Sequence record: MT446412.1
Direction: 5' to 3' (one strand)
Source: Escherichia virus TH41
Length of the DNA stretch: 64,000 nucleotides
Part shown: positions 1 through 64,000 of the stretch, piece after piece
How the letters are laid out: each line of letters opens with the position of its first letter
Numbering within the stretch: position 1 is the stretch's first letter
The notes under the pieces: generated by a model
Database searches by the model: none
Told to the model about the DNA's origin: nothing
Seen by the model: only the letters and a program-made list of their open reading frames with translations
Program-made: the position numbers and the translations under genes

Positions 1-111
1 ACAATTTATGTCGAAAGGCAAAAGATTCTCTTCCCAGAAAGTATGGAGAAATTCATAATCTATTATCGGTCAGTGTTATTGGTAAGGACAAAAGGTCTAG
101 AACCATTATAA
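1..111 (+). CDS. 3' end of an upstream gene (partial, starts before the window)
   Basis: Frame 1 is open from nt 1 to TAA at 109-111; no start codon in window. Confidence 0.3.
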   Translation, partial: TIYVERQKILFPESMEKFIIYYRSVLLVRTKGLEPL

Positions 112-143
112 CACTGATTGTTTTAAAGCAAACAAGGTGCACT

Positions 144-743
144 ATGTCAGGTTTATATAATCAAACTAACACGACTAACTTTATATTAGAGGTGAGCGAT
201 TCAAACCTCACACAGACCTTTAAACTCAACGTTCAAGACGTTACCCTCCCAGGAGTTCACATTCCTGTGACGGATGTTCCTGGCGGAACACAAGGTATAA
301 ATCGCTCCAGTCTTCCTGGTAGTACAATAGAATTCGACCCGCTGATTGTTAACTTTCTGTGTGACAAAGACCTAAGAGCGTGGCTTGACATCTATAAATG
401 GATGCTCTCGCTCAACAACTACATCACACACGAATCAAAAGCATGGCATCCGAAGGGTCGTCCCGAAGCGGTCACGCTTCATATCTTAGATAATAACAAG
501 GACAAAATTGTCATGTCAATCCATTACTATGGTGCATGGCCGTCCGACCTGTCAGAGATTCAGTATTCATATAAAGAAGATTCTGACCCGGCTATCAATG
601 CAACAGCAACTTTTAACTTTAAGTCTTTTGCTGTAGAAATTGATGGTATAATAATAGAAGGTAGACCACAGATTGATAGTAATGCAGCAATGCAACAGGA
701 AATCAGGTCTAAGTCAATGCATCCATCTATGAGAAACGTATGA
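144..743 (+). CDS. probable tail completion / sheath stabilizer protein (gp3-like, assigned by synteny only)
   Basis: 199-aa ORF, AAGGTG RBS 7 nt upstream, stop overlaps start of gene 1 (ATGA); T4 order 3-1-57A-57B. Confidence 0.45.
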   Translation: MSGLYNQTNTTNFILEVSDSNLTQTFKLNVQDVTLPGVHIPVTDVPGGTQGINRSSLPGSTIEFDPLIVNFLCDKDLRAWLDIYKWMLSLNNYITHESKAWHPKGRPEAVTLHILDNNKDKIVMSIHYYGAWPSDLSEIQYSYKEDSDPAINATATFNFKSFAVEIDGIIIEGRPQIDSNAAMQQEIRSKSMHPSMRNV

Positions 744-1416
744 AATTAATTGCGATTGTGGGTAAAAAACGCAGTGGTAAAGATACGACTGCTGATTATG
801 TTATTAGTCAAAATGGAACAAAGTGGCAGCTTGCAGGTCCGATTAAAGAAGCGCTTTATAACGCGTGGATTCGTCAAGACCTGCCACACAATTTGACCCT
901 GGAAAATTTTGATGGACAAGGTTACGACCGTGAAAAAACCTTAATAATGAACAACACCGAAGCTTATATTCTTCTGGTTGATGCTCTTGAATGGTTGAAA
1001 CAACAATACAATCTTGACCTTCCGAATCCGGATATGGTTCGTAAAATTATTGAATTTCACACACTAAATAATGTTGAGCCCTGGACAGTTAGACGTTTCA
1101 TGCAGACCCTTGGAACTGACATTGTTTGTACAGAGTTCGACAGCATGTTTTGGATTAAAACTTTTGCCTGCGACTATCTTGACAACCTCTATTCTGGATA
1201 TAAATATTACGTTGTCCCAGATGTTCGCCAAAAGAACGAACTTGATTCGCTTCGGGCGATGGGTGCTACAATAATCTTTGTAGAACGCGATGAAGCAAAT
1301 CATTCTACTGATACACACATTACGGAAGCTGGACTTCCACCACTAGCTAGTGACATTGTTATTAAAAACGATGGCACACTCGAAGAACTTTTTGATAAAA
1401 TTAATAAGGTAATATA

Positions 1417-1417
<1 letters not shown>
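740..1417 (+). CDS. 1: deoxynucleoside monophosphate kinase (gp1)
   Basis: N-terminal P-loop VGKKRSGKDTTADY and C-terminal THITEAGLP...NDGTLEELF closely match T4 gp1. Confidence 0.9.
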
Positions 1418-2108
<691 letters not shown>

Positions 2109-2168
2109 TGTACAAATGAGTGTAGGTGCAGTATTATGCTCCTACACCAACGAACAAACGGAGTTAAA

Positions 2169-2501
2169 ATGAACATCAAAACTTATAACGAGTTTTTAGC
2201 CGAATCCGCCATCAATGAGACCAAATCAATTGATGATAGTGAAGGCTCTCTGAAATTTGGTTTAACCAAAAACGCAGATGGTGTTTTCTTTCAGATTGGT
2301 AATGAACGTTTTCAAACGTCCAAATATTCCAAAGCTGCAGTTGAAGCTGTCCTAAAATCTGGTGGCAAGTGGAAAGGCAAAGAAGGTACTAAAGAAATTG
2401 GTATCGCTGTTGACGGTGGTATGGCTTATTTTAAAATTGGCGATGAACAATTTATTATGTCTGCTCGCGGACGTAAAGAACTGGCAAAACTTTATAAATA
2501 A
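2169..2501 (+). CDS. capsid-targeted internal protein (IPI-locus member)
   Basis: N-terminus MNIKTYNEFLAE resembles T4 capsid targeting sequence MKTYQEFIAE; located at ipI position next to 57B. Confidence 0.55.
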   Translation: MNIKTYNEFLAESAINETKSIDDSEGSLKFGLTKNADGVFFQIGNERFQTSKYSKAAVEAVLKSGGKWKGKEGTKEIGIAVDGGMAYFKIGDEQFIMSARGRKELAKLYK

Positions 2502-2509
2502 GGTTTCTT

Positions 2510-2782
2510 ATGAAAACTTTCAATGAATTTTTCAACGAGTCACAACTGAATGAAGAAGTAAAAATTAGTAAAGCAGTCAAATCTATGATTGACAATATCA
2601 ATCACCTGTATAGCATTGACTTGACTGACCATATAACAATTGGTAACAAACGCAACTTTTTCGCGTTTGACATTTCAGAACTTGACCAGAACCAAATTAA
2701 TAACATTGAGCGTTTTGCCAATGACAAGGGTCTCCGTCATGAGACAGCTGGTTATAAAAAATATGCAATTTATCTAAAATAG
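2510..2782 (+). CDS. capsid-targeted internal protein candidate
   Basis: N-terminus MKTFNEFFNE (CTS-like); RBS AAGG upstream. Confidence 0.5.
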   Translation: MKTFNEFFNESQLNEEVKISKAVKSMIDNINHLYSIDLTDHITIGNKRNFFAFDISELDQNQINNIERFANDKGLRHETAGYKKYAIYLK

Positions 2783-2790
2783 GATTTCAA

Positions 2791-3090
2791 ATGCAAACTT
2801 TTCATGAATTTTTGGTAGAAAACAATTACCTGGCAGAAGCAAAAACCTGGCCTCTGGGTCTTCAGAAGAAAAACACCTACAAATGGGTTGACTTCAAAGG
2901 TAAAGGCGACGCTGAAGACTTTGACCAGCTGCGTAAAAATGGTTATACCTTCCTTGACTCTAACTATAACAAAATTACCTCTTTTAGTCAGAAGTCAAGC
3001 ATTGCCTTCATTGAAACTGGTAAGAACTCTCCTAAAGATATCACTGACGACTTCACCGCTTATGGTGTAATTCGTGGTTCAAAAATGTAA
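2791..3090 (+). CDS. capsid-targeted internal protein candidate (paralog of 16952..17215)
   Basis: N-terminus MQTFHEFLVE; shares GDAEDF...RKNGY[TS]F...IAF..G with ORF 16952. Confidence 0.5.
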   Translation: MQTFHEFLVENNYLAEAKTWPLGLQKKNTYKWVDFKGKGDAEDFDQLRKNGYTFLDSNYNKITSFSQKSSIAFIETGKNSPKDITDDFTAYGVIRGSKM

Positions 3091-3145
3091 TGTACACGAT
3101 GGGATAGTTGCAGTATAATTATCCCATCAACTACTGGAGCTACTA

Positions 3146-3424
3146 ATGAAAACTTATCAAGAATTTATTAACGAATCAATTAGTCACCCGGATATGCTGG
3201 AAGACCTGAAAGGACATCTGATGGTTAAGGCCAAACCGGTTGATGGTGGCGCATTTGAGTTGTTTCTTGTTAAAGGCGAAAACGGTCCTGATAACAAGAA
3301 AGTTTCAGCAATGATGTTGACTAAAGGTTACAAAGTCAGTTCTTCCTGGAATGCTCCATTCACTTACGCGGTAAGCCCTCGTGAACTGAAAAAAGTTAAA
3401 GCTGGACAATATACAAAAATTTAG
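3146..3424 (+). CDS. capsid-targeted internal protein
   Basis: N-terminus MKTYQEFINE; preceded by promoter/stem-loop cassette and GGAG RBS. Confidence 0.65.
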   Translation: MKTYQEFINESISHPDMLEDLKGHLMVKAKPVDGGAFELFLVKGENGPDNKKVSAMMLTKGYKVSSSWNAPFTYAVSPRELKKVKAGQYTKI

Positions 3425-3478
3425 TGTACGTGATGGGATAACTGTAGTATGATTATCTCATCAACTACTGGAGACCAC

Positions 3479-3733
3479 ATGAAAACTTATCAAGAATTTA
3501 TTACTGAATCTGCAAATGCAAAAGTTGAGTTTGCTTATGTTGGTTCGCCGCGTGGCAGTTTTTCCAATGAGGAATTCCGTCGTTCACTGGACAATTTCAT
3601 GCAGTTAAGTGCTGAAGTATCGCATGATGGTCGTTATGACATCGTTACTATTAGCGGTTCTGAAGACCTTATCAAAAAGTGGCACAAGCAGAAAGATGTT
3701 GAGATGCGTTACTATCGTATCCCTAAAAAATAA
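3479..3733 (+). CDS. capsid-targeted internal protein
   Basis: N-terminus MKTYQEFITE; start chosen at RBS-supported ATG 3479 rather than upstream ATG 3449 that lies in the promoter. Confidence 0.65.
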   Translation: MKTYQEFITESANAKVEFAYVGSPRGSFSNEEFRRSLDNFMQLSAEVSHDGRYDIVTISGSEDLIKKWHKQKDVEMRYYRIPKK

Positions 3734-3790
3734 GTGTACTTTTAAATGGGATAGTGTATGATTATCCCATCAACTACTGAGGAGAATAAA

Positions 3791-3976
3791 ATGAAACGTT
3801 GCGAATTAATTAGAAATGTTACTGCCCTTGTTGCTGTTACCACTTTTGGTTTTAGCATGTTTGCTGGCTTTATGTTGAATATGCTTTCAACTTCTGAGAA
3901 TATAATCTCTTTAGTAGTTGCATTTTTAATTGGTTCAATCTCTTTCGTTATGGATAAAATCTCTAAAGGTGAGTAA
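3791..3976 (+). CDS. small hydrophobic membrane protein
   Basis: 61 aa, two predicted TM stretches; GAGGAG RBS; start 3791. Confidence 0.5.
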   Translation: MKRCELIRNVTALVAVTTFGFSMFAGFMLNMLSTSENIISLVVAFLIGSISFVMDKISKGE

Positions 3977-3977
3977 A

Positions 3978-4367
3978 ATGTATAAAGTGTATGCGGATTA
4001 TCAGGCAAATCCATCTGAAAAACCAGATTGTCAAATTGGGTGGGCGCATGACACCCTGCTTGAAGCGGTAGACGAAGCTCAAAAATTAGGGTATAGTTAT
4101 GTAGATATTGTTCAACCAAATGGAACAGTTATTACACTTGAAGAATTCAAGAATATCAAAACAAACTTTTTGCTTTTTGCAGGTGATAGCTATTATCCTC
4201 GTGGCGGTTATGCTGACTTAATCGCAAAGGCTGCGACTGAAGATGAACTGCGTGATATCATTAAAGAAAACGAGAAGAAGCCTTGTTATGGTTCCAACCG
4301 TTTTGACTGGTGGCAGATTGTTAATGCCAATACGCATACTATTGTTGATGAAGGAACATGCGAATGA
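3978..4367 (+). CDS. hypothetical protein
   Basis: 129-aa ORF starting 2 nt after upstream stop; stop overlaps next start. Confidence 0.5.
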   Translation: MYKVYADYQANPSEKPDCQIGWAHDTLLEAVDEAQKLGYSYVDIVQPNGTVITLEEFKNIKTNFLLFAGDSYYPRGGYADLIAKAATEDELRDIIKENEKKPCYGSNRFDWWQIVNANTHTIVDEGTCE

Positions 4368-4840
4368 ATATCAAATTTGGTCAGACCATCCCTAAAGGTT
4401 ATGTGATTGAAATTGAAACCTGGGAAAATGATGGTGACAACTATAAAACCCAAACGGTATTTGGCGTAGAAGAACAAGAAATCCAGCAGTACAAATATAT
4501 CCTGGAACTTTTCCATGGTTCGCATTGCAACAACCGCAACAAATGTGGTAATTCAGAATGGGATGTGGTTAAACACTTGGTTATCGCCCACATTGCATCT
4601 GGCGTAAAATCTGGCCAGTTGACTTATGAATTTTTGGATAAAGTTCTTGGTATCCAAGACTTAGAAGCCTTGCTGAATGATGATGAAGAAGCATACTATT
4701 TGAATGAAGCCCTTACTGAGCTCCTTGGTATGGCTTGCGAATATGATGGCGATTTCATGCGTGTAATTTCTTATGTTAAGCTATATATAATCGAAGAAGA
4801 AATCCGAATCCCATCTGTTAAAGGGCTTGATATGCTTTAA
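4364..4840 (+). CDS. hypothetical protein
   Basis: 158-aa ORF, ATGA overlap with upstream gene. Confidence 0.5.
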   Translation: MNIKFGQTIPKGYVIEIETWENDGDNYKTQTVFGVEEQEIQQYKYILELFHGSHCNNRNKCGNSEWDVVKHLVIAHIASGVKSGQLTYEFLDKVLGIQDLEALLNDDEEAYYLNEALTELLGMACEYDGDFMRVISYVKLYIIEEEIRIPSVKGLDML

Positions 4841-4961
4841 CAAAAACGCGTTATTATTAATAAGTACCCTCTATTACCAAAGGTTCTTCCCTCAAAGAAC
4901 CTTTCATAATAGCATGTGCTATTAATCAAACTTACTTTACTTAATTTTACTTGAGGTGCTT

Positions 4962-5231
4962 ATGTTAGTATTAAAATTAGCTTTTTACGACCCTAAAACA
5001 AAGACAACCACTACCAAACGTTGCTCTATTTCGTATGAGTGTCAATTTGGTGAAATTCAGCATCCAACAGGCGAAACCTTTATGTCAATTGGTTGTTCAA
5101 CATTCAATAAAGTCAAATTAATCCCGTTGGTTAATACGGCGGCTTATCTGGTTGCTCCAGAAGAAATGACTTATCATACAATTCAGCATATGGTTAAAGA
5201 TGATAATGCTCCTGCTGGATTTGTAATTTAA
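4962..5231 (+). CDS. hypothetical protein
   Basis: ATG at 4962 with GAGGTG RBS; ends 5 nt before tRNA. Confidence 0.4.
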   Translation: MLVLKLAFYDPKTKTTTTKRCSISYECQFGEIQHPTGETFMSIGCSTFNKVKLIPLVNTAAYLVAPEEMTYHTIQHMVKDDNAPAGFVI

Positions 5232-5236
5232 TTTTA

Positions 5237-5312
5237 GGCCCTGTAGCTCAATTGGTTAGAGCATCCGGCTCATAACTGGCAGGTTTCCGGTTCAAGTCCG
5301 GATGGGGCCACC
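5237..5312 (+). tRNA. tRNA with CAU anticodon (Met or lysidine-modified Ile)
   Basis: Cloverleaf by hand: acceptor GGCCCTG/TGGGGCC, D-arm GCTC..GAGC, anticodon loop CTCATAA, T-arm TCCGG-TTCAAGT-CCGGA; one mismatch in anticodon stem. Confidence 0.7.
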
Positions 5313-5389
5313 CGGGGTGTAGCTCAATTGTATAGAGCAACGGTCTTCTAAACCGTAGGTTGTGGGTTAGAATCCCACCACCCCGACCA
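5313..5389 (+). tRNA. tRNA-Arg (anticodon UCU)
   Basis: Acceptor CGGGGTG/CACCCCG, anticodon stem ACGGT/ACCGT, loop CTTCTAA, T-arm GTGGG-TTAGAAT-CCCAC, encoded CCA. Confidence 0.8.
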
Positions 5390-5404
5390 ATTACTGAGGA
5401 TATT

Positions 5405-5644
5405 ATGGTTATTAGTGAATCATATGCAGTTATGGATATAACCAGCAACGAGCTGGTTTATAGCTTTGATGAGTTTGACGAAAATGATAAACAAGTCCCA
5501 TGGTTTGCATTAACTGCTCCACCTGAACATAATAAATATCTAAGTTTCCCGACTCGCAGACTAGCAACAAATTTTATGGAATTCAATGACCTTGATTCCA
5601 ATTATAAGGTTGTTAAAGTCAAATTAGCTATTACAATTGAATGA
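5405..5644 (+). CDS. hypothetical protein (tRNA-region ORF)
   Basis: ATG 5405 with GAGGA RBS immediately after tRNA-Arg; 79 aa. Confidence 0.45.
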   Translation: MVISESYAVMDITSNELVYSFDEFDENDKQVPWFALTAPPEHNKYLSFPTRRLATNFMEFNDLDSNYKVVKVKLAITIE

Positions 5645-5649
5645 GAAGC

Positions 5650-5860
5650 CGGGTCGCTACCGGTAAGTCGTCGGGGCCTGTTCCCTGGGGTATTGTTCCT
5701 CCCACAGTTTTCTGTGTTCTGGTTCTTTACTATCACATCAGGCACGGCGCACCCTTTTACGGAGTTTTTCCAGAGCGGGCGGTGCGCCCGGTAGTATGAG
5801 AAATCCGAGCGGATGGTGCATCCGGTACTATGGAATATAAATATTAACAACAACCCTAAT
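5650..5860 (+). ncRNA. candidate structured small RNA(s), possibly analogous to T4 rnaC/rnaD
   Basis: GC-rich segment with no credible sense ORF, 8-bp inverted repeat GGCGCACC/GGTGCGCC and GGATG..CATCC hairpin; sits downstream of tRNA cluster. Confidence 0.35.
5836..5843 (+). promoter_or_regulatory. T4-type late promoter TATAAATA
   Basis: Exact TATAAATA about 30 nt upstream of ORF 5875. Confidence 0.5.
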
Positions 5861-5874
5861 AATGGAAAAACAAA

Positions 5875-6258
5875 ATGCTTACATATGCAGAATTTTTAAA
5901 TCGCAATACCATCACCGAATCCGTACTGACTGAAGCTGGCAAATTTTCTTTAGTGGCTCCAGAAAAAGCCGGCGTTTCAATTGGTGACCGTGTTATGTTC
6001 AAGAAACCAGTTAATGGCGTTTCTTGGGGTATCGTAACTGGGTTTGGTATCAAAGCTAAAGATGTTAAAAACGCCGCCGCGCCAGGTGCTAAACTAGCCG
6101 GTTCCAAAGTTTCAACTTATATGGTTCGTCCTAAACAGTCTCCAGGTAATGGTGCCGCTGACTGGGTTGGTGCTCCAATCGAAATCGCTCGTGATAAATT
6201 CTTGAACATCACTGACCGTGCCAACGAACGCGCTGCAATGGCATTCGCTCGCGGATAA
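5875..6258 (+). CDS. hypothetical protein with CTS-like N-terminus
   Basis: N-terminus MLTYAEFLNRNTITE; late promoter upstream; terminator downstream. Confidence 0.5.
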   Translation: MLTYAEFLNRNTITESVLTEAGKFSLVAPEKAGVSIGDRVMFKKPVNGVSWGIVTGFGIKAKDVKNAAAPGAKLAGSKVSTYMVRPKQSPGNGAADWVGAPIEIARDKFLNITDRANERAAMAFARG

Positions 6259-6295
6259 GAACACTTGCCTTGCAGGTGGAACCCCGACAAGGTAT

Positions 6296-6325
6296 AGCCC
6301 CTTCCGAAAGGTTGGGGCTTTTTTA
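6296..6325 (+). terminator. Rho-independent terminator
   Basis: AGCCCC-loop-GGGGCT followed by TTTTTT. Confidence 0.7.
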
Positions 6326-6347
6326 TAAATCAACTAAAGAGAAACGT

Positions 6348-6902
6348 ATGAAACTGTTAAAATATTTGAGTTGGATTCTGTTAGTTCCGCTGGATTTTAT
6401 CTCCATGATTCTGGCCGTTATCCTGGCTCCATTTGTAGTTCCGTTCCATAATAAAAAGACTGGTAAACTTCCGTTCGGGTTTGATTGGATGATGACTTAT
6501 GATAATCCGATTGATGGTGACCGTGGTCATATCAAACGTTGGTCAAAAATCCGAAAATGGCCATTAGGTGTTTACTTCCAACGAGTAGCCTGGCTCTGGC
6601 GAAACAAAGCATACAATTTTGCTTACCACAAGCTCGGTCGTGATTGCAATTCAGAATTCCATTATAAAGGTAATCCTGATGTTGAATCTGGTTCCCCAGA
6701 TAAAGCTCATCATGGATGGCTCTTTATGTGGACGGACAATGCCTGGGGTGTTTTTGCTTCTGTTCCTTATCTTAAGGTCGGTGGAATCACCTTTTATCTG
6801 CGTGTTTATTGTGGCTGGAAGCTCAAGAGCCTTCTGTCCCGACCCATCCCTAAGGCTATGCTCGCCTTTCATATAAATCCGTTCCGCTTTTATAAGAACT
6901 AA
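6348..6902 (+). CDS. membrane-anchored hypothetical protein
   Basis: N-terminal TM helix (WILLVPLDFISMILAVILAPFVVPF), 184 aa. Confidence 0.5.
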   Translation: MKLLKYLSWILLVPLDFISMILAVILAPFVVPFHNKKTGKLPFGFDWMMTYDNPIDGDRGHIKRWSKIRKWPLGVYFQRVAWLWRNKAYNFAYHKLGRDCNSEFHYKGNPDVESGSPDKAHHGWLFMWTDNAWGVFASVPYLKVGGITFYLRVYCGWKLKSLLSRPIPKAMLAFHINPFRFYKN

Positions 6903-6903
6903 C

Positions 6904-6926
6904 AGCCCGCATTGCGGGCTTTTTTA
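6904..6926 (+). terminator. Rho-independent terminator
   Basis: AGCCCGC-ATT-GCGGGCT plus T-run. Confidence 0.75.
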
Positions 6927-6963
6927 TACCCCGAATAAATTTGAAATTTTCTTCAAAAAGTAG

Positions 6964-6992
6964 TGTACATCCAAATTGTCTGGGTGCATAAT
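6964..6992 (+). promoter_or_regulatory. early sigma70-type promoter
   Basis: GTGTAC -35, 17-nt spacer, CATAAT -10. Confidence 0.5.
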
Positions 6993-7043
6993 GATTCCAT
7001 ACTGAGTTACACACTGAATCAAACAAAACTTTGGAGAAATAAA

Positions 7044-7469
7044 ATGAACTTTCTGACCCTGACCTCTGCATTCTCTGTTACCCGCATCACTAACAAAATG
7101 GTTGCTGACGAAGTATGTGAAATCTGCATTCGTGAAGATGCACTTATCCATCTGACTTCAACCCAGATTGTTGCCATTGCCAAGTCCCTTAATTCTGAAC
7201 TGAAGGTAAACACCAAACAGTCAAAAGAATCTATCATTGAATTAATCCAAGCTGAAATGATTGAATTCCCAATTGAAGAAGTTAAAGAAGAAAAAATCCA
7301 GTCCAAATCTGGTAACGCTCGTGACATTTGCTTCCAGGCATTTGCAGAAATTGATATGAATGATAATGCAGCTCGTCGCGCTCTGATTGATGTTCTGGTT
7401 ACCACCCATGATATCAAAAAGACTGTTGTTCAGTCATATGCATCCAACTTCCGCAAAGCTCAAAAATAA
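7044..7469 (+). CDS. hypothetical protein; paralog of 7553..7996 (shared C-terminal domain)
   Basis: C-terminus NAARRALID...VQSYASNFRK shared with next gene. Confidence 0.55.
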   Translation: MNFLTLTSAFSVTRITNKMVADEVCEICIREDALIHLTSTQIVAIAKSLNSELKVNTKQSKESIIELIQAEMIEFPIEEVKEEKIQSKSGNARDICFQAFAEIDMNDNAARRALIDVLVTTHDIKKTVVQSYASNFRKAQK

Positions 7470-7480
7470 TTGAGAAAAGT

Positions 7481-7510
7481 GTTTTACTTCCAGATGGGAT
7501 AGTGTATAAT
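7481..7510 (+). promoter_or_regulatory. early promoter with stem-loop
   Basis: TTTTAC -35, TATAAT -10 inside inverted repeat ATGGGATA/TATCCCAT. Confidence 0.5.
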
Positions 7511-7552
7511 TATCCCATACTGAGTTACCAAATAAACAAACGGGAAAATAAA

Positions 7553-7996
7553 ATGAAAACTTCAAAACTGGTTAAGTATGTTAAACTGGCATTAAACAAC
7601 TCTTCTGAAGCTGAAGCACAATCCGCAGCACGTATGTTCTTCAAACGTCTGACAGCTGAAGGTATTTCATTTAACCCGGCAGTATTTGGTATCACTCGTG
7701 GCGAAGCTGCTAAACTGGCAACTCTGGCAGGTAAAATTTTTAAAGGTCTGAATGATGGACAGGTTAAACCAGAAGTTAAACCTACTCCTAAAGCTGAACC
7801 AAAAGCTGAACGTAAGGCACCTAAACGCTCCGGTATGAGCAACAAAGATTTATGCTATGATATGTTCAAAACTGTTAATATGTCTAATGGTGCTGCTCGC
7901 AGAGCTGTTATTGATATGATTGTGCGTGAGTTTGGATTCAACAAAGCATCAGTTCAGTCTTATGCTTCCAACTTCCGCAAAGAATTTGAAATTTAA
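7553..7996 (+). CDS. hypothetical protein; paralog of 7044..7469
   Basis: C-terminus GAARRAVID...VQSYASNFRK; Lys/Pro/Glu-rich linker. Confidence 0.55.
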   Translation: MKTSKLVKYVKLALNNSSEAEAQSAARMFFKRLTAEGISFNPAVFGITRGEAAKLATLAGKIFKGLNDGQVKPEVKPTPKAEPKAERKAPKRSGMSNKDLCYDMFKTVNMSNGAARRAVIDMIVREFGFNKASVQSYASNFRKEFEI

Positions 7997-8078
7997 TTAA
8001 AAAGGGGGTATACAAGCCCCCTGCTTTAAGGCATAATGATTCCATACTGAGTTACACAATAAAACACTGGAGAATAAA

Positions 8079-8384
8079 ATGAAATTCATCATCAACCTGG
8101 CGCTTGTTGACTTTGATAAAACTGGTAATTTCGCATCTGCTGAAAATATGATTCGTAACACCAAGTTCAAAGTGCAAGTCCAACAGGCGGTAGCAAAAGA
8201 GTTCTTTACTGATAAATTAACTAACGTTGTTAATCACCTGAATGTGCAAGTTAAATTCACTCGTGAAGCGGAAACTACTGTTGCATTTGATTTTGACTGC
8301 CAATACCATGATGAATATGTTCGCCGCATCCTGGATATTGTGTCTGATGAACTTTATTATGGTGTGCAGGAAAACAAAATCTAA
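8079..8384 (+). CDS. hypothetical protein
   Basis: 101-aa ORF with GGAG RBS. Confidence 0.5.
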   Translation: MKFIINLALVDFDKTGNFASAENMIRNTKFKVQVQQAVAKEFFTDKLTNVVNHLNVQVKFTREAETTVAFDFDCQYHDEYVRRILDIVSDELYYGVQENKI

Positions 8385-8401
8385 ATTAGTGCTTTAATGG
8401 G

Positions 8402-8426
8402 AACATGATAGTATGTTCCCTGGATA
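8402..8426 (+). promoter_or_regulatory. candidate MotA-dependent middle promoter
   Basis: TGCTTTA box, about 12-nt spacer, TAGTAT -10 inside inverted repeat GGGAACAT/ATGTTCCC. Confidence 0.4.
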
Positions 8427-8456
8427 ATAAAACTTTAACCATCTGAAGGAAATACC

Positions 8457-9050
8457 ATGAATACTTTAAAGAAACTTGTTGAATTCATCCGCTCCAAACT
8501 GGGTACTGCAATGGCACAAAACCTGTCTATTGAAGACCAGTATACTAAAGCTGCTTCTACCCTGATTGATAAGATTACTGAGCTCCAGACTGCCCATGTT
8601 AAGTCTGTTAATGAAGAAAAACGCATTCGCGAGTTAGCGAATGAAAAAGACCAGCTCGCTTCTTCTAAAGAACGCGAAATTCGTAAACTGATTGCTGATG
8701 GCGCAGATGTCCAGGTCCATGCTAAACTGGGTCTCCTTTATCGTCGCACTGCTAAACAACTTCGTAAGAAGGCAGATGATTATGTTGAAATGCGTAATGA
8801 AATTAAATTGAAAGTTAAAGAGCTGGATGATTCTCGTCAGGAACTAGCTGTTAAACTGGAATATATCCGCGAAACCCGTAAGGTGTCTGCGCTGGGTATT
8901 GCAACCGCAGATGATGTTGTTGAAATCGCTGCATTGACTAAGATTGATATTGAAGACACTCTGATGCGTGTTGAAACCTTCAAAGGTCCACAGGTTGGTG
9001 TGGATACCACATCCGCTGACATTGAAGAATATATCAATTCACTTAAGTAA
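8457..9050 (+). CDS. coiled-coil hypothetical protein
   Basis: 197 aa, strongly helical heptad-rich sequence. Confidence 0.5.
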
Positions 9051-9094
9051 GATAAAAAGGGGGCTTTGCCCCCTAATTGGGAGAGGAGAATATT

Positions 9095-9649
9095 ATGAGC
9101 TTATATACTGACCTTCTATCAAATGTAGACTGGTTTGGTGGTAGTGGTCTTGCCACTGAAACTAACACAGTTCTTTATAGAATCCGCGGTGACCTAGGTT
9201 ATTCCAATGATTTCTTAAGAAGAACAACAAGTCGCGGCGATACTACAAAATTGCCTTTTATTTTTGCTTTAGCTGAAGACCTTTCTTTTGCAGATGCCTT
9301 GGAAATTATTGATGTAAATCTGGGTATTCAACGAGTGGAATTCGGCGGGCTGAGTTATTCCGTGTATGCATTAAACGACCCAAGCGATTATAAACAACTT
9401 ATTGATGCGGATGATTATGACCATTTGGTATGTTATTTGATGTTGGAAAATGGTGACCACTTTGGAATGGTTGACCGCCGCCCAACTTATACTGATATTA
9501 AAAATTATGATAAAGATGAGCTTCTTGATTTGGCGGCTGAGTACACATTAGAGAGTCGTAAACGGAAACGTAAGCTTAATCGTTTTATTGCTGAATGTCG
9601 TGAATATGCTAAAGGGGTTCAAAATGCGAACGTTATATCTGCCAAGTAA
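9095..9649 (+). CDS. hypothetical protein with basic RKRKRK segment and FIAEC motif
   Basis: ATG 9095 after GGAGG RBS; 3' end overlaps next gene. Confidence 0.5.
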   Translation: MSLYTDLLSNVDWFGGSGLATETNTVLYRIRGDLGYSNDFLRRTTSRGDTTKLPFIFALAEDLSFADALEIIDVNLGIQRVEFGGLSYSVYALNDPSDYKQLIDADDYDHLVCYLMLENGDHFGMVDRRPTYTDIKNYDKDELLDLAAEYTLESRKRKRKLNRFIAECREYAKGVQNANVISAK

Positions 9650-9983
9650 ACCAGAAAAATTTGTATACGCAGACAAGATTGATAAAGACCTTATGCCTCC
9701 ATTTGGAGCTTTGTCCATGTGCATCGTTGGGGTTATAATGATGGTGCTTTGTGGGGATATGAATATCATTAGTGTTGGAGTCGCCTGGTCACTAATAATT
9801 GCAGCACCTTTTATTACAGTCCTGAGCATGATATTGATAAATGTGTGGCATCAAAATCATATGAATAAAGGATATCGTGGGCGAGTTAAAGAGTGGGAAC
9901 AAAAATGCGTTTCCCTGCAAGAAGAGCACAAAATTAAATGTGCCGAAGAATTTATTAAGGAGGTTCGTAATGGAACGGCCTAG
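9624..9983 (+). CDS. small two-TM membrane protein (FIKE tail family)
   Basis: Two hydrophobic helices then basic segment and ...EEFIKEVRNGTA. Confidence 0.5.
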   Translation: MRTLYLPSKPEKFVYADKIDKDLMPPFGALSMCIVGVIMMVLCGDMNIISVGVAWSLIIAAPFITVLSMILINVWHQNHMNKGYRGRVKEWEQKCVSLQEEHKIKCAEEFIKEVRNGTA

Positions 9984-10323
9984 TCTTGCATCACATGTTT
10001 ATCAATTGGCTGAATATGATATTGGTGCCAATTTATTATTAGGGATTGTCACCGCCATGCTTGGTGGTTTGGTTGGTCTGGTAATGACCACGGTTATGGC
10101 TGCAATCGAGGGAGTCATGCCCATTGAGATGGGTTTCTTTATGATAATCGCTCCGGCTGTTGTGTCTTATTTTATCCCTGTTGTGTATGATATCTGTCAC
10201 ACAAATGCAGTGAATGCTCCTAGTCGGAAGAGATATGGTTCAGCAATGGCTGAGTATAATAAGTTCCTGAACAAAACAAAACGTAATGAACTTGAAACCT
10301 TTATTAAGGAATGTAAATCATGA
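9970..10323 (+). CDS. small two-TM membrane protein (FIKEC tail family)
   Basis: Two TM helices, C-terminus ...LETFIKECKS. Confidence 0.5.
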   Translation: MERPSLASHVYQLAEYDIGANLLLGIVTAMLGGLVGLVMTTVMAAIEGVMPIEMGFFMIIAPAVVSYFIPVVYDICHTNAVNAPSRKRYGSAMAEYNKFLNKTKRNELETFIKECKS

Positions 10324-10610
10324 ATAAAATTGAAATTGCTATCCCCAAGTATTATGATGAGAAATCTGCAGAAAAAGCTATCTATTCTCTTCTAAATAAG
10401 ACCTCTGAAATTGAAAAACACTGTGAAGAAATCGCAGATGAATATGGTATCGAATTCAGCACTGGTGATTACGGCACCGGCCGTACATATCACCCAGTCG
10501 GTTATGAATGTTCCGAATGGTTCGCTCACCATATTGAAAACAACGGCGGACAAGTTGAAAACGGCATTGTTACTGTTGGTGCCTGGGTTTCCTCTTCTGA
10601 GGTGTGCTAA
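10320..10610 (+). CDS. small protein, member 1 of C-terminal W-x-S-S-x-x-C tandem family
   Basis: Ends ...GAWVSSSEVC; ATGA overlap with upstream gene. Confidence 0.55.
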   Translation: MNKIEIAIPKYYDEKSAEKAIYSLLNKTSEIEKHCEEIADEYGIEFSTGDYGTGRTYHPVGYECSEWFAHHIENNGGQVENGIVTVGAWVSSSEVC

Positions 10611-10611
10611 T

Positions 10612-10893
10612 ATGATGAATGATTACCGTAAAAATAAAGAACTGGCTAACGCAGTAAATGACATCCATAAAGCTATTCGTCGTGCTGAGGAAATTGCAAA
10701 CAAATATGAGACTCATTTTAATATATACCCTGCTCGCGGTATGGGCGGTGACTATTATTCTCCTGGCGCCCTGAAAGCTGACCTTGCTCATTGGGAAGAA
10801 CATGGTCATCCTGAATGGGCTATTGTTAATACTCATGACTATACAACTGACCTGGAAAAAGGCGGTTGGGTGTCCTCCTCTTCTGAATGTTAA
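10612..10893 (+). CDS. small protein, member 2 of W-x-S-S-x-x-C tandem family
   Basis: Ends ...GGWVSSSSEC; ATG 1 nt after previous stop. Confidence 0.55.
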   Translation: MMNDYRKNKELANAVNDIHKAIRRAEEIANKYETHFNIYPARGMGGDYYSPGALKADLAHWEEHGHPEWAIVNTHDYTTDLEKGGWVSSSSEC

Positions 10894-10902
10894 GGAACTA
10901 TT

Positions 10903-11100
10903 ATGTCTCGTGAACTAGATTGTGCAATCCGTACTGCCGCGGCAGCTATTGAAAACGTTATCCAGATTTGTAAAGAAGAGCGTGAAGAAGCTGATATCTA
11001 TATCGATGGTGTTCGTGACCTAGAACGACATATCACGCTTTATAATGGTTGTATTACTATTAGTGGTACCTCTTGGGTGTCCTCCTCTTACGAATGCTAA
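10903..11100 (+). CDS. small protein, member 3 of W-x-S-S-x-x-C tandem family
   Basis: Ends ...TSWVSSSYEC; RBS TAAGGAA formed by previous stop. Confidence 0.55.
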   Translation: MSRELDCAIRTAAAAIENVIQICKEEREEADIYIDGVRDLERHITLYNGCITISGTSWVSSSYEC

Positions 11101-11109
11101 GGAAATAAA

Positions 11110-11328
11110 ATGACTGCTAAAACTGTTAAAGAAATTGAAGACCAAATCCGTGCACTAATCTGTGAAGGTGAACAACTGGCCGATAAAACCGGCGAACACT
11201 TCCGTAGCGGTGGCGAAGAATATATTCCAGCTTCTAGTCCGGAATATAACGATTATGAATGGGTTCGTGACGAATATTGTATTCCAGAAGGTGAAGGTTT
11301 CTGGTTTAACTCCTCTATGTCTTGCTAA
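11110..11328 (+). CDS. small protein, member 4 of W-x-S-S-x-x-C tandem family
   Basis: Ends ...GFWFNSSMSC; RBS TAAGGAA. Confidence 0.55.
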   Translation: MTAKTVKEIEDQIRALICEGEQLADKTGEHFRSGGEEYIPASSPEYNDYEWVRDEYCIPEGEGFWFNSSMSC

Positions 11329-11337
11329 GGTGATAAA

Positions 11338-11571
11338 ATGACTACTGCTGTTGAACATGCTGAATTAGAAAAAGCTGCCCTTGAACTGGCTGCACTGTAT
11401 AAGAAAGTAAAAGATATGGCTTTTGCTCAAGATTTCGGTGTTGAGCTTGATGATTATGACGGCGAAGTCCGTCTTGAAGACTGGTTGAACAGTTCTTGTT
11501 ATGGTGAAGAAGCTGGTCGTACCTTCGTTGCTCGTGCCGATGGTAAAATCTGGTACCCAAGTTCATGTTAA
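11338..11571 (+). CDS. small protein, member 5 of W-x-S-S-x-x-C tandem family
   Basis: Contains DWLNSSC and ends ...KIWYPSSC. Confidence 0.55.
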   Translation: MTTAVEHAELEKAALELAALYKKVKDMAFAQDFGVELDDYDGEVRLEDWLNSSCYGEEAGRTFVARADGKIWYPSSC

Positions 11572-11792
11572 AATTGAAAAAACGATACATTCGTAAAATA
11601 AATGGTCTTCGCGATTATGCCAAAGGTTGGCCATTAAATCTTATTATGGCTGATAGACATCCACGTTACAATACCGAGTTGACTTATTACAAAAAGTATG
11701 ATTCGTATTGTCGGTCTAAAGCGGGTCGTTTAGATGGTTCCTATGAAGAATATTTCGGTAAAAAACCTACTCGCATTTCGTTAGGAAAATAA
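11565..11792 (+). CDS. small basic hypothetical protein
   Basis: 75 aa, Lys/Arg/Tyr-rich; start overlaps previous stop. Confidence 0.45.
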   Translation: MLKLKKRYIRKINGLRDYAKGWPLNLIMADRHPRYNTELTYYKKYDSYCRSKAGRLDGSYEEYFGKKPTRISLGK

Positions 11793-11823
11793 TTTAATCA
11801 CAAGGATGTGATAGGAGGACTTT

Positions 11824-12153
11824 GTGCATAAAGATTCAGTATTCAAATATCTTTTGAAAACAGATAAAGAATTCTATATGAATGGGCAAGCTTTCTTGTT
11901 CGTTCGCGGTAAACGTGAGATGTTTTACAAATGCGACCTCTCAATGCATCATCATATGTATCATACCCACGGTGAGTTTATACTGGGGTTCTCTGGTGAC
12001 GAAACCAGACATATAGCTATGTACTACGACCATTTTAAGCTCAATGATTGCGGTGACAACGCTCTGGTCTGGAATCCATCTTGGCGTCGTTGGGATAAGG
12101 TAGACAACGATAAATTATTTTTAGAATATTGTAGAAGCAGTATACAAGTCTAA
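11824..12153 (+). CDS. His-rich hypothetical protein (GTG start)
   Basis: GTG start 7 nt after GGAGGA RBS; motif MHHHMYHTHGE. Confidence 0.45.
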   Translation: MHKDSVFKYLLKTDKEFYMNGQAFLFVRGKREMFYKCDLSMHHHMYHTHGEFILGFSGDETRHIAMYYDHFKLNDCGDNALVWNPSWRRWDKVDNDKLFLEYCRSSIQV

Positions 12154-12217
12154 AAAACTGTGTTACTATACTCCTATCAACTGATGACAATCACGTTATC
12201 AGAACAGGAGAATAAAA

Positions 12218-12418
12218 ATGTCTATCGCAAACGAATTAATCAAAGTTCTGAACGAAGCCAAAGTCAACCAACTGGAGGTTAATCTCCAGGAAGTTTCTGA
12301 TGGCATTAAAGTAACCATCAGTGGTGATTACGCAGGCGTCACAGAACGTGTTTGTGATTCTCTGGAAGAAGTAGTTTCCTGCATTAAAAGAGATATTTAC
12401 GCATACGGTATTATTTGA
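12218..12418 (+). CDS. hypothetical protein
   Basis: 66 aa, GGAG RBS. Confidence 0.45.
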   Translation: MSIANELIKVLNEAKVNQLEVNLQEVSDGIKVTISGDYAGVTERVCDSLEEVVSCIKRDIYAYGII

Positions 12419-12428
12419 GGAAAATATT

Positions 12429-12596
12429 ATGTATAATGTTCTTATTGTTTTTGTCACTCACCCGCAAGGTGGAGTAAGACAGAATACTTCTCAAGTGGTT
12501 CAATTTTCTTCACTAGAGGCCGCCAATCTTGCTGCCTCACGAATTGAAGCGAAAAAATCTGAACTAGGTAAATATGAAGTAACTCGTCTTTATTAA
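12429..12596 (+). CDS. small hypothetical protein
   Basis: 55-aa ORF (below the track cutoff) filling the gap before 12612; GAGGAAAA RBS. Confidence 0.35.
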   Translation: MYNVLIVFVTHPQGGVRQNTSQVVQFSSLEAANLAASRIEAKKSELGKYEVTRLY

Positions 12597-12611
12597 TCTG
12601 AGGAAAATATT

Positions 12612-13571
12612 ATGATGTTAGTTATTGGTTCTCGTGCATTGCATAACGCTGGTCTGATTGAAAGTCAGAAAATTGAAAATTCTGATTGGGACTTTATCGC
12701 TGACCAAGGTTCTTGGAACCACTTTAAAGCACGTATGTTCGGTGCTCATGTTCCTGTGGATAACCCTAACGTCCAAGCTTTTAAATGTATGTACAATGGC
12801 AAAGAAACCTATTTTGAAGCTTATATTGTCCGTGCCCTGACCAACGTACGAGAAATTACTGGTGAGCTTCAAGACGAAGATTTCACCTCAAGTTATCGTC
12901 TCCTGAAATATGCTGAAAATCATATTAAAAAAGATCGTCTTACAGGTTTTTACTGGGCAACTCCTGATATTTGTCTGGCAATTAAATTATCTCATCGTTA
13001 CCTGAAGAACAATCCATTCTTCCTGAAGACCATGAGTCATATTAATTACCTTCGCAATAAGGGTGTTGTTCTTAATGATGAACTGCAGAAAATCATGTTG
13101 CAGCGTCAGGCAGAAACACTGTCATACAGCCACCCTAAACTAGACGTGGGCAAGAAAACTTTCTTTAATGATACAATCTATACCCTTGACCATGACTCCA
13201 TCCACGAGGCTGTGGCGCTTGCTGATAAGCCTGCATATAAGTTCTATATGAAGGATGATTCAGAAGTCATGACCTCACGTGAAAAATTTGAAGCACTCCC
13301 TGATGTTATTAAACTGGCAGGGGTTTATGAAGAAGCATGTGTGCTTGCTCTGGAGCGTTCGCAGGTTCCAAATGAGTTCAATATCTCTCCATCCGTGAGC
13401 TTCCATATTGCGCTGGAAAAAGTCTGCACCTCCATTACTTCTGGATGGTTCCGTGAGTATGCCTGGGAACATTACCAGGAAGTGGTTAATATGTATAACA
13501 CTCTGGGGCGCGAAGACTATGTTAAACGCTTCAAGGCTAACCAACATTTAATTCGTCCTTTCACAAAATAA
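12612..13571 (+). CDS. hypothetical protein, possible nucleotidyltransferase-fold enzyme
   Basis: 319 aa; N-terminal VIGS(R)...17 aa...SDWDF resembles Pol-beta NTase hG[GS]...DxD, but the spacer is long. Confidence 0.5.
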   Translation: MMLVIGSRALHNAGLIESQKIENSDWDFIADQGSWNHFKARMFGAHVPVDNPNVQAFKCMYNGKETYFEAYIVRALTNVREITGELQDEDFTSSYRLLKYAENHIKKDRLTGFYWATPDICLAIKLSHRYLKNNPFFLKTMSHINYLRNKGVVLNDELQKIMLQRQAETLSYSHPKLDVGKKTFFNDTIYTLDHDSIHEAVALADKPAYKFYMKDDSEVMTSREKFEALPDVIKLAGVYEEACVLALERSQVPNEFNISPSVSFHIALEKVCTSITSGWFREYAWEHYQEVVNMYNTLGREDYVKRFKANQHLIRPFTK

Positions 13572-13630
13572 GTGTGTACATCCAAGTGGGACCATGACAC
13601 AATGGTCCCACAATCAATGAGGAAAATATT

Positions 13631-14317
13631 ATGAACAGTCCAAAAACTTTTAATTCTCAAGCTCGTGCAGTAGGCGGTTTCGCTGGTAAAATTTCTAATG
13701 ATAAAATCAAAAACGAAACTATGTTCTTCAACAGCTCATTGGCTTTCGCTTTTGACAATGGCGGTCCTATTACTCGCAGCTTTATCATGAACCTGCCGGA
13801 TGATTGGAACACTGACCAGGTTGTATTTGATTCTCGGGTTCATATGTTGATGCCTGGTTGGTATCCTGCTATCCCTGGGTATCACCATGATGATGTGCCA
13901 CGCCCGGATATTCCGGTTGGTCAACACTTTATTACTGCAGGGCAACCTGATTATGATAATCCTCGTTACCATTCTGAACATATTCTTGGTCTTGTTAACG
14001 CCGATGTGTGTCCTACTTATTTTGCAACCGGAACTGCGCAATTTAGTCAGATTCCTGAAGGCGAACTTATCTATCGCCAGTGGCATAAAGAAGTTCTGGA
14101 AAAAATTGAGTCCAATGAATTAACCAAGTGGGATGCTCCTGACCGCACGTTGCTCCAGTTTGATTGGCAGACATGGCATACAGGTTCTCGCGCAGTAAGT
14201 AATGGTTGGCGCTGGTTTGGTCGTGTGTCTCGTAATACCGACCGTGTTAAAAAGATTACAAATGAAATCCGCGTTAATGCTCAAGTATATCTGGAATTCC
14301 CTATGGAGGGCTGGTAA
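13631..14317 (+). CDS. hypothetical protein, possible 2OG-Fe(II)-oxygenase-like
   Basis: 228 aa with YHHDD and distal WHTGSR...R; weak motif evidence only. Confidence 0.45.
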   Translation: MNSPKTFNSQARAVGGFAGKISNDKIKNETMFFNSSLAFAFDNGGPITRSFIMNLPDDWNTDQVVFDSRVHMLMPGWYPAIPGYHHDDVPRPDIPVGQHFITAGQPDYDNPRYHSEHILGLVNADVCPTYFATGTAQFSQIPEGELIYRQWHKEVLEKIESNELTKWDAPDRTLLQFDWQTWHTGSRAVSNGWRWFGRVSRNTDRVKKITNEIRVNAQVYLEFPMEGW

Positions 14318-14904
14318 TGGCCCTTTATGAACCCGGTTGTATGGGTGTTGATGTAAACTTCATCCGCCGGGCAGAAAATGCAGGTATAATTGTATCAAGA
14401 GATGAATTTATGATTACCAAAAAATATTGGGCGAACCTTGATGATGGTGATGAAGGAATCAAGGTGGAAAATGTTGATTGGTCGCGATGCAATCGTCATG
14501 TGAAAGAGCTTTTAATTAAGGAATATAAAATGGGATACATCATTAACGGACATCAACCAGAACCACTCAAAGAACAGACACCCGACCCATTAATTTCTTA
14601 TAGCAAGAAATATGGATTTCGTACCTGGAGTGATGAATTTGATAAGTTAATTTGTTCCAGGTTTTATGCCTGGTCTGGAATCTTATTTTTACCATTCCTG
14701 TGGTTTTTCCTGACAGGTAAAAATGAAGCACCTGTAGCTGTAATGGGCGCGTGCTTTTCTACTGCTCTTGCTGGACTTATTGCATCATTTTTATGGACTA
14801 TGGTTATTGAAGTACCTTTTCGTATTTCTAAAGTTAAAAAGGTATATGACGATATCACTAAGAAAAATACATTGAACTCTTTTATTGAGGAATGCCGTAA
14901 ATGA
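14317..14904 (+). CDS. membrane protein with soluble N-domain (FIEEC tail family)
   Basis: C-terminal two hydrophobic helices and ...LNSFIEECRK. Confidence 0.5.
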   Translation: MALYEPGCMGVDVNFIRRAENAGIIVSRDEFMITKKYWANLDDGDEGIKVENVDWSRCNRHVKELLIKEYKMGYIINGHQPEPLKEQTPDPLISYSKKYGFRTWSDEFDKLICSRFYAWSGILFLPFLWFFLTGKNEAPVAVMGACFSTALAGLIASFLWTMVIEVPFRISKVKKVYDDITKKNTLNSFIEECRK

Positions 14905-15137
14905 GTATTGCAATTTATATTAAATCCGAGTCATGTGATTCTTATCTGTATTCCTATGACACTGGAACATCAGAAGAGAAAATAAAAGAAGATTTAGAAA
15001 CTGACTTGGATATGTTCCGACCAATTTCCGATTACATGATTCAAGTTTCTGATAGTGAAAGCCCTTCATTGGAAAATAGACTTGAATTTTTAATGAGCGA
15101 TATTTTTAACCAATCATGGAAACGAGACGATGAGTAG
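14901..15137 (+). CDS. small acidic hypothetical protein
   Basis: 78 aa, Asp/Glu/Ser-rich. Confidence 0.45.
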   Translation: MSIAIYIKSESCDSYLYSYDTGTSEEKIKEDLETDLDMFRPISDYMIQVSDSESPSLENRLEFLMSDIFNQSWKRDDE

Positions 15138-15588
15138 GAAAAACAAGGTGAAAGAATTATCTGCTGGCATTATTTTCATGACTGAAGATAAAGAGTTATT
15201 CATGGGTCGTGTGACCGGTTCTCGTAAACCAGGTATGCCTGCACACAAATGGGACATCCCTAAGGGTCATGTTGAAGCTGGTGAATCCCCGATTGAAGCG
15301 GCTATTCGTGAAACCGAAGAAGAAACTGGGTTTACCCAATACGACCCGGCATTCTTAAAAGACCTCGGTGAGTTCCGTTATTCAGATAATAAAAACCTTC
15401 ACCTGTTTTTGTATACGGTTCCTGTCGAGCATGAACAATTCAGGCACAGTAAATGCTCTGCCTATCATACCTTCCCGGATGGCAGTTCGGTCCCAGAGTT
15501 CGATGCATTTGCTCTGATTAAACCGAGTCAATGGCAGTACGTGATGGGTAAATCGATGTACAAGGTAATGACTCAAATTTTCGGATAA
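15130..15588 (+). CDS. nudE: Nudix hydrolase NudE
   Basis: Nudix box GHVEAGESPIEAAIRETEEETG; upstream of e as in T4. Confidence 0.85.
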   Translation: MSRKNKVKELSAGIIFMTEDKELFMGRVTGSRKPGMPAHKWDIPKGHVEAGESPIEAAIRETEEETGFTQYDPAFLKDLGEFRYSDNKNLHLFLYTVPVEHEQFRHSKCSAYHTFPDGSSVPEFDAFALIKPSQWQYVMGKSMYKVMTQIFG

Positions 15589-15614
15589 TAAATACCCCTA
15601 TATAAGGGGGTATT

Positions 15615-16103
15615 ATGAATATATTCGAAATGTTACGCATAGATGAAGGTTGTAAGTTGGATTTGTATAAAGATACAGAAGGCTTTTGGACCATCGGTAT
15701 CGGGCAACTGATAACTAAGAACCCATCGAAAGATGTAGCTCGCGCTGAGCTCGACAAGCTTATGGGTCGTGTTTGTAATGGTCGCATAACCCAGCACGAA
15801 GCTGAAACATTGTTTAATCGTTCGGTCGAAAAAGCTAAAGCCGGAATCTTGAGACACCCTGTCTTAAAACCTGTTTATGATGTACTGGATGAAGTTCGTC
15901 GTTGTGCGCTCATTAATATGGTATTCCAGATGGGTGTTGCTGGTGTTGCTGGTTTTCCTAAGGGTATGCGATTGTTGAAGGCTAAATCATGGGAAGCCGC
16001 CGCTAAGGAACTGGCCGACTCGAGATGGTATAAAGTCCAGACTCCGAACCGGGCTAAACGAGTTATCGAAACTTTCCGCACCGGAACTTTTGACGCATAT
16101 TAG
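15615..16103 (+). CDS. e: endolysin (T4 lysozyme e)
   Basis: [12 protein letters not shown]...[11 protein letters not shown] matches T4 lysozyme including catalytic Glu11/Asp20/Thr26 region. Confidence 0.95.
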
Positions 16104-16132
16104 TGTACATCTCCAAATGGTAGGGTTATAAT
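16104..16132 (+). promoter_or_regulatory. early promoter
   Basis: GTGTAC-17 nt-TATAAT, -10 flanked by inverted repeat TAGGG/CCCTA. Confidence 0.5.
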
Positions 16133-16158
16133 GGCCCTATCAACTACGGAGAACAAAC

Positions 16159-16575
16159 ATGACTCGCATTAATTTAACTCTGGTATCTGAACTTGCTGAC
16201 CAACATCTTATGGCTGAATATCGTGAGCTTCCTCGCGTGTTTGGTGCAGTTCGCAAACATATACAAAATGGTAAAAAGGTTTCTGACTTTAAAATTCCAT
16301 CATCTTTTCTTTTAGGAACTGGTCATGTCACCTTCTTTTATGATAAACTTTTGTTCCTTAAAAACCGTCATCAAGAACTTATTGCGGAATGTTTAAAGCG
16401 AGGGTTTAACATAAAAGATATTTCTACCCAAGATTTAAATGATATTCCTGATGAATGGAAGAATGATTATCAACCATCAATCTGGTCAATTGAAATCAGT
16501 CAAGCCAGACTGAATGAGAAAATTTCTCAAAAGCCTACCTGGTACAAATACTATGGGAAAGCTGTGTACGCTTAA
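16159..16575 (+). CDS. denV: endonuclease V (pyrimidine dimer DNA glycosylase, denV)
   Basis: [29 protein letters not shown]... near-identical to T4 denV. Confidence 0.95.
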
Positions 16576-16623
16576 CTAAAAAGGTTGTATAATGATTTTA
16601 TCAACCAAACAATGGAATATAAA

Positions 16624-16938
16624 ATGAAAACTTATCAAGAATTTATTACTGAATCTACCCAAAAACGTGTTGAAGGCGGTTATGTCTGGATTGAACAGTT
16701 AACCCCACCAAGTGAAACAAGCACAGGTTCATGGAAAATTACTGTTGATGGTCCTGGCGGCAAACGCAAGACTATTAAAGAAATTAAAGGCTATTATGAT
16801 GAAGCTAAATCATGGGCGGGTAGTCATGTAATGCAGATTAAAATTGCAAATCCGGATAACGTTCATGCAGCAAAAGCATTCCGTCGTATTGGTAATAAAC
16901 TTTATGATGCGTTTTTGCGCGATTTCCCTAAAGCTTAA
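16624..16938 (+). CDS. capsid-targeted internal protein (IPII/IPIII-locus member)
   Basis: MKTYQEFITE at RBS-consistent ATG 16624 (upstream in-frame ATGs lie in the promoter). Confidence 0.6.
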   Translation: MKTYQEFITESTQKRVEGGYVWIEQLTPPSETSTGSWKITVDGPGGKRKTIKEIKGYYDEAKSWAGSHVMQIKIANPDNVHAAKAFRRIGNKLYDAFLRDFPKA

Positions 16939-16951
16939 TTAAAGAGACATT

Positions 16952-17215
16952 ATGAAAACGTATCAAGAATTTATTACTGAATCTGCCAAAGCTCCTGCTG
17001 GTTCCTTTAAAGTCCGCGCCTTCGCTGGCGATGCTGAAGACTTTGGCACCATGAAGCGCAATGGTTATTCTTTCTTTGGTGGCGATGGTAAAGAAATTGT
17101 CACATATGCAAAACGTCGCGAAATCGCATTCGTGGTTGCTGGTAAGAAAGTTGATGCTGACGATATTGAATGGGACTTTGAGACCTTTGGTATTGTTTCT
17201 GGCGGTAAAGCATAA
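16952..17215 (+). CDS. capsid-targeted internal protein
   Basis: MKTYQEFITE; paralog of 2791..3090. Confidence 0.6.
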   Translation: MKTYQEFITESAKAPAGSFKVRAFAGDAEDFGTMKRNGYSFFGGDGKEIVTYAKRREIAFVVAGKKVDADDIEWDFETFGIVSGGKA

Positions 17216-17217
17216 CT

Positions 17218-17246
17218 GTTTACTTTATGATGGGATAGTGTATAAT
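17218..17246 (+). promoter_or_regulatory. early promoter with -10 inside stem-loop
   Basis: GTTTAC-17 nt-TATAAT; inverted repeat ATGGGATA/TATCCCAT brackets the -10; followed by GAGGAG RBS. Confidence 0.6.
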
Positions 17247-17274
17247 TATCCCATCAACTACTGAGGAGAATAAA

Positions 17275-17472
17275 ATGTTAACTTATAAAGAATTTATGAA
17301 AGAAGTTAAAAAACTTAAAAAGACTTCTGGCGATGTTAAAATTGAAATCCATGGTCAAAACGTAAATGTGGTAGCGGATGGCCAGGCATTAGTTCTTTAT
17401 AGTGATAAAGACCAAGAATTTCGTGAAGCACAAAAGAAAAAATTTACCGTATGGCTTAAAAAAGCTGTTTAA
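17275..17472 (+). CDS. small basic protein with CTS-like N-terminus
   Basis: MLTYKEFMKE...; 65 aa. Confidence 0.5.
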   Translation: MLTYKEFMKEVKKLKKTSGDVKIEIHGQNVNVVADGQALVLYSDKDQEFREAQKKKFTVWLKKAV

Positions 17473-17480
17473 GGACCAAT

Positions 17481-17780
17481 ATGAAAACGTATCAAGAATT
17501 TATCACAGAAGCCAAAGCTCCTAAAGCATTTCAAATCGGAGTCCAGGGCAATTTAGACCAACAATATGTTGATGCTATTGTCGCAAGCCTCGGTAAACAA
17601 GGTGTACAAGTGGATTTGGTTGATTTTACTAAAGGTAATACTTTTAATATTGTCGCATCTAAAGGTTCTTTAGCTAAAGTTAAAAAGGCCTTTGGCGTAG
17701 CACAAGCATATGAAATTGACCATTCTGAATTAGAAAATAAAGGTCGCCAGAACACAATTAAAGGCTCTGGTTCTTTTTAA
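17481..17780 (+). CDS. capsid-targeted internal protein
   Basis: MKTYQEFITEAKAP... Confidence 0.6.
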   Translation: MKTYQEFITEAKAPKAFQIGVQGNLDQQYVDAIVASLGKQGVQVDLVDFTKGNTFNIVASKGSLAKVKKAFGVAQAYEIDHSELENKGRQNTIKGSGSF

Positions 17781-17941
17781 TAAAGGCAAACCGACCCTCT
17801 CCTCATGAACTTCGTGTCCTCTGAGTGATGGACCTTTCCCTACCTGTAATAAGGTCGAGCCCGAGTGCGGTAAGGGGTTTACATTCGGATACATGGACGA
17901 ATTAATGTGCCAAGGAATGGCCCCACAACTAAGAGACAACT

Positions 17942-18469
17942 ATGAAATTTTTAACTCCCATTTATCTAACTTTAATGCACGCCTTCGCTGAACGCGCCAT
18001 TGAACGCTTAGATTCAGACCAATACACCTGGTATGAACCCGCTTCAAGAATGCAAGAGTTTGGTACCCTTAGACTTGACGGTGGAAGACAAACAGGTAAA
18101 ACAAGTGCCATTGCGCAGTTCGCGGCGGATTGGGTTTCTAAAGGTAATGATGTGATTGTTATGTCGAGTTCTTCGCATCGCTCACGAGAAATCTGTAATA
18201 TAATAAAGCGGGTGTCTAAGGCACAACCACATCTTAATGTTGAACGACCTGGATTCGTTGTCTATGATACTGTACGCAGTTTCCTTGATGAAGATAATTT
18301 TCATAAGTACCGTGGATTGCGTTTTACGCGTCTTTTAATCATTATTGAAGAACCTATTCGCCTCCCTGCAATGGATAAGTTCTATGAAGCTTATCAGGTA
18401 ATGATGAATAAATTTATGTGTCAAGGTGATAAGCCTTTGCCACTGTTCTTTGTGATAGGAATGCAATGA
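17942..18469 (+). CDS. small P-loop NTPase-like protein
   Basis: Walker A GGRQTGKTS and Walker B-like LLIIIEEP. Confidence 0.5.
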   Translation: MKFLTPIYLTLMHAFAERAIERLDSDQYTWYEPASRMQEFGTLRLDGGRQTGKTSAIAQFAADWVSKGNDVIVMSSSSHRSREICNIIKRVSKAQPHLNVERPGFVVYDTVRSFLDEDNFHKYRGLRFTRLLIIIEEPIRLPAMDKFYEAYQVMMNKFMCQGDKPLPLFFVIGMQ

Positions 18470-18765
18470 TGACCCATGAAGAGCTTTTTGACCAAATCTA
18501 TTTTATTCCAAAAGTTAGGTCTGAAGATTTCGTAAAGAATTTTGAAATCTTTAATAAAGCAAATTTCTTTGAGTATGTGTTTTTGTCTGGACCTTTTATT
18601 GGGTCCAGATTTCGTTGCACTGCTCCGAGTATTCGCTTGATGAAGTTGGTTCCTTACTTTACTCTGGAATTTATTTCTGGACCGTGTAAGGGTATTATCA
18701 CTCGTAGCCTCCTGACCTATGACCAGGATGTGCGATTAATTAGTGACTGGAAAAAATATGTCTAA
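18466..18765 (+). CDS. hypothetical protein
   Basis: 99 aa, ATGA overlap. Confidence 0.45.
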   Translation: MMTHEELFDQIYFIPKVRSEDFVKNFEIFNKANFFEYVFLSGPFIGSRFRCTAPSIRLMKLVPYFTLEFISGPCKGIITRSLLTYDQDVRLISDWKKYV

Positions 18766-18972
18766 ATTGACAATTGAAGGCTCTGATGAAGCTCTGAAAA
18801 GATTTGTTGAATGGTTTAATGGACCAGGTGAACAAGACTTTCTGGAAGTCTGGGATGGCGGTCGGTGGAATGGTAAAGAAATGATTTACCCGACTACCTA
18901 TATCTCCGTGCAAGGTTGGACTGAAGGCCTTCGTTTGGTAGAATATGATATCGCAACTGGCGAGGAAGTGAA

Positions 18973-18976
<4 letters not shown>
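18758..18976 (+). CDS. hypothetical protein
   Basis: 72 aa; start overlaps previous gene. Confidence 0.45.
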
Positions 18977-19556
<580 letters not shown>

Positions 19557-19612
19557 TGTACAAGCAGATTGAAATGAGTTATGATTATCCCATCAAACAA
19601 AAGGAGATAATC

Positions 19613-20071
19613 ATGACTACTATCGATTCAAGTGTTTACATTCGCCGCAATAAACTTCGTCGCATTTTTGAAACGGAGTTCCTCAAAATTAATAATGCTA
19701 TCAACAAGGCTTGTAAAGAAGCAGGCCTTGAGGCATTCTTCATTAAGTACAGTCCACATCTGTTGGACCGTGCAATCCAACGTGAAATTGATGAACAATA
19801 TGTTTTTGACTTGTTTGGAAAAATCACACCACATGTAAAAGAAATCGTTGAATTCTTGGAGATGAAACCGCTCCCGGAAGTTGAAGCACAAATTGACCCG
19901 AATATGAACTACCGTCCACTTCGTCTGGAAATTACAGACAAGAACCTGTGGTTAGGAATGACAGTTAACCCAGCTCTTCCTGGGAAGTCTCCGACCATGT
20001 GTTGTCGTATGGCGTTTGTTAACTCTAATCGTCTGGAAGGAAAAATTAGCACAAAAGTGATTTATATCTAA
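19613..20071 (+). CDS. regB: RegB site-specific endoribonuclease
   Basis: VYIRRNKLRR.FE.EF..INN...HLLDRAIQREIDE.YVF.LF...CRMA closely matches T4 RegB; AAGGAG RBS. Confidence 0.9.
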   Translation: MTTIDSSVYIRRNKLRRIFETEFLKINNAINKACKEAGLEAFFIKYSPHLLDRAIQREIDEQYVFDLFGKITPHVKEIVEFLEMKPLPEVEAQIDPNMNYRPLRLEITDKNLWLGMTVNPALPGKSPTMCCRMAFVNSNRLEGKISTKVIYI

Positions 20072-20081
20072 TGGGGAATTC

Positions 20082-20624
20082 ATGAAAAAAGTAATCGCCA
20101 CCTTACTATTGACAGTTAGTATGTCTGCCCATAGCGTAGAGCCTACTTTCAGTAATGAACAAATGGAAAACCTCCAATATGCTTATGCGTTTGGAGAACA
20201 GTTCCAGAAAAATGGTAAGTACAAAGAAAATCCGCACCAACATAATGGTTTGGGATATATCATGGCTGGTTTAACCTGGCAGGAGAGTTCTGCTGGGATT
20301 AATACTGGATTAAATAAAGATAAGCATCATGCATATGGTATATTCCAAAATTATCTTCCAACCGTGCGCGAACGTGTGAAACAGGTTGGGTGGACAATGA
20401 CAGATAAAGAAATAATCAAGATGATAAGCAAGAGAGAGAACAGTGCACGCTGGGCTTACATTGAGCTTTCATACTGGTTGAATATTCATAAGGGGGATAT
20501 AAGGAAAACACTATCATCATATAACGCAGGATGGAATGTGAAAGCTGGTAATACGTATGCTTCACAGGTCCTAGAAAAAGCTAACTACTTAAAATCACGA
20601 GGCCTATTAAAAACGGTGGATTAA
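20082..20624 (+). CDS. secreted lytic-transglycosylase-like protein
   Basis: Signal peptide; SLT-like WQESS...AYGIFQ motif. Confidence 0.5.
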   Translation: MKKVIATLLLTVSMSAHSVEPTFSNEQMENLQYAYAFGEQFQKNGKYKENPHQHNGLGYIMAGLTWQESSAGINTGLNKDKHHAYGIFQNYLPTVRERVKQVGWTMTDKEIIKMISKRENSARWAYIELSYWLNIHKGDIRKTLSSYNAGWNVKAGNTYASQVLEKANYLKSRGLLKTVD

Positions 20625-20626
20625 AA

Positions 20627-20986
20627 ATGGTAAGAGTTATAACTTTAGCCATAGGGTTAGTATTCAGCATGGGAGGAATAGCTTCAGTACAGAGCGACGA
20701 CAACAACAGCATCATAGAATATGCAACGAGGACGGCTAAAGATTATTGCGCCGCAAGCAATGTGGATTGTATAATCCAGTTCAGCGCCAAGCTCACCGCG
20801 GCATATAAAGATGGTCAAAATGATGTTGAACATACACTTTTGAAAAAGAATGTATTATCCAACAAATATGAAAAGAAATTATTTGAAATGGATTGCATTC
20901 TGTCAAGTGCAAAATATAAGGCGGCCTGCACCAGTATGGTTGACAGGTTAGTGGATTCATATAATAGAGGATTGAACTCTAAATGA
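20627..20986 (+). CDS. secreted hypothetical protein
   Basis: N-terminal signal-like hydrophobic segment; 119 aa. Confidence 0.45.
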   Translation: MVRVITLAIGLVFSMGGIASVQSDDNNSIIEYATRTAKDYCAASNVDCIIQFSAKLTAAYKDGQNDVEHTLLKKNVLSNKYEKKLFEMDCILSSAKYKAACTSMVDRLVDSYNRGLNSK

Positions 20987-21462
20987 TTACCCAGTATATT
21001 AAGGGCGATATCGTCGCCCTCTTTCTTCAAGGCAATATTATTGCACATGGTTGTAACTGCTTTCACACAATGGGTTCTGGTGTAGCTGGACAGTTGGCGA
21101 AGGCTTATCCAAAAGTTTTAGAAATAGATAAAACCACTACTGAATATGGTTCTCGTGATAAATTAGGCGATATGTCTATTGTTTTTAAACATAAGCCGAC
21201 AGGTTTTGGCATGTGCTATAACTTGTATACACAATACGAGCCAGGCCCTAATCTTGATTATGGCGCTTTAGTAAATTGTATGATAGAATTAAATCTACAA
21301 GCAGAAACCCTTTTGTTTAAACCGGTAATTTATATTCCACGTATTGGTTGTGGTATTGCAGGTGGAGATTGGGAAAAGGTTTCTAAATTAATCGACATGT
21401 TTACTCCTGATATTGATTTAATAGTGGTGGATTATGAAAGCACATTACCCACATCCGTTTGA
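20983..21462 (+). CDS. macro-domain protein (ADP-ribose binding/processing)
   Basis: GDIV...NIIAHGCNCF...GSGVAGQL and ...IPRIGCGIAGGDW resemble the macro-domain Gly-rich signature. Confidence 0.5.
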   Translation: MITQYIKGDIVALFLQGNIIAHGCNCFHTMGSGVAGQLAKAYPKVLEIDKTTTEYGSRDKLGDMSIVFKHKPTGFGMCYNLYTQYEPGPNLDYGALVNCMIELNLQAETLLFKPVIYIPRIGCGIAGGDWEKVSKLIDMFTPDIDLIVVDYESTLPTSV

Positions 21463-21646
21463 CCCTAAAAACAAAGCGGAAATTATTCGACGCTGGACCG
21501 AAACTCGAGTAACCAAATGTCCTATAAAAAGTCAACACAACACTGATAAATGGTATATCGGTGAATATGTTGAATATACTTTTATAGATAAAAATAAACG
21601 TAAACAGCACGTAGAAGAATATTGCCTAAAGGTACAATGGTTATGA
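21434..21646 (+). CDS. hypothetical protein
   Basis: 70 aa overlapping upstream gene end. Confidence 0.4.
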   Translation: MKAHYPHPFDPKNKAEIIRRWTETRVTKCPIKSQHNTDKWYIGEYVEYTFIDKNKRKQHVEEYCLKVQWL

Positions 21647-21849
21647 GCCAAGCCCGAATTCTTAAAACGGCCAAATGTGAAAAATGTGAATGGCCGGTAA
21701 TCGCAGCTTTGTGCAACGATGAAATGAATTGCGAATACGATTACTGGTGGTACTGTTCTAATAAAGGATGTTCTAATCATAAGGGTGAAGGTTTTCATTC
21801 TGGTTATTGCGAACATCCTAAATTTGTGCGATATGGGGAACCGAAATGA
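21643..21849 (+). CDS. Cys-rich small protein (putative zinc-binding)
   Basis: CEKCEW...CNDEMNCEYDYWWYCSNKGCSNH...C. Confidence 0.45.
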   Translation: MSQARILKTAKCEKCEWPVIAALCNDEMNCEYDYWWYCSNKGCSNHKGEGFHSGYCEHPKFVRYGEPK

Positions 21850-22031
21850 GTTTAAGCATTAGTCAGAAAAGTAGATTATTTGAGCTTATCCATGAGCTTT
21901 TGGATGAGCATACAGAAGCAAACGCCTTTTATGATGAATACGGCCCAATAGATGCCGAACATCAGGAAGAATTTGCCAATCGATTTGATGCGAAAGAAAA
22001 CGAATTAATAGCTTATGTGAATACGCTTTAA
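21846..22031 (+). CDS. small acidic hypothetical protein
   Basis: 61 aa. Confidence 0.4.
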   Translation: MSLSISQKSRLFELIHELLDEHTEANAFYDEYGPIDAEHQEEFANRFDAKENELIAYVNTL

Positions 22032-22040
22032 GAAGGTGAT

Positions 22041-22613
22041 ATGGCGAGTTTAATTTATCATTACGCAGCAATGAATGCAGGCAAAACAGCTTCATTGCTG
22101 ACTGCAGCTTATTCCTATAAAGAGCGTGGAATGAGTGTGCTTTTGCTAAAACCTGTTATTGATAATCGGGACTCGGAAGGCGAAATTAAATCACGCATCG
22201 GTATTAGCCAGGAAGCAAACCTGGTAACGGCCGACATGAACCTGTTTGAATTCTATAAATGGGCCGAGTCTCAAAAGGATATCCATTGTGTCCTGGTCGA
22301 TGAAGCTCAATTTTTGTTACCAGAGCAAATTGACCAGTTAGCTCAAGTGGTTGATAATTACAATATCCCCGTTATGTGTTACGGGTTAAGAACAGATTTT
22401 CGGGGTCAATTATTTCCCGGTTCGGCCAGACTTCTGGCTATTTCGGATAAACTGGTTGAATTAAAGGGCGTCTGTCATTGCGGCCGGAAAGCAACCATGA
22501 CCGCTCGAGTAATCGACGGTGCTGCTGTAAAGGACGGCGAGCAAGTATTGGTCGGTGGGAATGAATCGTACGTATCTTTGTGCAGAAAACATTGGCTCGA
22601 ATTAACAAGCTGA
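22041..22613 (+). CDS. tk: thymidine kinase
   Basis: MASLIYHYAAMNAGKTASLL...VDEAQF...CHCGRKA matches T4 Tk. Confidence 0.95.
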   Translation: MASLIYHYAAMNAGKTASLLTAAYSYKERGMSVLLLKPVIDNRDSEGEIKSRIGISQEANLVTADMNLFEFYKWAESQKDIHCVLVDEAQFLLPEQIDQLAQVVDNYNIPVMCYGLRTDFRGQLFPGSARLLAISDKLVELKGVCHCGRKATMTARVIDGAAVKDGEQVLVGGNESYVSLCRKHWLELTS

Positions 22614-22620
22614 GGTTCGC

Positions 22621-22896
22621 ATGGTATACAAGGTTTGGACGTATATCTCTATTTTGATATTCCTGGTTTTGGTTTTTGTTCCTATGCAACAGGACCAGGA
22701 AAGGTATGAGCGCGAAGTCGAAATCGTTGCAAGTACCTATCACTCGTTCAACAAAGAGTGCCCCAATAAAAACGGAATAAGCCTGCAACAAGCATACTAT
22801 TTGTCAACGGTCACCAGTCCAAAACAACGGGTCTGGGTTGAACGTAATTTTGCAGGTTTATTTTCAGAGTACTGCTTTAATTTTAAACGTCTATAA
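22621..22896 (+). CDS. small membrane protein
   Basis: N-terminal TM helix; 91 aa. Confidence 0.45.
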   Translation: MVYKVWTYISILIFLVLVFVPMQQDQERYEREVEIVASTYHSFNKECPNKNGISLQQAYYLSTVTSPKQRVWVERNFAGLFSEYCFNFKRL

Positions 22897-22899
22897 ATA
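22892..22899 (+). promoter_or_regulatory. late promoter TATAAATA (MotA-box TGCTTTA lies 12 nt upstream)
   Basis: Exact TATAAATA upstream of rI; TGCTTTAA at 22874-22881. Confidence 0.5.
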
Positions 22900-22968
22900 C
22901 AGTTACTAACTAGTATTCCGCTATGTTAAGGCTGCAAAGCGTAATCATGACCAACAATAGGAGTCCTT

Positions 22969-23262
22969 ATGGACCTTATTCGAGGACTTTCATTAAGTCT
23001 AATAATCCTGGGCTGTTTAGGTCCAAATCTGTCCTCTGCAACAGATGGGAAGTTTACCCAATATGCAGATAGTGCGATGAAGATTTATTCGCAATTCAAA
23101 GAACCAAGCGTGCACCAATCCGAACAGTTCTGGGCGTTTATCAAGACTGAATGGAACAACAAAAGCCAATGCGAAACTGAAATTACCTGCAAAAGCGATG
23201 GTAAAGCTGCGGCGAGAGAGTACGCTAAATTAATGAAGGTAAAATTGGAAGATGAAATTTGA
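22969..23262 (+). CDS. rI: lysis inhibition regulator RI (antiholin)
   Basis: 97 aa with N-terminal signal-anchor; SEQFWAFIK and AREYAKLMKVKLEDE match T4 RI; adjacent to tk. Confidence 0.75.
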   Translation: MDLIRGLSLSLIILGCLGPNLSSATDGKFTQYADSAMKIYSQFKEPSVHQSEQFWAFIKTEWNNKSQCETEITCKSDGKAAAREYAKLMKVKLEDEI

Positions 23263-23635
23263 TGATTTCGTAACGGGTCGTGGGTCTGAGGTGGATTCAT
23301 ATATTGGGTGGTTGTTAGTCTCTTTGGCTTATTTTAAGTCCGCCCATCTTGAAACCAAAAGTTACGCCCGCCATAAAGCTTATGATTTCTACTTCACAGA
23401 AATCCAAGGTCCACTCGACCAGTTCAGTGAGCAATGGTTAGGTTACAGCGGGAAACAATACAAAGCTGCATTACCGTCCGCCTCGGACTTGCCGAAAGAT
23501 ACAATTTTGTTTTTAGATGAAATGATTAAAAGCTCGGAAAGAGTCTATAAAGTTGTACCCAAGGCTATTCAATCGACTCTGGACGATATCGTTGGAGTTT
23601 TCTTTCAGACTAAGTATCTGTTAACATTAGAGTAA
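23252..23635 (+). CDS. hypothetical protein (rI.1 position)
   Basis: 127 aa. Confidence 0.45.
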   Translation: MKFDDFVTGRGSEVDSYIGWLLVSLAYFKSAHLETKSYARHKAYDFYFTEIQGPLDQFSEQWLGYSGKQYKAALPSASDLPKDTILFLDEMIKSSERVYKVVPKAIQSTLDDIVGVFFQTKYLLTLE

Positions 23636-23639
23636 TTCA

Positions 23640-23668
23640 AAAGGTCTGCCTTCGGGTGGACCTTTTTT
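23640..23668 (+). terminator. Rho-independent terminator
   Basis: AAGGTC-loop-GACCTT followed by TTTTTT. Confidence 0.65.
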
Positions 23669-23677
23669 CATTTAGGG

Positions 23678-23707
23678 GTTTACATCACCATAAAAAGGGT
23701 GTACTAT
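23678..23707 (+). promoter_or_regulatory. early promoter
   Basis: GTTTAC-18 nt-TACTAT followed by TATCCCATCAACTACTGAGGAG 5'UTR cassette. Confidence 0.5.
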
Positions 23708-23735
23708 TATCCCATCAACTACTGAGGAGAACACA

Positions 23736-23939
23736 ATGAGAATTAAAAATATCAAGATTGATGCAGTTAATACTGGTGATGAGGTTGTTATCTATCTTAA
23801 TGATTATGCAATCTTTATGGACAGTGCCACTGATGAAGAAGTGGTTGAACTCTTACAGAAAGCTCCATTTGAACTGTGTGAAGAAGATGCTACCCATCTT
23901 TCATCAGCAATTTTCTCATTATCATATGTGGTGGAATAA
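23736..23939 (+). CDS. small acidic hypothetical protein
   Basis: 67 aa. Confidence 0.45.
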   Translation: MRIKNIKIDAVNTGDEVVIYLNDYAIFMDSATDEEVVELLQKAPFELCEEDATHLSSAIFSLSYVVE

Positions 23940-24175
23940 TGAAACTTACAAATACCATGGTTTCATTGGAATATGAAACCAATAATCATATTCTTGAAAT
24001 TAAGATATTTGATGATGGAAGCATATTTGCTGATTACCGCGGATATAGAATCCGCCTGGAAAAGGATGAGCTCAAGGAACCATGGCTCCTTAAAGACACC
24101 TTAAAGGGCTGTGGGTGTAAACTGAAGACTACTCAAGTCCAAGAATTAATTTCTACCATCAAAAAATACTGGTGA
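23939..24175 (+). CDS. hypothetical protein
   Basis: 78 aa. Confidence 0.45.
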   Translation: MKLTNTMVSLEYETNNHILEIKIFDDGSIFADYRGYRIRLEKDELKEPWLLKDTLKGCGCKLKTTQVQELISTIKKYW

Positions 24176-24179
24176 TATT

Positions 24180-24362
24180 ATGTTAACTACTGAACAGATT
24201 GAACAAATCCTTAAACTCGCATGGCATATTGAAAATGCTGCTAATGACCTGGCTGTTGAATATTGTGAAGGTTATTCATATTCTGGAATAGAGCAGTGCA
24301 AGCGTGATTTGGCTAACTCTAAAGCAGCATTGGTTGGGTATCTGAATGAGTTGAAAGAATAA
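24180..24362 (+). CDS. hypothetical protein
   Basis: 60 aa. Confidence 0.4.
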   Translation: MLTTEQIEQILKLAWHIENAANDLAVEYCEGYSYSGIEQCKRDLANSKAALVGYLNELKE

Positions 24363-24619
24363 TGGCTGTTGGATTTGCAAAAGATGGTGCTGAACAGTTA
24401 GAGATGGAAGCGGTTGTCCAGGCCGCTATCACCCATGCGAGAGCACAAGTTGCAGTTGAAAGGGAGTCTGCTGAATTCTGTTTTGACTGCGACGAAAAAA
24501 TTCCTGAAGCGCGGAGACAAGCGATTAAAGGCGTGATATATTGTGTTGGTTGTCAATCAATGCATGATGAAATTTTTAAACGTGAGCCAAGAAACTGTTG
24601 GCATAGGAGCATGAGATGA
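24362..24619 (+). CDS. C4 zinc-finger protein (DksA/TraR-like)
   Basis: CFDCDEKIPEARRQAIKGVIYCVGCQ = CxxC-x17-CxxC. Confidence 0.55.
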   Translation: MAVGFAKDGAEQLEMEAVVQAAITHARAQVAVERESAEFCFDCDEKIPEARRQAIKGVIYCVGCQSMHDEIFKREPRNCWHRSMR

Positions 24620-24710
24620 TTTACTATCTTGAACCTTGGGCTTGGTTAACAATGGCTGTAGGGCCTGTTTTAATTGGTTTATTCTTTTCATGGTTAGCGA
24701 GGAAACTGTA

Positions 24711-24926
24711 ATGTTATATGACCCAAGTGGTAATTCTGAAAATGGTGTGATTGTTCTGGAGCCTGAGCATCCAGTTGGTGACGTATACCGCCCAGTTGAA
24801 GTGTGCGAATGTAATTTTGTTAAAGGTAATACTGGTGGGATTTCCATTGAGCAAGATGATGATGTTATTTACCTGGATGCAAGCCAAGTAGAAGCGCTTT
24901 ATAGTATTTTAAAACATAACCGTTGA
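24711..24926 (+). CDS. hypothetical protein
   Basis: ATG 24711 after GAGGAAA RBS; 71 aa. Confidence 0.4.
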   Translation: MLYDPSGNSENGVIVLEPEHPVGDVYRPVEVCECNFVKGNTGGISIEQDDDVIYLDASQVEALYSILKHNR

Positions 24927-24936
24927 GGAACAGAAA

Positions 24937-25497
24937 ATGATTATTGAAACAACTGAATTGTTTGGCGAACTGACCGCTGAAGTAGTTAATAACGCAATTG
25001 AGCTTTGTCAAGAAGACGATAAAATCGTACTAACTATCCAAGATATCAAACCACTTTACGATTTAAAGGTTTTGGACAGACACGATTATCTTAATGGTCG
25101 TGCTAGTGCTTCTGTTGATATCAATGATGATATGTATGCCTATATCTATAAAAATGAAAACGGGTTTAATCTGGAAAATGGTATTGAATGTCTGAGCATC
25201 AGCGATTCTGATAAATTCTTTGATTGTATTTTCAAACTCTTCCAGGAAGAATGCAAGCCGGAAGTTGAATGGAAAGTCCCGGGCCAGGATGCGGTGATTC
25301 GTTCTAGTGAAACCTTTGAGGGTGACGAAGAAGAACTGAATTATGATACCGAATTAACCGTGTATCAACATCAGGGTCGTGATTTGCTATCCTTGACCCA
25401 GACCCACGACGGTTTTAATGAAGTGGTATTTACTAAAGACGAGCTAAAAGTTTTAGTCTCTTATCTGAACTCTGTTATCCCAACTATGAACTCTTAA
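24937..25497 (+). CDS. acidic hypothetical protein
   Basis: 186 aa. Confidence 0.5.
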   Translation: MIIETTELFGELTAEVVNNAIELCQEDDKIVLTIQDIKPLYDLKVLDRHDYLNGRASASVDINDDMYAYIYKNENGFNLENGIECLSISDSDKFFDCIFKLFQEECKPEVEWKVPGQDAVIRSSETFEGDEEELNYDTELTVYQHQGRDLLSLTQTHDGFNEVVFTKDELKVLVSYLNSVIPTMNS

Positions 25498-25507
25498 GGA
25501 AAATATT

Positions 25508-25960
25508 ATGATTATCAATGCAAACTCTTGGCACGCTCGCTTCCATGACCGTTTTTATGACCGTCATTCTCGTCCACACTCATTGTGTGCTTACTTTTGG
25601 AAAATGGTTTGGGCTTGTTTTGTTTGTGCCATTTTTATCGGTAGTATGGTTTTTGGATTAACTGTCGCTGGGGCTGGTGTATTAGAGCATTTCTTTGTAT
25701 TAAGTACCCCGGTTGGTTTAGGTTTAGGGTTTATTTTAGGACTAGCTACACTGGCTCTTATTCTGGCGGTAGCATTTGGTTTAATGTATGGTCTAATGAA
25801 TTTATGGTCCTGGTATGATTTACGTAAAGAAGAAAAGGAATGGCAACGTATTCTAGCCAAACGTGAAGGAAAGGAAACTAAAGAAAACATCGTTATTCAA
25901 TACATTAAAGCTCGTAAATCTAAGATGTGTCCTGTAATCCACTTCGAGGACAAAAAATGA
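25508..25960 (+). CDS. membrane protein
   Basis: Two or three hydrophobic helices; 150 aa. Confidence 0.5.
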   Translation: MIINANSWHARFHDRFYDRHSRPHSLCAYFWKMVWACFVCAIFIGSMVFGLTVAGAGVLEHFFVLSTPVGLGLGFILGLATLALILAVAFGLMYGLMNLWSWYDLRKEEKEWQRILAKREGKETKENIVIQYIKARKSKMCPVIHFEDKK

Positions 25961-26967
25961 GAACAGTTATGAAAGGCTACTTCGGTAGCCACCTTTATGG
26001 AACAAGTACTCCTGAATCTGATGTTGATTTTAAAGAAATCTTTGTTCCTCATCCGCGAGATATCCTGCTCGGAACCGCGATGAACCATACCAACCTGAAC
26101 ACGAATAATACGGCTACCAAAAATACAAAAGATGATGTTGACCATGAACTTTATAGTCTGAAATATTTCTTTAAACTGGCGGCCGAAGGCGAAACCGTTG
26201 CTCTGGACATGATTCACACGCCGGCTGACCTGGTTGTCAAATCCGATTTACCAGATGTATGGAAGTTTATCCAGGATAACCGTTCACGGTTCTATACAAC
26301 TAACATGAAAGCCTATTTGGGGTATGTCCGTAAGCAAGCTTCCAAATATGGTGTTAAAGGTTCACGATTGGCCGCTCTACGTGGTGCACTGACAATCATT
26401 AACCAGATTCCTGAACAGTGGGTCGACTATCAAGAAGATGGTTCGACTAAGCAACGTCGAACTAAGGTAGAAGATATCAAACACCGGCTTCCAGAGAATG
26501 AATTCTGCGAATGGGTATTTCATAACCACGAGAAAACAGGTCCTCAAACGTTCTATACTGTTCTTGGACGTAAGTACCAAACAACGTTATCAATTACAGA
26601 GCTCAAGCAATCTCTGAATAAACTCGATGCCGAATATGGTGAACGTGCTCGTAAGGCAGAAGCCAATGAAGGTATTGACTGGAAAGCTCTGAGCCATGCT
26701 TATCGTGCTGGATACCAGTTGAAGGAAATCTATCAAACTGGTGACCTGGTTTATCCGCTCAAAAACGCTTCTATTATTAAAGCAATCAAAGCTGGCGATA
26801 TGCCTTTCAAAGTAGTCCAAGGCCTGTTGGAAAATACTGTCGATGAAGTCGAAGTCCTGGCTATCCAGGCCCATAAGAACGGTATGCCTGAGAAGGTAGA
26901 CATGAAGTTCTGGGACAAGTTCGTTGAAGAGGTATACCTTGACAACCACAATTCCTATTATCGTTAA
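25957..26967 (+). CDS. predicted nucleotidyltransferase (Pol-beta superfamily)
   Basis: YFGSHLYGTSTPESDVDF = hG[GS]-x9-13-DhD NTase signature; ATGA overlap start. Confidence 0.6.
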   Translation: MRTVMKGYFGSHLYGTSTPESDVDFKEIFVPHPRDILLGTAMNHTNLNTNNTATKNTKDDVDHELYSLKYFFKLAAEGETVALDMIHTPADLVVKSDLPDVWKFIQDNRSRFYTTNMKAYLGYVRKQASKYGVKGSRLAALRGALTIINQIPEQWVDYQEDGSTKQRRTKVEDIKHRLPENEFCEWVFHNHEKTGPQTFYTVLGRKYQTTLSITELKQSLNKLDAEYGERARKAEANEGIDWKALSHAYRAGYQLKEIYQTGDLVYPLKNASIIKAIKAGDMPFKVVQGLLENTVDEVEVLAIQAHKNGMPEKVDMKFWDKFVEEVYLDNHNSYYR

Positions 26968-26970
26968 ATT

Positions 26971-26999
26971 CTAAGGAACCCTTCGGGGTCCTTTTTTAT
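26971..26999 (+). terminator. Rho-independent terminator
   Basis: GGAACCC-TTCG-GGGTCC then TTTTTT. Confidence 0.65.
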
Positions 27000-27010
27000 T
27001 TTAAAAAGTA

Positions 27011-27040
27011 GTGTACAACCAGATGGTCATGAGGCATAAT
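27011..27040 (+). promoter_or_regulatory. early promoter
   Basis: GTGTAC-18 nt-CATAAT. Confidence 0.5.
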
Positions 27041-27081
27041 GATTCCATACTGAGTTAACAAATAAACAAACGGAGAATAAA

Positions 27082-27288
27082 ATGTTAGAATTAATCAAAG
27101 CTGCTGGTGAAAAAGGTCTGATGGTTAACACTCGTGACCCAGAACAACGTCAAGCATTTGGTGAGTTAAAAGCCAAAGGTCTGGTTAAAGCATCCCTTGG
27201 TATTGGTAATGCTTTGCGTGTGACTTTGACCCCTGCAGGTAAAGCAATGTTCTTCCCTAAACCATTACCAAAACGTCGTCGCAAGTGA
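27082..27288 (+). CDS. small basic protein, possible DNA-binding
   Basis: 68 aa with basic C-terminus PKRRRK. Confidence 0.45.
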   Translation: MLELIKAAGEKGLMVNTRDPEQRQAFGELKAKGLVKASLGIGNALRVTLTPAGKAMFFPKPLPKRRRK

Positions 27289-27294
27289 GGAATT

Positions 27295-27597
27295 ATGAAA
27301 AAGTATGAACTTGACATGATTGAGGCATGTCTGAAATCTGCTGACCATTTTAAGTTGAAAATGCACAAGTTAAGAGGAATGGTCAAAACTTCAGAAGAGA
27401 AGAAGCGATATGCTCTGAAGGAGAAATGTAAAGCTCTTATCATGATGGATAAGCTGCAAATGGTCGCCGCAGAAGCTCACAGGACACGTAAGGCTGAGGC
27501 CCTTGGTGTTTATATGGCAGAGCAGCTTCATCGTGCCCAGCAAGCCGTTAAGAGCGTCTGGTTCAGCGGTGAAAATACTGAAAGAACTTTTAATTAA
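27295..27597 (+). CDS. hypothetical protein
   Basis: 100 aa. Confidence 0.45.
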   Translation: MKKYELDMIEACLKSADHFKLKMHKLRGMVKTSEEKKRYALKEKCKALIMMDKLQMVAAEAHRTRKAEALGVYMAEQLHRAQQAVKSVWFSGENTERTFN

Positions 27598-27599
27598 AT

Positions 27600-27629
27600 G
27601 TGTACATAGTATGGGGATAGACGTATAAT
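27600..27629 (+). promoter_or_regulatory. early promoter
   Basis: GTGTAC-18 nt-TATAAT inside inverted repeat GGGGATAG/..TTCCCAT. Confidence 0.5.
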
Positions 27630-27665
27630 GTTCCCATACTGAGTTACCAAATACTGGAGAATAAA

Positions 27666-28190
27666 ATGGAAGCCAAATCAATCTTTAATCTGATTAATTA
27701 CAATAATGGTAATTTTAAATCAGAAGCACAAAGTAAGTTCTTTAATGATGTTGCTTGTGCAGGCGAGATTACAGTATCAGGTGGTCAGACTTATAAAAAC
27801 GCCTGGAACTGGATTGTGACTGTTGATTCAGTTGGTATTGTTGATGTGTATAAAAACACCAACAAAAACCGCTCTTTGTTCTGGTCAAGAGAGACTAATG
27901 CAGAATATCAAGCGGCAAGAGCAAAGAAAAATATGCCTACTGAATCTGATGTACAAAACATCAAATCAGATATCCAATATTATGATGGTCTGATTGCTGA
28001 ACAACAAGCAGTGCTTGATAAGTTCAATGAAATCAAAGCATGTAAAGAGATTCCTGAATTCATGCGGGAATCAGTTAATGAACAATACAATCTCACTTCA
28101 GAGCGTATTGAAACCTATACCAAACAAAGAGCAGAGCGCCAGGTACTCCTTCAGAAGTTTGAAGAGCGTTTAAAGACGGTTCTCGCATAA
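27666..28190 (+). CDS. hypothetical protein
   Basis: 174 aa. Confidence 0.5.
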   Translation: MEAKSIFNLINYNNGNFKSEAQSKFFNDVACAGEITVSGGQTYKNAWNWIVTVDSVGIVDVYKNTNKNRSLFWSRETNAEYQAARAKKNMPTESDVQNIKSDIQYYDGLIAEQQAVLDKFNEIKACKEIPEFMRESVNEQYNLTSERIETYTKQRAERQVLLQKFEERLKTVLA

Positions 28191-28192
28191 AC

Positions 28193-28216
28193 GCTTTATA
28201 CCAAGGATGGTATAAT
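28193..28216 (+). promoter_or_regulatory. candidate MotA-dependent middle promoter
   Basis: GCTTTATA box, 12-nt spacer, TATAAT. Confidence 0.45.
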
Positions 28217-28253
28217 GGTTCTGACCTTTGATTAATCTATTGAGGAAATTATT

Positions 28254-29105
28254 ATGTCACAAGCAATTAATGAAATTCGTTCTGAAGTTAAAAACGCTGT
28301 TAAATTCACAGGACGTATTCCAAGCACTAAAGATGTGGTTTTAAATGTTCTGTATATGATGTGGAATAAGTTCAATGTTTGTACTAATTCTGCTGAATTC
28401 ACTAAAATCTTTGAAAAGACCAAAGGCCTTCTTACATTAGAAGACCGAGTCATGAAATCTCTTCATCGTTCGGGTATGTTGTCTCGCGCTAATGCCAAAA
28501 TTATTCTTAAAAAATATAACAAAGGTTACGACCTTTATGGTCGTGCGATTAGCACCATGACGTTTGATGAAGTGGTTAAAGACCTTTGGAAGAACCAACG
28601 CCGTTTGCTGGCGCTTGGTGCGCGTCTTGCGAGTGGTCAAGATAAACAAATGACCTTTAAAACCAATAATTCTTTAGATTATAAACTATTTAATGTTATT
28701 AAAGGTCAAAATGAAGGTGAATACAGTATTTCTTCTTTTAGTGGATGTCAATACGAAAACTGGAAATTCCATCTTCGTTTGGCGTTGTCTGTACTGGAAT
28801 GTCATGGTGTTCTTACCTTTTATGATGTTCAAACTGGAGGCGTCCAGCGTATTAAATTATGTCAAATTAAAGACCAAGTTGAAGTCGAGAGTCCTTCAGA
28901 ACAAGCTCCTAAAATGGAACCTGTTCCAGTGCGAAGCAATGAAAAATATTCAGAGCAAATTGAGCTTTTCACTAAACAGATTGAAGAACTTAACATCACC
29001 ATCCAGCAACAAGATGATGAAATTTTCCGCCTGACAGGATTGAACAGTGCAGCGAAAGCTGAACGTCAGAAACTGATGAACGTTATTGAATTACTTAAGG
29101 ATTAA
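28254..29105 (+). CDS. hypothetical protein with C-terminal coiled coil
   Basis: 283 aa. Confidence 0.55.
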   Translation: MSQAINEIRSEVKNAVKFTGRIPSTKDVVLNVLYMMWNKFNVCTNSAEFTKIFEKTKGLLTLEDRVMKSLHRSGMLSRANAKIILKKYNKGYDLYGRAISTMTFDEVVKDLWKNQRRLLALGARLASGQDKQMTFKTNNSLDYKLFNVIKGQNEGEYSISSFSGCQYENWKFHLRLALSVLECHGVLTFYDVQTGGVQRIKLCQIKDQVEVESPSEQAPKMEPVPVRSNEKYSEQIELFTKQIEELNITIQQQDDEIFRLTGLNSAAKAERQKLMNVIELLKD

Positions 29106-29189
29106 TAATGGAATGGCTTGCTGTTCTTGGTTATGTAATTGCCGCCACAGGTATTCTGTGGCTTATATTCTCAAATATTGTAGGTTAAT

Positions 29190-29405
29190 ATGGAAATCGT
29201 AGGTTTTATTCTCCTTTACTTTGTGCTAGGATTCATGACGACCATTATCATTCATAAATCGGGTGATTGGAATCCAATCGAAATTGAATCAAGCTATGAC
29301 GCAGTATTCATTACACTAGTATGGCCTCTGCTTTGGTTTGTTTGGGCAATTATGATGGTGTTTTGGCCTATTGCTAAATTCTATGAAAAATTATTTGGAC
29401 TATGA
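29190..29405 (+). CDS. small membrane protein
   Basis: 71 aa, two TM helices. Confidence 0.45.
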   Translation: MEIVGFILLYFVLGFMTTIIIHKSGDWNPIEIESSYDAVFITLVWPLLWFVWAIMMVFWPIAKFYEKLFGL

Positions 29406-29406
29406 T

Positions 29407-30288
29407 ATGAAAATTAAAACACGTAAAGAATATTCTCGATTTGAACAGCGTGAAGGACGTGCAACCCGTCTTATCGCGATGAATTCTCTGGTTAACTTTG
29501 GCAAAATTAAATCAGGTTCTGCCACCCAGGGTTATGGCCAACGTATTGTAAGAATTAACTCTCTGAATGATTACTGCCGCCGCCCGGCGTTTTTGTTTGG
29601 TGCTACGGTTCGTAAGAGCATCAAGGAACTCCTGGCAGCTGGACTTCGTATTCGTAAAGCTCCGGTTAACATCAAGAACTATAATTTCAATTCCAGTAAC
29701 TTGATTATCAATATCAAGAATGATGGCGTGCAGATTAAGTTCAAGCCAACCACCAAGGGCGATGTTGCTCTTTGTGATACCTTTAAAGAGGTTATGGGTA
29801 TTGCACTGTTTTATATGCGTTATGCCGTTGAAGCATACACGTTTGAAGAAGATACAAATTATATCCATCAAACAGAAAAATTCCTTAAAACTATAGTCAT
29901 TGATATTAAATTAACTAAAGAATATCTTTTGTCTTATGCTCCTTATCAAGAGAAAAAGGAACCAGAAATGGCGGAACGTATCCCTACTGCATCATATGGT
30001 CCAGCATTTGCGGGTCAGTTTAAATCTTATGACCAGGCTAAAATTTCGCCACTGGACGTTAAAAACATGTACAAATGGAAAGTCCAACCATCCAGCTCTC
30101 TTGAAATCTTTAACCCACCAATGAAGCCTATTGAGAGCTATCATGCTGATGCTATCCAGGAATCAGTTAACCGCTTAAATGGTCTGATTGAAGATGAGAA
30201 AAAGGGTATCCAGGATGTCCTGAATCGCATCAAGAACATGGAAACGCAACGCAATAAATTGCAAGCTGCAATCAAAGCATTAAAATAA
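29407..30288 (+). CDS. hypothetical protein with C-terminal coiled coil
   Basis: 293 aa from ATG 29407. Confidence 0.5.
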   Translation: MKIKTRKEYSRFEQREGRATRLIAMNSLVNFGKIKSGSATQGYGQRIVRINSLNDYCRRPAFLFGATVRKSIKELLAAGLRIRKAPVNIKNYNFNSSNLIINIKNDGVQIKFKPTTKGDVALCDTFKEVMGIALFYMRYAVEAYTFEEDTNYIHQTEKFLKTIVIDIKLTKEYLLSYAPYQEKKEPEMAERIPTASYGPAFAGQFKSYDQAKISPLDVKNMYKWKVQPSSSLEIFNPPMKPIESYHADAIQESVNRLNGLIEDEKKGIQDVLNRIKNMETQRNKLQAAIKALK

Positions 30289-30289
30289 T

Positions 30290-30319
30290 GTTTACTTCCA
30301 AGGATGGAGGGAGTATAAT
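30290..30319 (+). promoter_or_regulatory. early promoter
   Basis: GTTTAC-18 nt-TATAAT. Confidence 0.5.
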
Positions 30320-30346
30320 GAATTCCTACTTTATGAGGAGAACACT

Positions 30347-31336
30347 ATGACACGTAACGAATATATCCAGGCCTTTAACGCAACTATCGACACAAAAGTA
30401 AAACCATTAATAGGCGAATTGGCTATCCTTTTAATTATCAATTATTGGTTAAATCAGATTGACTCGACGATTGTTGCATCTGGGCGCTTCAAGAAAGACA
30501 TTGCAACTATTGCGAGTCGTGCTGGTAACGATGATATCAAGAAAACTTTTAAAAGTTCCCGAGTCCTGGCATACCTGGTTAATAAAGACCTTCTTAATAA
30601 GTTTGGTGTTGAATCCAGGCGTGGTAAAGGTACAATTGGATATCATTGGTTTGGCGATGTTGAAAAATACTATCTTGATAAACAAGGCTATACTGCTTCT
30701 GAATTCGCAAATTGTTGGGCTCGTGAATTCAGAGATAACAAAATGTCTATCATCAAATCAGCGACAAAAATGATGGATGGTGATTACCGCACTATCTGCC
30801 ATTTGGCAGAGCACATGATAAATGTTAAAGAGTCTGGCGAAAACCAGGTAATTATTACAGTTAAGTATGAATTCTTTACGCCAGTGGCTACTCCAGAAAA
30901 TGTCAAAAAGTATCTTGATGCTGCGAGCGCGCTTACTTCACAGCTGCAGTGCGCCCTTAACTATATGCGCACTGTTGAAAAAATTAAAGTAGACCCTATC
31001 ACCAGTACTCATGGTTGGAAAGGTTGGAAAATTGTGGCGACATTGCGTGAAGTTAAATGTGCAAAACAACCAACTGTTGCAGAAATTTATAAAAAGAAAA
31101 GTGAGGAAATTATGAATGCACCACAAGAAACCACCCTTGAAGACCTGATTGATAATCTGAATAATGAGCCAGTGGAACAAAAAGCGCCTGAAATTGTTGC
31201 TCTGGAAATGGCGTATAATAAAGCTCTTGCTGTTAATAAAAAGGCAACTGAAGACTATACCAAAGCCAAGCGACTTTGGGAAGAATCAACTAATCGTCTG
31301 GATAAACTGGAACAGGCTCTGGAGCTGCTGAAATGA
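30347..31336 (+). CDS. hypothetical protein with C-terminal coiled coil
   Basis: 329 aa. Confidence 0.55.
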   Translation: MTRNEYIQAFNATIDTKVKPLIGELAILLIINYWLNQIDSTIVASGRFKKDIATIASRAGNDDIKKTFKSSRVLAYLVNKDLLNKFGVESRRGKGTIGYHWFGDVEKYYLDKQGYTASEFANCWAREFRDNKMSIIKSATKMMDGDYRTICHLAEHMINVKESGENQVIITVKYEFFTPVATPENVKKYLDAASALTSQLQCALNYMRTVEKIKVDPITSTHGWKGWKIVATLREVKCAKQPTVAEIYKKKSEEIMNAPQETTLEDLIDNLNNEPVEQKAPEIVALEMAYNKALAVNKKATEDYTKAKRLWEESTNRLDKLEQALELLK

Positions 31337-31650
31337 AACAACGTTTAGCTGAAGATATTGCTTCAGCATCTAATACAGGTTTATTGGAATTTATTAAAGA
31401 AGCCGACCTTGCTGAAGTTGAACTGAATGGTAAGATTCATGGCTGTGATGATTATAGCCAAGATATTCCTGATTGGAATGCTATTATTAAAATTGTCGAA
31501 CGTCGTGAAAAAGCTTCTAAGAACGTTCCGAACTGTCCTATGTGTGGAACCGAACAGGTCCAGTTGGTTCAATGGCGGCATAATCCGCTTCAATATAAAT
31601 GCAGACATTGTAAACACCGATTTGAGCGAGAAGAAAATGGCAAAGCGTAA
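31333..31650 (+). CDS. zinc-ribbon protein
   Basis: CPMCGTEQ...CRHCKHRF. Confidence 0.5.
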
Positions 31651-31879
31651 AGAATATGTTGAGACCGCTGAAAGAGTGGTCCGTGAATTAACTCTGGCTT
31701 ATTATAAAGAACACGGTAAACTTCCGGATAGTTATTCAGTATTGAAATCTGCTTTAACTCGTTCATATAATAATATGCGTTCAGAAGTTTATGGTATTAT
31801 GGTCAAACATAAAGAACAAACCGGTCAATACCCCGATTATACTGAGACCTTCAAACAAGTATTAGGAATTAAGGAATAA
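31637..31879 (+). CDS. hypothetical protein
   Basis: 81 aa. Confidence 0.45.
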
Positions 31880-31880
31880 T

Positions 31881-32144
31881 ATGTTTAAAGTATATGGTTA
31901 CGATTCATCTATCCATCGCTGTGTTTTCTGTGATAATGCAAAACGTTTACTTGACGTTAAAAAACAACCTTACGAATTCATTAACGTTATGCCTGAAAAA
32001 GGTGTGTTTGATGATGAGAAGATTGCTCAACTCCTGGTTGCGCTTGGTCGCGAATCCCAAATTGGTTTGACCATGCCGCAAGTATTTGCCCCTGATGGAA
32101 GTCATATTGGTGGCTTCGACCAACTGCGAGCTTATTTTAAATGA
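31881..32144 (+). CDS. nrdC: thioredoxin/glutaredoxin NrdC
   Basis: MFKVYGYDS.IH.CV.CDNAKRLL.VKKQP.EFIN.MPEKGVFDDEKIA.LL..LGR..QIGLTMPQVFAPDGSHIGGFDQLR.YFK, near-identical to T4 NrdC. Confidence 0.95.
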   Translation: MFKVYGYDSSIHRCVFCDNAKRLLDVKKQPYEFINVMPEKGVFDDEKIAQLLVALGRESQIGLTMPQVFAPDGSHIGGFDQLRAYFK

Positions 32145-32304
32145 TTGAATTATTGTTGGGTGTTTTGTATCTTATCATCGGTATTGGTTATGCTAAGACC
32201 CTAGCTAAATTAGATGATTTCGGTGCAGGTGACTTTTGTTGGTGGCTGACGTCTATGATTTGTTGGCCTTTATTTCTGGTTGGTGCTTCATTCTGGAACT
32301 TTAA

Positions 32305-32493
32305 ATGACCGAATTTGATATGGCTTATGAAACCTGCGCAAGAGAGTTCACAAGAGAGTTTGATACTCCTGCGCTTAGTAAAGAAACCGTATTGGCAAAT
32401 CTCCCGGATTGGTTAAAAGAAGAAGCCAACAAATGGGGTTGGACTGATACTTGTGTACGCGACCAGCTATTTGAATTTATGGTGGAATTATGA
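32305..32493 (+). CDS. hypothetical protein
   Basis: 62 aa. Confidence 0.4.
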   Translation: MTEFDMAYETCAREFTREFDTPALSKETVLANLPDWLKEEANKWGWTDTCVRDQLFEFMVEL

Positions 32494-32798
32494 GTGAATT
32501 AGACGGACAAACAATTTATCTGGGTGACGGTAAAGAAGACGACCTGGAATATAAACTCTATGAATATATGGTAGCCTTGGCGAAAGAAGAAGGTATTGAC
32601 TTTGCTGTGGCTAACCCGTATGGCGAGAACACTGTTGTAATCGGCGGCACTGCTTATGAAGTCCAATGGCAATATGTTGGACTTGAATCTGAAATATACG
32701 AAGAAGATAAGCATGGCGATTGGCATCCGGTTGGTCCTTGGTACTGGGACGACGGCGAGCCTGATTTTGAAGTATCAAGCTATTGGAGTGACCAATGA
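32490..32798 (+). CDS. acidic hypothetical protein
   Basis: 102 aa. Confidence 0.45.
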   Translation: MSELDGQTIYLGDGKEDDLEYKLYEYMVALAKEEGIDFAVANPYGENTVVIGGTAYEVQWQYVGLESEIYEEDKHGDWHPVGPWYWDDGEPDFEVSSYWSDQ

Positions 32799-33115
32799 CT
32801 ATTGAAAATGAATTAGATGTTGATGCTGTTTTAAGCGAAATCATTGAAGACCATGACGCGTTTACTGAATCATACGAGTTTGAATTTTCGGACTACCTGG
32901 TTCCGGTTGAATTAGGCGAATGGACACAAACCGGCAAATACCAATATCGCCAGGCAATTTATTTCAGCAAAAAACATAATGTGCATGTGGCTGTAAACGA
33001 AACTCGTACCGGCTCTTATCATACTGACTGGGACCATACGGTCCCGACTGTTGAACTGGTTAAGCTCCAAGAACGTGTCGTAACCCAAACTATCAGAGAA
33101 TGGATTACGCTATAA
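32795..33115 (+). CDS. hypothetical protein
   Basis: 106 aa. Confidence 0.45.
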   Translation: MTIENELDVDAVLSEIIEDHDAFTESYEFEFSDYLVPVELGEWTQTGKYQYRQAIYFSKKHNVHVAVNETRTGSYHTDWDHTVPTVELVKLQERVVTQTIREWITL

Positions 33116-33232
33116 AACCATGGTATACCGCTCGATGGGAAACTGTCGAGCCAGAGGAACCTGTTTACAACGATTCCGAAATAGATTATAATGAACCTTC
33201 AAACAATGATTTAATTGATATGGAGTTTGGAT

Positions 33233-33406
33233 ATGAGTACCAAAATTGAAGTTGGCCGTCATAAAGGCCGTCTGATTGAGCATTCGCTTTACGAATTGTC
33301 GGATTCTCGTAAGTTACCCGATGAAGAATCTGCTTTAATTTTTGCTGCAGCTGACTACATTCATTGGCTTGAAGCCCAACTCCGCTTTTCTGATGAGGCC
33401 TTTTAA
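33233..33406 (+). CDS. hypothetical protein
   Basis: about 57 aa from internal ATG. Confidence 0.35.
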   Translation: MSTKIEVGRHKGRLIEHSLYELSDSRKLPDEESALIFAAADYIHWLEAQLRFSDEAF

Positions 33407-33678
33407 TGTTTTTAGAAATTGTTAATATTCATGCTGCGGCTCAATCAGGTTTTATGAAAGAGCTTCAAGACGCAGGATTTAAAAATGGCGATGTTATCCA
33501 GGCGTTAAGACAACGTTTTGACCCTGATGTTGAATGTAATGTTTGGGACGTTGTTGAAACAGATGAATACCTTTTTGATACCATAGAAATTGAAGGGTCA
33601 TGGACCTGTATCACTGAGTATATGATAATTGATAATGGTAACGTTGACTGCCATTATCCTTGTTTTAGGATTGTTTAA
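33406..33678 (+). CDS. hypothetical protein
   Basis: 90 aa. Confidence 0.45.
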   Translation: MFLEIVNIHAAAQSGFMKELQDAGFKNGDVIQALRQRFDPDVECNVWDVVETDEYLFDTIEIEGSWTCITEYMIIDNGNVDCHYPCFRIV

Positions 33679-33983
33679 TGAAAACTGCATTAGTCTATAC
33701 CGAAAAGTTAAACGGTGACAAGGTCTGGAAACTTCTTATCAAAGGAAGTCCTACTGACCAGTTTATGGCCACCTGTGTGGGATTGTATACTCGTCCTACC
33801 AAAAAGATGATTCGTCAATTTAAACGGTTGCATCGTTCGTTCTATGGGGTCTGATATGGATGCTCTTATTACGGTATTTTGGGCCGGAGTTGCTTTATTC
33901 GGATTGTTGTTAGTGCTAAGTTGCACTGCTAAACTATTAGGATATTAATAAATACCCTTATCTAATAATGGTAAGGGTTTATT

Positions 33984-34457
33984 ATGTTGTTGACTGGCAA
34001 ATTATACAAAGAAGAAAAACAAAAACTTTATGATGCACAAGCTGGTAAGTGTCCAATTTGCCACCGTGATTTGGACTCCGATGTTCAGGCCAACCATCTT
34101 GACCATGACCACGAATTGAACGGGCCAAAAGCTGGTAAGGTTCGCGGGTTACTATGCAATCTGTGCAATGGAACAGAAGGACAAATGAAGCATAAGTTCA
34201 GCCGTTCGGGTCTAAAAGGTCGCAATGTTGACTACCTGGAATGGTTAGAGAGTTTGCTTGTCTATCTGAAATCTGATTATACCGAAAACAATATTCACCC
34301 TAATTTTGTGGCAGACAAAGCCAAAGAGTTCGGTCGTCTGGGGAAAGAAGAAATGATTCGGGAAATGCTTTTGAACGGTATGACTTATAATGAATCTGAC
34401 ACAAAAACACAATTAATGGCTTCATTTAAGAAGCAGCTTAGAAAGAGTTTAAAATGA
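33984..34457 (+). CDS. 49: endonuclease VII (Holliday junction resolvase gp49)
   Basis: MLLTGKLYKEEKQK.YDAQ.GKC.IC.R.L..DVQANHLDHDHELNGPKAGKVRGLLCNLCN closely matches T4 gp49. Confidence 0.95.
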   Translation: MLLTGKLYKEEKQKLYDAQAGKCPICHRDLDSDVQANHLDHDHELNGPKAGKVRGLLCNLCNGTEGQMKHKFSRSGLKGRNVDYLEWLESLLVYLKSDYTENNIHPNFVADKAKEFGRLGKEEMIREMLLNGMTYNESDTKTQLMASFKKQLRKSLK

Positions 34458-36271
34458 CAATTGAAAACGAAATTGAAGGATTGATTCATAAAACTAATAA
34501 AGACCTTTTAAACGAGAATGCTAATAAAGATTCTCGTGTTTTTCCAACTCAACGGGACCTTATGGCTGGTATTGTATCTAAACACATTGCCAAAAATATG
34601 GTCGCGTCTTTTATTATGAAAGCACATGAAAGCGGAATTATTCATTTCCATGATATTGATTATTCCCCTGCTCTTCCATTTACTAATTGCTGTTTAGTAG
34701 ATTTAAAAGGAATGCTTGAGAACGGGTTTAAGCTCGGTAATGCACAGATTGAAACTCCTAAATCAATCAGTGTTGCTACTGCAATTATGGCACAAATTAC
34801 TGCGCAGGTTGCTTCCCATCAATATGGCGGAACGACTTTTGCGAATGTAGATAAAGTACTTTCTCCTTATGTTAAACGTACCTATGCGAAACATATTGAG
34901 GACGCGGAAAAATGGCAAATCACTGATGCGTTGAATTATGCTCAATCTAAAACAGAAAAAGACGTATATGATGCATTCCAAGCTTATGAATATGAAGTAA
35001 ATACTCTCTTTAGTTCAAATGGTCAGACTCCTTTTGTGACAATTACATTTGGTACTGGAACTGACTGGACTGAACGAATGATTCAGAAAGCAATTCTGAA
35101 AAATCGTATTAAAGGTCTTGGTCGTGATGGGATAACTCCTATTTTCCCTAAACTTGTTATGTTTGTTGAAGAAGGTGTTAATCTTTATAAAGACGACCCG
35201 AACTATGATATTAAGCAGCTTGCTTTAGAGTGTGCAAGCAAAAGAATGTATCCTGATATCATTTCAGCTAAGAATAACAAAGCTATCACTGGTTCATTTA
35301 TTCCTGTTTCTCCAATGGGTTGCCGTAGTTTCTTGGGCGTATGGAAAGATTCGACTGGTAATGAAATTCTTGATGGACGTAATAATCTTGGTGTTGTAAC
35401 ACTGAATCTTCCTCGCATTGCATTAGATTCTTATATTGGAACACAGTTCAATGAACAGAAATTTACTGAATTGTTCAATGAGCGAATGGATTTATGTTTT
35501 GAAGCTTTGATGTGTAGAATTAGTTCCTTAAAAGGAGTTAAAGCGACTGTTGCTCCTATTCTTTATCAAGAAGGTGCATTCGGGGTTCGTCTTAAACCTG
35601 ATGACGATATAATTGAGTTATTTAAAAACGGTAGAAGTTCAGTATCCCTGGGATACATCGGTATTCACGAATTGAATATTCTTGTCGGTCGTGATATTGG
35701 GCAAGAAATTTTGACTAAAATGAATGCTCGTCTTAAGCAGTGGACTGAAAGAACCGGATTTGCTTTTAGCTTGTATTCTACACCTGCTGAAAACCTGTGT
35801 TATCGCTTCTGTAAACTCGATACCGAAAAATATGGAAGTGTAAAAGATGTTACTGATAAAGGCTGGTACACTAACAGTTTCCATGTTTCAGTAGAAGAAA
35901 ATATTACTCCGTTTGAAAAGATTTCTCGTGAAGCCCCATATCATTTCATTGCGACAGGCGGTCACATTTCTTATGTTGAACTTCCTGATATGAAAAATAA
36001 CTTAAAAGGTCTTGAGGCTGTATGGGATTATGCTGCACAGCATTTAGATTATTTTGGTGTTAATATGCCAGTGGATAAATGTTTTACATGTGGAAGTACC
36101 CATGAAATGACTCCTACTGAAAACGGATTTGTTTGTTCTATTTGTGGAGAAACTGACCCTAAAAAGATGAACACAATAAGAAGAACATGCGGCTATTTGG
36201 GAAATCCGAACGAACGCGGATTTAATCTCGGCAAAAATAAAGAAATCATGCATAGGGTTAAACACCAATGA
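34454..36271 (+). CDS. nrdD: anaerobic ribonucleoside-triphosphate reductase NrdD
   Basis: 605 aa with C-terminal glycyl-radical motif RTCGYLG and zinc ribbon CxxC..CxxC; uninterrupted. Confidence 0.95.
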   Translation: MTIENEIEGLIHKTNKDLLNENANKDSRVFPTQRDLMAGIVSKHIAKNMVASFIMKAHESGIIHFHDIDYSPALPFTNCCLVDLKGMLENGFKLGNAQIETPKSISVATAIMAQITAQVASHQYGGTTFANVDKVLSPYVKRTYAKHIEDAEKWQITDALNYAQSKTEKDVYDAFQAYEYEVNTLFSSNGQTPFVTITFGTGTDWTERMIQKAILKNRIKGLGRDGITPIFPKLVMFVEEGVNLYKDDPNYDIKQLALECASKRMYPDIISAKNNKAITGSFIPVSPMGCRSFLGVWKDSTGNEILDGRNNLGVVTLNLPRIALDSYIGTQFNEQKFTELFNERMDLCFEALMCRISSLKGVKATVAPILYQEGAFGVRLKPDDDIIELFKNGRSSVSLGYIGIHELNILVGRDIGQEILTKMNARLKQWTERTGFAFSLYSTPAENLCYRFCKLDTEKYGSVKDVTDKGWYTNSFHVSVEENITPFEKISREAPYHFIATGGHISYVELPDMKNNLKGLEAVWDYAAQHLDYFGVNMPVDKCFTCGSTHEMTPTENGFVCSICGETDPKKMNTIRRTCGYLGNPNERGFNLGKNKEIMHRVKHQ

Positions 36272-36738
36272 ATTATGATAGAATTTATCCTTGCGATTTT
36301 GTGAATGGCCCTGGTTGTAGGGTCGTTCTTTTCGTTACAGGTTGTTTGCATAAATGCGAAGGGTGTTATAATAAATCAACATGGAATGCTAGAAATGGTG
36401 TTCCATTCACTGGTGAAACACTAGAACAATTAATTGAATGTTTGAATAATGATTATATAGAAGGATTAACTATAACCGGAGGAGACCCTCTCTATCCTGA
36501 TAACCGAGATGTTATTCACTCTGTGGTTCAAACTATTAAAAATCTTTATCCCAATAAAAGCATTTGGATGTGGACAGGATATAAGTTTGAAGATATTAAA
36601 CAACTAGAAATGCTTAAATATGTTGATGTTATTATTGATGGGAAGTATGAGAAAAATCTTCCGACCAAAAAACTGTGGCGAGGGTCAGATAATCAGCGAC
36701 TTTGGTCAAATACCGATGGGGTGTGGAAACATGATTAA
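36268..36738 (+). CDS. nrdG: anaerobic RNR activating protein NrdG (radical SAM)
   Basis: CLHKCEGC radical-SAM cluster motif; downstream of nrdD. Confidence 0.9.
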   Translation: MNYDRIYPCDFVNGPGCRVVLFVTGCLHKCEGCYNKSTWNARNGVPFTGETLEQLIECLNNDYIEGLTITGGDPLYPDNRDVIHSVVQTIKNLYPNKSIWMWTGYKFEDIKQLEMLKYVDVIIDGKYEKNLPTKKLWRGSDNQRLWSNTDGVWKHD

Positions 36739-36852
36739 ATTGAATTACATTATGGGTACTATAAATGATATGATTTTTCATTTTGGTCCAGAATTTTATT
36801 CGCAGTATAGTTTAGTGCTTATCAATGCTTGGTTAATCAATTAAGGGTAAAT

Positions 36853-37068
36853 ATGGATAAATTTCGTAATGCTGCAGCAGATATTCTGGCAAACATAACG
36901 CTTGTGTTGTTCATCGTTTGCCTGCTTATTCTGGCTATTCCGTTTGGTTTGCTGTTTGTTATCATCGGTTGGTTAAGTACCAATCCTGGCCTCGAAAGCT
37001 CTGAATTCAACAAACGAATCCAGGCTATCCATAATACCATCGCAAAAATGATGAAGGTGAAAGAATGA
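36853..37068 (+). CDS. small membrane protein
   Basis: TM helix LVLFIVCLLILAIPFGLLFVIIGWL. Confidence 0.45.
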   Translation: MDKFRNAAADILANITLVLFIVCLLILAIPFGLLFVIIGWLSTNPGLESSEFNKRIQAIHNTIAKMMKVKE

Positions 37069-37364
37069 AACGTTTTGAAGAATATGTAACTACTAATTGG
37101 ACCGCGTGGGACAAGTTCGGTGATGAATGGTACTTCCACGACTGTGACCTGAACCCGGAATTCTTTGTCGATAAGGAAGAAGACCTTAAAGACATCTATG
37201 CTCTATCAGAGATTCACGGAATCAAACCGACGGTTTATTTCAGCTTCGACGATACCAGATTTCTTATTCGGATTTATGTTCCATACGAAACCGTTGATGA
37301 TGAAGAAGATATTACAACCTGGGACTACCAAGGAGTGATTTCCTGTGGACCAAAAGTTAACTAA
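37065..37364 (+). CDS. acidic hypothetical protein
   Basis: 99 aa. Confidence 0.45.
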   Translation: MKRFEEYVTTNWTAWDKFGDEWYFHDCDLNPEFFVDKEEDLKDIYALSEIHGIKPTVYFSFDDTRFLIRIYVPYETVDDEEDITTWDYQGVISCGPKVN

Positions 37365-37662
37365 GATTGAAATCTATGGTATCCCCGAAGAAGTCGGTCG
37401 ATGCCCCGGTTGTATGCACGTCAGGAGCCTTCTGGGCTCCTTAAACCTTCCTTATACATTCTATTCAGTCCTTAACAAACAAGGCTCTGAAATCGCTTAT
37501 GACAGGCCTTTAATCGTGTCTTTGGCTAAGCGTGCTGGATATCCTACCCTTAACATTCGTTACCCAGTGATTTTTGTCAATGATGAAAAAATGACCAATA
37601 TTCCTGCCTTTAAAACAAAACTGATATCCCTGGGGTATGACCAGGACTTAATTGAAGATTAA
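37345..37662 (+). CDS. nrdH: glutaredoxin-like redoxin (NrdH position)
   Basis: CPGC redox motif near N-terminus; syntenic with T4 nrdH. Confidence 0.6.
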   Translation: MDQKLTKIEIYGIPEEVGRCPGCMHVRSLLGSLNLPYTFYSVLNKQGSEIAYDRPLIVSLAKRAGYPTLNIRYPVIFVNDEKMTNIPAFKTKLISLGYDQDLIED

Positions 37663-37902
37663 AAAGGGGTGTACAAGCCCCTTTGAATGATGTATCATTA
37701 TCCCATCAACTACTGATGAGGAGAACATTATGACTATCCAAGATAAAGAAATTAAAGTCAACCAGTATTATTCAATCAACGGCAAAGCTGTTCTAGTAAC
37801 TGAAATATCTAGCCTGGATGTGTGGTATACCATAATTGACCTTAATATTAAAATGATTTGTGACCGTGGTGTATTTTGCTCGATAGCTAAGGAAATTAAA
37901 TT

Positions 37903-38157
37903 ATGAGCCTGAAATTACATTCAATGAAAAATGTCGCCACCCTTAATCTGGATGATGAGCGCCTAATTTTTATCACCGTCACTGATAAGAATATTGAAAT
38001 TGCAAATGGTCCTAAGACTTATTGTTGTCCAGTGAAGAATTGGAAACATGTAACCTTTTTGACCCTGGGTGACCGTCTGAAAGACCTTAAGTTGGATTTG
38101 GATGTCAAAGATATCCAGTACATTAAAAATCTTATTGGATACAAACTGCTGAGGTAA
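37903..38157 (+). CDS. hypothetical protein
   Basis: 84 aa. Confidence 0.45.
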   Translation: MSLKLHSMKNVATLNLDDERLIFITVTDKNIEIANGPKTYCCPVKNWKHVTFLTLGDRLKDLKLDLDVKDIQYIKNLIGYKLLR

Positions 38158-38159
38158 CT

Positions 38160-38453
38160 ATGGGTAAAACTATTCGTCGCAAAGAATTGTCTGTAAAAGA
38201 TTTTTATTATTCAGGGCGTCGTCAGGCGCCTGATGGTGTAAGTCAAGAACAAGTTGAAGAAAATATCTTCCGTTCAGACAAATGGAAGCGTATGCGTGGC
38301 GTTGATTCAGAAGTCAAGAATGAGATGAATCGTCAACTGCGTAAAGAAGTTCGTCAGTTGAAAAAAGATGTATACGTTGAGGATGATTTGGATTATAATA
38401 CTTCTCATCGTGTTGCAAAACGTAAATCAAACGAGTGTTATCGTTACAGCTGA
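38160..38453 (+). CDS. basic hypothetical protein
   Basis: 97 aa Arg/Lys-rich. Confidence 0.45.
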   Translation: MGKTIRRKELSVKDFYYSGRRQAPDGVSQEQVEENIFRSDKWKRMRGVDSEVKNEMNRQLRKEVRQLKKDVYVEDDLDYNTSHRVAKRKSNECYRYS

Positions 38454-38460
38454 GGAAAAT

Positions 38461-38658
38461 ATGAATCCACAATCTAAATTATCACAGCGAATTGCTGAAT
38501 CTCGTCGTCAGTTCTTTGAAAATATGATAGCTCAAGGTATTGATGACGAAGTTTTTCTAAACTGGTTTTGGAATCTCTATTATTCAAAATGTGCAGGAGC
38601 AATATTAATTTCTGCCGCGATGATGTATGAAGGTTGGAAAGGCGCAAAAGCGCAGTAA
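38461..38658 (+). CDS. hypothetical protein
   Basis: ATG 38461 after GAGGAAAA RBS; 65 aa. Confidence 0.45.
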   Translation: MNPQSKLSQRIAESRRQFFENMIAQGIDDEVFLNWFWNLYYSKCAGAILISAAMMYEGWKGAKAQ

Positions 38659-38730
38659 AAACCAGCGGGGTCATGGTATAATGACCCCAGGATAATAAAA
38701 TTTTAATTTAATGAGACTGAGGAATATATC

Positions 38731-39057
38731 ATGACTGCATCTATCACTAACACCATCGCTAATTTCGCATTTGCTAAAGTTAACACTCTGATGAAATCTG
38801 GTTTCGTTACCCCTGAGATTCTGGACCAGTGGGAAGGCGATGTACAGAAGCTGATTATTGCAGAAGGTCAGACAATGGGTAAAGCGCGTATTCGTGAAAG
38901 CCTTGTTCAGTATATCCTGAATGAATTTGATGTAGTAGCGTTTGGTCTGCCGCTTCCACGCGAAAACAAAGAAGTTTCTGACAAAGCCATCAAGCGCATG
39001 AACTCCCAACGTAAGAAAGGTTTTGTTGACCTGAAAATTATTAAGGGTGCGAAATGA
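38731..39057 (+). CDS. hypothetical protein
   Basis: 108 aa. Confidence 0.5.
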   Translation: MTASITNTIANFAFAKVNTLMKSGFVTPEILDQWEGDVQKLIIAEGQTMGKARIRESLVQYILNEFDVVAFGLPLPRENKEVSDKAIKRMNSQRKKGFVDLKIIKGAK

Positions 39058-39317
39058 TGTGTCCTGCTATTGAATTACCTGAAGGTGTTGCGGTAATAGT
39101 ATCATACAAACATACGTATGCTAATGGAATTCGCCGAGCTCATAAAATTAGTCAAGGTTACTATTTACAAAGGACTTTAAATTATTTCATTTCAATGGGA
39201 TATGAATTCAGAATCTATCCTATGTGTACTAAAACCAAGTACACTAAAATCGATGCTTGGGAAGCTTGGGCGGAAGGCATGACATTAGACGAATTCCTGG
39301 ACTACTTAAATGATTAA
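39054..39317 (+). CDS. hypothetical protein
   Basis: 87 aa. Confidence 0.45.
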   Translation: MMCPAIELPEGVAVIVSYKHTYANGIRRAHKISQGYYLQRTLNYFISMGYEFRIYPMCTKTKYTKIDAWEAWAEGMTLDEFLDYLND

Positions 39318-39576
39318 AATAAAACTCTCTAATTACGATAAAAACTTGGAAATGATTACTATGAAAGAAGAACTCCTGAATGATGTTCGCTTTACGGGTT
39401 ATGCAGTTCAATTTAATGGTGATGGGGTTCTCCAGATTGAAGGTGACCACTTTATTATTGAATATGAATTCCACCAATATTGGTTGTATGCTAAAGATGA
39501 AGTTGGTGGGATTGATTATATTGACCAGTTTGATAAGCTTGATGATGTTTTAGAAGCTGCTCAATTGGTGTACTGA
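39310..39576 (+). CDS. hypothetical protein
   Basis: 88 aa. Confidence 0.45.
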   Translation: MIKIKLSNYDKNLEMITMKEELLNDVRFTGYAVQFNGDGVLQIEGDHFIIEYEFHQYWLYAKDEVGGIDYIDQFDKLDDVLEAAQLVY

Positions 39577-39842
39577 TGCACATCAATCATACAATGATAT
39601 CTATCCAGGACCTGGGAACGTTTTGGGTGGATGAATTCATGAAAATAACATTCTTCCCACACGCAGAAGGGTATGGCTCTTGGGAGTCTCATATCGGCAT
39701 GTTGAATGAAGGACAATACCGCAACGAGCATGACCGTCTGATGGAATTCATTAGTGATGCCGAGGTTATCCCTTATATTGACATCCATGAATTTAAGGCA
39801 ATTATGGAGAAGGTCTTCCAGGCTTACTGTTTACTTCGCTAA
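39576..39842 (+). CDS. hypothetical protein
   Basis: 88 aa. Confidence 0.45.
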   Translation: MHINHTMISIQDLGTFWVDEFMKITFFPHAEGYGSWESHIGMLNEGQYRNEHDRLMEFISDAEVIPYIDIHEFKAIMEKVFQAYCLLR

Positions 39843-39867
39843 TGCTTTGTATCAAGGATGATATAAT
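39843..39867 (+). promoter_or_regulatory. candidate MotA-dependent middle promoter
   Basis: TGCTTTG box, 12-nt spacer, TATAAT; upstream of gene 55. Confidence 0.45.
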
Positions 39868-39890
39868 ATTCATATACTAAGTGAGGCGAT

Positions 39891-40448
39891 ATGAACGAAA
39901 TTAAATTAACCAAGAATAACTATGTAAATAATAAAGAGCTTTTGAAAGCTATTTCGGAGTGGAAACAGAAGCTGAATGCGAACACCGACCCGAACAAAAT
40001 TATTCGCCAGAACGATGTTATTGGTCTGGCGATTATGCTTATAGCCGAAGGTCTTAGCAAACGTTTCAACTTCTCCGGATATACCCAATCCTGGAAGCAA
40101 GAAATGATTGCTGACGGTATTGAGGCCGCAATAAAAGGTCTTCACAACTTCGACGAAACAAAATACGATAATCCACATGCTTACATAACAATGGCTTGCT
40201 TCAATGCTTTCGTTCAGCGTATCAAAAAAGAACGTAAAGAAATGGCAAAGAAATATAGCTACTTCGTCCATAACGTATATGATTCACGTGACGACGATAT
40301 GGTGGCTCTGGCTGATGAAACATTTATCCAGGACATCTATGACAAAATGACACAGTACGAATCCTCTTTAGTTAAAGCGCCAGGGTCTGATAAGAGCGCC
40401 AAAGATAAAGAAGGTGATTTGGATTTTTTATATGGAACATCAATTTGA
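39891..40448 (+). CDS. 55: late-transcription sigma factor gp55
   Basis: [13 protein letters not shown].....[45 protein letters not shown], near-identical to T4 gp55. Confidence 0.95.
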
Positions 40449-40665
40449 TATTACCGATTTTTTAGATAAAATCGAGGAAGACTTTACGGCTCTCCCATAT
40501 TTCATTAAACTTTATCTGCGAGACATAAAAGGTCTTCCAATTGATATCGACCCTTTAAACGTCCGGAATCTGGAATTTACTTCTCCGGACAATAACGTTG
40601 ATTACCGTTATCATGTGGATAATGCTAATCTATATTTTACAATTGAGTTAACTCCCAAGGATTAA
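40432..40665 (+). CDS. hypothetical protein
   Basis: ORF overlapping end of gene 55; start uncertain. Confidence 0.4.
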
Positions 40666-40666
40666 T

Positions 40667-40978
40667 ATGCAAGCTCCAGATATTTCTCAACTGACCGATA
40701 AGCAGATTGAAGAAGCACAGGAACGTCTCGAAGAAGCGAACGCACTCGAAGCAACCAGTCAAGCAGCGAAGATTCTGAAAAAGAATGCTCGTGAAATTGC
40801 ACGACTGAATAAGCATGCTCAAGGCGCAGTGCTGGAAAACAATTTTGAAGCATACAAATACGCTTTAGTTAAACTGCGTGGGATTTACCGCCAACCCGTT
40901 ACGGAAGACCTGATTAAGTTGATGTGGGATTCTACTCGCAAACAAATTTGGGAAATCGTAAATGGCATTAGTAAATAA
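40667..40978 (+). CDS. hypothetical protein
   Basis: 103 aa helical. Confidence 0.45.
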   Translation: MQAPDISQLTDKQIEEAQERLEEANALEATSQAAKILKKNAREIARLNKHAQGAVLENNFEAYKYALVKLRGIYRQPVTEDLIKLMWDSTRKQIWEIVNGISK

Positions 40979-41162
40979 ACCCTTTAAACGGCTTCTTATT
41001 GGAGCCGCTTTCAGACTTCGCTCATATGGTAATATCTGTATCAAGCAGACCGAAACCGAATACAAAATGATGGGCCAATATTCTGATGGTATTTTTAAGA
41101 TTGAGCCTGTAGCCAAGGTTTGGGTAGATTCTCATCAACTTAAGAAATGGTGGCAACGATGA
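40962..41162 (+). CDS. hypothetical protein
   Basis: 66 aa. Confidence 0.4.
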   Translation: MALVNKPFKRLLIGAAFRLRSYGNICIKQTETEYKMMGQYSDGIFKIEPVAKVWVDSHQLKKWWQR

Positions 41163-41384
41163 TAACATGGACAGGTGGCTAATGAACGACGAACATCCAG
41201 ATTTTTAAGAGGTCATATGAATGACGAATTCGACGGATTTTGATAAGATTAAATCTGACAAAAACGAGATGATTCTTCAATTTGAAGCTGCTCGTATTAA
41301 AGCAGAAAATGAAGGTACTATTACCTATAAGCCTATCAAGTTCAGGTCTTCTCACGAACCTCTGTACGGTGTATTAATTGGAAA

Positions 41385-41407
41385 GGAAGCCTAGTGCTTC
41401 CTTTTTT
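41385..41407 (+). terminator. Rho-independent terminator
   Basis: GGAAGC-CTAGT-GCTTCC then TTTTTT. Confidence 0.7.
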
Positions 41408-41591
41408 GCTTTATATTCGGGATGATAAAATGAACCAACTGAGGAGAGTATATGGAATTATTTTTAGGATATGTCGTGTTATTCATGGCATTCTACACAT
41501 TCACAAGAGCTTGTTGGATAGGATTCTTTTCTACTCCTGACGGGTTCATTTCAGTAATTTTATTTTGCATTGCAATAACGGTGCTTGGCTT

Positions 41592-42611
41592 ATGAAAATT
41601 TTAAATTTAGGTGATTGGCACTTAGGTGTCAAAGCTGACGACCCATGGGCTCAAAACATTCAACGCGATGGTATTTTACAGGCGATTGCATATTCCAAAG
41701 CGAATGGGATTAAAGTCTGGATTCAATATGGTGATATTTTTGACGTCCGTAAGGCCGTAACGCATAAGACGATGGAATTCAGCCGTGAGATTATGGAACT
41801 CCTTCGTGAAGCAGGAATTACTATGCACACGATAGTCGGGAACCATGACATGAATCTGAAGAATAAGATTCATCCTAATGCTATCACTGAGCTCCTGAAT
41901 AAGTATGACCATGTTAAAATCTATGATAAGCCAACGACTGTTGATTTTGACGGTTGTCAGATTGATATGATTCCATGGATGTGCGACGAGAACGCAACTG
42001 ACATTCATCAACACATCAAAACTTCTGGGGCTGAATATTGCATCGGTCACTGGGAATTAACCGGGTTTTATTTCTATAAAGGATTGAAATCCCACGGACT
42101 TGAGCCTGATTTCCTTAAGAAGTACAAGCAAGTTTGGTCTGGTCACTTTCACACAATTTCAGAAGCTGCAAACGTTAAGTACATCGGGACCCCATGGACA
42201 TTAACAGCAGGTGATGAGAACGACCCACGCGGGTTCTGGGAATTTGATACCGAAACCGAAGAGATGAAATTTATTCCGAATGAAACCACCTGGCATCGGA
42301 AGATTTTTTATCCAAACGAAACTATTAACTACGACGACTTCAAAGACTTATCAGTCCGTGTTATTGTAGAAAAAGTCGATAAAGACCTGACCAAGTTCGA
42401 ATCTGAATTAGAAAAGCGTGTACATGAATTGCGTGTTGTCAATAAGGTTGATAACAGTGTTGATACGACTGACTCCGAAGAAGAGTTAGACATAAAACGC
42501 TTAACTGATATGATGGCAGAATATATTGATGCATTACCTGACACCAATGAGAAAGAATCAAAAGCTCTTAAAGCATTGGCCAACAAATTATATCTTGAGG
42601 TGCAACCGTGA
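41592..42611 (+). CDS. 47: recombination endonuclease subunit gp47 (Mre11-like)
   Basis: MKILNLGDWHLGVKADD...GNHD phosphoesterase motifs; matches T4 gp47 start. Confidence 0.9.
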   Translation: MKILNLGDWHLGVKADDPWAQNIQRDGILQAIAYSKANGIKVWIQYGDIFDVRKAVTHKTMEFSREIMELLREAGITMHTIVGNHDMNLKNKIHPNAITELLNKYDHVKIYDKPTTVDFDGCQIDMIPWMCDENATDIHQHIKTSGAEYCIGHWELTGFYFYKGLKSHGLEPDFLKKYKQVWSGHFHTISEAANVKYIGTPWTLTAGDENDPRGFWEFDTETEEMKFIPNETTWHRKIFYPNETINYDDFKDLSVRVIVEKVDKDLTKFESELEKRVHELRVVNKVDNSVDTTDSEEELDIKRLTDMMAEYIDALPDTNEKESKALKALANKLYLEVQP

Positions 42612-42871
42612 GACTTTATGATTTTAATGAAGCGGGGCTTGAACATATCCGCGAATGTGATGTGGTTGACGACGATAATCAACCGAATACTATTAAGTAT
42701 TGGTTTGAAGCTATCACTGACCGGGAAACTGGTCAACTTATCAAAGTCTATGTAGTCACCGATTGGGCCGTAGAATTTAGCTTTAATGTAATGGAAGATG
42801 ATACTCCAGAGACATTAATCCATATGGCTGAATCATGTATCAAGGATGCTTATTATGATGAAAATGTATAA
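42608..42871 (+). CDS. hypothetical protein
   Basis: 87 aa between 47 and 46. Confidence 0.45.
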   Translation: MRLYDFNEAGLEHIRECDVVDDDNQPNTIKYWFEAITDRETGQLIKVYVVTDWAVEFSFNVMEDDTPETLIHMAESCIKDAYYDENV

Positions 42872-43070
42872 ACATGATTTTCATATTGGCGATGGCTGGT
42901 TCGGTAATGTAGAATGGGACGTGGATGGTTCTTGGTATACCGGAACTATGTATGTCACTTCTGAATATTCTGAAGGTGTTTCATGGGCCATGGAACTTGA
43001 CGACGTGTTTGCTTCTTCCGAAGAAATGCTAGAATATGCTGAACAAACAATTCGTGAGAACAATACATGA
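42846..43070 (+). CDS. hypothetical protein
   Basis: 74 aa. Confidence 0.4.
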   Translation: MLIMMKMYKHDFHIGDGWFGNVEWDVDGSWYTGTMYVTSEYSEGVSWAMELDDVFASSEEMLEYAEQTIRENNT

Positions 43071-44749
43071 AAACGTTTAAGTTAAAGAAAGTAACGTATA
43101 AAAATATTATGTCGGTAGGCCAGCAACCTATTACAATCCAACTTGATAAGGTCCAAAAGACCTTAGTCACCGGTAAAAATGGCGCTGGGAAATCTACGTT
43201 CCTTGAAGCTGTTACATTTGCTCTGTTTGGTAAGCCTTTTCGTGATGTTAAGAAAGGGCAATTAATTAACTCAAGTAACAAGAAAGACCTTTTGGTCGAA
43301 CTGTGGATGGAATATGATGGAAAAGAATACTATATCAAACGCGGGCAAAAACCCAATGTTTTTGAAATCTCTTGTGGCGGTAAACGTCTTGATGAATCTG
43401 CCAGCAGTAAAGACTTCCAAGCGGAATTTGAACAGCTCATCGGAATGTCCTATGCAAGCTTCAAACAAATTGTCGTACTCGGCACAGCTGGATATACCCC
43501 TTTTATGGGCCTATCCACTCCTGCAAGAAGAAAACTCGTCGAAGACCTTTTAGAGGTTTCTGTACTGGCCGATATGGATAAGCTGAACAAATCTCTTATC
43601 CGCGAAGTCAATAGTCAAATCCAGGTGCTGGATGTGCAGCATGATGGTATTGTTCAACAGATTAAAATCTATCAGGACAACGAAGACCGTCAAAGAAAAT
43701 TATCAGGTGATAATCTGTTGCGGCTGCAAACGATGTATGATGAACTTGCCACAGAAGCACGTGGAATCAAAACGACTATCGAAGAAGCAACGACAAGACT
43801 GACCGAGATAATCTTGGGAGAAGACCCTGAGCATGAACTCACGAAGTTAAAGCAAGAATCATTCCTGATTAAGTCGAAGATAGACGATTACCGAAAGGTT
43901 GTTGGTCTGTACGAGAAAGGTGGTTGTTGTCAGACTTGTGCCAGCCAGTTGCATCCAGGAGACCCTATTGTCGCCAGGATTGAGTCAAAGATTGAAGAAT
44001 GTAATGTATCAGCTGATAACCATAAAGCTCGCCAGAACGCTGTTCAGGAGCAATTTGATGCGTATTCTGCTGCAAGACAAAAACAACGTACAATAGCTCA
44101 AGACATTCAAACTAAGAAACAAACCTTAGTTCAGACTGTCGAAAAAGCTAAAAAGGTTAAAGCATTAATCGAGCAAGCTAAGTCAGAATTCATTGACCAT
44201 GCGGCAGACATTAAAATGCTTCAAGACCAGCTTGATAAAATAGTCAAACAGAAATCCGACCTTGTGATGGAAAAATATCAACGTGGTATCCTAACGGATA
44301 TGTTGAAAGATTCCGGTATCAAAGGTGCGATTATTAAGAAATATATTCCTATCTTTAATAAGCAGATAAATGCTTACCTTAAAGTTATGGAAGCTGATTA
44401 TAGTTTTACGTTAGATGAAGAGTTCAACGAAACGATTAAATCTCGTGGACGTGAAGACTTCAGCTATGCATCATTTAGCCAGGGTGAAAAAGCTCGTATC
44501 GATATTGCATTGCTGTTTACATGGCGTGATATTGCTGCGAAAGTATCTGGTGTTAATATTAACACCTTGATTCTGGACGAAGTTTTCGATTCAGCTACTG
44601 ATGTAGAGGGGGTTAAAGCAATTGCTACCATCCTGAACAAATTGGAAGACACCAACATCTTTATTATCAGTCACCGAGACCATGACCCGGAAGCATACGG
44701 GCAACATCTCCAGATGAAAAAAGTTGGTCGATTCACTGTTATGGAATAA
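43067..44749 (+). CDS. 46: recombination endonuclease subunit gp46 (Rad50/SbcC-like ATPase)
   Basis: Walker A GKNGAGKST, long coiled coil, C-terminal LILDEVFD; 560 aa. Confidence 0.9.
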   Translation: MKTFKLKKVTYKNIMSVGQQPITIQLDKVQKTLVTGKNGAGKSTFLEAVTFALFGKPFRDVKKGQLINSSNKKDLLVELWMEYDGKEYYIKRGQKPNVFEISCGGKRLDESASSKDFQAEFEQLIGMSYASFKQIVVLGTAGYTPFMGLSTPARRKLVEDLLEVSVLADMDKLNKSLIREVNSQIQVLDVQHDGIVQQIKIYQDNEDRQRKLSGDNLLRLQTMYDELATEARGIKTTIEEATTRLTEIILGEDPEHELTKLKQESFLIKSKIDDYRKVVGLYEKGGCCQTCASQLHPGDPIVARIESKIEECNVSADNHKARQNAVQEQFDAYSAARQKQRTIAQDIQTKKQTLVQTVEKAKKVKALIEQAKSEFIDHAADIKMLQDQLDKIVKQKSDLVMEKYQRGILTDMLKDSGIKGAIIKKYIPIFNKQINAYLKVMEADYSFTLDEEFNETIKSRGREDFSYASFSQGEKARIDIALLFTWRDIAAKVSGVNINTLILDEVFDSATDVEGVKAIATILNKLEDTNIFIISHRDHDPEAYGQHLQMKKVGRFTVME

Positions 44750-44773
44750 TGCTTTAAACAAGGATGTTATAAT
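44750..44773 (+). promoter_or_regulatory. candidate MotA-dependent middle promoter
   Basis: TGCTTTA box, about 11-nt spacer, TATAAT. Confidence 0.45.
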
Positions 44774-44783
44774 AGAGGCTATT

Positions 44784-44975
44784 ATGGCTGACTTCTTAAC
44801 CGGGCAGCATTTACTGGCTGTCCCTGAAATTAAACGGTATGTGTTAGTTAATACCTTTTCGAAAGATGAACACCTTGTTACTGAACGTGACTTACAAAAC
44901 GCTTTCGGTGAAGAATATGTTAAAATAATCGCGAACAGACACAAAGCCTGGTTCGCATATGAATACTTTGATTAA
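44784..44975 (+). CDS. hypothetical protein
   Basis: 63 aa. Confidence 0.4.
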   Translation: MADFLTGQHLLAVPEIKRYVLVNTFSKDEHLVTERDLQNAFGEEYVKIIANRHKAWFAYEYFD

Positions 44976-44999
44976 TTGATAATGAATAGAGAGAATATT

Positions 45000-45407
45000 A
45001 TGAACAACGTAACTGCTAAAGATATCCAAGTTAAAACCATCCGCACCGACGCCAACCCACATAACCAAAACCGCATCCGCAAATCCTGGGTCCTGGCATG
45101 TGATGAAGCATCTGCTACCCGTCTGCAGTCTCTGCCGCAAGAAATTAAATTCATGCTGTACGGTGTGATTGATACTGATGTATCTGATAAGTGGATTGAA
45201 CTGATGCGTAATCACTACAACGATTCACTGGCTGCTGGTGCTAAACTGGTTATCGACCGTGACGGTTCCGAACGTCTTGAAGATGATTATTGTGTTAACT
45301 CTGACGACCATCTGGTGCAAGCTGGTTCTATTATTGCTGCGCAACTTCCAGAGTATATTGAATCTCTTCCGGAAGCTATCCGCAAACAAATGGCAGTTGT
45401 TGCTTAA
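45000..45407 (+). CDS. hypothetical protein (RpbA position)
   Basis: 135 aa from ATG 45000 with GAGAG RBS; between 46 and 45. Confidence 0.45.
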   Translation: MNNVTAKDIQVKTIRTDANPHNQNRIRKSWVLACDEASATRLQSLPQEIKFMLYGVIDTDVSDKWIELMRNHYNDSLAAGAKLVIDRDGSERLEDDYCVNSDDHLVQAGSIIAAQLPEYIESLPEAIRKQMAVVA

Positions 45408-45434
45408 TTTTTGATTTGAATAAAAGGTAATTAA

Positions 45435-46130
45435 ATGAAATTCTCTAAAGACACTATCGCAGTTCTGAAAAACTTCACCTCCATTTACTCTGGCATTATG
45501 CTTAAGCCGGGTAATACCATCCTGACTCGTTCTGTAACCGGAGCGTCATATGGTGAATCTGAAATCAATGATACAATCGACTTTGAAGCTGCAATTTATG
45601 ACCTGAACGGCTTCTTAAGTATCCTGGGTCTGGTAACTGACCAAGCTGAAGTATCTCTGGCTGAAGATGCATCGAATATCATTATCAAAGACCAACGTTC
45701 AACGATTCACTGGCCTGCAGCTGACCCGAGCACTATCGTGTTCCCTGCTAAGAAGATTCCTTTCCCGGTAGCTAAGGTTATCTTCGACCTGAAAGGTAGT
45801 GACCTGCAGCAGCTTCTGCGTGTGGCTGGTGGGTTGTCTCTGGATACTTTTGCAATCACCAACAAAGACGGTAAGATTGTTATCCATGGTTATAACCAGC
45901 TCGAAGATAAAGAATTAGCACGCCCATTGTATTCCCTGGTGTGTGGCGATTACGAAGGCGATGCAGCGTTTAAATTTATCATTAACAAACTGAACATGAA
46001 AATGATTCCGGCTGATTACCGTGTTATGCTTTGGGCGAAAGATGATAAATTTGCTACGAAGTTTGAAGGCACACAAGCAAGCTATGTGATTGCAATGGAA
46101 CAAGGCTCTAGCCACGAATTCCAAGATTAA
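45435..46130 (+). CDS. 45: sliding clamp gp45
   Basis: MKFSKDTIAVLKNF..I.SGIMLK...IYDLNGFL.IL.LV...E.S...D..I.I.D.RSTI.WPAADPST closely matches T4 gp45. Confidence 0.95.
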   Translation: MKFSKDTIAVLKNFTSIYSGIMLKPGNTILTRSVTGASYGESEINDTIDFEAAIYDLNGFLSILGLVTDQAEVSLAEDASNIIIKDQRSTIHWPAADPSTIVFPAKKIPFPVAKVIFDLKGSDLQQLLRVAGGLSLDTFAITNKDGKIVIHGYNQLEDKELARPLYSLVCGDYEGDAAFKFIINKLNMKMIPADYRVMLWAKDDKFATKFEGTQASYVIAMEQGSSHEFQD

Positions 46131-46188
46131 TAAATGGGGCTTCGGCCCCATGGAGTACAAAGTAGAAACTAATATGAGGAAAATAATA

Positions 46189-47166
46189 ATGGCAACAGTA
46201 ATTAACGGTTTGACAGTCAACGAATCCGACTTCATGTGGGAACAAAAATACCGCCCAGGTACATTATCAGAGTGTATTCTCCCGGCCCATGATAAAGAAA
46301 CATTAGAGGCGATTGTTAAAAAAGGTTTGATTCCTAACTTGATTCTGGTCAGTAGTTCCCCTGGTACTGGTAAGACAACAGTTGCAAAAGCTATGTGTGC
46401 AGATACGAATTCTGATATGCTGTTTGTTAACGGCTCCGATTGCCGAATTGACTTTGTGCGTAATGAATTGACTCGCTTTGCATCATCCAAATCAATCGAA
46501 GGTCGCCGCAAGGTAATCGTTATCGATGAGTTTGACCGTGCAGGTCTGGCTGAATCACAACGGCACCTCCGTAGCTTTATGGAAGCTTATTCGAGTAACT
46601 GTTCAATCATTATGACCGCGAACAATATTGATGGCATCATCACTCCGTTGCAGTCTCGTTGTCGCGTCATTAAGTTCGGTGAAGCAACTCCGGCTGACCA
46701 GACTACCATGATGAAAGAGATGATTCATCGTGCAGTTGCGGTATGTAAAAATGAAGGCGTTGAAATCGAAGACCTGAAAGTTGTTGCTGCTCTGGTTAAG
46801 CATAACTTCCCGGACCTGCGTAAGACAATTAACGAGCTTGACCGTTACTCTGCAAAGGGTGTTATCGATTCTGGTATTCTGAGTATCGTGACAAACAATC
46901 GCACGCCAATTGATGATGTGATTGATGCCCTTAAGGACCGTAATTTTAAAGTTCTCCGTGGTCTGGCTCCTAAGCATGCAAATGATTATTCAAGCTTCAT
47001 TGCAAAGCTGGCTGATGAAATGTATGGCAAACTGACTGGTGCAAGTATCATCCGCATGTATGAGATTGTAGGTGAGAATAATCAGTATCATGGCATTGCG
47101 GCCAATACCGAAGTTCACTTGACTTATCTGTTTGCTCAACTGGCTGGGGAAATGAAATGGCTGTAA
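46189..47166 (+). CDS. 44: clamp loader large subunit gp44
   Basis: EQKYRP....CILPA.DKET...I..KG.IP..IL.S.SPGTGKTTVAKA.C.D.N.DM.FVNGSDC.IDFVR...FAS; start at RBS-supported ATG 46189. Confidence 0.9.
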   Translation: MATVINGLTVNESDFMWEQKYRPGTLSECILPAHDKETLEAIVKKGLIPNLILVSSSPGTGKTTVAKAMCADTNSDMLFVNGSDCRIDFVRNELTRFASSKSIEGRRKVIVIDEFDRAGLAESQRHLRSFMEAYSSNCSIIMTANNIDGIITPLQSRCRVIKFGEATPADQTTMMKEMIHRAVAVCKNEGVEIEDLKVVAALVKHNFPDLRKTINELDRYSAKGVIDSGILSIVTNNRTPIDDVIDALKDRNFKVLRGLAPKHANDYSSFIAKLADEMYGKLTGASIIRMYEIVGENNQYHGIAANTEVHLTYLFAQLAGEMKWL

Positions 47167-47735
47167 GTCTCTTTGATGATGACGTTCAATTAAACGAACA
47201 TGAGGTTGCGTGGAAATCACGCGACTTTAACAAAATTCAGGAATTGTCCGATTCATACAAAGAGAAAGCAGAAAATGAATTGTTCGCGATTCTTAACGAC
47301 ATAACCGTTAGCAAAAAACCACGGAACCTGATTCAATCGGAAAACTACAATAAATTCTGGCTGGATAACGCATTGAGTCAACATGTTGATTGCATCATGC
47401 AGGTGAACGTGATGAACTTAATCGGTTCCGGGTTAACAGACCAGCAGCATTATAATTATTTGCTGCATGCAGTTCCGCAAGGTAAGCGTTACGGCAAATG
47501 GGCGAAGGCTGAACCGGATGTAGTCAACGTCCAGCTTGTGCTCAAGCTTTTAATGAAATATTATACAATTAATGCAGATGATGCTTTGATGTATATGGAA
47601 ACATTGAAAGTCAAAGGTAGTCTTAAAGATGTTTTGAAAAAGACAAAAGGTCTGGTAACGGATGAATTCTTAAAGACCGTTACCAGTAATGTGAAAGAAC
47701 AAAAAGAAATTAAAAAACAAATATTGGAATGGTAA
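47157..47735 (+). CDS. 62: clamp loader small subunit gp62
   Basis: DD.QLNEH.VAW.S.D...KRYGKWAK...KGLVTD.FLK.VT.NVKEQK..KK..LEW matches T4 gp62. Confidence 0.9.
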   Translation: MAVSLFDDDVQLNEHEVAWKSRDFNKIQELSDSYKEKAENELFAILNDITVSKKPRNLIQSENYNKFWLDNALSQHVDCIMQVNVMNLIGSGLTDQQHYNYLLHAVPQGKRYGKWAKAEPDVVNVQLVLKLLMKYYTINADDALMYMETLKVKGSLKDVLKKTKGLVTDEFLKTVTSNVKEQKEIKKQILEW

Positions 47736-47736
47736 A

Positions 47737-48105
47737 ATGATTGAAATTACATTAAAGCAACCTGAAGACTTCCTGAAAGTTAAAGAAACTCTGACCCGTA
47801 TGGGCATCGCAAATAATAAAGACCGTGTGCTGTACCAGAGCTGCCACATCCTCCAAAAGCAAGGTCGTTATTATATTGTTCACTTCAAAGAAATGCTGCG
47901 CATGGATGGTCGTCAGGTTGATATTGACGGTGAAGACTATCAGCGCCGTGATTCCATCGCCCAACTGCTTGAAGACTGGGGCTTAATCGCTATCAAAGAA
48001 GAAGAGCATAATGAATTGTTCGCAGTAACAAATAACTTCCGTGTTATTTCATTCAAACAAAAAGACGACTGGAAGCTCGTAGCCAAATATACAATTGGTA
48101 ATTGA
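47737..48105 (+). CDS. regA: translational repressor RegA
   Basis: MIEITLK.PEDFLKVKETLTRMGIANNKD.VLYQSCHILQK.G.YYIVHFKEMLRMDGRQV near-identical to T4 RegA. Confidence 0.95.
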   Translation: MIEITLKQPEDFLKVKETLTRMGIANNKDRVLYQSCHILQKQGRYYIVHFKEMLRMDGRQVDIDGEDYQRRDSIAQLLEDWGLIAIKEEEHNELFAVTNNFRVISFKQKDDWKLVAKYTIGN

Positions 48106-48106
48106 T

Positions 48107-48322
48107 ATGAAGCATGAAATTGAAACATGTGAACGCCTTAAAGAAGTATATGGACTTTCCCCAACTCAAACTATTTTTGACCTTTCCGAAGAACTTCAAA
48201 TAGAATTTCAAAAGGAACTCAATAAATTATTGCATCCTGGACAGAGAGTCTTCCAGGCTATGGTTAGAACTAAAGATGAAAATGGTAATCCGACCATCGA
48301 ACGTCGTACAATAGAAATTTAA
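48107..48322 (+). CDS. hypothetical protein
   Basis: 71 aa between regA and 43. Confidence 0.45.
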   Translation: MKHEIETCERLKEVYGLSPTQTIFDLSEELQIEFQKELNKLLHPGQRVFQAMVRTKDENGNPTIERRTIEI

Positions 48323-48326
48323 AGCA

Positions 48327-48347
48327 AAGGGACTTCGGTCCCTTTTG
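48327..48347 (+). terminator. stem-loop terminator
   Basis: AAGGGAC-TTCG-GTCCCTT then TTTG. Confidence 0.55.
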
Positions 48348-48407
48348 TAGTATAATAGCGTCAAGTCATAAAACAAAAGTCAATCACTCGACTATAAAGG
48401 AAATCAA

Positions 48408-51122
48408 ATGCAAGAATTTTATTTAACTATCGAACAAATCGGTGACAACCTACTCGAACGATATATTGACAAGAATGGTCATGAACGTGTTCGTGAAATC
48501 CCTTATGCTCCATGCTTGTTTATGCACGCCCGCGAAGACCAAGCTGCAAAGTATACAGACATCTATAATAAAGGTTGTGTGAAAAAAGAATTCGATTCCA
48601 TGCGTGATGCATCCCAGTGGATGAAGCGAATGAATGACATGGGTCTCGAAGCTATGGGTATGGACGACTTTAAACTCGCATACTTGTCCGACCGTTACCC
48701 ACACGAAATCAAATATGATTCAAGTAAAATCCGTGTTGCTAACTTCGATATCGAGGTGACATCTCCTGATGGGTTCCCTGAACCGTCTGAAGCACGTCAC
48801 CCTATTGACGCCCTGACGCACTATGATTCGGTAGACGATAAATTCTATGTCTTTGACCTTTTGGGCTCACCATACGCCACTGTGGAGCAATGGTCTATTG
48901 ATATTGCTGCTAAGCTGCAGGAAGACGGTGGTGATGAAGTCCCGGAAGAAATCCTGGAAAAAATTGTTTATATGGCTTTCGATTCAGAAGAAGAAATGCT
49001 CCAGCAGTATTTGGTATTCTGGAACGAGAAAACTCCGGTTATGTTAACTGGTTGGAACATCGAGAAGTTTGATATTCCATATATCTACAACCGCCTTAAA
49101 AATGTATTTGGTGAAGCTACAGCAAAACGTCTGAGCCCACATCGTCGTACAAAAGTTAAGGTCATTAACAACGGCTTTGGCGAAGAACAAGAAATCATTC
49201 AGATTCTGGGTATCTCTGTTCTGGATTATCTGGACCTGTATAAAAAGTTCAGCTTCACAAACCAACCGTCTTATTCGTTGGATTATGTTGCGGAATCTGA
49301 ACTGGGTGTTGGTAAACTCCCGTATGATGGCCCGATTTCTAAACTGCGCGAATCAAATCACCAGCGGTATATTTCTTATAACATCATCGACGTTTATCGT
49401 GTTGTGCAGATTGACCGTAAGCGACAGTTTATTAACCTGAGTCAGTCAATGGGTTATTACGCAAAAATGCAGATTCAGTCTGTATTCAGCCCAATCAAAA
49501 CTTGGGATGCGATTATCTTTAACAGCTTGAAGACTCAAAACAAAGTTATTCCGGAAACCAAATCGCATGTTCGCCAATCGTTCCCTGGTGCATTTGTTAA
49601 GGAACCTATTCCGAACGCATACAAATATGTAATGAGCTGTGACTTAACATCTCTGTATCCGAGCATCATCCGACAGATTAACATCAGTCCAGAAACGATT
49701 GCCGGGTCATTTGCGCCAGCCCAGATGTATGAATACATCGCAGGAACTGCTGACCGTCCATCTGATACATTTAGTTGTGCTCCAAATGGTATGATGTATT
49801 TTAAAGATGTTGCGGGTATTATTCCGACAGAAGTCACCAAGGTGTTTAATCAGCGTAAAGAGCACAAAGGCTATATGCTTGCGGCTCAACGTAATGGTGA
49901 ACTGATTAAGGAAGCTCTGCGTAATCCAGGAACTGGCACAACCGAACCAGAAGTTGATTATCGTCATGACTTTGATGACAATATGAAAACGGCCCTGCAT
50001 GGTCTGAATCAAACAGTCCTAAATGGTATGCTGTACAAAGCGCAGATGGAAGAAGTTGCAGGCATGACCGCACAGATTAACCGTAAACTGCTTATCAACA
50101 GTTGTTATGGCGCTCTGGGTAATATCTGGTTCCGTTACTTTGACCTGCGAAATGCAACCGCGATTACATCTTTCGGACAACTTGCACTGCAGTGGATTGA
50201 GCGTAAAGTTAACGAATACTTCGATAGTGTTTGTGGTACAAGCGGTGAAACTTATGTGTTCTATGGCGATACTGACTCCATTTATATCCAGTGCGATAAC
50301 CTGATTAAAAAGGTTGGTGGCGAATCTAAATTCCGCGATACAAACCACCTGGTTGACTTCATGGACAAGTTTGCGAAAGACCGTCTGGAACCGGCAATCG
50401 ATAAAGCTTTCCGTGAGCTGGCTGAATACATGAACAACAAACAGCACCTTATGTTTATGGACCGTGAGGCGATTGCATGTCCTCCGCTGGGTTCGAAGGG
50501 TGTGGGTGGATTCTGGACGGCGAAGAAGCGTTATGCGTTGAACGTGTACGATATGGAAGGCACACGTTATGCTGTTCCAAAATTGAAAATCATGGGTCTG
50601 GAAACTCAAAAGTCGAGTACTCCAAAGGCATGTCAGAAAGCTCTGAAAGAATGCATCCGCCGTATGCTGCAAGAAGGTGAAGAATCTCTGCAGACATACT
50701 TCAAGGAATTCAATAAGGAATTTAATGAGCTTAACTACATGACCATCGCAGGGGTATCATCGGTTAACAACATCCAGAAATATAATGAAGGTGGTTTCCC
50801 TGGATTTAAGTGCCCGGCTCATATCAAAGGTGTGCTTGCATATATGCGTGCAACTAAAGGTCTGAAGACTGTTCCGCAAATCATGGAAGGGGAAAAGGTG
50901 TATGTACTTCCTCTTAAAGTCGGCAACCCATTTGGTGAAACCGTGATTGCATGGCCATCAGGGATTGAACTCCCGATTGAAATTCGTGACCAAGTCTTGC
51001 AGTGGATGGACTACAACACACTGTTCCAGAAGACTTTTGTCAAACCGTTAACAGGTTTCTCTGAAGCTGCAAAGGTTGATTACGAAAAGAAAGCAACTCT
51101 TTTTGATATGTTTGACTTTTAA
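48408..51122 (+). CDS. 43: DNA polymerase gp43 (family B)
   Basis: 904 aa; exo motifs (FDIE, YNIIDV), polymerase motifs (DLTSLYPSII, YGDTDS) and long colinear similarity to T4 gp43. Confidence 0.97.
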   Translation: MQEFYLTIEQIGDNLLERYIDKNGHERVREIPYAPCLFMHAREDQAAKYTDIYNKGCVKKEFDSMRDASQWMKRMNDMGLEAMGMDDFKLAYLSDRYPHEIKYDSSKIRVANFDIEVTSPDGFPEPSEARHPIDALTHYDSVDDKFYVFDLLGSPYATVEQWSIDIAAKLQEDGGDEVPEEILEKIVYMAFDSEEEMLQQYLVFWNEKTPVMLTGWNIEKFDIPYIYNRLKNVFGEATAKRLSPHRRTKVKVINNGFGEEQEIIQILGISVLDYLDLYKKFSFTNQPSYSLDYVAESELGVGKLPYDGPISKLRESNHQRYISYNIIDVYRVVQIDRKRQFINLSQSMGYYAKMQIQSVFSPIKTWDAIIFNSLKTQNKVIPETKSHVRQSFPGAFVKEPIPNAYKYVMSCDLTSLYPSIIRQINISPETIAGSFAPAQMYEYIAGTADRPSDTFSCAPNGMMYFKDVAGIIPTEVTKVFNQRKEHKGYMLAAQRNGELIKEALRNPGTGTTEPEVDYRHDFDDNMKTALHGLNQTVLNGMLYKAQMEEVAGMTAQINRKLLINSCYGALGNIWFRYFDLRNATAITSFGQLALQWIERKVNEYFDSVCGTSGETYVFYGDTDSIYIQCDNLIKKVGGESKFRDTNHLVDFMDKFAKDRLEPAIDKAFRELAEYMNNKQHLMFMDREAIACPPLGSKGVGGFWTAKKRYALNVYDMEGTRYAVPKLKIMGLETQKSSTPKACQKALKECIRRMLQEGEESLQTYFKEFNKEFNELNYMTIAGVSSVNNIQKYNEGGFPGFKCPAHIKGVLAYMRATKGLKTVPQIMEGEKVYVLPLKVGNPFGETVIAWPSGIELPIEIRDQVLQWMDYNTLFQKTFVKPLTGFSEAAKVDYEKKATLFDMFDF

Positions 51123-51124
51123 GT

Positions 51125-51154
51125 GTTTACAACGGCAATGGATTGCCGTATGAT
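51125..51154 (+). promoter_or_regulatory. early promoter
   Basis: GTTTAC-18 nt-TATGAT with inverted repeat CGGCAAT/ATTGCCG in spacer. Confidence 0.5.
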
Positions 51155-51191
51155 TACCCCATCAACTGATGAATAACTTGAGGATATTAAA

Positions 51192-51434
51192 ATGGAAACA
51201 TTAATTGCGGGTACTGTTGTTCTTGGTGCAGGTTCTTTCTTCCTGGCTGCACTGGCATATTTTCTGCCGTGGATTATCGCGCTACTGCGTGGAACCAAAA
51301 GTAATTGCGGAATCTTCTTTGTTAACCTCCTGTTAGGTTGGACAATGGTCGGATGGTTTATTGCATTTATCTGGGCACTCGTTGCTGAACGTAAATCAAA
51401 CGCACAAGTAATTATCATCAAGGAATCAAAATGA
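51192..51434 (+). CDS. small two-TM membrane protein (Imm-like by position)
   Basis: 80 aa, two TM helices; adjacent to gene 43 as T4 imm. Confidence 0.45.
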   Translation: METLIAGTVVLGAGSFFLAALAYFLPWIIALLRGTKSNCGIFFVNLLLGWTMVGWFIAFIWALVAERKSNAQVIIIKESK

Positions 51435-51582
51435 AGATAATTACAATTATTGTATTGATTGCATTTTTTAGTATGTCAATCTATTGGGCAATAATGACTC
51501 CACATATGATTCCAACTTTAATTTTGGGTTGGGTATTTTTGGGGCTCCAAGCCCGCTATGAATGTTTTAATTAGGAAGCAAA

Positions 51583-52086
51583 ATGAAAAAGTTAGCTATC
51601 GCAGCTGTTATGCTGCTATCTGGTTGTGCTTACCAGGGTGATGTTGTTAATGCCAACGAGATTGGTAAAGCGCGAATTGCTGCAGACCGTCAGGTGCATA
51701 ATGGTTCCTTTGATTTCAAAGGTGGTACTGGACTTATCTACAAACGCGACAACAATCAATGTGGAAACAACTGCGCGAAATATGCTCAACAAGAAATTGA
51801 GTACAAACGCGAGCAAGCTGCGAAGCATGACGAAATCATTGCCAAGCTGGAAGCAGAAACCAAGCGACAAAATGACCTGGACACTGTTAACCAGATTTCA
51901 CAGGTCTGCATGTCATACATCAATATGCAGATAAACATCATGCGCGCAGAAGCTTATCAGGCAGCGGAGATGGGTTCTCCAAAAGCTAATGAGTACCGCG
52001 ATATGTATCAGCGTTCTGCTCAAAACCGTCTGAGCTATATTAATAAATGTGTAGCTAAAGAGAAAGCACGCCAAGGTATTAACTGA
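51583..52086 (+). CDS. lipoprotein
   Basis: Signal peptide with lipobox LLSGC; 167 aa. Confidence 0.55.
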   Translation: MKKLAIAAVMLLSGCAYQGDVVNANEIGKARIAADRQVHNGSFDFKGGTGLIYKRDNNQCGNNCAKYAQQEIEYKREQAAKHDEIIAKLEAETKRQNDLDTVNQISQVCMSYINMQINIMRAEAYQAAEMGSPKANEYRDMYQRSAQNRLSYINKCVAKEKARQGIN

Positions 52087-52277
52087 TGTTATTATTACTT
52101 CTGATTGTTGTAACAGTAATTGGTTTGCTGCTATTAGAAAAGCGTAATAAGCATTTGGCTGAAGAAAACTGGAAATGTGGTAACGTTTACTGAGTTAATT
52201 GCTCTAAAAATACAGTGATATAATTATCCTATCTTAAACCTGTGAGAAAAATATAATGGTGCCTATGGAAAAAATGA

Positions 52278-53456
52278 ATGTCTATTGCAGATTTGAAATC
52301 CCGTTTGATTAAAGCTTCTACATCCAAAATGACTGCGACTCTTACCAAGTCCAAGTTCTTTAATGATAAAGATGTAGTTCGTACAAAAATCCCGATGCTG
52401 AACATTGCAATCAGCGGTGCACTAGATGGTGGTATGCAGTCAGGTTTGACTATTTTTGCTGGTCCGTCAAAACACTTTAAATCCAATATGGGTTTAACGA
52501 TGGTCTCTGCATATATGAACAAATACCCCGATGCAATCTGTTTGTTCTATGATTCAGAATTTGGTATCACAGAAGCATATCTTCGTGCAATGAAAGTTGA
52601 CCCGGAACGTGTTATCCATACACCAATCCAGTCGGTTGAACAATTGAAAGTTGATATGGTTAACCAGCTTGAAGCAATTGAGCGTGGTGAAAAAGTCATT
52701 ATCTTTATTGACTCAATCGGTAACATGGCGTCGAAAAAAGAAACAGAAGATGCGATGAACGAAAAAGTTGTTGGCGATATGACTCGTGCTAAATCCCTGA
52801 AATCTCTGTTCCGTATTGTTACCCCATATTTTAGTATCAAGGATATTCCTTGTGTCGCGGTTAACCATACAATTGAGACGATTGAGATGTACAGCAAAAC
52901 CGTTATGACCGGTGGCACAGGTGTTATGTATTCCGCAGACACCGTATTCATTATCGGCAAACGCCAGATTAAAGAAACTGGTAAAGAACTTGAAGGCTTC
53001 CAATTTGTTCTGAACGCCGAAAAATCTCGTATGGTCAAAGAGAAAAGTAAATTCTTCATTGATGTAAAATTCGATGGGGGTATTGACCCGTATTCTGGCC
53101 TGCTTGATATGGCAATGGAAATCGGATTTGTGGTGAAACCAAAAGTTGGTTGGTATAACCGTGAATATCTTGATGTTGAGACCGGCGAAATGGTCCGCGA
53201 AGAAAAATCATGGCGCGCAAAAGATACTAACTGCACCGAATTCTGGGGTCCGCTGTTCAAGCACGAACCTTTCCGTGATGCAATTAAACGCCATTACCAA
53301 CTGGGTGCAATCGATAGCAATGCTGTTGTTGATGCTGAAGTTGATGCGCTTATTGCCTCCAAGGTTGAAAAATACTCTGCTCCTGAAGGTAAGACAAAAC
53401 CGTCCGCTGCAGATATCGAAAACGATTTAGATATGATGGAAGACCTTGATGAATGA
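52278..53456 (+). CDS. uvsX: recombinase UvsX (RecA-like)
   Basis: LKSRLIKASTSK.TA.LT.SKFFN.KDVVRTKIPM.NIA.SG...GGMQSGL.I.AGPSK.FKSN.GLTMVS near-identical to T4 UvsX. Confidence 0.97.
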   Translation: MSIADLKSRLIKASTSKMTATLTKSKFFNDKDVVRTKIPMLNIAISGALDGGMQSGLTIFAGPSKHFKSNMGLTMVSAYMNKYPDAICLFYDSEFGITEAYLRAMKVDPERVIHTPIQSVEQLKVDMVNQLEAIERGEKVIIFIDSIGNMASKKETEDAMNEKVVGDMTRAKSLKSLFRIVTPYFSIKDIPCVAVNHTIETIEMYSKTVMTGGTGVMYSADTVFIIGKRQIKETGKELEGFQFVLNAEKSRMVKEKSKFFIDVKFDGGIDPYSGLLDMAMEIGFVVKPKVGWYNREYLDVETGEMVREEKSWRAKDTNCTEFWGPLFKHEPFRDAIKRHYQLGAIDSNAVVDAEVDALIASKVEKYSAPEGKTKPSAADIENDLDMMEDLDE

Positions 53457-53790
53457 TATCGATTTATCTGATTTAGATAATTTCGAGAAAGATGCGGAGG
53501 GAGCTAAGGCTCCTTCTGTACCTTACTACGAAAAAAGTTTGGAGATTATCCGGCAATCCATGGGAACCGTACGACAGGAAATTCTGTTATCACTCCCTGA
53601 TGGGTCCAGTCACATTGTGTACGTAACCGGAATTAAAATTGAACCATCTGGAAAAGTTTCAGTTGATTTCGGCACCCCTTCTGAAGACCGCAAAGCGGAG
53701 CTTGCAGTGCATGTAGAAAAGTGTGTTACAATGCAAATACAAGATGAAATTGATAAGATTAAAATGAAAAAGAGGTGGTGGAAGTGGTAG
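53446..53790 (+). CDS. hypothetical protein (gene 40 position)
   Basis: 114 aa between uvsX and 41, same length as T4 gp40; identity not verified. Confidence 0.45.
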   Translation: MMNDIDLSDLDNFEKDAEGAKAPSVPYYEKSLEIIRQSMGTVRQEILLSLPDGSSHIVYVTGIKIEPSGKVSVDFGTPSEDRKAELAVHVEKCVTMQIQDEIDKIKMKKRWWKW

Positions 53791-55214
53791 AAACTATTTT
53801 ATCCCAGCTACTCTTTAACAAGGAATATTTTGTTAAAGTCTGGCCATATCTGAATAACACATATTTTGAAAAGGGTCCAGCAAAGACCCTTTTTAATACG
53901 ATTAACGAACACGTAAAAGAATATCAAGCGGTACCAACTAAGACTGCACTTGATATCGCGCTCGACAGTTCTGACCTTTCTGAAGTCGAATATGAAGGCA
54001 CAAAGAAACTCTTAGGAGTCCTGGCCGATACTCCAGAAGACCAGGAATGGTTGGTTAAAGAAACCGAGAAGTATGTACAGAAGTCTGCGATGTTCAATGC
54101 CACATCCAGGATTATCGAAATCCAGAGCAATGCCGAACTTCCGAAAGATAAACGTGATAAACGAATCCCGGATATTGGTGCTATCCCTGACATCATGCGC
54201 GATGCATTGTCTATCTGTTTTGACTCTGCTCTGGGCCATGACTGGTTAAACGATTACGAAGCTCGATTCCAGACTTATCTGAACAAATCGAAGAAGGTTC
54301 CGTTCCGTATTAACATCCTGAATAAAATCACGAAGGGCGGGGTTGAGTACGGTACAGAGAACGTTTTACTGGCCGGGACGAACGTCGGCAAATCCCTTGG
54401 ACTTTGTTCGCTGGCGGCTGACTATCTTCAGACTGGTCATAATGTGCTTTATATAAGCATGGAAATGGCTGAAGAAGTATGTGCCAAACGTATTGATGCC
54501 AACTTGCTGGATGTGTCTCTGGATGATATTGATGAAGGTCATGTGTCATGGGCGGAATACAAAAGTAAGATGGAAAAATGGCGTGCAGCCGGGACCCTTG
54601 GGACTCTGAAGATAAAACAATATCCAACTGGCGGTGCTCATGCGGATACCTTCCGTGCATTGCTGAATGAATACAAACTGAAGCAAGGGTTTGTGCCGGA
54701 TGTGATTATTGTTGACTACCTGGCAATCTGTGCAAGCTCAAGACTGAAAACGTTTACCGAAAACAGTTACGGCCTGATTAAGATGGTTGCAGAAGAACTT
54801 CGTGGTCTGGCGGTCGAGAAAAATGTGGTCCTGTGGACTGCAGCGCAGACAACCAGGGGTGCGAACGTTGCAGCTGAGATTGATATGGCTGACATCGCTG
54901 AATCTTTTGGTATTGCTCACACGGCCGACTTTATGTTGGGTGTTGTTGAGACCGAAGAATTCGCTCAAATGGGACTACAGTTAATCAAACAGCTTAAGTC
55001 TCGTTACGGCGATAAGAACTACTATAATAAATTCAAGATGGGTGTTAAGAAAGGTAATCAGCGCTGGTACGAGGTTGATGATGATTCAGCTCCTAAACAA
55101 GGCCCTACGGTTAAAGAAGCCACTGGTGAGATGAATCGCCAGGCTGAAATGAATAGACAAACCAGGGTCAACAGGAGCGACCTGGACGACCTTGCTGCTC
55201 AAATGAAATTCTAA
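53775..55214 (+). CDS. 41: replicative DNA helicase gp41 (DnaB-like)
   Basis: 479 aa; VWPY...YFE.GPAK and Walker A GTNVGKSLGLCSLAADYLQ.GHNVLYISMEMAEEV match T4 gp41. Confidence 0.95.
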   Translation: MVEVVETILSQLLFNKEYFVKVWPYLNNTYFEKGPAKTLFNTINEHVKEYQAVPTKTALDIALDSSDLSEVEYEGTKKLLGVLADTPEDQEWLVKETEKYVQKSAMFNATSRIIEIQSNAELPKDKRDKRIPDIGAIPDIMRDALSICFDSALGHDWLNDYEARFQTYLNKSKKVPFRINILNKITKGGVEYGTENVLLAGTNVGKSLGLCSLAADYLQTGHNVLYISMEMAEEVCAKRIDANLLDVSLDDIDEGHVSWAEYKSKMEKWRAAGTLGTLKIKQYPTGGAHADTFRALLNEYKLKQGFVPDVIIVDYLAICASSRLKTFTENSYGLIKMVAEELRGLAVEKNVVLWTAAQTTRGANVAAEIDMADIAESFGIAHTADFMLGVVETEEFAQMGLQLIKQLKSRYGDKNYYNKFKMGVKKGNQRWYEVDDDSAPKQGPTVKEATGEMNRQAEMNRQTRVNRSDLDDLAAQMKF

Positions 55215-55233
55215 AGACCTTCGGGTCTTTTTC
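55214..55233 (+). terminator. Rho-independent terminator
   Basis: AAGACC-TTCG-GGTCTT then TTTTT. Confidence 0.7.
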
Positions 55234-55241
55234 ATTTAGAG

Positions 55242-55271
55242 GTTTACAACACCATAAAAAGGGTGTACTAT
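55242..55271 (+). promoter_or_regulatory. early promoter
   Basis: GTTTAC-18 nt-TACTAT; near-identical copy of the cassette at 23678. Confidence 0.5.
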
Positions 55272-55302
55272 TATCCCATCAACTACTGATGAGGATAATA
55301 AA

Positions 55303-55551
55303 ATGTTATTAGTTAATGTGCAGTACCAGTTCAAATCTGAAGAAGCTCTCCAAAAGTATGCTGATATTTGTGAGCATAATAAAAGAACAGCTGCCATTGT
55401 TGGTCTGAAGCCTTTTAAAATTTTGGATTGCTCCTTGAACAGAGCAAGACGCTGGTGTAGTGTTGCCTGTCATGCTTCAGTTGAAGGGAATGATTATTTT
55501 TTCATTACTTTCAATGCACAAGATTTTCATTTAATTAATGAATTAAAATAG
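55303..55551 (+). CDS. hypothetical protein
   Basis: 82 aa. Confidence 0.45.
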   Translation: MLLVNVQYQFKSEEALQKYADICEHNKRTAAIVGLKPFKILDCSLNRARRWCSVACHASVEGNDYFFITFNAQDFHLINELK

Positions 55552-55629
55552 TGTACAAGCCCCTTGTCTTAGGACATAATGATTCCATACTGAGTTACAC
55601 AATAAACCAACTGTTAAAAGGAAAACCAT

Positions 55630-55932
55630 ATGTTTAATCAAACCGATATGAACCGTTACTATTTTGGTCAGTTCGCTCGCCGTGATGAAAACTGTGCTGC
55701 TCTTATCGCATCAGGCATTCAAACTGGTAAATTAATAAAGCTCAAAAGCGATGTTCAACCTTCATCTGTTCGCAGCTCTCTTCGTGAGTATCTGCTTGCA
55801 GGCGGGGCAGTATATGTTATCGCTGAACCTTTTGTTAACGTGTGCGACGATTACACAATTAGTGTGACTGTTATGCACCCAACTACTGGGAAAATTCGTT
55901 GTCTGACTATGCACAACTATGAGTTGGCGTAA
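55630..55932 (+). CDS. hypothetical protein
   Basis: 100 aa. Confidence 0.45.
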   Translation: MFNQTDMNRYYFGQFARRDENCAALIASGIQTGKLIKLKSDVQPSSVRSSLREYLLAGGAVYVIAEPFVNVCDDYTISVTVMHPTTGKIRCLTMHNYELA

Positions 55933-55938
55933 GTGAAT

Positions 55939-55962
55939 AAAGGGGCTTACAGCCCCTTTTTC
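55939..55962 (+). terminator. Rho-independent terminator
   Basis: AAAGGGGC-TTACA-GCCCCTTT then TTC. Confidence 0.65.
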
Positions 55963-56000
55963 TTATGTTATAATGACTCTATCAACTACTGGAGAATAAA

Positions 56001-56318
56001 ATGAAAACCATTGATTGCAAGGCAGAATACAAAGTTTATTATCATGGGTCAAGTTCTAATGCTGGAATCCAAAATATGCTTTGTCCTCCTGATGCAACTG
56101 GTGTTCTGTCAGAAGTTGGGCGTAAGAAAAATTTAGGGCGTGTGTTTTTTACTGAAGATATTGGTTTGGCGCGTATCTATGCAGGAAGAGCAGCTCGCTC
56201 ATATGGAGGAGAACCCCGTCTTTATCGTGTGATTGCACCTGTTGACGTGGTTTGTTTAAATGATACTAAAGGCGCAACAGTTTATCACGCTGACTGGGCC
56301 TTCTGTGAGGAAATCTAA
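56001..56318 (+). CDS. hypothetical protein
   Basis: 105 aa; C-terminus ...AFCEEI shares junction with dmd-like gene. Confidence 0.45.
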   Translation: MKTIDCKAEYKVYYHGSSSNAGIQNMLCPPDATGVLSEVGRKKNLGRVFFTEDIGLARIYAGRAARSYGGEPRLYRVIAPVDVVCLNDTKGATVYHADWAFCEEI

Positions 56319-56522
56319 ATGTATAAATTAGAGAACGTAGTATTTATTGGTTGGTTTGAAAATGGTAATATGTTTACCAAAGAAACCGCGCTGGATGTCA
56401 GTGACAAAAATATGATTGAATGGGTTACAGTGCAGTATGCGGAAGTGAATAATGCGCTGGTTAAAGCCTTTGTTAATGACAATAAAGTTTTTGAATATGA
56501 TGCCCGCATTGAGGAAATCTAA
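56319..56522 (+). CDS. dmd: Dmd-like antitoxin (inhibitor of RnlA/LsoA-type RNases)
   Basis: VVF.GWF.N..MFTKE......D....W.T.QYAEVN.ALVKAF..D.KV resembles T4 Dmd as recalled; located between 41 and 61 as in T4. Confidence 0.6.
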   Translation: MYKLENVVFIGWFENGNMFTKETALDVSDKNMIEWVTVQYAEVNNALVKAFVNDNKVFEYDARIEEI

Positions 56523-56864
56523 ATGACTTTTAATCCAGAAGACCGCGTAAAAGTAACAATCAAAGTGAGTGCCGTTGGCGTTCCATCTTTTGAGCGCTCA
56601 AGTATGTTCCATCCCGCAGGTATTCACTGGTATGTTCAGAAGACTGCTGATAACTATAATGCGCTTGTTGAAGCTTTTGTTGATGGCGAGCTAATCCATA
56701 AAGTAGACATGCGTAAGGGCACTGCATTGCGTAATCTTATCTTGACCGTTGAAGCTCAACTGGTAAATGAAGAAATCTGCCTTACTGATATTGAAGCAGC
56801 TCTTCATATTGCACGTGCTGAATATTACAAATTGACTGGTTTTTCAGTTGAAGGTGAAAAATAA
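56523..56864 (+). CDS. Dmd paralog with N-terminal extension
   Basis: HWYVQKTADNYNALVEAFVDGELIHKVDMRKG parallels the Dmd core; tandem to dmd-like gene. Confidence 0.45.
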   Translation: MTFNPEDRVKVTIKVSAVGVPSFERSSMFHPAGIHWYVQKTADNYNALVEAFVDGELIHKVDMRKGTALRNLILTVEAQLVNEEICLTDIEAALHIARAEYYKLTGFSVEGEK

Positions 56865-56894
56865 GTGTACATCAAAGGGGTAATGCAGTATATT
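56865..56894 (+). promoter_or_regulatory. early promoter
   Basis: GTGTAC-18 nt-TATATT followed by CCCTATCAACTACTGAGGAG cassette. Confidence 0.45.
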
Positions 56895-56922
56895 ATCCCT
56901 ATCAACTACTGAGGAGATTGAA

Positions 56923-57216
56923 ATGAAAAAGTTATTAATCGCAGCAATTCTTACCGTAGCATCATGTGGTACAGCCCCAGTTACTGCTGGGCTTGATAAA
57001 GACCTTTGTGAGTGGTCCATGACTGCGGACCAGACTGATGTTGAACACCAGATTTATGCTGACATCATGAACATTACTAAACGTGACCACCCAGATATGG
57101 TTAAAGAAGTATCTGACCAACTGGCTTCTGGTGACGTTATGCAGTATAACTATGTTCTGTATTGCGATGCTTCATTTGACAACAGCAAGATTGTTCAATG
57201 GGTTACAGGTGAATAA
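56923..57216 (+). CDS. sp: Spackle (periplasmic lysozyme inhibitor / superinfection exclusion)
   Basis: 97 aa, signal peptide, DKDLCEWSMTADQT.VE.QI.ADIMNI.KRD.P.M...V...L.SG.VMQYNYVLYCD matches T4 Sp. Confidence 0.75.
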   Translation: MKKLLIAAILTVASCGTAPVTAGLDKDLCEWSMTADQTDVEHQIYADIMNITKRDHPDMVKEVSDQLASGDVMQYNYVLYCDASFDNSKIVQWVTGE

Positions 57217-57217
57217 A

Positions 57218-57658
57218 ATGATTAACAGAAATTTAGTTATCAAAAAACTTCGTTGTAAAAATCAAAATGCACAAGCATACAGGATGTTTTGGAGCGACGA
57301 ACCCATTCAATACCTGGGTTATTTTCTTGTTGATAGTGATAATAGAATTACGTTTGCTCATAAACTTCTTAACAAAGAATTAAACCATTGGCAAGAACTT
57401 ATTGCGGTCAAGTCTAAATTATTTTCGCGCAATACAATGCACCAATTGGTTTATTTTTTCGCTGACGGTATTCCTGACAAGGTTGAGTTTGATGGGTTTG
57501 AATTTAAAGACATCACCCCTGATAATGAATTGAATGACAGTATTGTTAATATGGGTATCCCGGGTAAGTACATCAAAAACAGTCTTTTGAAACTTCTGGA
57601 AACCCCTGTATATTCAGTTGACGACCAGATTTTTAATGCCTTCATGAAGCGAGATTAG
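57218..57658 (+). CDS. hypothetical protein (DDQIFNAFMKR tail)
   Basis: 146 aa; C-terminal 11 residues identical to next gene. Confidence 0.45.
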   Translation: MINRNLVIKKLRCKNQNAQAYRMFWSDEPIQYLGYFLVDSDNRITFAHKLLNKELNHWQELIAVKSKLFSRNTMHQLVYFFADGIPDKVEFDGFEFKDITPDNELNDSIVNMGIPGKYIKNSLLKLLETPVYSVDDQIFNAFMKRD

Positions 57659-57659
57659 T

Positions 57660-58019
57660 ATGAGTTATTATAATTTTCTGAATTTTGAACTGGCGAGCAA
57701 TAATGATGGTAATGCTCATTATGAATTTCGTGAGCCACGGTTTAATCAAGCGATTGGTTATATTATCGTCAAAGATGATGTTATCATAAAGGCTCGCTCA
57801 TTTATGGTAATGAATGGACCTTATGAAGATACTCGCGGCTATCCATTTGATAAAAAGAATGTGCGCGATTGTGCAGCATGGATAACCGGAAACCCCGAAA
57901 TTGGGGTCATGATATCTACTGAAGCGAATGACATTCTGGAAGGGGTTTGGGCCAAAGCTCAAGAATCGTCTATTGCTATTGACGACCAGATTTTTAATGC
58001 CTTCATGAAACGAGGTTAA
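57660..58019 (+). CDS. hypothetical protein (DDQIFNAFMKR tail)
   Basis: 119 aa; same C-terminal tail. Confidence 0.45.
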   Translation: MSYYNFLNFELASNNDGNAHYEFREPRFNQAIGYIIVKDDVIIKARSFMVMNGPYEDTRGYPFDKKNVRDCAAWITGNPEIGVMISTEANDILEGVWAKAQESSIAIDDQIFNAFMKRG

Positions 58020-58020
58020 T

Positions 58021-58242
58021 ATGTTTGTTTTAACTCAATTTTCTAAAGCAACATATAGCTACTCTTGTCAATGGGAAGTCTTCATTGATACACCGTCTCC
58101 CAAGTATGGAGTTTTCGGACGAGTAACTACACAAGCTTATGTTGCGCGACCAACCAAACGTCAGATTCGTAAGCTTAAAAAGGCGCATCGCCAACTGATT
58201 AAAAGAAGGGAACAATATGAGTGCAATGTGTACGGGCTCTAA
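58021..58242 (+). CDS. small basic hypothetical protein
   Basis: 73 aa. Confidence 0.4.
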   Translation: MFVLTQFSKATYSYSCQWEVFIDTPSPKYGVFGRVTTQAYVARPTKRQIRKLKKAHRQLIKRREQYECNVYGL

Positions 58243-58408
58243 GATTTCCGTATTCGAGATTTTTGAAGAATATGAAATCGTGTCGCAAGACCAAGAAGCA
58301 ATCCATGTTATCGCTGATGATGGTGTTACCTGGATTATTCCGTTGTATCATGAAGACACTTATGAAGTGACTGATGCAAATGGTGATAAAGCTGTCTTCG
58401 TTGTATAA
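58217..58408 (+). CDS. small acidic hypothetical protein
   Basis: 63 aa. Confidence 0.4.
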   Translation: MSAMCTGSKISVFEIFEEYEIVSQDQEAIHVIADDGVTWIIPLYHEDTYEVTDANGDKAVFVV

Positions 58409-58411
58409 ATA
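58404..58411 (+). promoter_or_regulatory. late promoter TATAAATA
   Basis: Exact TATAAATA 17 nt upstream of CTS-like ORF 58428. Confidence 0.45.
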
Positions 58412-58427
58412 GCGGAAAGGGGGTGTT

Positions 58428-58595
58428 ATGAAAACATTCAAAGATTTTATCAACGAAAATATGGTTGCCGGTGATGCAGGTGGAAATCCAACTAATATCG
58501 CAACAGGTACCACTTCCGGGGCAGTTGTCAATAAAGGCCCTGAACAAATCCCATCAAAAAAGCGTAAGAACAAAGACGATAAACCTACAGTATAA
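58428..58595 (+). CDS. small protein with CTS-like N-terminus
   Basis: MKTFKDFINE...; 55 aa, Gly/Thr-rich, basic C-terminus. Confidence 0.4.
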   Translation: MKTFKDFINENMVAGDAGGNPTNIATGTTSGAVVNKGPEQIPSKKRKNKDDKPTV

Positions 58596-58627
58596 TGGTC
58601 CTCCGGGGCCATTGAAATGAGGAAACT

Positions 58628-59656
58628 ATGTCATATATTGATAAAGAATTTGCGGTTAGAGCTTTATCGTATCAACCACGTTATAGAGAAGTCACCGGGA
58701 GCACATTTAAAGCAAACTGTCGTTGCAAGGTTTGTGGGGACTCCCAGAAAGATTCACACAAGGCTCGATTCTGGGCGTATACTAATCCGGCTGATGGCGC
58801 GGTTTACGTGAAATGTTTTAACTGTGACTACTCCACGCATATAAGCAAATACATAAAAGAGTTTGAGCCGGATTTACACTGGGAATATATGGTTGAGAAG
58901 TATAAGGAGAATGCCTTTGGCAGACAACGTAATGAAGTTGCCGAAACTCCGAAAGAACCAGAAAAAACTCCGGTTATCGAAGAGCTTGCTTTTTGTGAAA
59001 GACTCGATACTTTACCAGAAGCGCATCCTATAATTAAGTATGTAAAAAGTCGGTGTATTCCTAGCAATGTTTGGAACCGGTTATGGTTTACAAACAAATG
59101 GCCTGCATTAGTTAACTCCGTTAATCCTGGGACGTATAAGAATGAAACGAATGAACCACGCTTGGTTATTCCTATCTTCAACGGCAAAAAAGAAATCGAA
59201 TCTTTCCAAGGACGAGCTCTTCGCAAAGATGCACCACAAAAATATATCACAATCAAAGCTCACCCAGAAGCTTCCAAAGTCTATGGTGTAGACAAGATTG
59301 ATGAGCGCAAGCGCGTGTGGGTAATGGAAGGTCCGATTGATAGTTTGTTTATCCCTAACAGCATTGCGATAACTGGTGGAACATTGTCATTGGAAGCCGT
59401 TCCTTATCCAGAAACCAGAGTATGGGTAATGGACAACGAACCAAGACATCCGGATACGATTAAACGTATGAAGAAGCTCGTTGAAGCTGGCGAAGCTGTT
59501 ATGTTCTGGGACAATGCACCATGGCATACGAAAGACATAAATGAGATGGTTAAATCAGAAGGAGCAACCCCTGAACAAATCGAATCATATATGGCTGATA
59601 ACGTTGCCCAAGGATTGATGGCGAGAATGCGACTTTCGAAGTACGCAAAAGTTTAG
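58628..59656 (+). CDS. 61: DNA primase gp61
   Basis: Zinc ribbon C.C.VCGDS..D..KAR.W.Y and C-terminal GPIDSLFI.N.IAITGG...VW..DNEPRHPDTIKRM.KLV.AGE.VMFWD match T4 gp61. Confidence 0.95.
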   Translation: MSYIDKEFAVRALSYQPRYREVTGSTFKANCRCKVCGDSQKDSHKARFWAYTNPADGAVYVKCFNCDYSTHISKYIKEFEPDLHWEYMVEKYKENAFGRQRNEVAETPKEPEKTPVIEELAFCERLDTLPEAHPIIKYVKSRCIPSNVWNRLWFTNKWPALVNSVNPGTYKNETNEPRLVIPIFNGKKEIESFQGRALRKDAPQKYITIKAHPEASKVYGVDKIDERKRVWVMEGPIDSLFIPNSIAITGGTLSLEAVPYPETRVWVMDNEPRHPDTIKRMKKLVEAGEAVMFWDNAPWHTKDINEMVKSEGATPEQIESYMADNVAQGLMARMRLSKYAKV

Positions 59657-59853
59657 GAAGGGATTCCGGTAAAGTAACCAATAATAGAATGGATATGTTC
59701 CATTGTGACCTGAGGTAAGTGCACCCCTTGTGTTGCGGCGATGGGTACAACCAGTAAGTTCCACAGGAAAACATCAAGAGCTAAAAAGCCCATGATGAGC
59801 TTCTTGTCTTTCTTACTGGTTAATTTCCAAATCTGATAGAATAATGTTCCCAT
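59653..59853 (-). CDS. small membrane protein (antisense to neighbours)
   Basis: 66 aa, hydrophobic core LALDVFLWNLLVVPIAATQGV; GGTGG RBS on minus strand. Confidence 0.5.
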   Translation of the reverse strand: MGTLFYQIWKLTSKKDKKLIMGFLALDVFLWNLLVVPIAATQGVHLPQVTMEHIHSIIGYFTGIPS

Positions 59854-59861
59854 AGTTCCAC

Positions 59862-60059
59862 CTATATAAGGCCGATTAATGCCAGTGAAACATCTACAAC
59901 TGATTCGAGCGCGACGACTGGTAATATAACACCATGTGCCAATGCAATAGGGGCAACAATGAAATTCCAGAGTAGAACTAAACAGAGTACCGAAAGGACC
60001 AGAATCGTTCGCTTACGACTGCCTTTGATGGCTTGAATTAGACTAGATAGTTTTAGCAT
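59862..60059 (-). CDS. small membrane protein, paralog of 59653..59853
   Basis: 65 aa; LVLLWNFIVAPIALAHGV; AAGGAGG RBS 5 nt upstream on minus strand. Confidence 0.55.
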   Translation of the reverse strand: MLKLSSLIQAIKGSRKRTILVLSVLCLVLLWNFIVAPIALAHGVILPVVALESVVDVSLALIGLI

Positions 60060-60081
60060 ACATCCTCCTTTCTTGTATTTA

Positions 60082-60106
60082 TGCTTTAAACCAATACGAT
60101 ATAATT
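60082..60106 (+). promoter_or_regulatory. candidate MotA-dependent middle promoter for gene 56
   Basis: TGCTTTA box, 12-nt spacer, TATAAT. Confidence 0.45.
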
Positions 60107-60143
60107 AACATACAAACAACATGAATTGATAAGGAAAAATATA

Positions 60144-60662
60144 ATGGCACATTTTAACGAATGTTCTCAACTGATTGCTGGTGTTGATAAAGCTCAAGGC
60201 GCTTATGATAATGCAATTTTTGAAGGCACTGACCCACTGCAAATTATGCTTGATATGCAGAAATCGTTGCAGGTTCGTCTGGCTAAAGAAAAACCAGAAT
60301 ATAACGAACATCCTGATAACCTGGCGACTGCTGGTGAAGTTGTTACCTGGCTCCGCAACCAGAAAGATTATATTGATGATGAATTCCGTGAACTGATTAC
60401 TGCATTAGGTGGCATGTCCAATGGCGAGAAAGCTGCCTCGGCCGTATGGAAGCCTTGGAAAGCACAACATGGCGAAATGCAGCAAACCCTAATTAATGAT
60501 TTATCTCCTGAAGACCAGCTCGAAATTAAATTTGAGATGATTGATATCCTGCACTTTGTTCTGAATATGTTCCATGGCCTTGGACTGACTGCAGAAGAAA
60601 TCTTTAAATTGTATTACCTGAAAAATGCTGAGAACTTTGCTCGTCAAGACCGAGGTTATTAA
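60144..60662 (+). CDS. 56: dCTPase/dUTPase gp56
   Basis: MAHFNEC..LI.GVDKAQ...DPLQ.MLDMQ..LQ.RLA...IDDEFREL...SPEDQLEIKFE..DI.HFVLNMF.GLG..AEEIFKLYYLKN.ENFARQD.GY matches T4 gp56. Confidence 0.9.
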   Translation: MAHFNECSQLIAGVDKAQGAYDNAIFEGTDPLQIMLDMQKSLQVRLAKEKPEYNEHPDNLATAGEVVTWLRNQKDYIDDEFRELITALGGMSNGEKAASAVWKPWKAQHGEMQQTLINDLSPEDQLEIKFEMIDILHFVLNMFHGLGLTAEEIFKLYYLKNAENFARQDRGY

Positions 60663-60943
60663 TGGCTCGTTTAAATAAACGTCAGCTTAAGAAAGCTCGC
60701 AAGAAATATATTAACGATATAATTGAAAATGTTAATACCGAAATCTTCGTAGAACTCTTATCTAATCAACTAAAACATTTATCTAAACATGAAATTGATA
60801 TGAATACTGAAAATGCTAAAAATGTAATTGAAACTCATAATGCTTTTGCTAATGCAACAGCAGAATGGATGGCGAATCCTACTGCTGAAAATCTAGCTAA
60901 AATGACTGAAGCCAATAAAGCAGTTCAAGCCATCAAATTGTAA
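60662..60943 (+). CDS. hypothetical protein
   Basis: 93 aa. Confidence 0.45.
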   Translation: MARLNKRQLKKARKKYINDIIENVNTEIFVELLSNQLKHLSKHEIDMNTENAKNVIETHNAFANATAEWMANPTAENLAKMTEANKAVQAIKL

Positions 60944-60945
60944 GT

Positions 60946-60953
60946 TATAAATA
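60946..60953 (+). promoter_or_regulatory. late promoter TATAAATA for soc
   Basis: Exact TATAAATA about 30 nt upstream of soc start. Confidence 0.55.
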
Positions 60954-60984
60954 CACCTGTAATTAAACAACAAAGGAGTTAATT

Positions 60985-61218
60985 ATGGGTGGTTTCGTTA
61001 ATATCAAAACCTTTACGCATCCAGCTGGTGAAGGTAAAGAAGTTAAAGGTGTTGAAGTATCTGTTCCGTTTGAAATCTATTCAAATGAGCACCGTATTGC
61101 CAATGCTCATTATCAGACTTTTCCTTCCGAAAAGGCCGCTTATGTCACCGTAGCGTCTAGTGCAGCTGATTGGCGAACTAAGAACGCGGCGATGTTTACG
61201 CCTACCCCAGTAGTTTAA
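60985..61218 (+). CDS. soc: small outer capsid protein Soc
   Basis: VNIKTF...HYQTFPSEKAAY.TV matches T4 Soc. Confidence 0.8.
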   Translation: MGGFVNIKTFTHPAGEGKEVKGVEVSVPFEIYSNEHRIANAHYQTFPSEKAAYVTVASSAADWRTKNAAMFTPTPVV

Positions 61219-61222
61219 TTAT

Positions 61223-61247
61223 AGGGAACCTTCGGGTTCCCTTTTTG
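61223..61247 (+). terminator. Rho-independent terminator
   Basis: GGGAACC-TTCG-GGTTCCC then TTTTT. Confidence 0.75.
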
Positions 61248-61294
61248 CTTTTAATAGAAGCGGTATAATTATTTCAATTACAGAGGAGAATACT

Positions 61295-61492
61295 ATGTTA
61301 AACCGTTGGATTAAACCAAATAAAACTTTAGATGAAGTTATTGCCCATGATGTCCATTTTAAGTATGGTCTGGGTGTGTTTGATGAGGTTGTCGTACATT
61401 CATTCATGATGCACGATGATGATTCTTTAGAATTCAATATTGAAATCCGTTGTGATGATGGTAAAGTTGAATTTAAACGAGGTTTTCTATGA
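61295..61492 (+). CDS. hypothetical protein
   Basis: 65 aa. Confidence 0.4.
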   Translation: MLNRWIKPNKTLDEVIAHDVHFKYGLGVFDEVVVHSFMMHDDDSLEFNIEIRCDDGKVEFKRGFL

Positions 61493-61830
61493 TTAGTTGG
61501 CTCAAGAATTTATTCAAGACCAAACCGAATGAAGGTGTGGTTCCCGTTAGCCTACCGGATGTTAAGCTAAGAGAATATGTTTACATGGGCGATGGCATGA
61601 TGGAAGAAGTGGTCAAATCAAAATCAAAAGACCTATATTCTACAATGTCAGAAGAAGACTTACAAAAACGTTTAACTCGACTGCAAGAACAAAGAGCTCA
61701 AGCCCAAAGCAGTATCGATACTACTTCGATTGTGGTTACCGCTGCTGCAGTTAGTTCGTGGACTGGTGATTCGTCTTATTCCTCCTATGATTCAGGAAGC
61801 TGCGATTCGTCTTCCAGCTCGTGTGATTAA
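61489..61830 (+). CDS. hypothetical protein with Ser-rich C-terminal low-complexity tail
   Basis: ...SSWTGDSSYSSYDSGSCDSSSSSCD. Confidence 0.45.
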   Translation: MISWLKNLFKTKPNEGVVPVSLPDVKLREYVYMGDGMMEEVVKSKSKDLYSTMSEEDLQKRLTRLQEQRAQAQSSIDTTSIVVTAAAVSSWTGDSSYSSYDSGSCDSSSSSCD

Positions 61831-62025
61831 ATGAGAATTACAAGTTGGCTTAAAGATTGGTTGGTTACTCCAGGGATTGATGATTCCTGGGTGGCCAGAG
61901 CCGAGGAAGAAATGCAGCGCGAAGCTGAAGAATGGGCTGCTACAGGGCTTAAAGCTATGCAGGAAAAGAAGACCGAACGAGCTGCGCTTAAACTGATGCG
62001 TGATATCTACGGAGATAAATCATGA
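61831..62025 (+). CDS. hypothetical protein
   Basis: 64 aa. Confidence 0.4.
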
Positions 62026-62167
62026 CACAAGAAGAAGCTGAACGCCGGGCAAAAGAAGCACTGGATTTGCTTTTGAAAATTGGCAGTAAAATGATGGAAG
62101 AAAATGAAAAGTACATCAAGGAAAATAAAGTTCCTGATGGTCCATTAGTTGGTAAGAGGAAAACATT

Positions 62168-62656
62168 ATGAAAGTATATGAATTAGAATTCTATGTCCGT
62201 GATTCTGCTGGGCAAACACGACCTTACGATGCAACAGCCTGTCTTATCTTTGCATATAATGGCATGGATTCGGTTACTGAGTTGGAAACAAAATTAATGA
62301 ACCTGACGATGCCAGAAAACGTTATGCTGAAGGTATTTCATAGAAAAAACGTTAATGTGGCTGAAGGGTGTCCGTTTACTGTTTCCGAAGCTCTGCATAT
62401 CAAAGGCTATCGTCACCCGGACCCATATGCAGAAGGTACTGCGGATATTTTCTATAAAGATAGAGATAAAATGGCCACTGAACGTCTCCAAGGTCGCACA
62501 TATCTGATTTCCACTACCGACGACCTTGCTGAAGTTGAACGTCAGATTTGGAAGCACTTTGATATCGGCTTGCGCTTTACTTTAACAGAAGAAGCTATTC
62601 AAGATACTAAAATGCGTGCTCGTATGTATGGTTACGGTCCTATCGGTGGCTACTAA
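62168..62656 (+). CDS. hypothetical protein
   Basis: 162 aa. Confidence 0.5.
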
Positions 62657-62831
62657 TGGATTTATTTGAACTTTTTGAAGAGCCTAAAGCTCCTACGGAA
62701 GCCCGTGTGGACCTAGTTGACGAACTTGATGCGATTATACAGAAGCATGGTTTTAGTCTCCCAATGGAAGTTCTACGCGACCTGGCCTCATATTACGACG
62801 ACCCACCTCCATGGGCACCATGGGTGAAACG

Positions 62832-63065
62832 ATGAACTGGTTAACAAATATCCCCACATCGGCGCTGGATATCGACCGTAAACACGCTCATAAGGAAATT
62901 GAGCAACAAAAAATTAATCGCTTACAAAGGATTAAGACTGAATCCAAGACAATTAAAGCCGAACGCCCGACAGAATCGAAAAGTTCTTACTCATCATATC
63001 AATCTCCGATTGGCATGGCCGCAGACATTGCAGTCTTTGGCGTCCCACTTGGAGTATTTAAGTAG
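62832..63065 (+). CDS. hypothetical protein
   Basis: 77 aa from ATG overlapping upstream stop. Confidence 0.4.
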   Translation: MNWLTNIPTSALDIDRKHAHKEIEQQKINRLQRIKTESKTIKAERPTESKSSYSSYQSPIGMAADIAVFGVPLGVFK

Positions 63066-63121
63066 TTTACTTACTCCCCTCCTAATGACATAATGGTCTT
63101 TCTTACAACAGAGAGGCCATT

Positions 63122-63682
63122 ATGAACATCATCAAATCTGATACCGAACCCAACCAGTTAAAATTTAATGAAATGGAGATAGCTTCATTATTTGAATGCC
63201 GCGCATCAAAGGTTGATAAGACCTTACATTCAAACATCAACTCAATCATCAAGTCAAGGTTGTCTATACCTGATACAGTCTTGTATCGTGGGGTAACCCA
63301 GCAAGAGATTGATTTGTTAGATGAAGCAAAAGAATCAATGCAACCTTTTGAATTTGGAAGGATAACCTCCTTTACAGAAGACTATGGTATTGCCAGGGAT
63401 TTTGCTGCAATGGAATATGTGTCAAGGACTATCATCAGATTGAATCATACAAAAGCTTTTTGTTATCATGATGCGATGCGCAAAATCGCGCTTGACGTTC
63501 CACTGGAATTCTTCAATACAGCCTCTGGTTCCGAACAGGCAGCAACGTTAAGGCGTGAAGAATACATGGACATGATTGATTCTGAGCTTGAATGGTTTGT
63601 TCCAGTTGACCAGAAATTCGTGATAGTTGATGCTGGATTTGTTGATGATTATTATGTTCTTGACTGTGTACAAGAGCAATAA
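63122..63682 (+). CDS. ADP-ribosyltransferase (ModA/ModB-like)
   Basis: R-S-E type motifs: LYRGV, ITSFTED, SELEWFVP; position matches T4 mod locus. Confidence 0.55.
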   Translation: MNIIKSDTEPNQLKFNEMEIASLFECRASKVDKTLHSNINSIIKSRLSIPDTVLYRGVTQQEIDLLDEAKESMQPFEFGRITSFTEDYGIARDFAAMEYVSRTIIRLNHTKAFCYHDAMRKIALDVPLEFFNTASGSEQAATLRREEYMDMIDSELEWFVPVDQKFVIVDAGFVDDYYVLDCVQEQ

Positions 63683-63726
63683 GACACGTTAAGATGTTCC
63701 TATCAACTACTGATGAGGATAATAAA

Positions 63727-64000
63727 ATGCTGTACACTGATGACGTTTTGAATGGAATTATTGACATTGCCGCTTCTAGTGAGTCTTTTCGTAACCAATG
63801 TCAAGCGGAGATTGATGCTCTTTATACAGATAATGAACAATCAGTACTCTGGCAGTGTATGGAAAATAAACCCGACCTGATTCAAGAAGACTTAACCAGG
63901 ATTATCCGCAACAATCTGAATACTGCACCACCTGCGGCATTGTTCCGTGGTATATCAAAGAAAACTATGGAATACCTGGAAGATTTCAGATATGTTGGTG
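63727..64000 (+). CDS. ADP-ribosyltransferase paralog (partial, runs off window end)
   Basis: LFRGIS Arg motif; ORF open to end of window. Confidence 0.4.
   Translation, partial: MLYTDDVLNGIIDIAASSESFRNQCQAEIDALYTDNEQSVLWQCMENKPDLIQEDLTRIIRNNLNTAPPAALFRGISKKTMEYLEDFRYVG

What the first reader, a model, noticed from the sequence alone, without database searches (positions are those of the whole stretch)
10320..11571. Translationally coupled array of five small paralogs ending in W-x-S-S-x-x-C
Five consecutive ORFs of 65-96 aa each have an N-terminal helical segment, a Gly/aromatic-rich middle, and a C-terminus ending in WVSSSEVC, WVSSSSEC, WVSSSYEC, WFNSSMSC or WYPSSC (the last also has an internal WLNSSC). 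Members 2 and 3 share a near-identical 3' nucleotide block (tgggtgtcctcctctt..gaatg.taaggaa), indicating recent duplication. The stop codon plus following bases form the RBS (TAAGGAA) of the next member. I do not recognise this family from T4. A diversifying tandem family with a Cys-terminal tail in a hyperplastic region is a good candidate for a host-interaction or anti-defence module.
Basis: seen in the sequence. Interest (0 to 1): 0.75.

Follow-up and report, generated by a model that had tools for sequence, protein, structure and literature searches.

The report
Cys-tailed small proteins partnering a phage nucleotidyltransferase
Five back-to-back small phage genes ending in the same W-x-S-S-x-x-Cys tail belong to a widespread, unstudied family that almost always sits beside one nucleotidyltransferase gene, so the two probably work as a pair whose function is unknown.

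Summary
Five co-oriented, tightly packed ORFs (96, 93, 65, 72 and 77 aa) at 10320-11571 all end in W-x-(S/N/P)-S-(S)-x-x-C-stop. The window is a T-even phage of the SP18/P896 group.

With the tail removed, m1, m2 and m4 remain clear homologs, and m5 is related at profile level. m3 shares only the 12-residue tail.

The family is not local. About 138 clusters at 50% identity share the architecture: N-terminal helix, a YG-x-GG-x-Y-x-P motif, an acidic linker, and G-G-W-x-S-S-S-x-x-Cys at the C-terminus. They are catalogued only as PHROG 899 and 4882, function unknown.

I infer a two-part module in which the tail is what the enzyme modifies or binds. That step is unproven. The genes are under purifying selection, not diversifying, and an anti-defence role is untested.

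The parts
10320..10610 (+). m1, 96 aa, pI 4.6, 'GDYGTGRTYHP' type, tail GAWVSSSEVC. Its start overlaps the stop of the upstream e.3-like gene (ATGA).
   Evidence: phrog_899 E 1.3e-21; tail-trimmed profile 55 bits against a shuffle maximum of 7; dN/dS 0.14
10612..10893 (+). m2, 93 aa, 'ARGMGGDYYSP' type, tail GGWVSSSSEC. Starts 1 nt after the m1 stop.
   Evidence: phrog_899 E 8.9e-20; tail-trimmed profile 56 bits; AF2 pLDDT 60.7 with helix 9-32 and strands 48-50 and 84-87
10903..11100 (+). m3, 65 aa, tail TSWVSSSYEC. Shares only the tail with the family. Has its own PHROG.
   Evidence: phrog_4882 E 2.4e-36; hhalign aligns only the last 12 residues, E 3e-6, and the body gives E 0.17; 31/37 nt 3' block shared with m2
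11110..11328 (+). m4, 72 aa, 'SGGEEYIP' type, tail GFWFNSSMSC
   Evidence: phrog_899 E 2.1e-11; tail-trimmed profile 36 bits
11338..11571 (+). m5, 77 aa, double-motif type (EDWLNSSCYGEE ... IWYPSSC). In Aeromonas and Shewanella phages this type lies directly next to the NTase gene.
   Evidence: phrog_899 E 6.5e-9; hhalign of the m5-type subfamily against the family gives 96% probability; orthologs in L005, L006, L008, L009, L011 and L013
12612..13571 (+). Partner gene: 319-aa DUF7277+DUF7275 protein, a Pol-beta-superfamily nucleotidyltransferase. G6-S7, D25-x-D27, E69 and K125 are invariant. The C-terminal helical domain has invariant H128, H194-D195-x-x-H198, E240-E241 and E248-R249.
9970..10323 (+). 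Upstream e.3-like membrane-protein gene, a paralog of the e.4-like gene at about 9624-9983. Same strand; its stop overlaps the m1 start.
   Evidence: phrog_2330 / phrog_2604; SP18 annotation. Context only, not shown to be part of the module.

Best explanation
The five ORFs are the small-protein half of a conserved two-part phage module.

Each is an acidic protein of about 65-96 aa. A typical member has four parts: an N-terminal amphipathic helix ('..EAExIADExGhxF'), a short beta element ('YG-x-GG-x-Y-x-P'), a D/E/G-rich linker of variable length (18-50 aa), and a nearly invariant C-terminal tail G-G-W-x-S-S-S-x-x-Cys-COOH.

The other half is the 319-aa protein at 12612-13571. It is a Pol-beta-type nucleotidyltransferase with an intact catalytic motif. 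Its closest solved folds are the MenT tRNA-modifying toxins and the small-molecule adenylyltransferases ANT(2'') and LnuA.

Shown: the genes are real and under purifying selection, the family and its tail exist, the fold assignment holds, and the gene linkage is very tight.

Inferred: the tail is the element that engages the enzyme. My preferred reading is that the small proteins are its protein substrates. One enzyme would nucleotidylylate a tail Ser hydroxyl or the terminal Cys thiol, possibly followed by further chemistry. It would serve several anciently diverged paralogs whose different bodies carry out different downstream tasks, such as binding different host targets.

I put the existence of the module at about 0.9 and the substrate mechanism at about 0.4.
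For: (1) Reverse synteny. A scan of IMG/VR with only the small-protein motif YGMGG[TS]Yx[PG] gave 32 loci, from contigs of 7-390 kb. Thirty have the DUF7277/DUF7275 gene on the same strand within 1.5 kb downstream. One of the two exceptions is cut off by the contig end.

(2) Forward synteny. All 17 loci reached through a full-length NTase homolog carry 1-5 tail-bearing ORFs nearby. They come from Escherichia, Klebsiella, Serratia, Acinetobacter, Aeromonas, Shewanella, Pseudomonas, Stenotrophomonas and Acidovorax phages and three metagenome contigs, and their flanking genes differ.

(3) The small family is the only family besides the NTase that recurs within 3.5 kb of the NTase gene across 48 loci.

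(4) The NTase gene occurs in only 731 of 50,697 phage records, so chance adjacency is negligible.

(5) Tail conservation across 131 cluster representatives: W at -8 in 125, S at -5 in 126, S at -4 in 128, C as the last residue in 131 of 138. It is the only Cys in 72. The linker varies in length and is acidic and has low AF2 confidence. That is the pattern of a tethered short motif that inserts into a partner.

(6) Some members carry extra internal W-x-S-S(-x-C) copies, as expected for a modular recognition or modification site.

(7) The enzyme keeps the catalytic G-S...D-x-D...E and K residues and has an NTase fold.

(8) Short (about 255 aa) homologs of the enzyme lack Cys-tail neighbours. Four of the five instead pair with a different adjacent small family, which suggests the enzyme generally works with a small partner.

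(9) From my own knowledge, not tested here: Pol-beta NTases that modify partner proteins are known, including MNT acting on HEPN toxins, GlnD on PII, and DrrA on Rab1.
Against: - No experiment or complex prediction links the tail to the enzyme.
- Gene order, small gene upstream of the NTase, is equally typical of antitoxin-toxin pairs. MenA1, the MenT1 antitoxin, is a short protein that blocks the toxin without being modified (PMC10435456).
- No fusion of a small protein to the NTase was found.
- In the window itself four unrelated ORFs (11565-12596) separate the array from the enzyme gene.
- One viral locus, L042, has a family member with no NTase within 6 kb.
- m3 has the tail but no demonstrable family body.
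- The AF2 model of m2 is poor (pLDDT 60.7), so the fold of the small proteins is not established.
Confidence: 0.42

Rival explanations
1. The small proteins are non-covalent partners of the NTase. They would be either MenA1-like inhibitors that keep a MenT-like, potentially toxic tRNA- or RNA-modifying enzyme in check, or specificity and adaptor subunits that direct one enzyme to different targets. In this reading the tail plugs or completes the active site without being modified.
For: - The same synteny evidence applies.
- The closest fold is MenT1, whose antitoxin MenA1 is a short protein that blocks MenT1 by binding across two toxin protomers (PMC10435456).
- Several anciently diverged paralogs per single enzyme fits an adaptor role.
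- Short enzyme homologs pair with a different small family.
Against: - Antitoxins seldom come as 3-5 divergent paralogs for one toxin.
- They seldom carry a near-invariant terminal Ser/Cys motif across hundreds of lineages. Nucleophile-rich invariant tails are more typical of substrates or catalytic arms.
- Profiles of the family do not match MenA1 or any other PDB chain.
- An addiction-type TA pair has no obvious use in strictly virulent phages.
Confidence: 0.28
2. This would be a RiPP-like maturation pathway, a special case of the substrate model. The N-terminal body acts as a leader or docking domain. The enzyme activates a tail Ser by nucleotidylylation. Elimination then gives dehydroalanine, and the terminal Cys adds to it to form a lanthionine- or AviCys-type C-terminal ring.
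For: - Several precursor-like genes stand in tandem before one enzyme gene.
- The invariant S(-4)-x-x-C-COOH spacing and the requirement that Cys be the last residue match the S-x-x-C-COOH of the epidermin AviCys ring. That comparison is from my own knowledge and was not tested.
- The m5 type and other members have two 'core' copies.
- The enzyme has a second block of invariant His/Asp/Glu residues in its helical domain that could form a second active site.
Against: - No LanB/LanC/LanM/LanKC, LanD, YcaO, radical-SAM, protease or exporter family is detectable in the neighbours (Pfam). No third family recurs across loci.
- The 'core' is conserved and the 'leader' is variable, the reverse of most RiPP families.
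- The products, at 65-140 aa with a conserved sequence body, are large for RiPPs.
- NTase-driven Ser elimination has no precedent that I know of.
Confidence: 0.1
3. The small proteins act on their own. They could be acidic host-takeover or anti-defence effectors whose tail is read by a host factor or binds a metal. In that case the NTase linkage reflects a shared pathway or co-inheritance in variable regions rather than direct contact.
For: - Small, acidic proteins (pI 4.3-5.6) encoded in the variable e.4-e.2 region.
- Four unrelated ORFs separate the array from the NTase gene in this window.
- L042 lacks the NTase.
Against: - Linkage persists across unrelated phage groups and different flanking genes, with 30 of 31 informative loci in the reverse test. 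That is far tighter than co-inheritance of unrelated accessory genes would give.
- No hit in PADLOC or any anti-defence-annotated family.
Confidence: 0.17

Closest known systems
MenAT1 toxin-antitoxin pair of M. tuberculosis (MenT1 nucleotidyltransferase plus the short antitoxin MenA1; PDB 8an4/8an5)
   Different: - No sequence-level membership. Pfam assigns DUF7277/DUF7275, not DUF1814/AbiEii, and sequence identity is about 10%.
- The phage enzyme has a much larger C-terminal helical domain with extra invariant His/Asp/Glu residues.
- The small proteins do not match MenA1.
- They come in 1-5 divergent copies and carry an invariant W-x-S-S-S-x-x-C-COOH tail that MenA1 lacks.
- The system occurs in virulent phages, not bacterial chromosomes.
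Nucleotidyltransferases that modify a partner protein: MNT-HEPN type VII TA (AMPylation of the toxin), GlnD-PII (uridylylation). From my own knowledge.
   Same: A Pol-beta-fold NTase is encoded next to, and acts on, a small partner protein at a hydroxyl side chain. In GlnD the NTase domain is joined to a second, metal-binding helical (HD) domain.
   Different: - The known acceptors are Tyr residues, not a Ser/Cys C-terminal tail.
- The partners (HEPN, PII) are unrelated in sequence and fold.
- Modification has not been shown here.
Multi-precursor RiPP clusters and C-terminal AviCys/lanthionine rings (e.g. the prochlorosin ProcA/ProcM arrangement; epidermin ...S-Y-C-C-COOH). From my own knowledge.
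   Same: Tandem small genes with one enzyme gene. A Ser three residues before an obligatory C-terminal Cys. Repeated 'core' motifs in some members.
   Different: - No lanthipeptide, LanD or other RiPP enzyme family is nearby.
- The core is conserved and the leader varies.
- The products are proteins of 65-140 aa with a conserved N-terminal body.
- The enzyme is an NTase.
PHROG 899 and PHROG 4882 (phage orthologous groups, function unknown)
   Same: m1, m2, m4 and m5 match phrog_899 (E 1e-21 to 6.5e-9). m3 matches phrog_4882 (E 2.4e-36).
   Different: The PHROG entries carry no function, motif description or partner. The tail motif and the NTase linkage are described here. No paper naming these groups, or DUF7275/DUF7277, was found.

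Membership tests
PHROG 899 (small phage proteins, function unknown) | Significant match to the family HMM | tested here: met
   m1 1.3e-21, m2 8.9e-20, m4 2.1e-11, m5 6.5e-9, aligned to profile columns about 133-221. m3 does not match and falls in phrog_4882 instead.
W-x-S-S-x-x-C tail family (as delineated here) | C-terminal G-x-W-x-S-S-(S)-x-x-Cys, with Cys as the last residue | tested here: met
   All five members. Family logo: W at -8 in 125 of 131, S at -5 in 126, S at -4 in 128. m5 has the shorter W-Y-P-S-S-C form.
W-x-S-S-x-x-C tail family (as delineated here) | Homology of the body (helix plus G-x-GG-x-Y element), independent of the tail | tested here: inconclusive
   Met for m1, m2 and m4 (55, 56 and 36 bits; shuffles reach at most 12). 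Met at profile-profile level for the m5 type (80% probability, E 1.4e-5, with the terminal tail trimmed but the internal W-x-S-S-C copy still included). Not met for m3 (E 0.17).
W-x-S-S-x-x-C tail family (as delineated here) | A DUF7277/DUF7275 NTase-like gene nearby on the same strand | tested here: met
   Window 12612-13571, 1.04 kb downstream of m5. The general rule holds in 30 of 32 and 17 of 17 loci.
MenAT / DUF1814 (AbiEii) nucleotidyltransferase toxin-antitoxin systems | Toxin belongs to DUF1814/AbiEii by sequence | tested here: not met
   Pfam gives only DUF7277 and DUF7275. phmmer and a profile against PDB find no MenT chain.
MenAT / DUF1814 (AbiEii) nucleotidyltransferase toxin-antitoxin systems | MenT-like bi-lobed NTase fold with catalytic Asp and Lys residues | tested here: met
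MenAT / DUF1814 (AbiEii) nucleotidyltransferase toxin-antitoxin systems | Small proteins homologous to a MenA/AbiEi antitoxin | tested here: not met
   Profiles A1 and A5 against all PDB chains, which include the MenAT1 complex 8an5, match only designed helical proteins. Pfam finds nothing.
MenAT / DUF1814 (AbiEii) nucleotidyltransferase toxin-antitoxin systems | NTase is toxic, extends tRNA 3' ends, and is neutralised by its partner | not testable with these tools
   Needs toxicity assays and tRNA-seq. tRNA genes lie near the module in only 4 of 48 loci, so synteny gives no support.
Lanthipeptide / AviCys-type RiPP precursors | Ser/Thr and Cys in a C-terminal core, with Cys as the last residue for AviCys | tested here: met
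   S-S-S-x-x-C-COOH tail. The comparison with epidermin is from my own knowledge.
Lanthipeptide / AviCys-type RiPP precursors | Dedicated dehydratase/cyclase (LanB/C/M/KC/L) or LanD decarboxylase, protease or exporter in the cluster | tested here: not met
   No such Pfam family among 16 proteins around the array. No third recurrent family in 48 loci.
T4 internal (capsid-targeted) proteins, which map nearby in T4 | Homology to IPI/II/III or a capsid-targeting leader | tested here: not met
   No PHROG or Pfam match to internal proteins. By eye I found no capsid-targeting leader with a (L/I)-x-E cleavage site at the N-termini. T4 ipI-III lie elsewhere in the region.
Known anti-defence or defence proteins | Match to a PADLOC model or an annotated anti-defence family | tested here: not met
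   PADLOC gives no hit for m1, m2 or m5, and only E 0.018 noise for the NTase. PHROG category is 'unknown function'.

The most novel reading that the evidence does not exclude
The module could be a previously undescribed protein-modification system of large virulent phages. A MenT/ANT-like nucleotidyltransferase would covalently modify the invariant W-x-S-S-S-x-x-Cys-COOH tail of a set of small acidic proteins. The modification could be O- or S-nucleotidylylation, or NTase-initiated Ser elimination and Cys cyclisation. The resulting nucleotide-tagged or ring-closed effectors would have bodies specialised for different host targets. That would be a new acceptor motif and a new use of the NTase fold. 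It would be present in thousands of phage lineages, with homologs of the enzyme in giant eukaryotic viruses.
Probability: 0.3. Interest if true: 0.88.

Novelty: new variant of a known kind. Interest (0 to 1): 0.7.

Why it matters
- **Scale.** The enzyme family has 2,061 clusters at 90% identity and occurs in 731 of 50,697 deposited phage genomes. The small-protein family has about 138 clusters at 50% identity.
- **Current knowledge.** Both families are catalogued only as DUFs or function-unknown PHROGs. I found no paper on either.
- **What the pairing offers.** It turns two lists of hypothetical proteins into one testable system. The candidate active site (G-S, D-x-D) and candidate acceptor or ligand (the W-x-S-S-S-x-x-C-COOH tail) are both defined.
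- **If the tail is modified.** It would add a new type of viral protein modification by a MenT-like enzyme.
- **If the small proteins regulate the enzyme.** It would show that virulent phages carry MenT-like tRNA or RNA nucleotidyltransferases under multi-subunit control. That would bear on host shut-off and on the contest with host systems that target tRNA.
- **Annotation errors.** These ORFs are mislabelled in GenBank as 'tail completion protein', 'malate synthase', 'transposase' and 'Ig-like domain'.

Tried and rejected
- **Family libraries.** Pfam, NCBIfam and PADLOC scans of the five proteins gave nothing above noise.
- **Sequence searches against PDB.** Profiles A1 and A5 for the small proteins, and a single sequence and profile A3 for the enzyme, gave no real hit.
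- **AF2 of m2.** With a 30-sequence alignment the model reached only pLDDT 60.7, too poor for a fold search. The second and last structure job went to the enzyme, so no deeper small-protein model and no complex model could be made.
- **The search for related loci.** The 30-sequence A6 worked.
- **afdb50 library.** It was unavailable.
- **A link to tRNA through synteny.** Rejected. tRNA genes are near the module in only 4 of 48 loci.
- **Rosetta-stone fusions.** None found. Over-long NTase ORFs were start-codon artefacts or carried unrelated N-terminal extensions.
- **Three long hits in the exhaustive search** (P0049, P0096, P0124). These are repeat or HAMP-array false positives.
- **Capsid-targeted internal proteins.** Rejected, as there is no homology and no leader.
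- **Recent duplication of m2 and m3.** Rejected in favour of local conversion.
- **Diversifying selection.** Rejected (dN/dS 0.06-0.18).
- **Literature.** Searches for DUF7275, DUF7277, phrog_899 and keyword combinations found nothing relevant.
- **Not done.** I did not check the whole T4 genome for either family. I examined only the syntenic 14 kb.
Full report
**What the window is**

Megablast of 9000-13000 matches T-even phages of the SP18/P896/JS98 group at 86-95% identity. In the SP18 record the homologous stretch lies between the e.4 homolog and e.2/nudE/e. All the ORFs concerned are annotated 'hypothetical protein'. In T4 the syntenic position has e.3 directly followed by e.2, so T4 has no such genes there.

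**Checking the observation**

The five ORFs exist as described:
- m1 10320-10610, 96 aa
- m2 10612-10893, 93 aa; the start is the ATGATG at 10612
- m3 10903-11100, 65 aa
- m4 11110-11328, 72 aa
- m5 11338-11571, 77 aa

Their C-termini are WVSSSEVC, WVSSSSEC, WVSSSYEC, WFNSSMSC and WYPSSC. m5 also carries an internal WLNSSC.

A regex for the tail followed by a stop finds 8 six-frame hits in the 64-kb window. Five are these ORFs. Shuffled sequence gives about 1 on average and at most 5.

- The upstream stop overlaps the m1 start (ATGA).
- m1 and m2 are 1 nt apart.
- m2/m3 and m3/m4 read TAAGGAA-N5-ATG.
- m4/m5 reads TAAGGTGA-N4-ATG.
- The next ORF's ATG overlaps the m5 stop.

No terminator-like site lies inside the array on the + strand.

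All five proteins are acidic, with pI 4.3-5.6. Against SP18, dN/dS is 0.06-0.18, like the neighbouring genes. They are therefore real genes under purifying selection, not diversifying ones.

**Are they paralogs once the tail is masked?**

Pairwise BLAST is weak. PHROG profiles place m1, m2, m4 and m5 in phrog_899 and m3 in phrog_4882.

I built a profile from 115 distant family members. None is closer than 40% identity to the window's proteins, and the tail was removed from each. Results:
- m1, m2 and m4, also truncated, score 55, 56 and 36 bits. Shuffled controls reach at most 12 bits.
- m5 fails that test. However, a subfamily alignment of m5-type proteins from eight phages aligns to the family by hhalign at 96% probability. 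With the terminal tail trimmed (the internal W-x-S-S-C copy remains) it gives 80% and E 1.4e-5.
- The m3 type aligns only over its last 12 residues, and its body gives E 0.17.

The m2/m3 shared nucleotide block is 31 of 37 nt identical and decays to background within about 50 nt upstream. That indicates local conversion at the tail and junction, not a recent gene duplication.

**The family at large**

An exhaustive HMMER search of 1.84 billion cluster representatives with a 30-sequence alignment returned 141 hits at E <= 1e-3. Three are long repeat proteins and are false. The rest are 70-144 aa, and the match runs to their C-terminus.

The common architecture is:
- an N-terminal helix ('..EAExIADExGhxFxF')
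- 'aYGMGGTYYP', or 'GDYGSGRTYYP' in the m1 type
- an acidic, Gly/Ser/Tyr-rich linker of 18-50 residues
- 'G-G-W-(V/I)-S-S-S-x-x-C'

Tail statistics:
- Among the 131 representatives that end in Cys, W is at -8 in 125, S at -5 in 126 and S at -4 in 128.
- Cys is the last residue in 131 of 138. Five more have one extra residue.
- It is the only Cys in 72 of the 131.
- Thirty-two have extra internal W-x-S-S copies, and 13 have internal W..SS..C.

No Pfam, NCBIfam, PADLOC or PDB sequence match exists. AF2 of m2 was of low confidence (pLDDT 60.7). It placed a helix at 9-32 and short strands at 48-50 and 84-87, with the linker and extreme tail below 50.

**The linked gene**

I first noticed the link in Acinetobacter phage DP45. 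There a three-ORF array of the same family sits after gene 41, a different genomic context. It lies upstream of a 317-aa 'putative nucleotidyl transferase' homologous to window 12612-13571. The window protein is Pfam DUF7277+DUF7275 (E 2e-26 and 1e-75).

Forward test:
- tblastn finds the enzyme in 731 of 50,697 phage records.
- I fetched neighbourhoods from increasingly distant phages and three metagenome contigs.
- Every locus with a full-length (about 300-345 aa) homolog has 1-5 tail-bearing ORFs within about 2.5 kb. They are usually directly upstream on the same strand.
- The loci are Mosigvirus, Klebsiella, Serratia, Acinetobacter, Aeromonas, Shewanella, Pseudomonas VCM, two Phapecoctavirus, Stenotrophomonas, Acidovorax and L020/L022/L023, plus the window itself, SP18 and EAWsc9.

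Reverse test:
- I scanned IMG/VR with only the small-protein motif YGMGG[TS]Yx[PG]. This gave 32 distinct loci from contigs of 7-390 kb.
- Thirty have the enzyme gene (E <= 1e-78) on the same strand within 1.5 kb downstream.
- One exception is truncated by the contig end.
- One, L042, truly lacks it within 6 kb.

Across 48 loci the small family is the only family besides the enzyme that recurs near it. Flanking genes differ widely (RNR, thyX, nrdD, dexA, gene 41, NAMPT, Sir2 and others). tRNA genes are nearby in only 4 of 48 loci. This is a two-gene-family module, not hitch-hiking.

**What the enzyme is**

A 55-sequence alignment shows these invariant residues:
- G6-S7, D25-x-D27 and E69, which form the Pol-beta NTase signature
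- K125, H128, K139
- H194-D195-x-x-H198
- E240-E241, E248-R249
- the block C272-T-S-I-T-S-G-W-F-R-E

AF2 gives pLDDT 92.3 and pTM 0.86.

Fold searches:
- Foldseek against PDB ranks MenT1 (8an4) first, with probability 1.00 and target-normalised TM 0.48-0.51. Cid1, Trf4, CCA-adding enzymes, PolX and OAS1 follow.

MenT toxins add nucleotides to tRNA acceptor ends. MenT1 is blocked by a short antitoxin, MenA1, that binds across two toxin protomers. Its catalytic residues are D41, K137 and D152 (PMC10435456).

The phage enzyme is not a sequence-level member of DUF1814. Its helical domain is much larger.

**How it most likely works**

Shown:
- the genes, the family and the tail
- the linkage
- the NTase fold and its intact catalytic motif

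Inferred: the tail engages the enzyme. The tail is a near-invariant, nucleophile-rich motif ending in a free Cys carboxylate, at the end of a variable acidic linker.

I favour a substrate model (about 0.4). One enzyme would modify the tail of several anciently diverged paralogs, by Ser-O or Cys-S nucleotidylylation and possibly further chemistry. This is analogous to NTases that modify partner proteins, such as MNT-HEPN and GlnD-PII (my own knowledge). A RiPP-like sub-variant involves Ser activation and elimination followed by Cys addition. It is suggested by the S-x-x-C-COOH spacing known from the epidermin AviCys ring (my own knowledge), but no RiPP enzyme family is nearby.

The main rival (about 0.3) is non-covalent partnership, with the small proteins acting as MenA1-like inhibitors or specificity adaptors.

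An independent, host-directed role with only pathway-level linkage keeps about 0.17.

**Novelty**

Both families are catalogued only as function-unknown PHROGs and Pfam DUFs. Searches for those identifiers and for keyword combinations found no paper describing the tail, the array or the pairing.

I rate it a new variant of a known kind: an NTase with a small partner. There is a real chance (about 0.3) that it is a new protein-modification system.

**Limits**

- No complex prediction, no coordinates and no experiments.
- The small-protein fold is not established.
- m3's membership rests on tail and position only.
- The census rests on about 50 sampled loci rather than all genomes.
- Only the syntenic region of T4 was checked.

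Noticed in passing
L015 4630-4968 and 5011-5322; L016 4614-4979; L017 4600-4890; L019 3306-3602: Short (about 250-263 aa) homologs of the NTase occur in Streptomyces, Gordonia and two Vibrio phages. They have no Cys-tail neighbours. Instead each sits directly beside a different small family of about 96-121 aa, with the motif '..GGGEG..YCY..DG.YFK.TGYY.SW...W.G...EV.P....I..Y'. That family has no Pfam match. This suggests the enzyme family generally works with a small partner, and that the partner type switches with the enzyme subtype.
   Followed up: partly
window 12612-13571 (residues 270-282 of the 319-aa protein): The most conserved block of the enzyme's helical domain, C272-T-S-I-T-S-G-W279-F-R-E, reads like the small proteins' tail (W-x-S-S-x-x-C) written backwards. 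C272 is present in 35 long forms. The short forms that lack Cys-tail partners mostly have Ile there (2 of 4; one has Cys, one lacks the block). This could be coincidence, or a hint of a Cys-Cys, Trp-Trp or shared-metal contact.
   Followed up: partly
BFVD hits A0A3G5AJ90 (Sylvanvirus) and A0A3G5AE53 (Satyrvirus): DUF7275-domain proteins with the same fold (query-normalised TM 0.70-0.73) occur in giant eukaryotic viruses, as longer proteins of 508 and 571 aa. I did not check whether Cys-tail proteins accompany them.
   Followed up: no
e.g. L011 1540-2283, L013 800-1537, L023 5644-6393: A Ser/Thr metallophosphatase (NinI-like) is the next most frequent neighbour of the module, in 10 of 48 loci. 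That is too infrequent to be a core part. It is still worth noting next to a Ser-rich tail.
   Followed up: no
L042 5983-6261 and 11321-12256: This is the one viral locus with a family member but no DUF7275 gene within 6 kb, from a 306-kb contig. About 5 kb downstream it has an unrelated 312-aa ORF whose N-terminus looks like another NTase motif (MGGNALADFG...HGDIDIL).
   Followed up: no
GenBank records MW233709/MW149274 (m2 ortholog) and PQ341120 (L004 2819-4062): Orthologs of these small ORFs carry evidently wrong product names in public records: 'tail completion protein', 'CAZy families GH13 protein', 'Ig-like domain-containing protein', 'malate synthase' and 'transposase'.
   Followed up: yes
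window 9588-10323: Two overlapping paralogous membrane-protein genes, e.4-like (phrog_2604) and e.3-like (phrog_2330), cross-match each other's profiles. They lie immediately upstream, and the second one's stop overlaps the m1 start. In T4 the same pair, e.4 and e.3, is followed directly by e.2.
   Followed up: partly
window 11565-12596: Four small ORFs of 75, 109, 66 and 55 aa separate the array from the NTase gene in this phage lineage. They have no Pfam match, and only the first, a basic protein (phrog_7065), was scanned against PHROGs. In most other phages the small genes abut the enzyme gene.
   Followed up: partly
P0034 (102 aa, 738-bp metagenome contig): This is an m5-type protein with an N-terminal hydrophobic, transmembrane-like segment (MRFTDILFIIVILVLVGYGVFFY...) joined to the normal m5 body. 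It could be a real membrane-anchored variant or a gene-calling artefact.
   Followed up: no
window 5237-5389: tRNA-Met(CAT) and tRNA-Arg(TCT) genes lie about 5 kb upstream of the array. The same two tRNA species lie immediately downstream of the NTase gene in Shewanella phage Thanatos-2 (L009). Across 48 loci, however, tRNA proximity is not a general feature.
   Followed up: yes

Follow-up and report, generated by a model that had tools for sequence, protein, structure and literature searches.

Gene content of the locus

The window, the whole stretch of 64,000 nt of Escherichia virus TH41 (sequence record MT446412.1) analysed here, comes from a Gaprivervirus-type, T4-like phage. Three consecutive open reading frames, all on the plus strand, were found in the ORF list with the positions and lengths that an earlier note on this DNA had given: ORF1 (12612-13571; 319 aa), ORF2 (13631-14317; 228 aa) and ORF3 (14317-14904; 195 aa). 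ORF1 and ORF2 are each preceded by GAGGAAAATATTATG, and the start of ORF3 overlaps the stop of ORF2 by one base (TAATG). The spacer between ORF1 and ORF2 harbours, on the plus strand, a hairpin with a perfect 10-bp stem and a 6-nt loop (13586..13611), the RNA fold of which is at -19.6 kcal/mol (z = -2.2); we found no T-run 3' of it. In the phages SP18 and VR7, the same spacer is occupied by inserted ORFs or homing endonucleases. The genes downstream of ORF3 (14901..16575, plus strand) are translationally chained; these are a 78-aa ORF (14901-15137), nudE/e.1 (15130-15588), the lysozyme gene e (15615-16103) and denV (16159-16575).

ORF3 (14317..14904, plus strand) encodes a homologue of the T4 membrane protein e.2 (phrog_2203; E = 4e-65), and its homologues in SP18 and RB69 are labelled e.2. 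The two proteins are alike over a W..LDDGD.GI.V..VDW..C block (34% identity) and their genes occupy the same place upstream of nudE, although ORF3, at 195 aa, is roughly double the length of T4 e.2 (102 aa). With e.3 and e.4, the T4 membrane-protein paralogues of e.2, it has in common a hydrophobic segment and a FIxEC(R/K) tail. The product of ORF3 had been described as membrane-anchored, and one strongly hydrophobic stretch of 31 residues (residues 138-168) bears this out; the hydropathy profiles of ORF1 and ORF2 include no such stretch. The label "holin" that the e.2 homologue carries in the GenBank entry of EAWsc9 finds no support here.

The identity of ORF3 changes the comparison with T4. 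The earlier note had placed the three genes at a site that in T4 holds nothing but small e.x ORFs; that there is an insertion relative to T4 stands, but ORF3 is not part of it. Since ORF3 is the e.2 homologue, and e.3 and e.2 adjoin each other in T4, the inserted segment that separates the two is larger than first described: judged by the RB69 gene order and the window, it extends from about 10320 to 14317, that is, from a series of genes for small proteins through ORF2.

Tandem paralogues with a common C-terminal tail

The 5' part of the insertion consists of five tandem paralogous genes on the plus strand, for small, acidic proteins that end in the consensus G-x-W-φ-S-S-S-x-x-C-stop, and which we identified with a motif scan and PHROG searches. 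The first (s1, 10320..10610; 96 aa, pI 4.6; phrog_899, E = 1e-21) ends in GAWVSSSEVC-stop and has no match in Pfam. The second (s2, 10612..10893; about 93 aa if translation starts at the ATGATG that follows the stop of s1; phrog_899, E = 9e-20) ends in GGWVSSSSEC-stop, the third (s3, 10903..11100; 65 aa; phrog_4882) in TSWVSSSYEC-stop and the fourth (s4, 11110..11328; 72 aa; phrog_899) in GFWFNSSMSC-stop. The fifth (s5, 11338..11571; 77 aa) ends in KIWYPSSC-stop and includes a second, internal copy of the motif, EDWLNSSCYG. These five genes account for all motif copies in the 64-kb window, and every one of them lies upstream of ORF1. A word-indexed protein search with the small proteins returned 33 hypothetical proteins and no fusions.

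The Ser pair and the terminal Cys are separated by 0 to 3 residues. Given this variable spacing and the absence of RiPP enzymes nearby, we regard an interpretation of the S-x-x-C tail as AviCys- or RiPP-like as no more than a remote idea.

Between the tail-tagged set and ORF1 lie four small, unrelated ORFs, also on the plus strand (11565-11792, 11824-12153, 12218-12418 and 12429-12596; PHROGs 7065, 9796, 14244 and 20278, respectively), which separate s5 from ORF1 by about 1 kb. Their presence is patchy across the loci of related phages. The small ORFs upstream of ORF1 are unrelated to the antitoxins MenA and AbiEi.

ORF1 has the fold of a Pol-beta nucleotidyltransferase

ORF1 (12612..13571, plus strand) encodes a nucleotidyltransferase (NTase) that belongs to the Pol-beta superfamily and has a unique helical domain at its C-terminus. 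It matches the Pfam models DUF7277 and DUF7275 with 92.8 and 254.3 bits, respectively, both over the gathering cut-off of 27, as do all 30 relatives that we examined (30/30 for both models), and it belongs to phrog_2141. The NTase core (aa 2-101; 12615..12914) was delimited by invariant columns and by a strand-helix-strand arrangement in the structural model, while the DUF7275 domain (aa 120-305; 12969..13526) follows from the Pfam match and invariant columns. The family is large: it is present in over 700 sequenced phages and in some 2,000 protein clusters.

A GS...SDWDF pattern in ORF1 had been noticed before as a weak hint of such an enzyme, and it is not a chance match. The superfamily motif, hG[GS] followed by [DE]h[DE]h, is represented in ORF1 by IGS (G and S at residues 6-7) and SDWDF (residues 24-28), and the candidate catalytic residues G6-S7 (12627-12632), D25 and D27 (12684-12692) and E69 (12816-12818) are invariant amongst 30 family members with identities down to 43%. 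G6, S7, D25 and D27 are retained even in homologues from Streptomyces and Gordonia phages at 29-31% identity. The candidate third carboxylate, E69, lies on a predicted strand and is invariant in the 30-member alignment; the minimal actinophage homologues miss that segment. The AF2 model (pLDDT 91) has an alpha/beta NTase fold, and the G-S...D-x-D site, with E69 as its candidate third carboxylate, is intact; the protein falls inside the fold suspected in the earlier note.

The solved structures closest to ORF1 are the tRNA NTase toxins MenT1 (8an4), MenT3/TglT (6j7n) and MenT4 (6y56), with which it has no sequence-model match, and the core is nearest to the minimal NTases of the MenT/AbiEii, ANT(2'') and Lnu group. 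Superposition on any solved NTase covers about 145 of the 319 residues. The helical C-terminal domain, roughly half of the protein, is extremely conserved and, unlike that of MenT/AbiEii, has no solved counterpart. Its DUF7275 invariants are K125-x-S127-H128, K139, H194-D-S-I-H198, E240-E241, E248-R249 and T273-S274, and the signature blocks of the family are GVYEExCVLALERS and KVCTSITSGWFRE. In the DUF1814/AbiEii/MenT proteins, C-terminal motifs III (Lys) and IV (Asp) have been defined (PMC7450476); in ORF1, motif III might be represented by K125 or K139, both invariant, and the residue after K139-T-M-x varies.

Neither ORF1 nor its 30 relatives matched the AbiEii model of Pfam or the AbiE models of PADLOC at E values up to 1, and ORF1 has no match to the models or the fold of CD-NTase/cGAS-like signalling enzymes. 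Searches of Pfam, NCBIfam, PADLOC and the PDB with single sequences and profiles yielded no named relative beyond the two DUFs, and a literature search for DUF7275, DUF7277, the PHROG identifiers and the RB69 and JS98 gene names returned nothing relevant.

ORF1 is accompanied by tail-tagged proteins

With the motif scan we found 171 tail-motif ORFs in 66 of 80 ORF1 loci, all on the same strand as ORF1, although these loci do not count as independent events since many of them are from related T4-like phages. Shuffled sequence gave zero matches. There are one to five such ORFs per locus, usually within 1.6 kb upstream of ORF1; the nearest one lies at a median distance of 345 nt, and at 150 nt or less in 17 of the 66 loci. 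BLAST clustering of the neighbouring genes led to the same family, which is the commonest recurrent neighbour of ORF1 (48 loci) and in which 73 of 74 members have the Cys end. The linkage recurs in phAPEC8, phiPsa315 and Ps15.

The occurrence of tail-motif ORFs follows that of ORF1. Amongst loci anchored on ORF2, they are present in all 23 that also have ORF1 and in none of the 57 that lack it, and there are none in 64 kb of T4, which has no ORF1. Counted in phage records by genus, the small protein and ORF1 occur in similar numbers in phages of Aeromonas (57/59), Enterobacter (34/36), Klebsiella (31/35) and Shigella (17/18). Fourteen of the 80 ORF1 loci are devoid of a motif ORF; the actinophage homologues of ORF1 are likewise found without motif ORFs, near RNA ligase, Pnk or tRNA genes. 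In at least five unrelated groups of phages that infect Gram-negative bacteria, ORF1 has the tail-tagged proteins, and not ORF2, as its conserved genomic companions.

ORF2 is a predicted PhyH-like oxygenase

ORF2 (13631..14317, plus strand; phrog_1843) is predicted at the level of the fold to be a stand-alone, PhyH-like Fe(II)/2-oxoglutarate (2OG) dioxygenase. The HHDD and WHTGSR...R motifs, previously put forward with reserve, are real: in an alignment of 40 diverse relatives with a mean column identity of 32%, only 12 columns are invariant, and these include H85 (13883-13885), D87 (13889-13891), H183 (14177-14179) and R194 (14210-14212), as well as R91, R198 and R214. H86 and D88 vary, and the metal-binding triad would therefore be H85/D87/H183. 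R194 (H+11) and R198 lie on the next predicted strand, and either one is a candidate 2OG-binding residue by analogy with PhyH.

The AF2 model of ORF2 (pLDDT 84.6; residues 86-115 at low confidence) was used for a Foldseek search of the PDB, in which nearly all top matches were of the PhyH class (ColD, H11, GriE, HalB and HygX), with probabilities of 0.99-1.0 and modest scores (E = 8e-4 to 7e-3; TM 0.3-0.45). Together with the invariant HxD...H...R, these matches place ORF2, with moderate strength, inside the double-stranded beta-helix (DSBH) Fe/2OG fold, as the earlier note had supposed. The DSBH fold and the HxD...H triad are common to ORF2 and the PhyH-class enzymes ColD, H11 (a proline hydroxylase), GriE, HalB, HygX and EvdO2, and in ORF2 an Arg follows the distal His at a distance of 11 residues, a spacing that human PhyH presumably shares (H264/R275). 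ORF2 differs from the class in its smaller size (228 aa), a long, low-confidence insert after HxD, a G-W that is invariant at the C-terminus and further invariant Arg residues.

By sequence, ORF2 remains below the threshold of the Pfam PhyH model: it has no Pfam match, and just one of the 40 relatives reached PF05721, at E = 0.068. Neither single sequences nor profiles found any named relative in Pfam, NCBIfam, PADLOC or the PDB. TET/JBP enzymes are absent amongst the top 50 Foldseek hits and from the Pfam results. PhyH-like genes ("phytanoyl-CoA dioxygenase domain") are already known to be common in T4-like cyanophages (PMC3037559). The GenBank labels "nucleotidyltransferase" and "phytanoyl-CoA dioxygenase" for ORF1 and ORF2 in EAWsc9 are defensible at the fold level.

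Distribution of ORF1, ORF2 and ORF3

The earlier note treated the three genes as one accessory module. On such a reading, ORF1, ORF2 and ORF3 would act jointly, e.g., to hypermodify nucleotides or DNA or as parts of a membrane-associated pathway. Their arrangement invites that reading, for the genes are neighbours on the same strand, there is a one-base overlap between ORF2 and ORF3, the chain runs on into nudE, and the order ORF1-ORF2-ORF3 is kept in Gaprivervirus, Dhakavirus and Mosigvirus. Their distribution argues against it. ORF1 and ORF2 are found together in just 23 of 80 loci, irrespective of whether ORF1 or ORF2 is taken as the anchor, and are unlinked in the other 57; where both are present, their spacing differs among loci, and in SP18 and VR7 the two are split by the insertions described above. 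ORF2 exists on its own in unrelated phages, such as an SPP1-portal siphophage and a Klebsiella phage-plasmid, and no recurrent neighbour of ORF2 emerged from the 57 loci without ORF1. T4, for its part, has e.2, the counterpart of ORF3, and lacks both ORF1 and ORF2. The module is thus already largely refuted by distribution, and we regard joint action of the three genes as very improbable.

A specific variant was considered because RB69 carries both ORF1 and ORF2, namely, that they belong to the arabinosyl-5-hydroxycytosine pathway. The published RB69 gene set for cytosine arabinosylation consists of different genes elsewhere in the genome, does not include these two and uses a MurU-type NTase. 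DNA hypermodification by ORF1 or ORF2 is accordingly unsupported. RNA-end modification by ORF1 is a live possibility.

Possible role of ORF1

The explanation that we tentatively prefer treats the block as three independent accessory genes instead of a pathway, with ORF1 acting on, or being controlled through, the tail of the small proteins; we put the probability of this explanation as a whole at roughly 0.4. ORF1 would use an NTP and Mg2+ to move a nucleotidyl group onto a hydroxyl acceptor, and the likeliest acceptor, or else the controlling ligand, would be the Ser-rich tail that is invariant at the C-terminus of the small proteins encoded alongside it. The diversified bodies of these proteins may carry the early-infection function that the modification switches. 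ORF2 would act independently, hydroxylating a substrate that is probably anionic, as the extra invariant R91, R198, R214 and Y220 suggest.

Pol-beta NTases that modify proteins are known: MntA of the HEPN-MNT system AMPylates HepT, GlnE AMPylates glutamine synthetase, and DrrA is another such enzyme. Tyr is the known acceptor in all three. They provide a working analogy for ORF1, inferential only, in which the hydroxyl side chain of a co-encoded or target protein is modified; the invariant candidate acceptors in the ORF1 system are Ser, as opposed to Tyr. Several observations speak against the tail as the acceptor: the enzymes with the nearest solved structures have tRNA 3' ends or antibiotics, and not proteins, as their substrates; 14 of the 80 ORF1 loci and the actinophage homologues are without motif ORFs; the nearest tail ORF is within 150 nt of ORF1 in just 17 of 66 loci; and four unrelated ORFs stand between the two in the window.

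The main rival is one that we consider doubtful: ORF1 could be a MenT-like RNA nucleotidyltransferase that extends or repairs the 3' ends of tRNA or other RNA during infection, for host shut-off or versus tRNA-targeting defences, the small proteins then being antitoxin-like inhibitors or specificity factors and not substrates. MenT1, MenT3 and MenT4 are the best structural matches, and MenT genes lie downstream of small antitoxin genes (MenA1 has 68 aa), echoing the order of small ORFs and ORF1. The T4-like locus is syntenic with a region adjoining a tRNA cluster, and the actinophage homologues stand beside RNA ligase, polynucleotide kinase and tRNA genes. Linkage to tRNA genes, however, does not hold as a rule, since only three of 41 distant loci have any within 6 kb of ORF1. 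The lack of AbiEii and AbiE matches also weighs against a MenT-like enzyme, as does the superposition, which leaves out more than half of ORF1. One to five divergent, acidic paralogues with only a W-x-S-S-S-x-x-C tail in common are unlike any known antitoxin, MenA and AbiEi included. Furthermore, MenT/AbiEii belong to host defence or toxin-antitoxin loci whereas ORF1 is phage-encoded, and a constitutive toxin in a lytic phage needs separate justification. The other structural neighbours would make ORF1 a small-molecule nucleotidyltransferase of the ANT(2'')/Lnu type that activates or inactivates a metabolite, e.g., an anti-phage antibiotic or a host signal. That group is near to the ORF1 core in fold, but ANT(2'')-Ia and LnuA are about half the size of ORF1, lack DUF7275 and have no sequence relationship with it, ORF1 has no antibiotic context, and the conserved linkage to the tail proteins would be left unexplained; we deem this role quite improbable.

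The proposal of tail modification can be taken further, to a version that is unlikely as it stands: a previously undescribed two-component phage system, in which the DUF7277 + DUF7275 NTase would recognise the tail and nucleotidylylate one of its Ser residues, and so arm, switch or regulate early proteins that are small, acidic and diversifying, and that may be effectors of anti-defence or host takeover. Such a system would be conserved in Straboviridae, Stephanstirmvirinae, Otagovirus, Menderavirus and jumbo phages.

Implications

A family catalogued so far only as two DUFs is now placed near the MenT/ANT nucleotidyltransferases and has a conserved partner family. With ORF2, the long-standing puzzle of PhyH-like 2OG oxygenases is no longer confined to cyanophages but takes in coliphages, siphophages and phage-plasmids, and its stand-alone occurrence indicates that the gene works independently of the others. 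Should ORF1 act on tRNA, the enzyme would be the phage equivalent of a bacterial toxin; should it act on the tail, it would represent a new kind of phage-encoded protein nucleotidylylation, directed at a family of paralogues.

Gene Order and Existing Annotation

The phage behind the window is T4-like and of the Gaprivervirus type. The earlier note, made from the sequence alone, had described positions 12612-14904 as an accessory module composed of a protein with a nucleotidyltransferase (NTase) motif, a possible oxygenase and a membrane protein. The ORF list returns the three genes exactly as described, all on the plus strand, i.e., ORF1 (12612-13571; 319 aa), ORF2 (13631-14317; 228 aa) and ORF3 (14317-14904; 195 aa). 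The observation is thus confirmed and both fold interpretations are supported; the module is not. Over 2.8 kb around ORF1-ORF3, identity is 94-95% with Yersinia phage vB_YenM_P8 and Escherichia phages TH57, P479 and VR20, and ~90% with Shigella phage SP18. ORF3 is followed by a 78-aa ORF, nudE (e.1), the lysozyme gene e and denV. Genes for tRNA-Met(cat) and tRNA-Arg(tct) occur at 5237-5389; their position, ~7 kb ahead of ORF1, agrees with the tRNA-e synteny of T4.

In Escherichia phage EAWsc9 (PQ341120.1; L001), ORF1-3 are labelled “nucleotidyltransferase”, “phytanoyl-CoA dioxygenase” and “holin” in GenBank. We have used these labels as leads only, because 70-100-aa neighbours in that record are named “malate synthase”, “transposase” and “ovule protein”; implausible names, including “type IV secretion VirB3”, occur on 60-120-aa ORFs of the region. 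The naming, including “holin” for what is an e.2 homolog, is likely automated over-annotation, and nothing in our analysis supports a holin label for ORF3.

The same translation-initiation region, GAGGAAAATATTATG, stands in front of the ORF at 12429, ORF1 and ORF2, which follow one another directly (exact matches at 12417, 12600 and 13619), and recurs with one mismatch at 9083, 25496, 28242 and 62156; these seven matches at ≤1 mismatch compare with 0.03 expected. It contains a GGAG-like RegB-type sequence. The only MotA-box-like middle-promoter match between 5 and 26 kb, TGCTTTAA-N-TAGTAT at 8390-8414, precedes the ORF at 8457. The ORF1-ORF2 spacer harbours a perfect 10-bp hairpin (13586-13611; -19.6 kcal/mol, z -2.2) that no T-tract follows. 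In SP18, the equivalent spacer is occupied by an additional ORF of 75 aa, and in VR7 by a putative endonuclease. Further downstream (16585-17780), several successive ORFs start with MKTYQEFITE or MLTYKEFMKE, resembling the leader that targets internal proteins of T4 to the capsid; their SP18 equivalents are named Ip10 and internal head proteins.

ORF1 Has an NTase Fold

In Pfam, ORF1 matches DUF7277 over aa 2-101 (E 2e-26) and DUF7275 over aa 120-305 (E 1e-75); it also matches phrog_2141 and has no match in NCBIfam, PADLOC or PDB sequences, even when the family profile is searched. The family comprises 2,061 clusters at E ≤ 1e-3 and is present in 731 phage records. Among 30 members, with identity down to 43%, G6, S7, D25, D27 and E69 are invariant, together with a long C-terminal set that includes the blocks GVYEExCVLALERS and KVCTSITSGWFRE. 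Homologs of Streptomyces and Gordonia phages, at 29-31% identity, keep the G-S and D-x-D motifs, K125-x-S-H128, K139, H194-D-S-I-H198, E240-E241 and E248-R249. The AlphaFold2 model built from the alignment has a pLDDT of 91.4. The invariant motif residues, their conservation in homologs and the model together therefore make an NTase fold with an intact catalytic motif well supported; the earlier note had proposed the fold, as a weak call, from the GS...SDWDF pattern, whose G-S and D-x-D residues are kept at both levels of divergence. About half of the protein, its most conserved half, is without a solved counterpart.

At the sequence level, neither ORF1 nor 30 relatives match the DUF1814/AbiEii models of Pfam and PADLOC, and a CD-NTase-type signalling enzyme is not supported. 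The minimal homologs (248-263 aa), found in Streptomyces phage BillNye (L093) and Gordonia phage Aphelion (L094), retain the GS..DxD motif and the DUF7275 core, but the NTase sheet is largely missing from them. Their neighbours are RNA ligase and polynucleotide kinase (Pnk) genes, or a tRNA cluster.

ORF2 Resembles Fe/2OG Oxygenases

The only family matched by ORF2 is phrog_1843, no match being found in Pfam, NCBIfam or PADLOC. A profile search of a 50%-clustered library gave 735 clusters. Conservation is unusually high: among 1,144 relatives, the best 120 all show ≥ 68% identity. When 40 diverse members are aligned (mean column identity 32%), the columns without variation are H85, D87, R91, P106, H183, R194, F196, R198, R214, Y220, G227 and W228. 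They amount to an HxD...H triad, with an Arg located 11 residues past the distal His, and a C-terminal G-W. Of the “HHDD” motif originally singled out, H85 and D87 are invariant in this set, and H86 and D88 are not.

The AlphaFold2 model (pLDDT 84.6; weak at residues 86-115 and the last six) matches almost exclusively PhyH-class Fe/2OG oxygenases in a Foldseek search of the PDB (ColD, proline hydroxylase H11, GriE, HalB, HygX, EvdO2, ThoJ, MysH, SptF and FtmOx1), with probabilities of 0.99-1.0 but E-values of only 8e-4 to 7e-3 and TM-scores of 0.3-0.45. These matches and the invariant HxD...H...R support the proposed 2OG-Fe(II) oxygenase fold, and ORF2 likely has the Fe/2OG fold with a metal/2OG site. 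We have not filed it as a PhyH family member. By sequence, nothing bridges it to PhyH (among the 40 members, a single one is at E 0.068; the PDB profile search was empty). T4-like cyanophages commonly encode PhyH-like domains, with the substrate unspecified (PMC3037559). The invariant Arg/Tyr cluster suggests that the ORF2 ligand may be anionic. Four proteins of the family (P0256, P0286, P0340 and P0377; 387-455 aa) have two or three matched stretches each; in these, the oxygenase domain has apparently been duplicated in tandem or fused.

ORF3 and the Bounds of the Insertion

ORF3 is a homolog of T4 e.2 (phrog_2203 at E 4e-65; 34% identity to T4 e.2), and the annotations of SP18 and RB69 name its equivalent accordingly. 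It has a single strongly hydrophobic stretch (aa 138-168). Its identity as an e.2 homolog speaks against a module. ORF3 and the e.3/e.4-like ORFs at 9077-9649, 9588-9983 and 9877-10323 have in common an FIxEC(R/K)-like tail. Hydrophobic segments are present in three of the four. The alignment of these ORFs with T4 e.2, e.3 and e.4 suggests a single family of membrane-protein paralogs.

From either anchor, ORF1 and ORF2 co-occur in 23 of 80 loci: an ORF2 homolog lies within 6 kb of ORF1 in 23 of the 80 ORF1-anchored viral loci, all from enterobacterial or Aeromonas T4-likes with spacings of ~10 bp to ~2 kb, and ORF1 is found in 23 of the 80 ORF2-anchored loci. The other 57 are from other phage types and have no recurrent neighbour in common. 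Solitary ORF2 homologs occur in the contig of a phage with an SPP1 portal and in a Klebsiella phage-plasmid carrying Rep3, gp32 and RecA. A three-gene module is therefore not supported, and ORF1-ORF3 are neighbours by shared synteny rather than a functional unit. The arabinosyl-5-hydroxycytosine pathway of RB69 was rejected as a role for ORF1/ORF2: its genes differ and are located elsewhere in the genome.

In T4, e.3 directly adjoins e.2, whereas RB69 has the order e.3, ORF139c-135c (small proteins), ORF134c (ORF1 homolog), 133c, ORF132c (ORF2), e.2, 130c and nudE. From these gene orders, the accessory insertion extends over about 10320-14317; the block is indeed an insertion relative to T4, with bounds other than the 12612-14904 first assigned to it.

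Small Proteins with a Conserved Tail Accompany ORF1

Clustering of flanking ORFs identified a small-protein family, upstream on the same strand, as the most recurrent ORF1 neighbour (48 loci, 27 of them distant). A terminal Cys is present in 73 of the 74 members defined by BLAST, and the tail logo reads G(-9) x W(-7) φ S S(71/73) S(67/73) x x C-stop. A motif scan found 171 such ORFs in 66 of 80 ORF1 loci (1-5 copies each), many of which are related, so that the counts do not represent independent events. The tail-motif ORFs lie without exception on the same strand as ORF1 and nearly always upstream of it; shuffled sequence yielded none. Among ORF2-anchored loci, tail-motif ORFs occur in 23/23 with ORF1 and in 0/57 without it. 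Likewise, T4 lacks ORF1, and the 64 kb of its genome that were scanned (1-50 kb and 62-76 kb) contain neither tail-motif ORFs nor homologs of any of the three families. Phage-record counts by genus (small protein/ORF1) run closely in parallel, at 57/59 for Aeromonas, 34/36 for Enterobacter, 31/35 for Klebsiella and 17/18 for Shigella.

Four other groups, unrelated to one another, show this linkage as well. Besides jumbo-phage contigs (355-371 kb), they are represented by Escherichia phage phAPEC8 (Stephanstirmvirinae), where tail-tagged gp188, gp190 and gp191 precede the ORF1 homolog gp192; by Pseudomonas phage phiPsa315 (Otagovirus), which has five upstream copies; and by Stenotrophomonas phage Ps15 (Menderavirus), whose two or three copies directly follow the ORF1 homolog. 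No tail motif was found in 14 of the 80 ORF1 loci, nor near the actinophage homologs.

The only five tail-motif ORFs of the window form a tandem plus-strand set at 10320-11571, outside the block described in the earlier note. In these paralogs, W-x-(S/N/P)-S-x(0-3)-C directly adjoins the stop codon. Proteins of the tail family have an acidic pI (4.3-5.6) and belong to phrog_899 or phrog_4882 without a Pfam match; besides the tail, an N-terminal helix and a YGxGxxYxP segment are common to them. Paralogs of the type at 11338-11571 (in phAPEC8, L090:4413-4631) bear a second, internal motif, EDW[LQ][NS]SSCYG, ~30 residues ahead of the terminal copy. Four unrelated small ORFs separate the set from ORF1; across loci, the median gap is 345 nt, and only 17 of 66 loci have a gap of ≤ 150 nt.

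The 78-aa ORF at 14901-15137 (phrog_2900), which lies between e.2 and nudE, is weakly similar (32-34% identity) to ORFs in jumbo-phage contigs, ~1-1.7 kb upstream of ORF1 homologs (L054, L063, L066, L067, L072), and may be a second recurrent ORF1 neighbour.

Possible Roles of ORF1 and Its Partners

ORF1 would transfer an NMP to a hydroxyl acceptor. Because the tail is invariant while the partner proteins diverge, and the non-catalytic domain of ORF1 is extremely conserved, the Ser-rich tail would be the most parsimonious candidate for the acceptor or for a regulatory ligand. Such a modification would parallel the protein-AMPylating systems MntA-HepT or GlnE; as a specific mechanism, we consider it rather unlikely. 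Its main rival, itself doubtful, is a tRNA/RNA 3′-end activity like that of the MenT tRNA nucleotidyltransferase toxins, with the small proteins as modulators. The structural neighbours of ORF1 favour this rival, as do the RNA ligase, Pnk and tRNA contexts of the actinophage homologs. A small-molecule substrate appears quite improbable. For the description as a whole, i.e., three independent genes, the folds correct and ORF1 partnered with the tail family, we estimate a probability of about 0.4; its fold-level parts are very probably right.

Both enzyme families are catalogued but uncharacterized phage families, so that the finding as written in the earlier note is modest. The association of ORF1 with the tail proteins is, as far as the literature searched shows, new, and it is directly testable.

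Follow-up and report, generated by a model that had tools for sequence, protein, structure and literature searches.

The window, a 64-kb stretch of phage DNA, belongs to a T4-like phage of the Gaprivervirus group with about 95% nucleotide identity to VR7 and SP18. The region described here follows the gene order nudE-e-denV-[internal-protein (IP) genes]-vs.8 and is syntenic with the corresponding regions of VR7, SP18 and T4. Between denV and vs.8 there are four small genes (Table 1), referred to as locus 2, whose mature products are predicted at 6-10.5 kDa. In VR7 and SP18 the same stretch from denV to vs.8 carries genes annotated as ip10, internal head protein and ip7. The counterpart of ORF 16624 is annotated as ip10 in VR7, SP18 and VR20, that of ORF 16952 as "internal head protein" in VR7 and SP18, and that of ORF 17481 as ip7 in VR7, VR20 and VR26. 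The initial annotation placed the start of the locus at 16585, a spurious TTG start (the true gene starts at 16624), and listed three genes, missing the fourth, ORF17275. The first IP locus is the source of two further exact copies of the N-terminal repeat described below (capsid targeting sequence, CTS) and of a paralog of ORF 16952. The slot between e and denV (e|denV) is empty in the window.

Table 1 Features of the denV-vs.8 region and of the first IP locus (window coordinates)
Feature	Position	Strand	Basis or remark
Stem-loop early-promoter cassette 5' of denV	16104-16158		promoter match and fold
denV (endonuclease V), conserved left flank	16159..16575	+	ORF; syntenic denV annotation in VR7, SP18
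Putative promoter of early type (GTGTAC-N18-TATAAT) with 5'UTR, first IP gene	16564..16623	+	function predicted from sequence
ip10-like internal head protein gene, 104 aa; CTS 16624-16653	16624..16938	+	phrog_3966, 2.6e-32
RB69-ORF125c-like internal head protein gene, 87 aa; CTS 16952-16981	16952..17215	+	phrog_2667, 9e-21
PeSL-like early promoter	17219..17274	+	promoter scan 10/12; DNA fold
ORFan with CTS-like N-terminus MLTYKEFMKE, 65 aa (ORF17275)	17275..17472	+	candidate additional internal protein
ip7 internal head protein gene, 99 aa; CTS 17481-17510	17481..17780	+	phrog_2667, 1.8e-42
Candidate structured RNA, core 17782-17880	17781..17941	+	3' of the last IP gene and 5' of vs.8; bounds the variable locus on the right
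First IP locus: four genes with a CTS or CTS-like N-terminus (2510-2782, 2791-3090, 3146-3424, 3479-3733)	2510..3733	+	

As noted in the initial annotation, ORFs 16624, 16952 and 17481 all begin with MKTYQEFITE. The 30-nt pattern ATGAAAACNTATCAAGAATTTATNACNGAA occurs in exactly five copies in the 64 kb (at 3146, 3479, 16624, 16952 and 17481) and in none of 100 shuffles. The earlier description of near-identity over the first ~33 nt followed by abrupt divergence was borne out, as pairwise identity of the five copies is 87-100% over positions +1..+30 and falls to 50-62% over +31..+90, the level of random 60-mers (57.5 ± 3.9). Alignment placed the breakpoints at the ends of the CTS, with identity at background on either side; the repeat is 30-33 nt long and spans 10-11 codons, rather than the RBS and the first two or three codons only. 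The exception to the divergence behind the CTS is a further GCCAAAGCTCCT (AKAP) shared by ORFs 16952 and 17481 with an offset of one Ser codon. Positions 4 and 7 of the CTS have been reported to be needed for targeting, and position 8 and Glu10 for gp21 processing (PMC9026906); Y4, F7, I8 and E10 are all present in the three canonical genes of locus 2. A CTS-like ORF is also found at 58428, outside both IP loci.

Homology of the payloads, i.e. the parts encoded behind the CTS, places ip7 and ORF 16952 (via phrog_2667) and ORF 16624 (via phrog_3966) among the internal proteins. The proposed paralogy of ORF 16952 with ORF 2791 of the first locus was confirmed by a full-length match (33% identity, E=1e-16). 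No relation of payloads was detectable for two other pairs, since BLASTP aligned ORFs 16952 and 17481 only over the CTS (and AKAP) and ORFs 16624 and 3146 only over the CTS. A Pfam search with all nine CTS-like ORFs gave sub-threshold noise only, and a PDB sequence search with ip7 returned one weak sub-threshold match to a flagellin motif (E=5.7e-4) with no passing stretch.

The regions upstream of the CTS copies are far less alike. The promoter and UTR of the locus-2 genes had been described as nearly identical to those at 3146 and 3479; over -60..-1 they share only 55-63% identity, which is background, and the sole shared upstream region among the CTS copies is that of 3146 and 3479 (80%). 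ORF 16624 has its own putative early promoter and a different UTR, without the stem-loop and without the ATCAACTAC UTR. ORF 16952 begins 13 nt and ORF 17481 8 nt past the preceding stop codon; neither has a promoter, and both would be read as downstream cistrons, transcription presumably starting from the two T4-type early promoters, one 5' of ip10 and the other in the stem-loop cassette 5' of ORF17275. Within locus 2 the latter cassette accompanies ORF17275 only. It comprises a -35 motif TTTACT (17219-17224), a -10 motif TATAAT (17241-17246) enclosed in a stem-loop (17228-17256; stem of 11-12 bp), the UTR ATCAACTAC and the RBS GAGGAG, and its DNA fold has a free energy of -8.6 kcal/mol (z=-3.5). 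Dispersed copies number seven for the cassette (≤3 mismatches) and 11 for its UTR core, and most of them precede non-CTS genes. The stem-loop promoter is a separate genome-wide module and not part of the CTS cassette.

The N-terminus of ORF17275 matches the CTS at 6 of 10 residues and keeps Y4, F7 and E10; since position 8 is occupied by Met instead of Ile/Leu, its processing by gp21 is uncertain. The gene is absent from VR7 and SP18, is carried only by TH44 among 50,697 phage records, falls into only two clusters in 5.8e9 proteins and gave no match to PHROG or Pfam. Its sole homolog is located in the other slot (e|denV), where a canonical CTS is stacked ahead of the degenerate one, a position that we count in support of payload mobility; pN/pS between ORF17275 and this homolog is 0.23. 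We regard ORF17275 as a rare new candidate internal protein.

Comparison with related phages revealed different payloads behind one and the same promoter-UTR-CTS. The segment 16564-16653 of the window, 100% identical in the relatives, is followed by the ip10 payload in the window phage, SP18, VR20 and CJ20, by the 125c-like payload in phages P896, TH44 and 212, and by the ip7 payload in MN01 and P8, the switch point being the end of the CTS. Chimeric CTSs were found as well: in VR26 the CTS, the extra Ser and AK of the 125c gene are joined to ip7, giving a protein of 100 aa instead of 99, and ip7 of VR7 begins with ATGTTAACTTAT, the start of ORF17275, and continues as ip7. At locus 2 the events directly visible are deletions or fusions from one tandem CTS repeat to another, and their direction (deletion or insertion) is not readable from the comparisons; true payload replacement was seen only in the e|denV slot, whose contents differ between close relatives. 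The proposal of cassette exchange inside the CTS is therefore upheld as far as recombination in the CTS is concerned, and revised as to the unit, which is the CTS alone and not a promoter-RBS-CTS block.

These comparisons support the reading of locus 2 as an IP locus whose genes would be shuffled when recombination takes place within the stretch that encodes the CTS. We consider it very probable that 16624-17780 represents the denV-proximal one of two hypervariable IP loci, encoding four small proteins, and that its variants are generated by recombination between CTS repeats. By homology with IPI-III of T4, the first ten residues would dock the protein on the scaffolding core of the prohead, the prohead protease gp21 would cut the CTS off after Glu10 at the I-x-E motif, and the mature proteins would be injected with the DNA. 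A counter-defence role of the payloads is suggested by analogy, because IPI* of T4 blocks a host nuclease. As the 30-45 nt coding for the CTS are near-identical in every IP gene, they form tandem direct repeats 0.3-0.9 kb apart, and homologous recombination between them, whether in a single genome or between relatives infecting the same cell, would delete, fuse or add payloads in frame. A short coding repeat doubling as a packaging signal may thus let phages swap injected, probably anti-defence, proteins without loss of the reading frame.

Shuffling could instead be driven mainly by the promoter/stem-loop cassettes, in the manner of PeSLs (promoter-early stem-loop cassettes) and possibly through excised mini-circles as proposed for RB49/phi1, with the CTS as a passenger. 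Arbiol et al. (PMC2839356) have ascribed the plasticity of IP loci to such elements, and in the window phage the cassette precedes ORF17275, the one gene present or absent among close relatives, adjoining the left side of this indel; it also stands 5' of ip7 in SP18 and 5' of denV, where the variable e|denV slot ends on its right side. However, four of the five junction types (delta-ip10, delta-ip10+125c, delta-125c and delta-17275) lie in the CTS with no cassette at the junction, and ORFs 16952 and 17481 are devoid of any cassette, which makes a leading role of the stem-loops improbable.

Recombination in the CTS has also to be weighed against purifying selection acting alone on ancient paralogs, which would conserve the peptide, the preferred codons and an AT-rich translation start with no role for recombination. 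All two-fold codons of the CTS are indeed the genome-preferred ones, and all genes show this preference more strongly over their first 10 codons, so that part of the synonymous-site conservation could result from selection on the translation-initiation region and not from homogenisation. The same two-fold codons are used in T4, a phage of another genus, in which ipII and ipIII have an identical 32-nt CTS (MKTYQEFIAE), and the diverged pair 16952/2791 demonstrates that duplication followed by divergence does occur. Nevertheless, codons for the same amino acid are identical in 73 of 86 pairs among the CTSs as compared with 44.8 expected from codon usage, which exceeds codon bias; one promoter-UTR-CTS precedes three payloads with the switch at the CTS end; and the chimeric CTSs (the extra Ser of VR26, Leu2 of VR7) are products of recombination, not a pattern of point mutations. 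Selection as the only force is accordingly judged very unlikely. It is hardly credible that the CTS-like ORFs are not packaged and that their N-terminus acts, e.g., as a common translational enhancer or regulatory peptide: the presence of the products in the virion is predicted, the exact late-promoter motif TATAAATA is absent from locus 2 and a CTS-like ORF lies outside the IP loci, but the N-terminus matches almost exactly the experimentally defined T4 CTS, targeting and cleavage residues included, the products are homologous to named IPs of T2 and RB69-type phages, and the locus is syntenic with ipII/ipIII of T4.

The phenomenon at locus 2 is already known: Repoila 1994 (EMBO J 13:4181), cited here through Arbiol 2010 and Rao & Black 2010, described it, and it agrees with the published view that T-even phages have two polymorphic IP loci. 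Over 30 IP variants, two highly variable loci and promoter/stem-loop elements associated with them have been reported (PMC2839356), and only the CTS is conserved in the diverse IP set, in which IPI* is an anti-restriction protein (PMC3012670). The closest system is that of T4 IPI, IPII and IPIII and the two T-even IP loci (Repoila et al. 1994; Mullaney & Black 1996; Comeau et al. 2007), where small unrelated payloads also stand behind a conserved leader and the content varies among close relatives. T4 and the window phage share the 10-residue CTS (MKTYQEFIAE versus MKTYQEFITE), the codons at all its two-fold sites and the nudE-e-denV-vs.8 neighbourhood; they differ in that the IP genes lie between e and denV in T4 (ipIII, ipII) and between denV and vs.8 here, and in that the payloads here are ip10, ORF125c-like, ip7 and an ORFan, not IPII/IPIII. 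The comparison adds unusually clean natural CTS-to-CTS recombinants and no new principle.

The PeSLs (Arbiol et al. 2010, PMC2839356; Comeau et al. 2014, PMC4122927) resemble the stem-loop cassette in combining an early promoter with a stem-loop and in being repeated many times, mostly before small variable ORFs, and one cassette of the window flanks a gene present or absent between relatives. Homology of the two elements was not found: the PeSLs of RB49/phi1 have a near-consensus sigma-70 promoter and a GC-rich stem, whereas the window cassette has a promoter of the T4 early type (-35 GTGTAC/GTTTAC), an AT-rich stem that encloses the -10 motif, and a conserved ATCAACTAC UTR and RBS behind it; moreover, most junctions of locus 2 fall in the CTS and not in the stem-loop. 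Arbiol et al. (PMC2839356) likewise regarded the elements associated with T-even IP genes as analogous to PeSLs rather than homologous. The gene-cassette arrays of integrons offer an analogy only. They too consist of small unrelated adaptive genes, each starting at a short conserved repeat at which gain and loss occur, but neither integrase nor attC sites are present here, the repeat is part of the coding sequence, where it also serves to target the protein, and general homologous recombination of the phage would serve, no recombinase gene being annotated in the flanks (VR7, SP18). Propeptide-targeted ejection proteins of giant phages such as SPN3US (PMC5694885) are likewise head-internal, processed at their termini by the prohead protease and delivered to the host; their propeptides are not known to be a short shared nucleotide-level repeat, nor their genes to form a recombining tandem array.

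The 161-nt "gap" 17781-17941 at the right edge of the locus is conserved across Tevenvirinae with covariation support and constitutes a candidate RNA, which the annotation of T4 covers as the N-terminus of Vs.8. Tentatively, and with rather more doubt than confidence, we propose that it is not a spacer but an undescribed structured RNA, which most Tevenvirinae would carry in a single copy, invariably 3' of the last IP gene or of denV and as a rule immediately 5' of vs.8; the current T4 annotation assigns this stretch to the first 40-odd residues of Vs.8. Two covarying helices would surround an invariant three-way-junction core of ~40 nt (ACCUGUAAUAAGGU-CGAGCNNNRGYGCG-GUAA), an architecture that would suggest a ligand- or protein-binding or a catalytic RNA with the early IP/vs transcript as its target. 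The single-sequence fold of 17781-17941 was no better than those of shuffles (z=+0.57), automatic consensus folds of wider alignments lost helix 1 through misalignment, and the 3' half (17881-17941) had no convincing covarying structure. Rfam gave no hit at 17781-17941 at the gathering threshold and no credible match over 17700-18000 at E≤10, and no tRNA or tmRNA was found at 17781-17941; the only finds of the Rfam and tRNA scans of the window were tRNA-Met and tRNA-Arg at 5237-5389. Fifteen exact 17-mer matches in bacteria were dismissed as chance, about 69 being expected in 596 Gb and all scoring ≤19 bits with the model. Cores of hammerhead, twister and pistol ribozymes were considered and rejected, as their conserved junction motifs are absent and Rfam gave no match. 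Literature on vs.8/denV or on T4 structured RNAs yielded nothing relevant. If functional, the RNA would give the best-studied family of phages a new regulatory or processing element and would correct the vs.8 annotation of T4; together with ORF17275, this conserved unannotated structure at the edge of the locus may prove weightier than the main finding.

The segment between denV and vs.8 (locus 2) belongs to an already annotated internal head protein (IP) locus, since the syntenic genes of its closest relatives are annotated as IPs. Window positions 15600-18500 matched 152 T4-like genomes when compared by megablast with 50,697 phage records, the closest (~95% identity) being Shigella phage SP18 and Escherichia phage VR7 (Tevenvirinae, Gaprivervirus), in which the order nudE, e, denV, ip10, 'internal head protein' (RB69 ORF125c-like), ip7 and vs.8 is annotated. 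Assignment to internal head/virion proteins is backed by PHROG profiles for ip7, the 125c-like protein and the proteins of locus 1 (2510-3733); a Pfam search of the CTS-like ORFs gave no match. Less 10 residues, the locus-2 proteins are of 6.3-10.5 kDa, and three of the four are basic. The genes at 16624, 16952 and 17481 listed in the initial annotation are all present; ORF17275 had been left off that list.

Features of the internal protein loci and related elements (window coordinates)
Feature	Position	Remarks
Promoter cassette (...TATAAT...ATCAACTAC-TGAGGAG-ATG)	3126, 3460, 3769, 16139, 17253, 23714, 37705, 55278, 55981, 56901, 63702	+ strand
30-nt CTS pattern	3146, 3479, 16624, 16952, 17481	
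Further CTS-like N-termini	2510, 2791, 17275, 58428	looser scan of the window
e|denV slot	16104-16158	promoter cassette only, no IP gene
denV	16159-16575	
Early-type promoter GTGTAC-N18-TATAAT		overlaps denV stop codon
ip10-like gene	16624-16938	
125c-like gene	16952-17215	starts 13 nt beyond ip10-like gene
Stem-loop early-promoter cassette	17219-17274	
ORF17275	17275-17472	65 aa, N-terminus MLTYKEFMKE
ip7	17481-17780	starts 8 nt beyond ORF17275
Candidate RNA element	17781-17941	161-nt gap; core 17782-17880
vs.8	begins 17942	
Exact late-promoter motif TATAAATA	2493-2500, 58404-58411	
DNA primase gene	58628-59656	

The 30-nt pattern of the capsid targeting sequence (CTS; MKTYQEFITE) occurs exactly five times in the window and in none of 100 shuffles. 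Pairwise identity of the five copies is 87-100% over +1..+30 and 50-62% over +31..+90; over -60..-1 it is 55-63% between locus 2 and locus 1 and 80% between 3146 and 3479, with a background of 57.5 +/- 3.9% for random 60-mers from the window. On these figures the CTS repeat is real and sharply bounded, with promoter and UTR outside it. The near-identical coding starts and the abrupt divergence behind them were thus described correctly in the initial annotation; the near identity also claimed there for the upstream promoter/UTR with the copies at 3146 and 3479 is contradicted. Pairwise alignment of the five copies placed the breakpoints at the ATG and at nt 30-35, or nt 45 for the pair 16952/17481, which additionally has GCCAAAGCTCCT in common, shifted by one Ser codon. 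The proposed paralogy of ORF 16952 and ORF 2791 holds (33% identity, E=1e-16), and alignment of the other payloads is confined to the CTS.

Of the 86 same-amino-acid codon pairs formed by the five CTS copies, 73 are identical, with 44.8 expected from the window's own codon usage, and the preferred two-fold codon is used at 6/6 sites in 5/5 copies (p=1.6e-5 if the copies were independent, which they are not). Given this non-independence, and because codons near the start lean the same way in every gene, the codon identity fits homogenisation as well as selection. In T4, ipII and ipIII have an identical 32-nt CTS, with codon choices as in the window.

The promoter cassette is a module separate from the CTS. 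Seven copies of the motif TATCCCATCAACTACTGGAG are found in the window at <=3 mismatches and 11 of its core ATCAACTAC, on the + strand only, where ~0.5 copies of the cassette would be expected by chance. CTS-type genes follow just three of them (3146, 3479 and 17275); the remaining cassettes head denV, the gene for a small membrane protein and further unrelated ORFs, mostly small and non-CTS, and the cassette of ORF17275 is nearly identical to that of the non-CTS ORF at 3791. Every copy is a T4-early-type promoter with its -10 box within an 11-12 bp stem. The window cassettes correspond to the 'PeSL-like' (promoter early stem-loop) elements which, according to Arbiol et al. (PMC2839356), were seen by Repoila et al. 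at both IP loci of T-even phages.

The locus was compared in ten relatives by listing all CTS ORFs and aligning the junctions base by base. SP18, VR20 and CJ20 carry the same full set as the window (ip10, 125c-like, ip7). In P896, TH44 and 212, which are without ip10, the stretch running from the denV stop to the end of the ip10 CTS, promoter and UTR included, equals that of the window at 90/90 nt (one substitution in TH44) and leads into the 125c-like payload. The identical 90 nt lead into ip7 in MN01 and P8, which have neither ip10 nor the 125c-like gene, and in whose ip7 CTS the ip10-type ATTACT replaces ATCACA. VR26 has a single 100-aa gene (MKTYQEFITES-AKVPKAFQ...) in which a 125c-type CTS plus Ser is fused to ip7, and in VR7, where ORF17275 is absent, ip7 starts with the first four ORF17275 codons (ATGTTAACTTAT), followed by ip7-like CAAGAATTTATCACAGAA. 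The prediction of different payloads behind the same cassette is borne out by these genomes, as is that of recombination within the CTS-coding segment, all junctions being within the CTS or at its end. Like the repeat structure and its boundaries, these recombinant arrangements are directly observed; they are the products expected from homologous recombination between tandem CTS repeats, and could be read in either direction, as loss or as gain. In VR7 (L001), a ~28-nt deletion at 3117-3150 takes out the UTR and RBS together with the 3′ half of the stem-loop and leaves the ip7 start codon overlapping the -10 box (GTATAATGTTAAC), so that translation of ip7 would need to be leaderless, without an RBS.

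Genuine replacement of one payload by another is seen next to the locus, in the e|denV slot, the interval between the lysozyme gene e and denV. Relatives (loci L003, L004, L006 and L008-L012) carry at least four unrelated IP genes there: ip5 in VR20, an IPII-like gene in P896, MN01 and CJ20, another IP in TH44 and 212, and an ORF17275 homolog in metagenomic contigs. The IP start codon in L012 overlaps the last lysozyme codons (GCATATGAAAAC...), and the IP gene called in L011 likewise begins ahead of the lysozyme stop.

ORF17275 is genuine as a gene (pN/pS 0.23 over 56 codons relative to a 73%-identical homolog) and has its own promoter and a strong RBS. It is exceedingly rare: nucleotide and tblastn searches found it in TH44 only among phage records, and two clusters only were matched among 5.8 billion proteins; it is an ORFan and a candidate internal protein. 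Its only homolog, P0002 (78 aa; L011 2926-3162), belongs to a different T4-like phage, where it occupies the e|denV slot. P0002 starts with a canonical CTS, MKTYNEFITE; in the segment that comes next, AESITNSYFNKE, the final ten residues align with MLTYKEFMKE of ORF17275. This alignment suggests that the payload changed slots, gaining a fresh CTS ahead of a decayed one.

The main interpretation, cassette exchange by recombination in the CTS, is correct and its promoter part inaccurate; recombination between conserved 5′ motifs was reportedly already proposed by Repoila et al. in 1994. Two highly polymorphic IP loci with >30 IP variants and associated promoter/stem-loop elements have been published (PMC2839356), as have the conserved leader and the view of the CTS as an evolutionary device by which varied proteins are loaded into the head (PMC9026906, PMC3012670, PMC2839356), and the finding is therefore already known. 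IPs of T4 are injected along with the DNA. The T4 CTS directs the protein to the scaffolding core; targeting requires positions 4 and 7, and gp21 protease cleavage positions 8 and 10 (PMC9026906). IPI*, at least, counters restriction, and the whole IP set is regarded as a diverse anti-defence arsenal in which the CTS alone is conserved (PMC3012670). By analogy, core targeting, gp21 cleavage and injection would extend to the IPs of the window.

The gap between ip7 and vs.8 is a candidate new structured RNA motif. It is GC-rich, nearly invariant across Gapriverviruses and has stops in all three forward frames in the window; sensitive blastn located it in 964 phage records spanning many T4-like genera of Tevenvirinae, where it almost always lacks annotation. 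Matches to bacterial genomes were rejected as chance matches, and Rfam gave no match. Structure was tested on an alignment (A7) of 26 distinct sequences from eight genera and metagenomic viral contigs. Two covarying helices surround an invariant three-way-junction core: helix 1 (AAAGG/CCUUU, AAAGC/GCUUU, AAAGA/UCUUU, GGGAA/UUCCC, GGGAG/CUCCC, GGAAC/GUUCC) and helix 2 (CCCU/GGGG, UCCA/UGGG, UGGU/A(G)CCA), the latter enclosing the invariant hairpins ACCU-GUAAUA-AGGU and CGAGC-NNNR-GYGCG, with GUAA at the junction. Paired cells amount to 95.3%, a value reached by 0/500 shuffles (84.7 +/- 0.9%), and slid controls gave 20-56%; both sides change in eight pairs (53 cells), and G:U pairs assign the structure to the + (mRNA) strand. 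No structure was found in the 3′ half of the element. The covariance model detected one copy in the window (116.9 bits) and one per related genome, with the exception of Edwardsiella phage PEi20, where two tandem copies (1052-1261 of L017; 96.9 and 39.4 bits) lie upstream of vs.8. The element is always located behind the last IP gene or denV, and usually directly before vs.8; in Jiaodaviruses it precedes a further IP gene.

In T4 (NC_000866; L014 2820-2913, minus strand) the N-terminal ~44 residues of annotated Vs.8 coincide with the element. The core shares 82% identity with the T4 sequence, within the annotated vs.8 5′ end, in an alignment that has indels of 2, 2 and 1 nt, and the window Vs.8 start aligns to an internal Met of T4 Vs.8 (MRTFLTG...); given these non-3n indels and the internal Met, the annotated T4 start is probably over-extended.

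The exact late-promoter motif was absent from locus 2 (16500-17800 scanned). In locus 1 it is found just ahead of the CTS-like gene that opens the locus (2510). It also precedes the CTS-like ORF at 58428 (55 aa, within 58404-58595; N-terminus MKTFKDFINE, phrog_1823), which lies outside both IP loci, directly upstream of the DNA primase gene.
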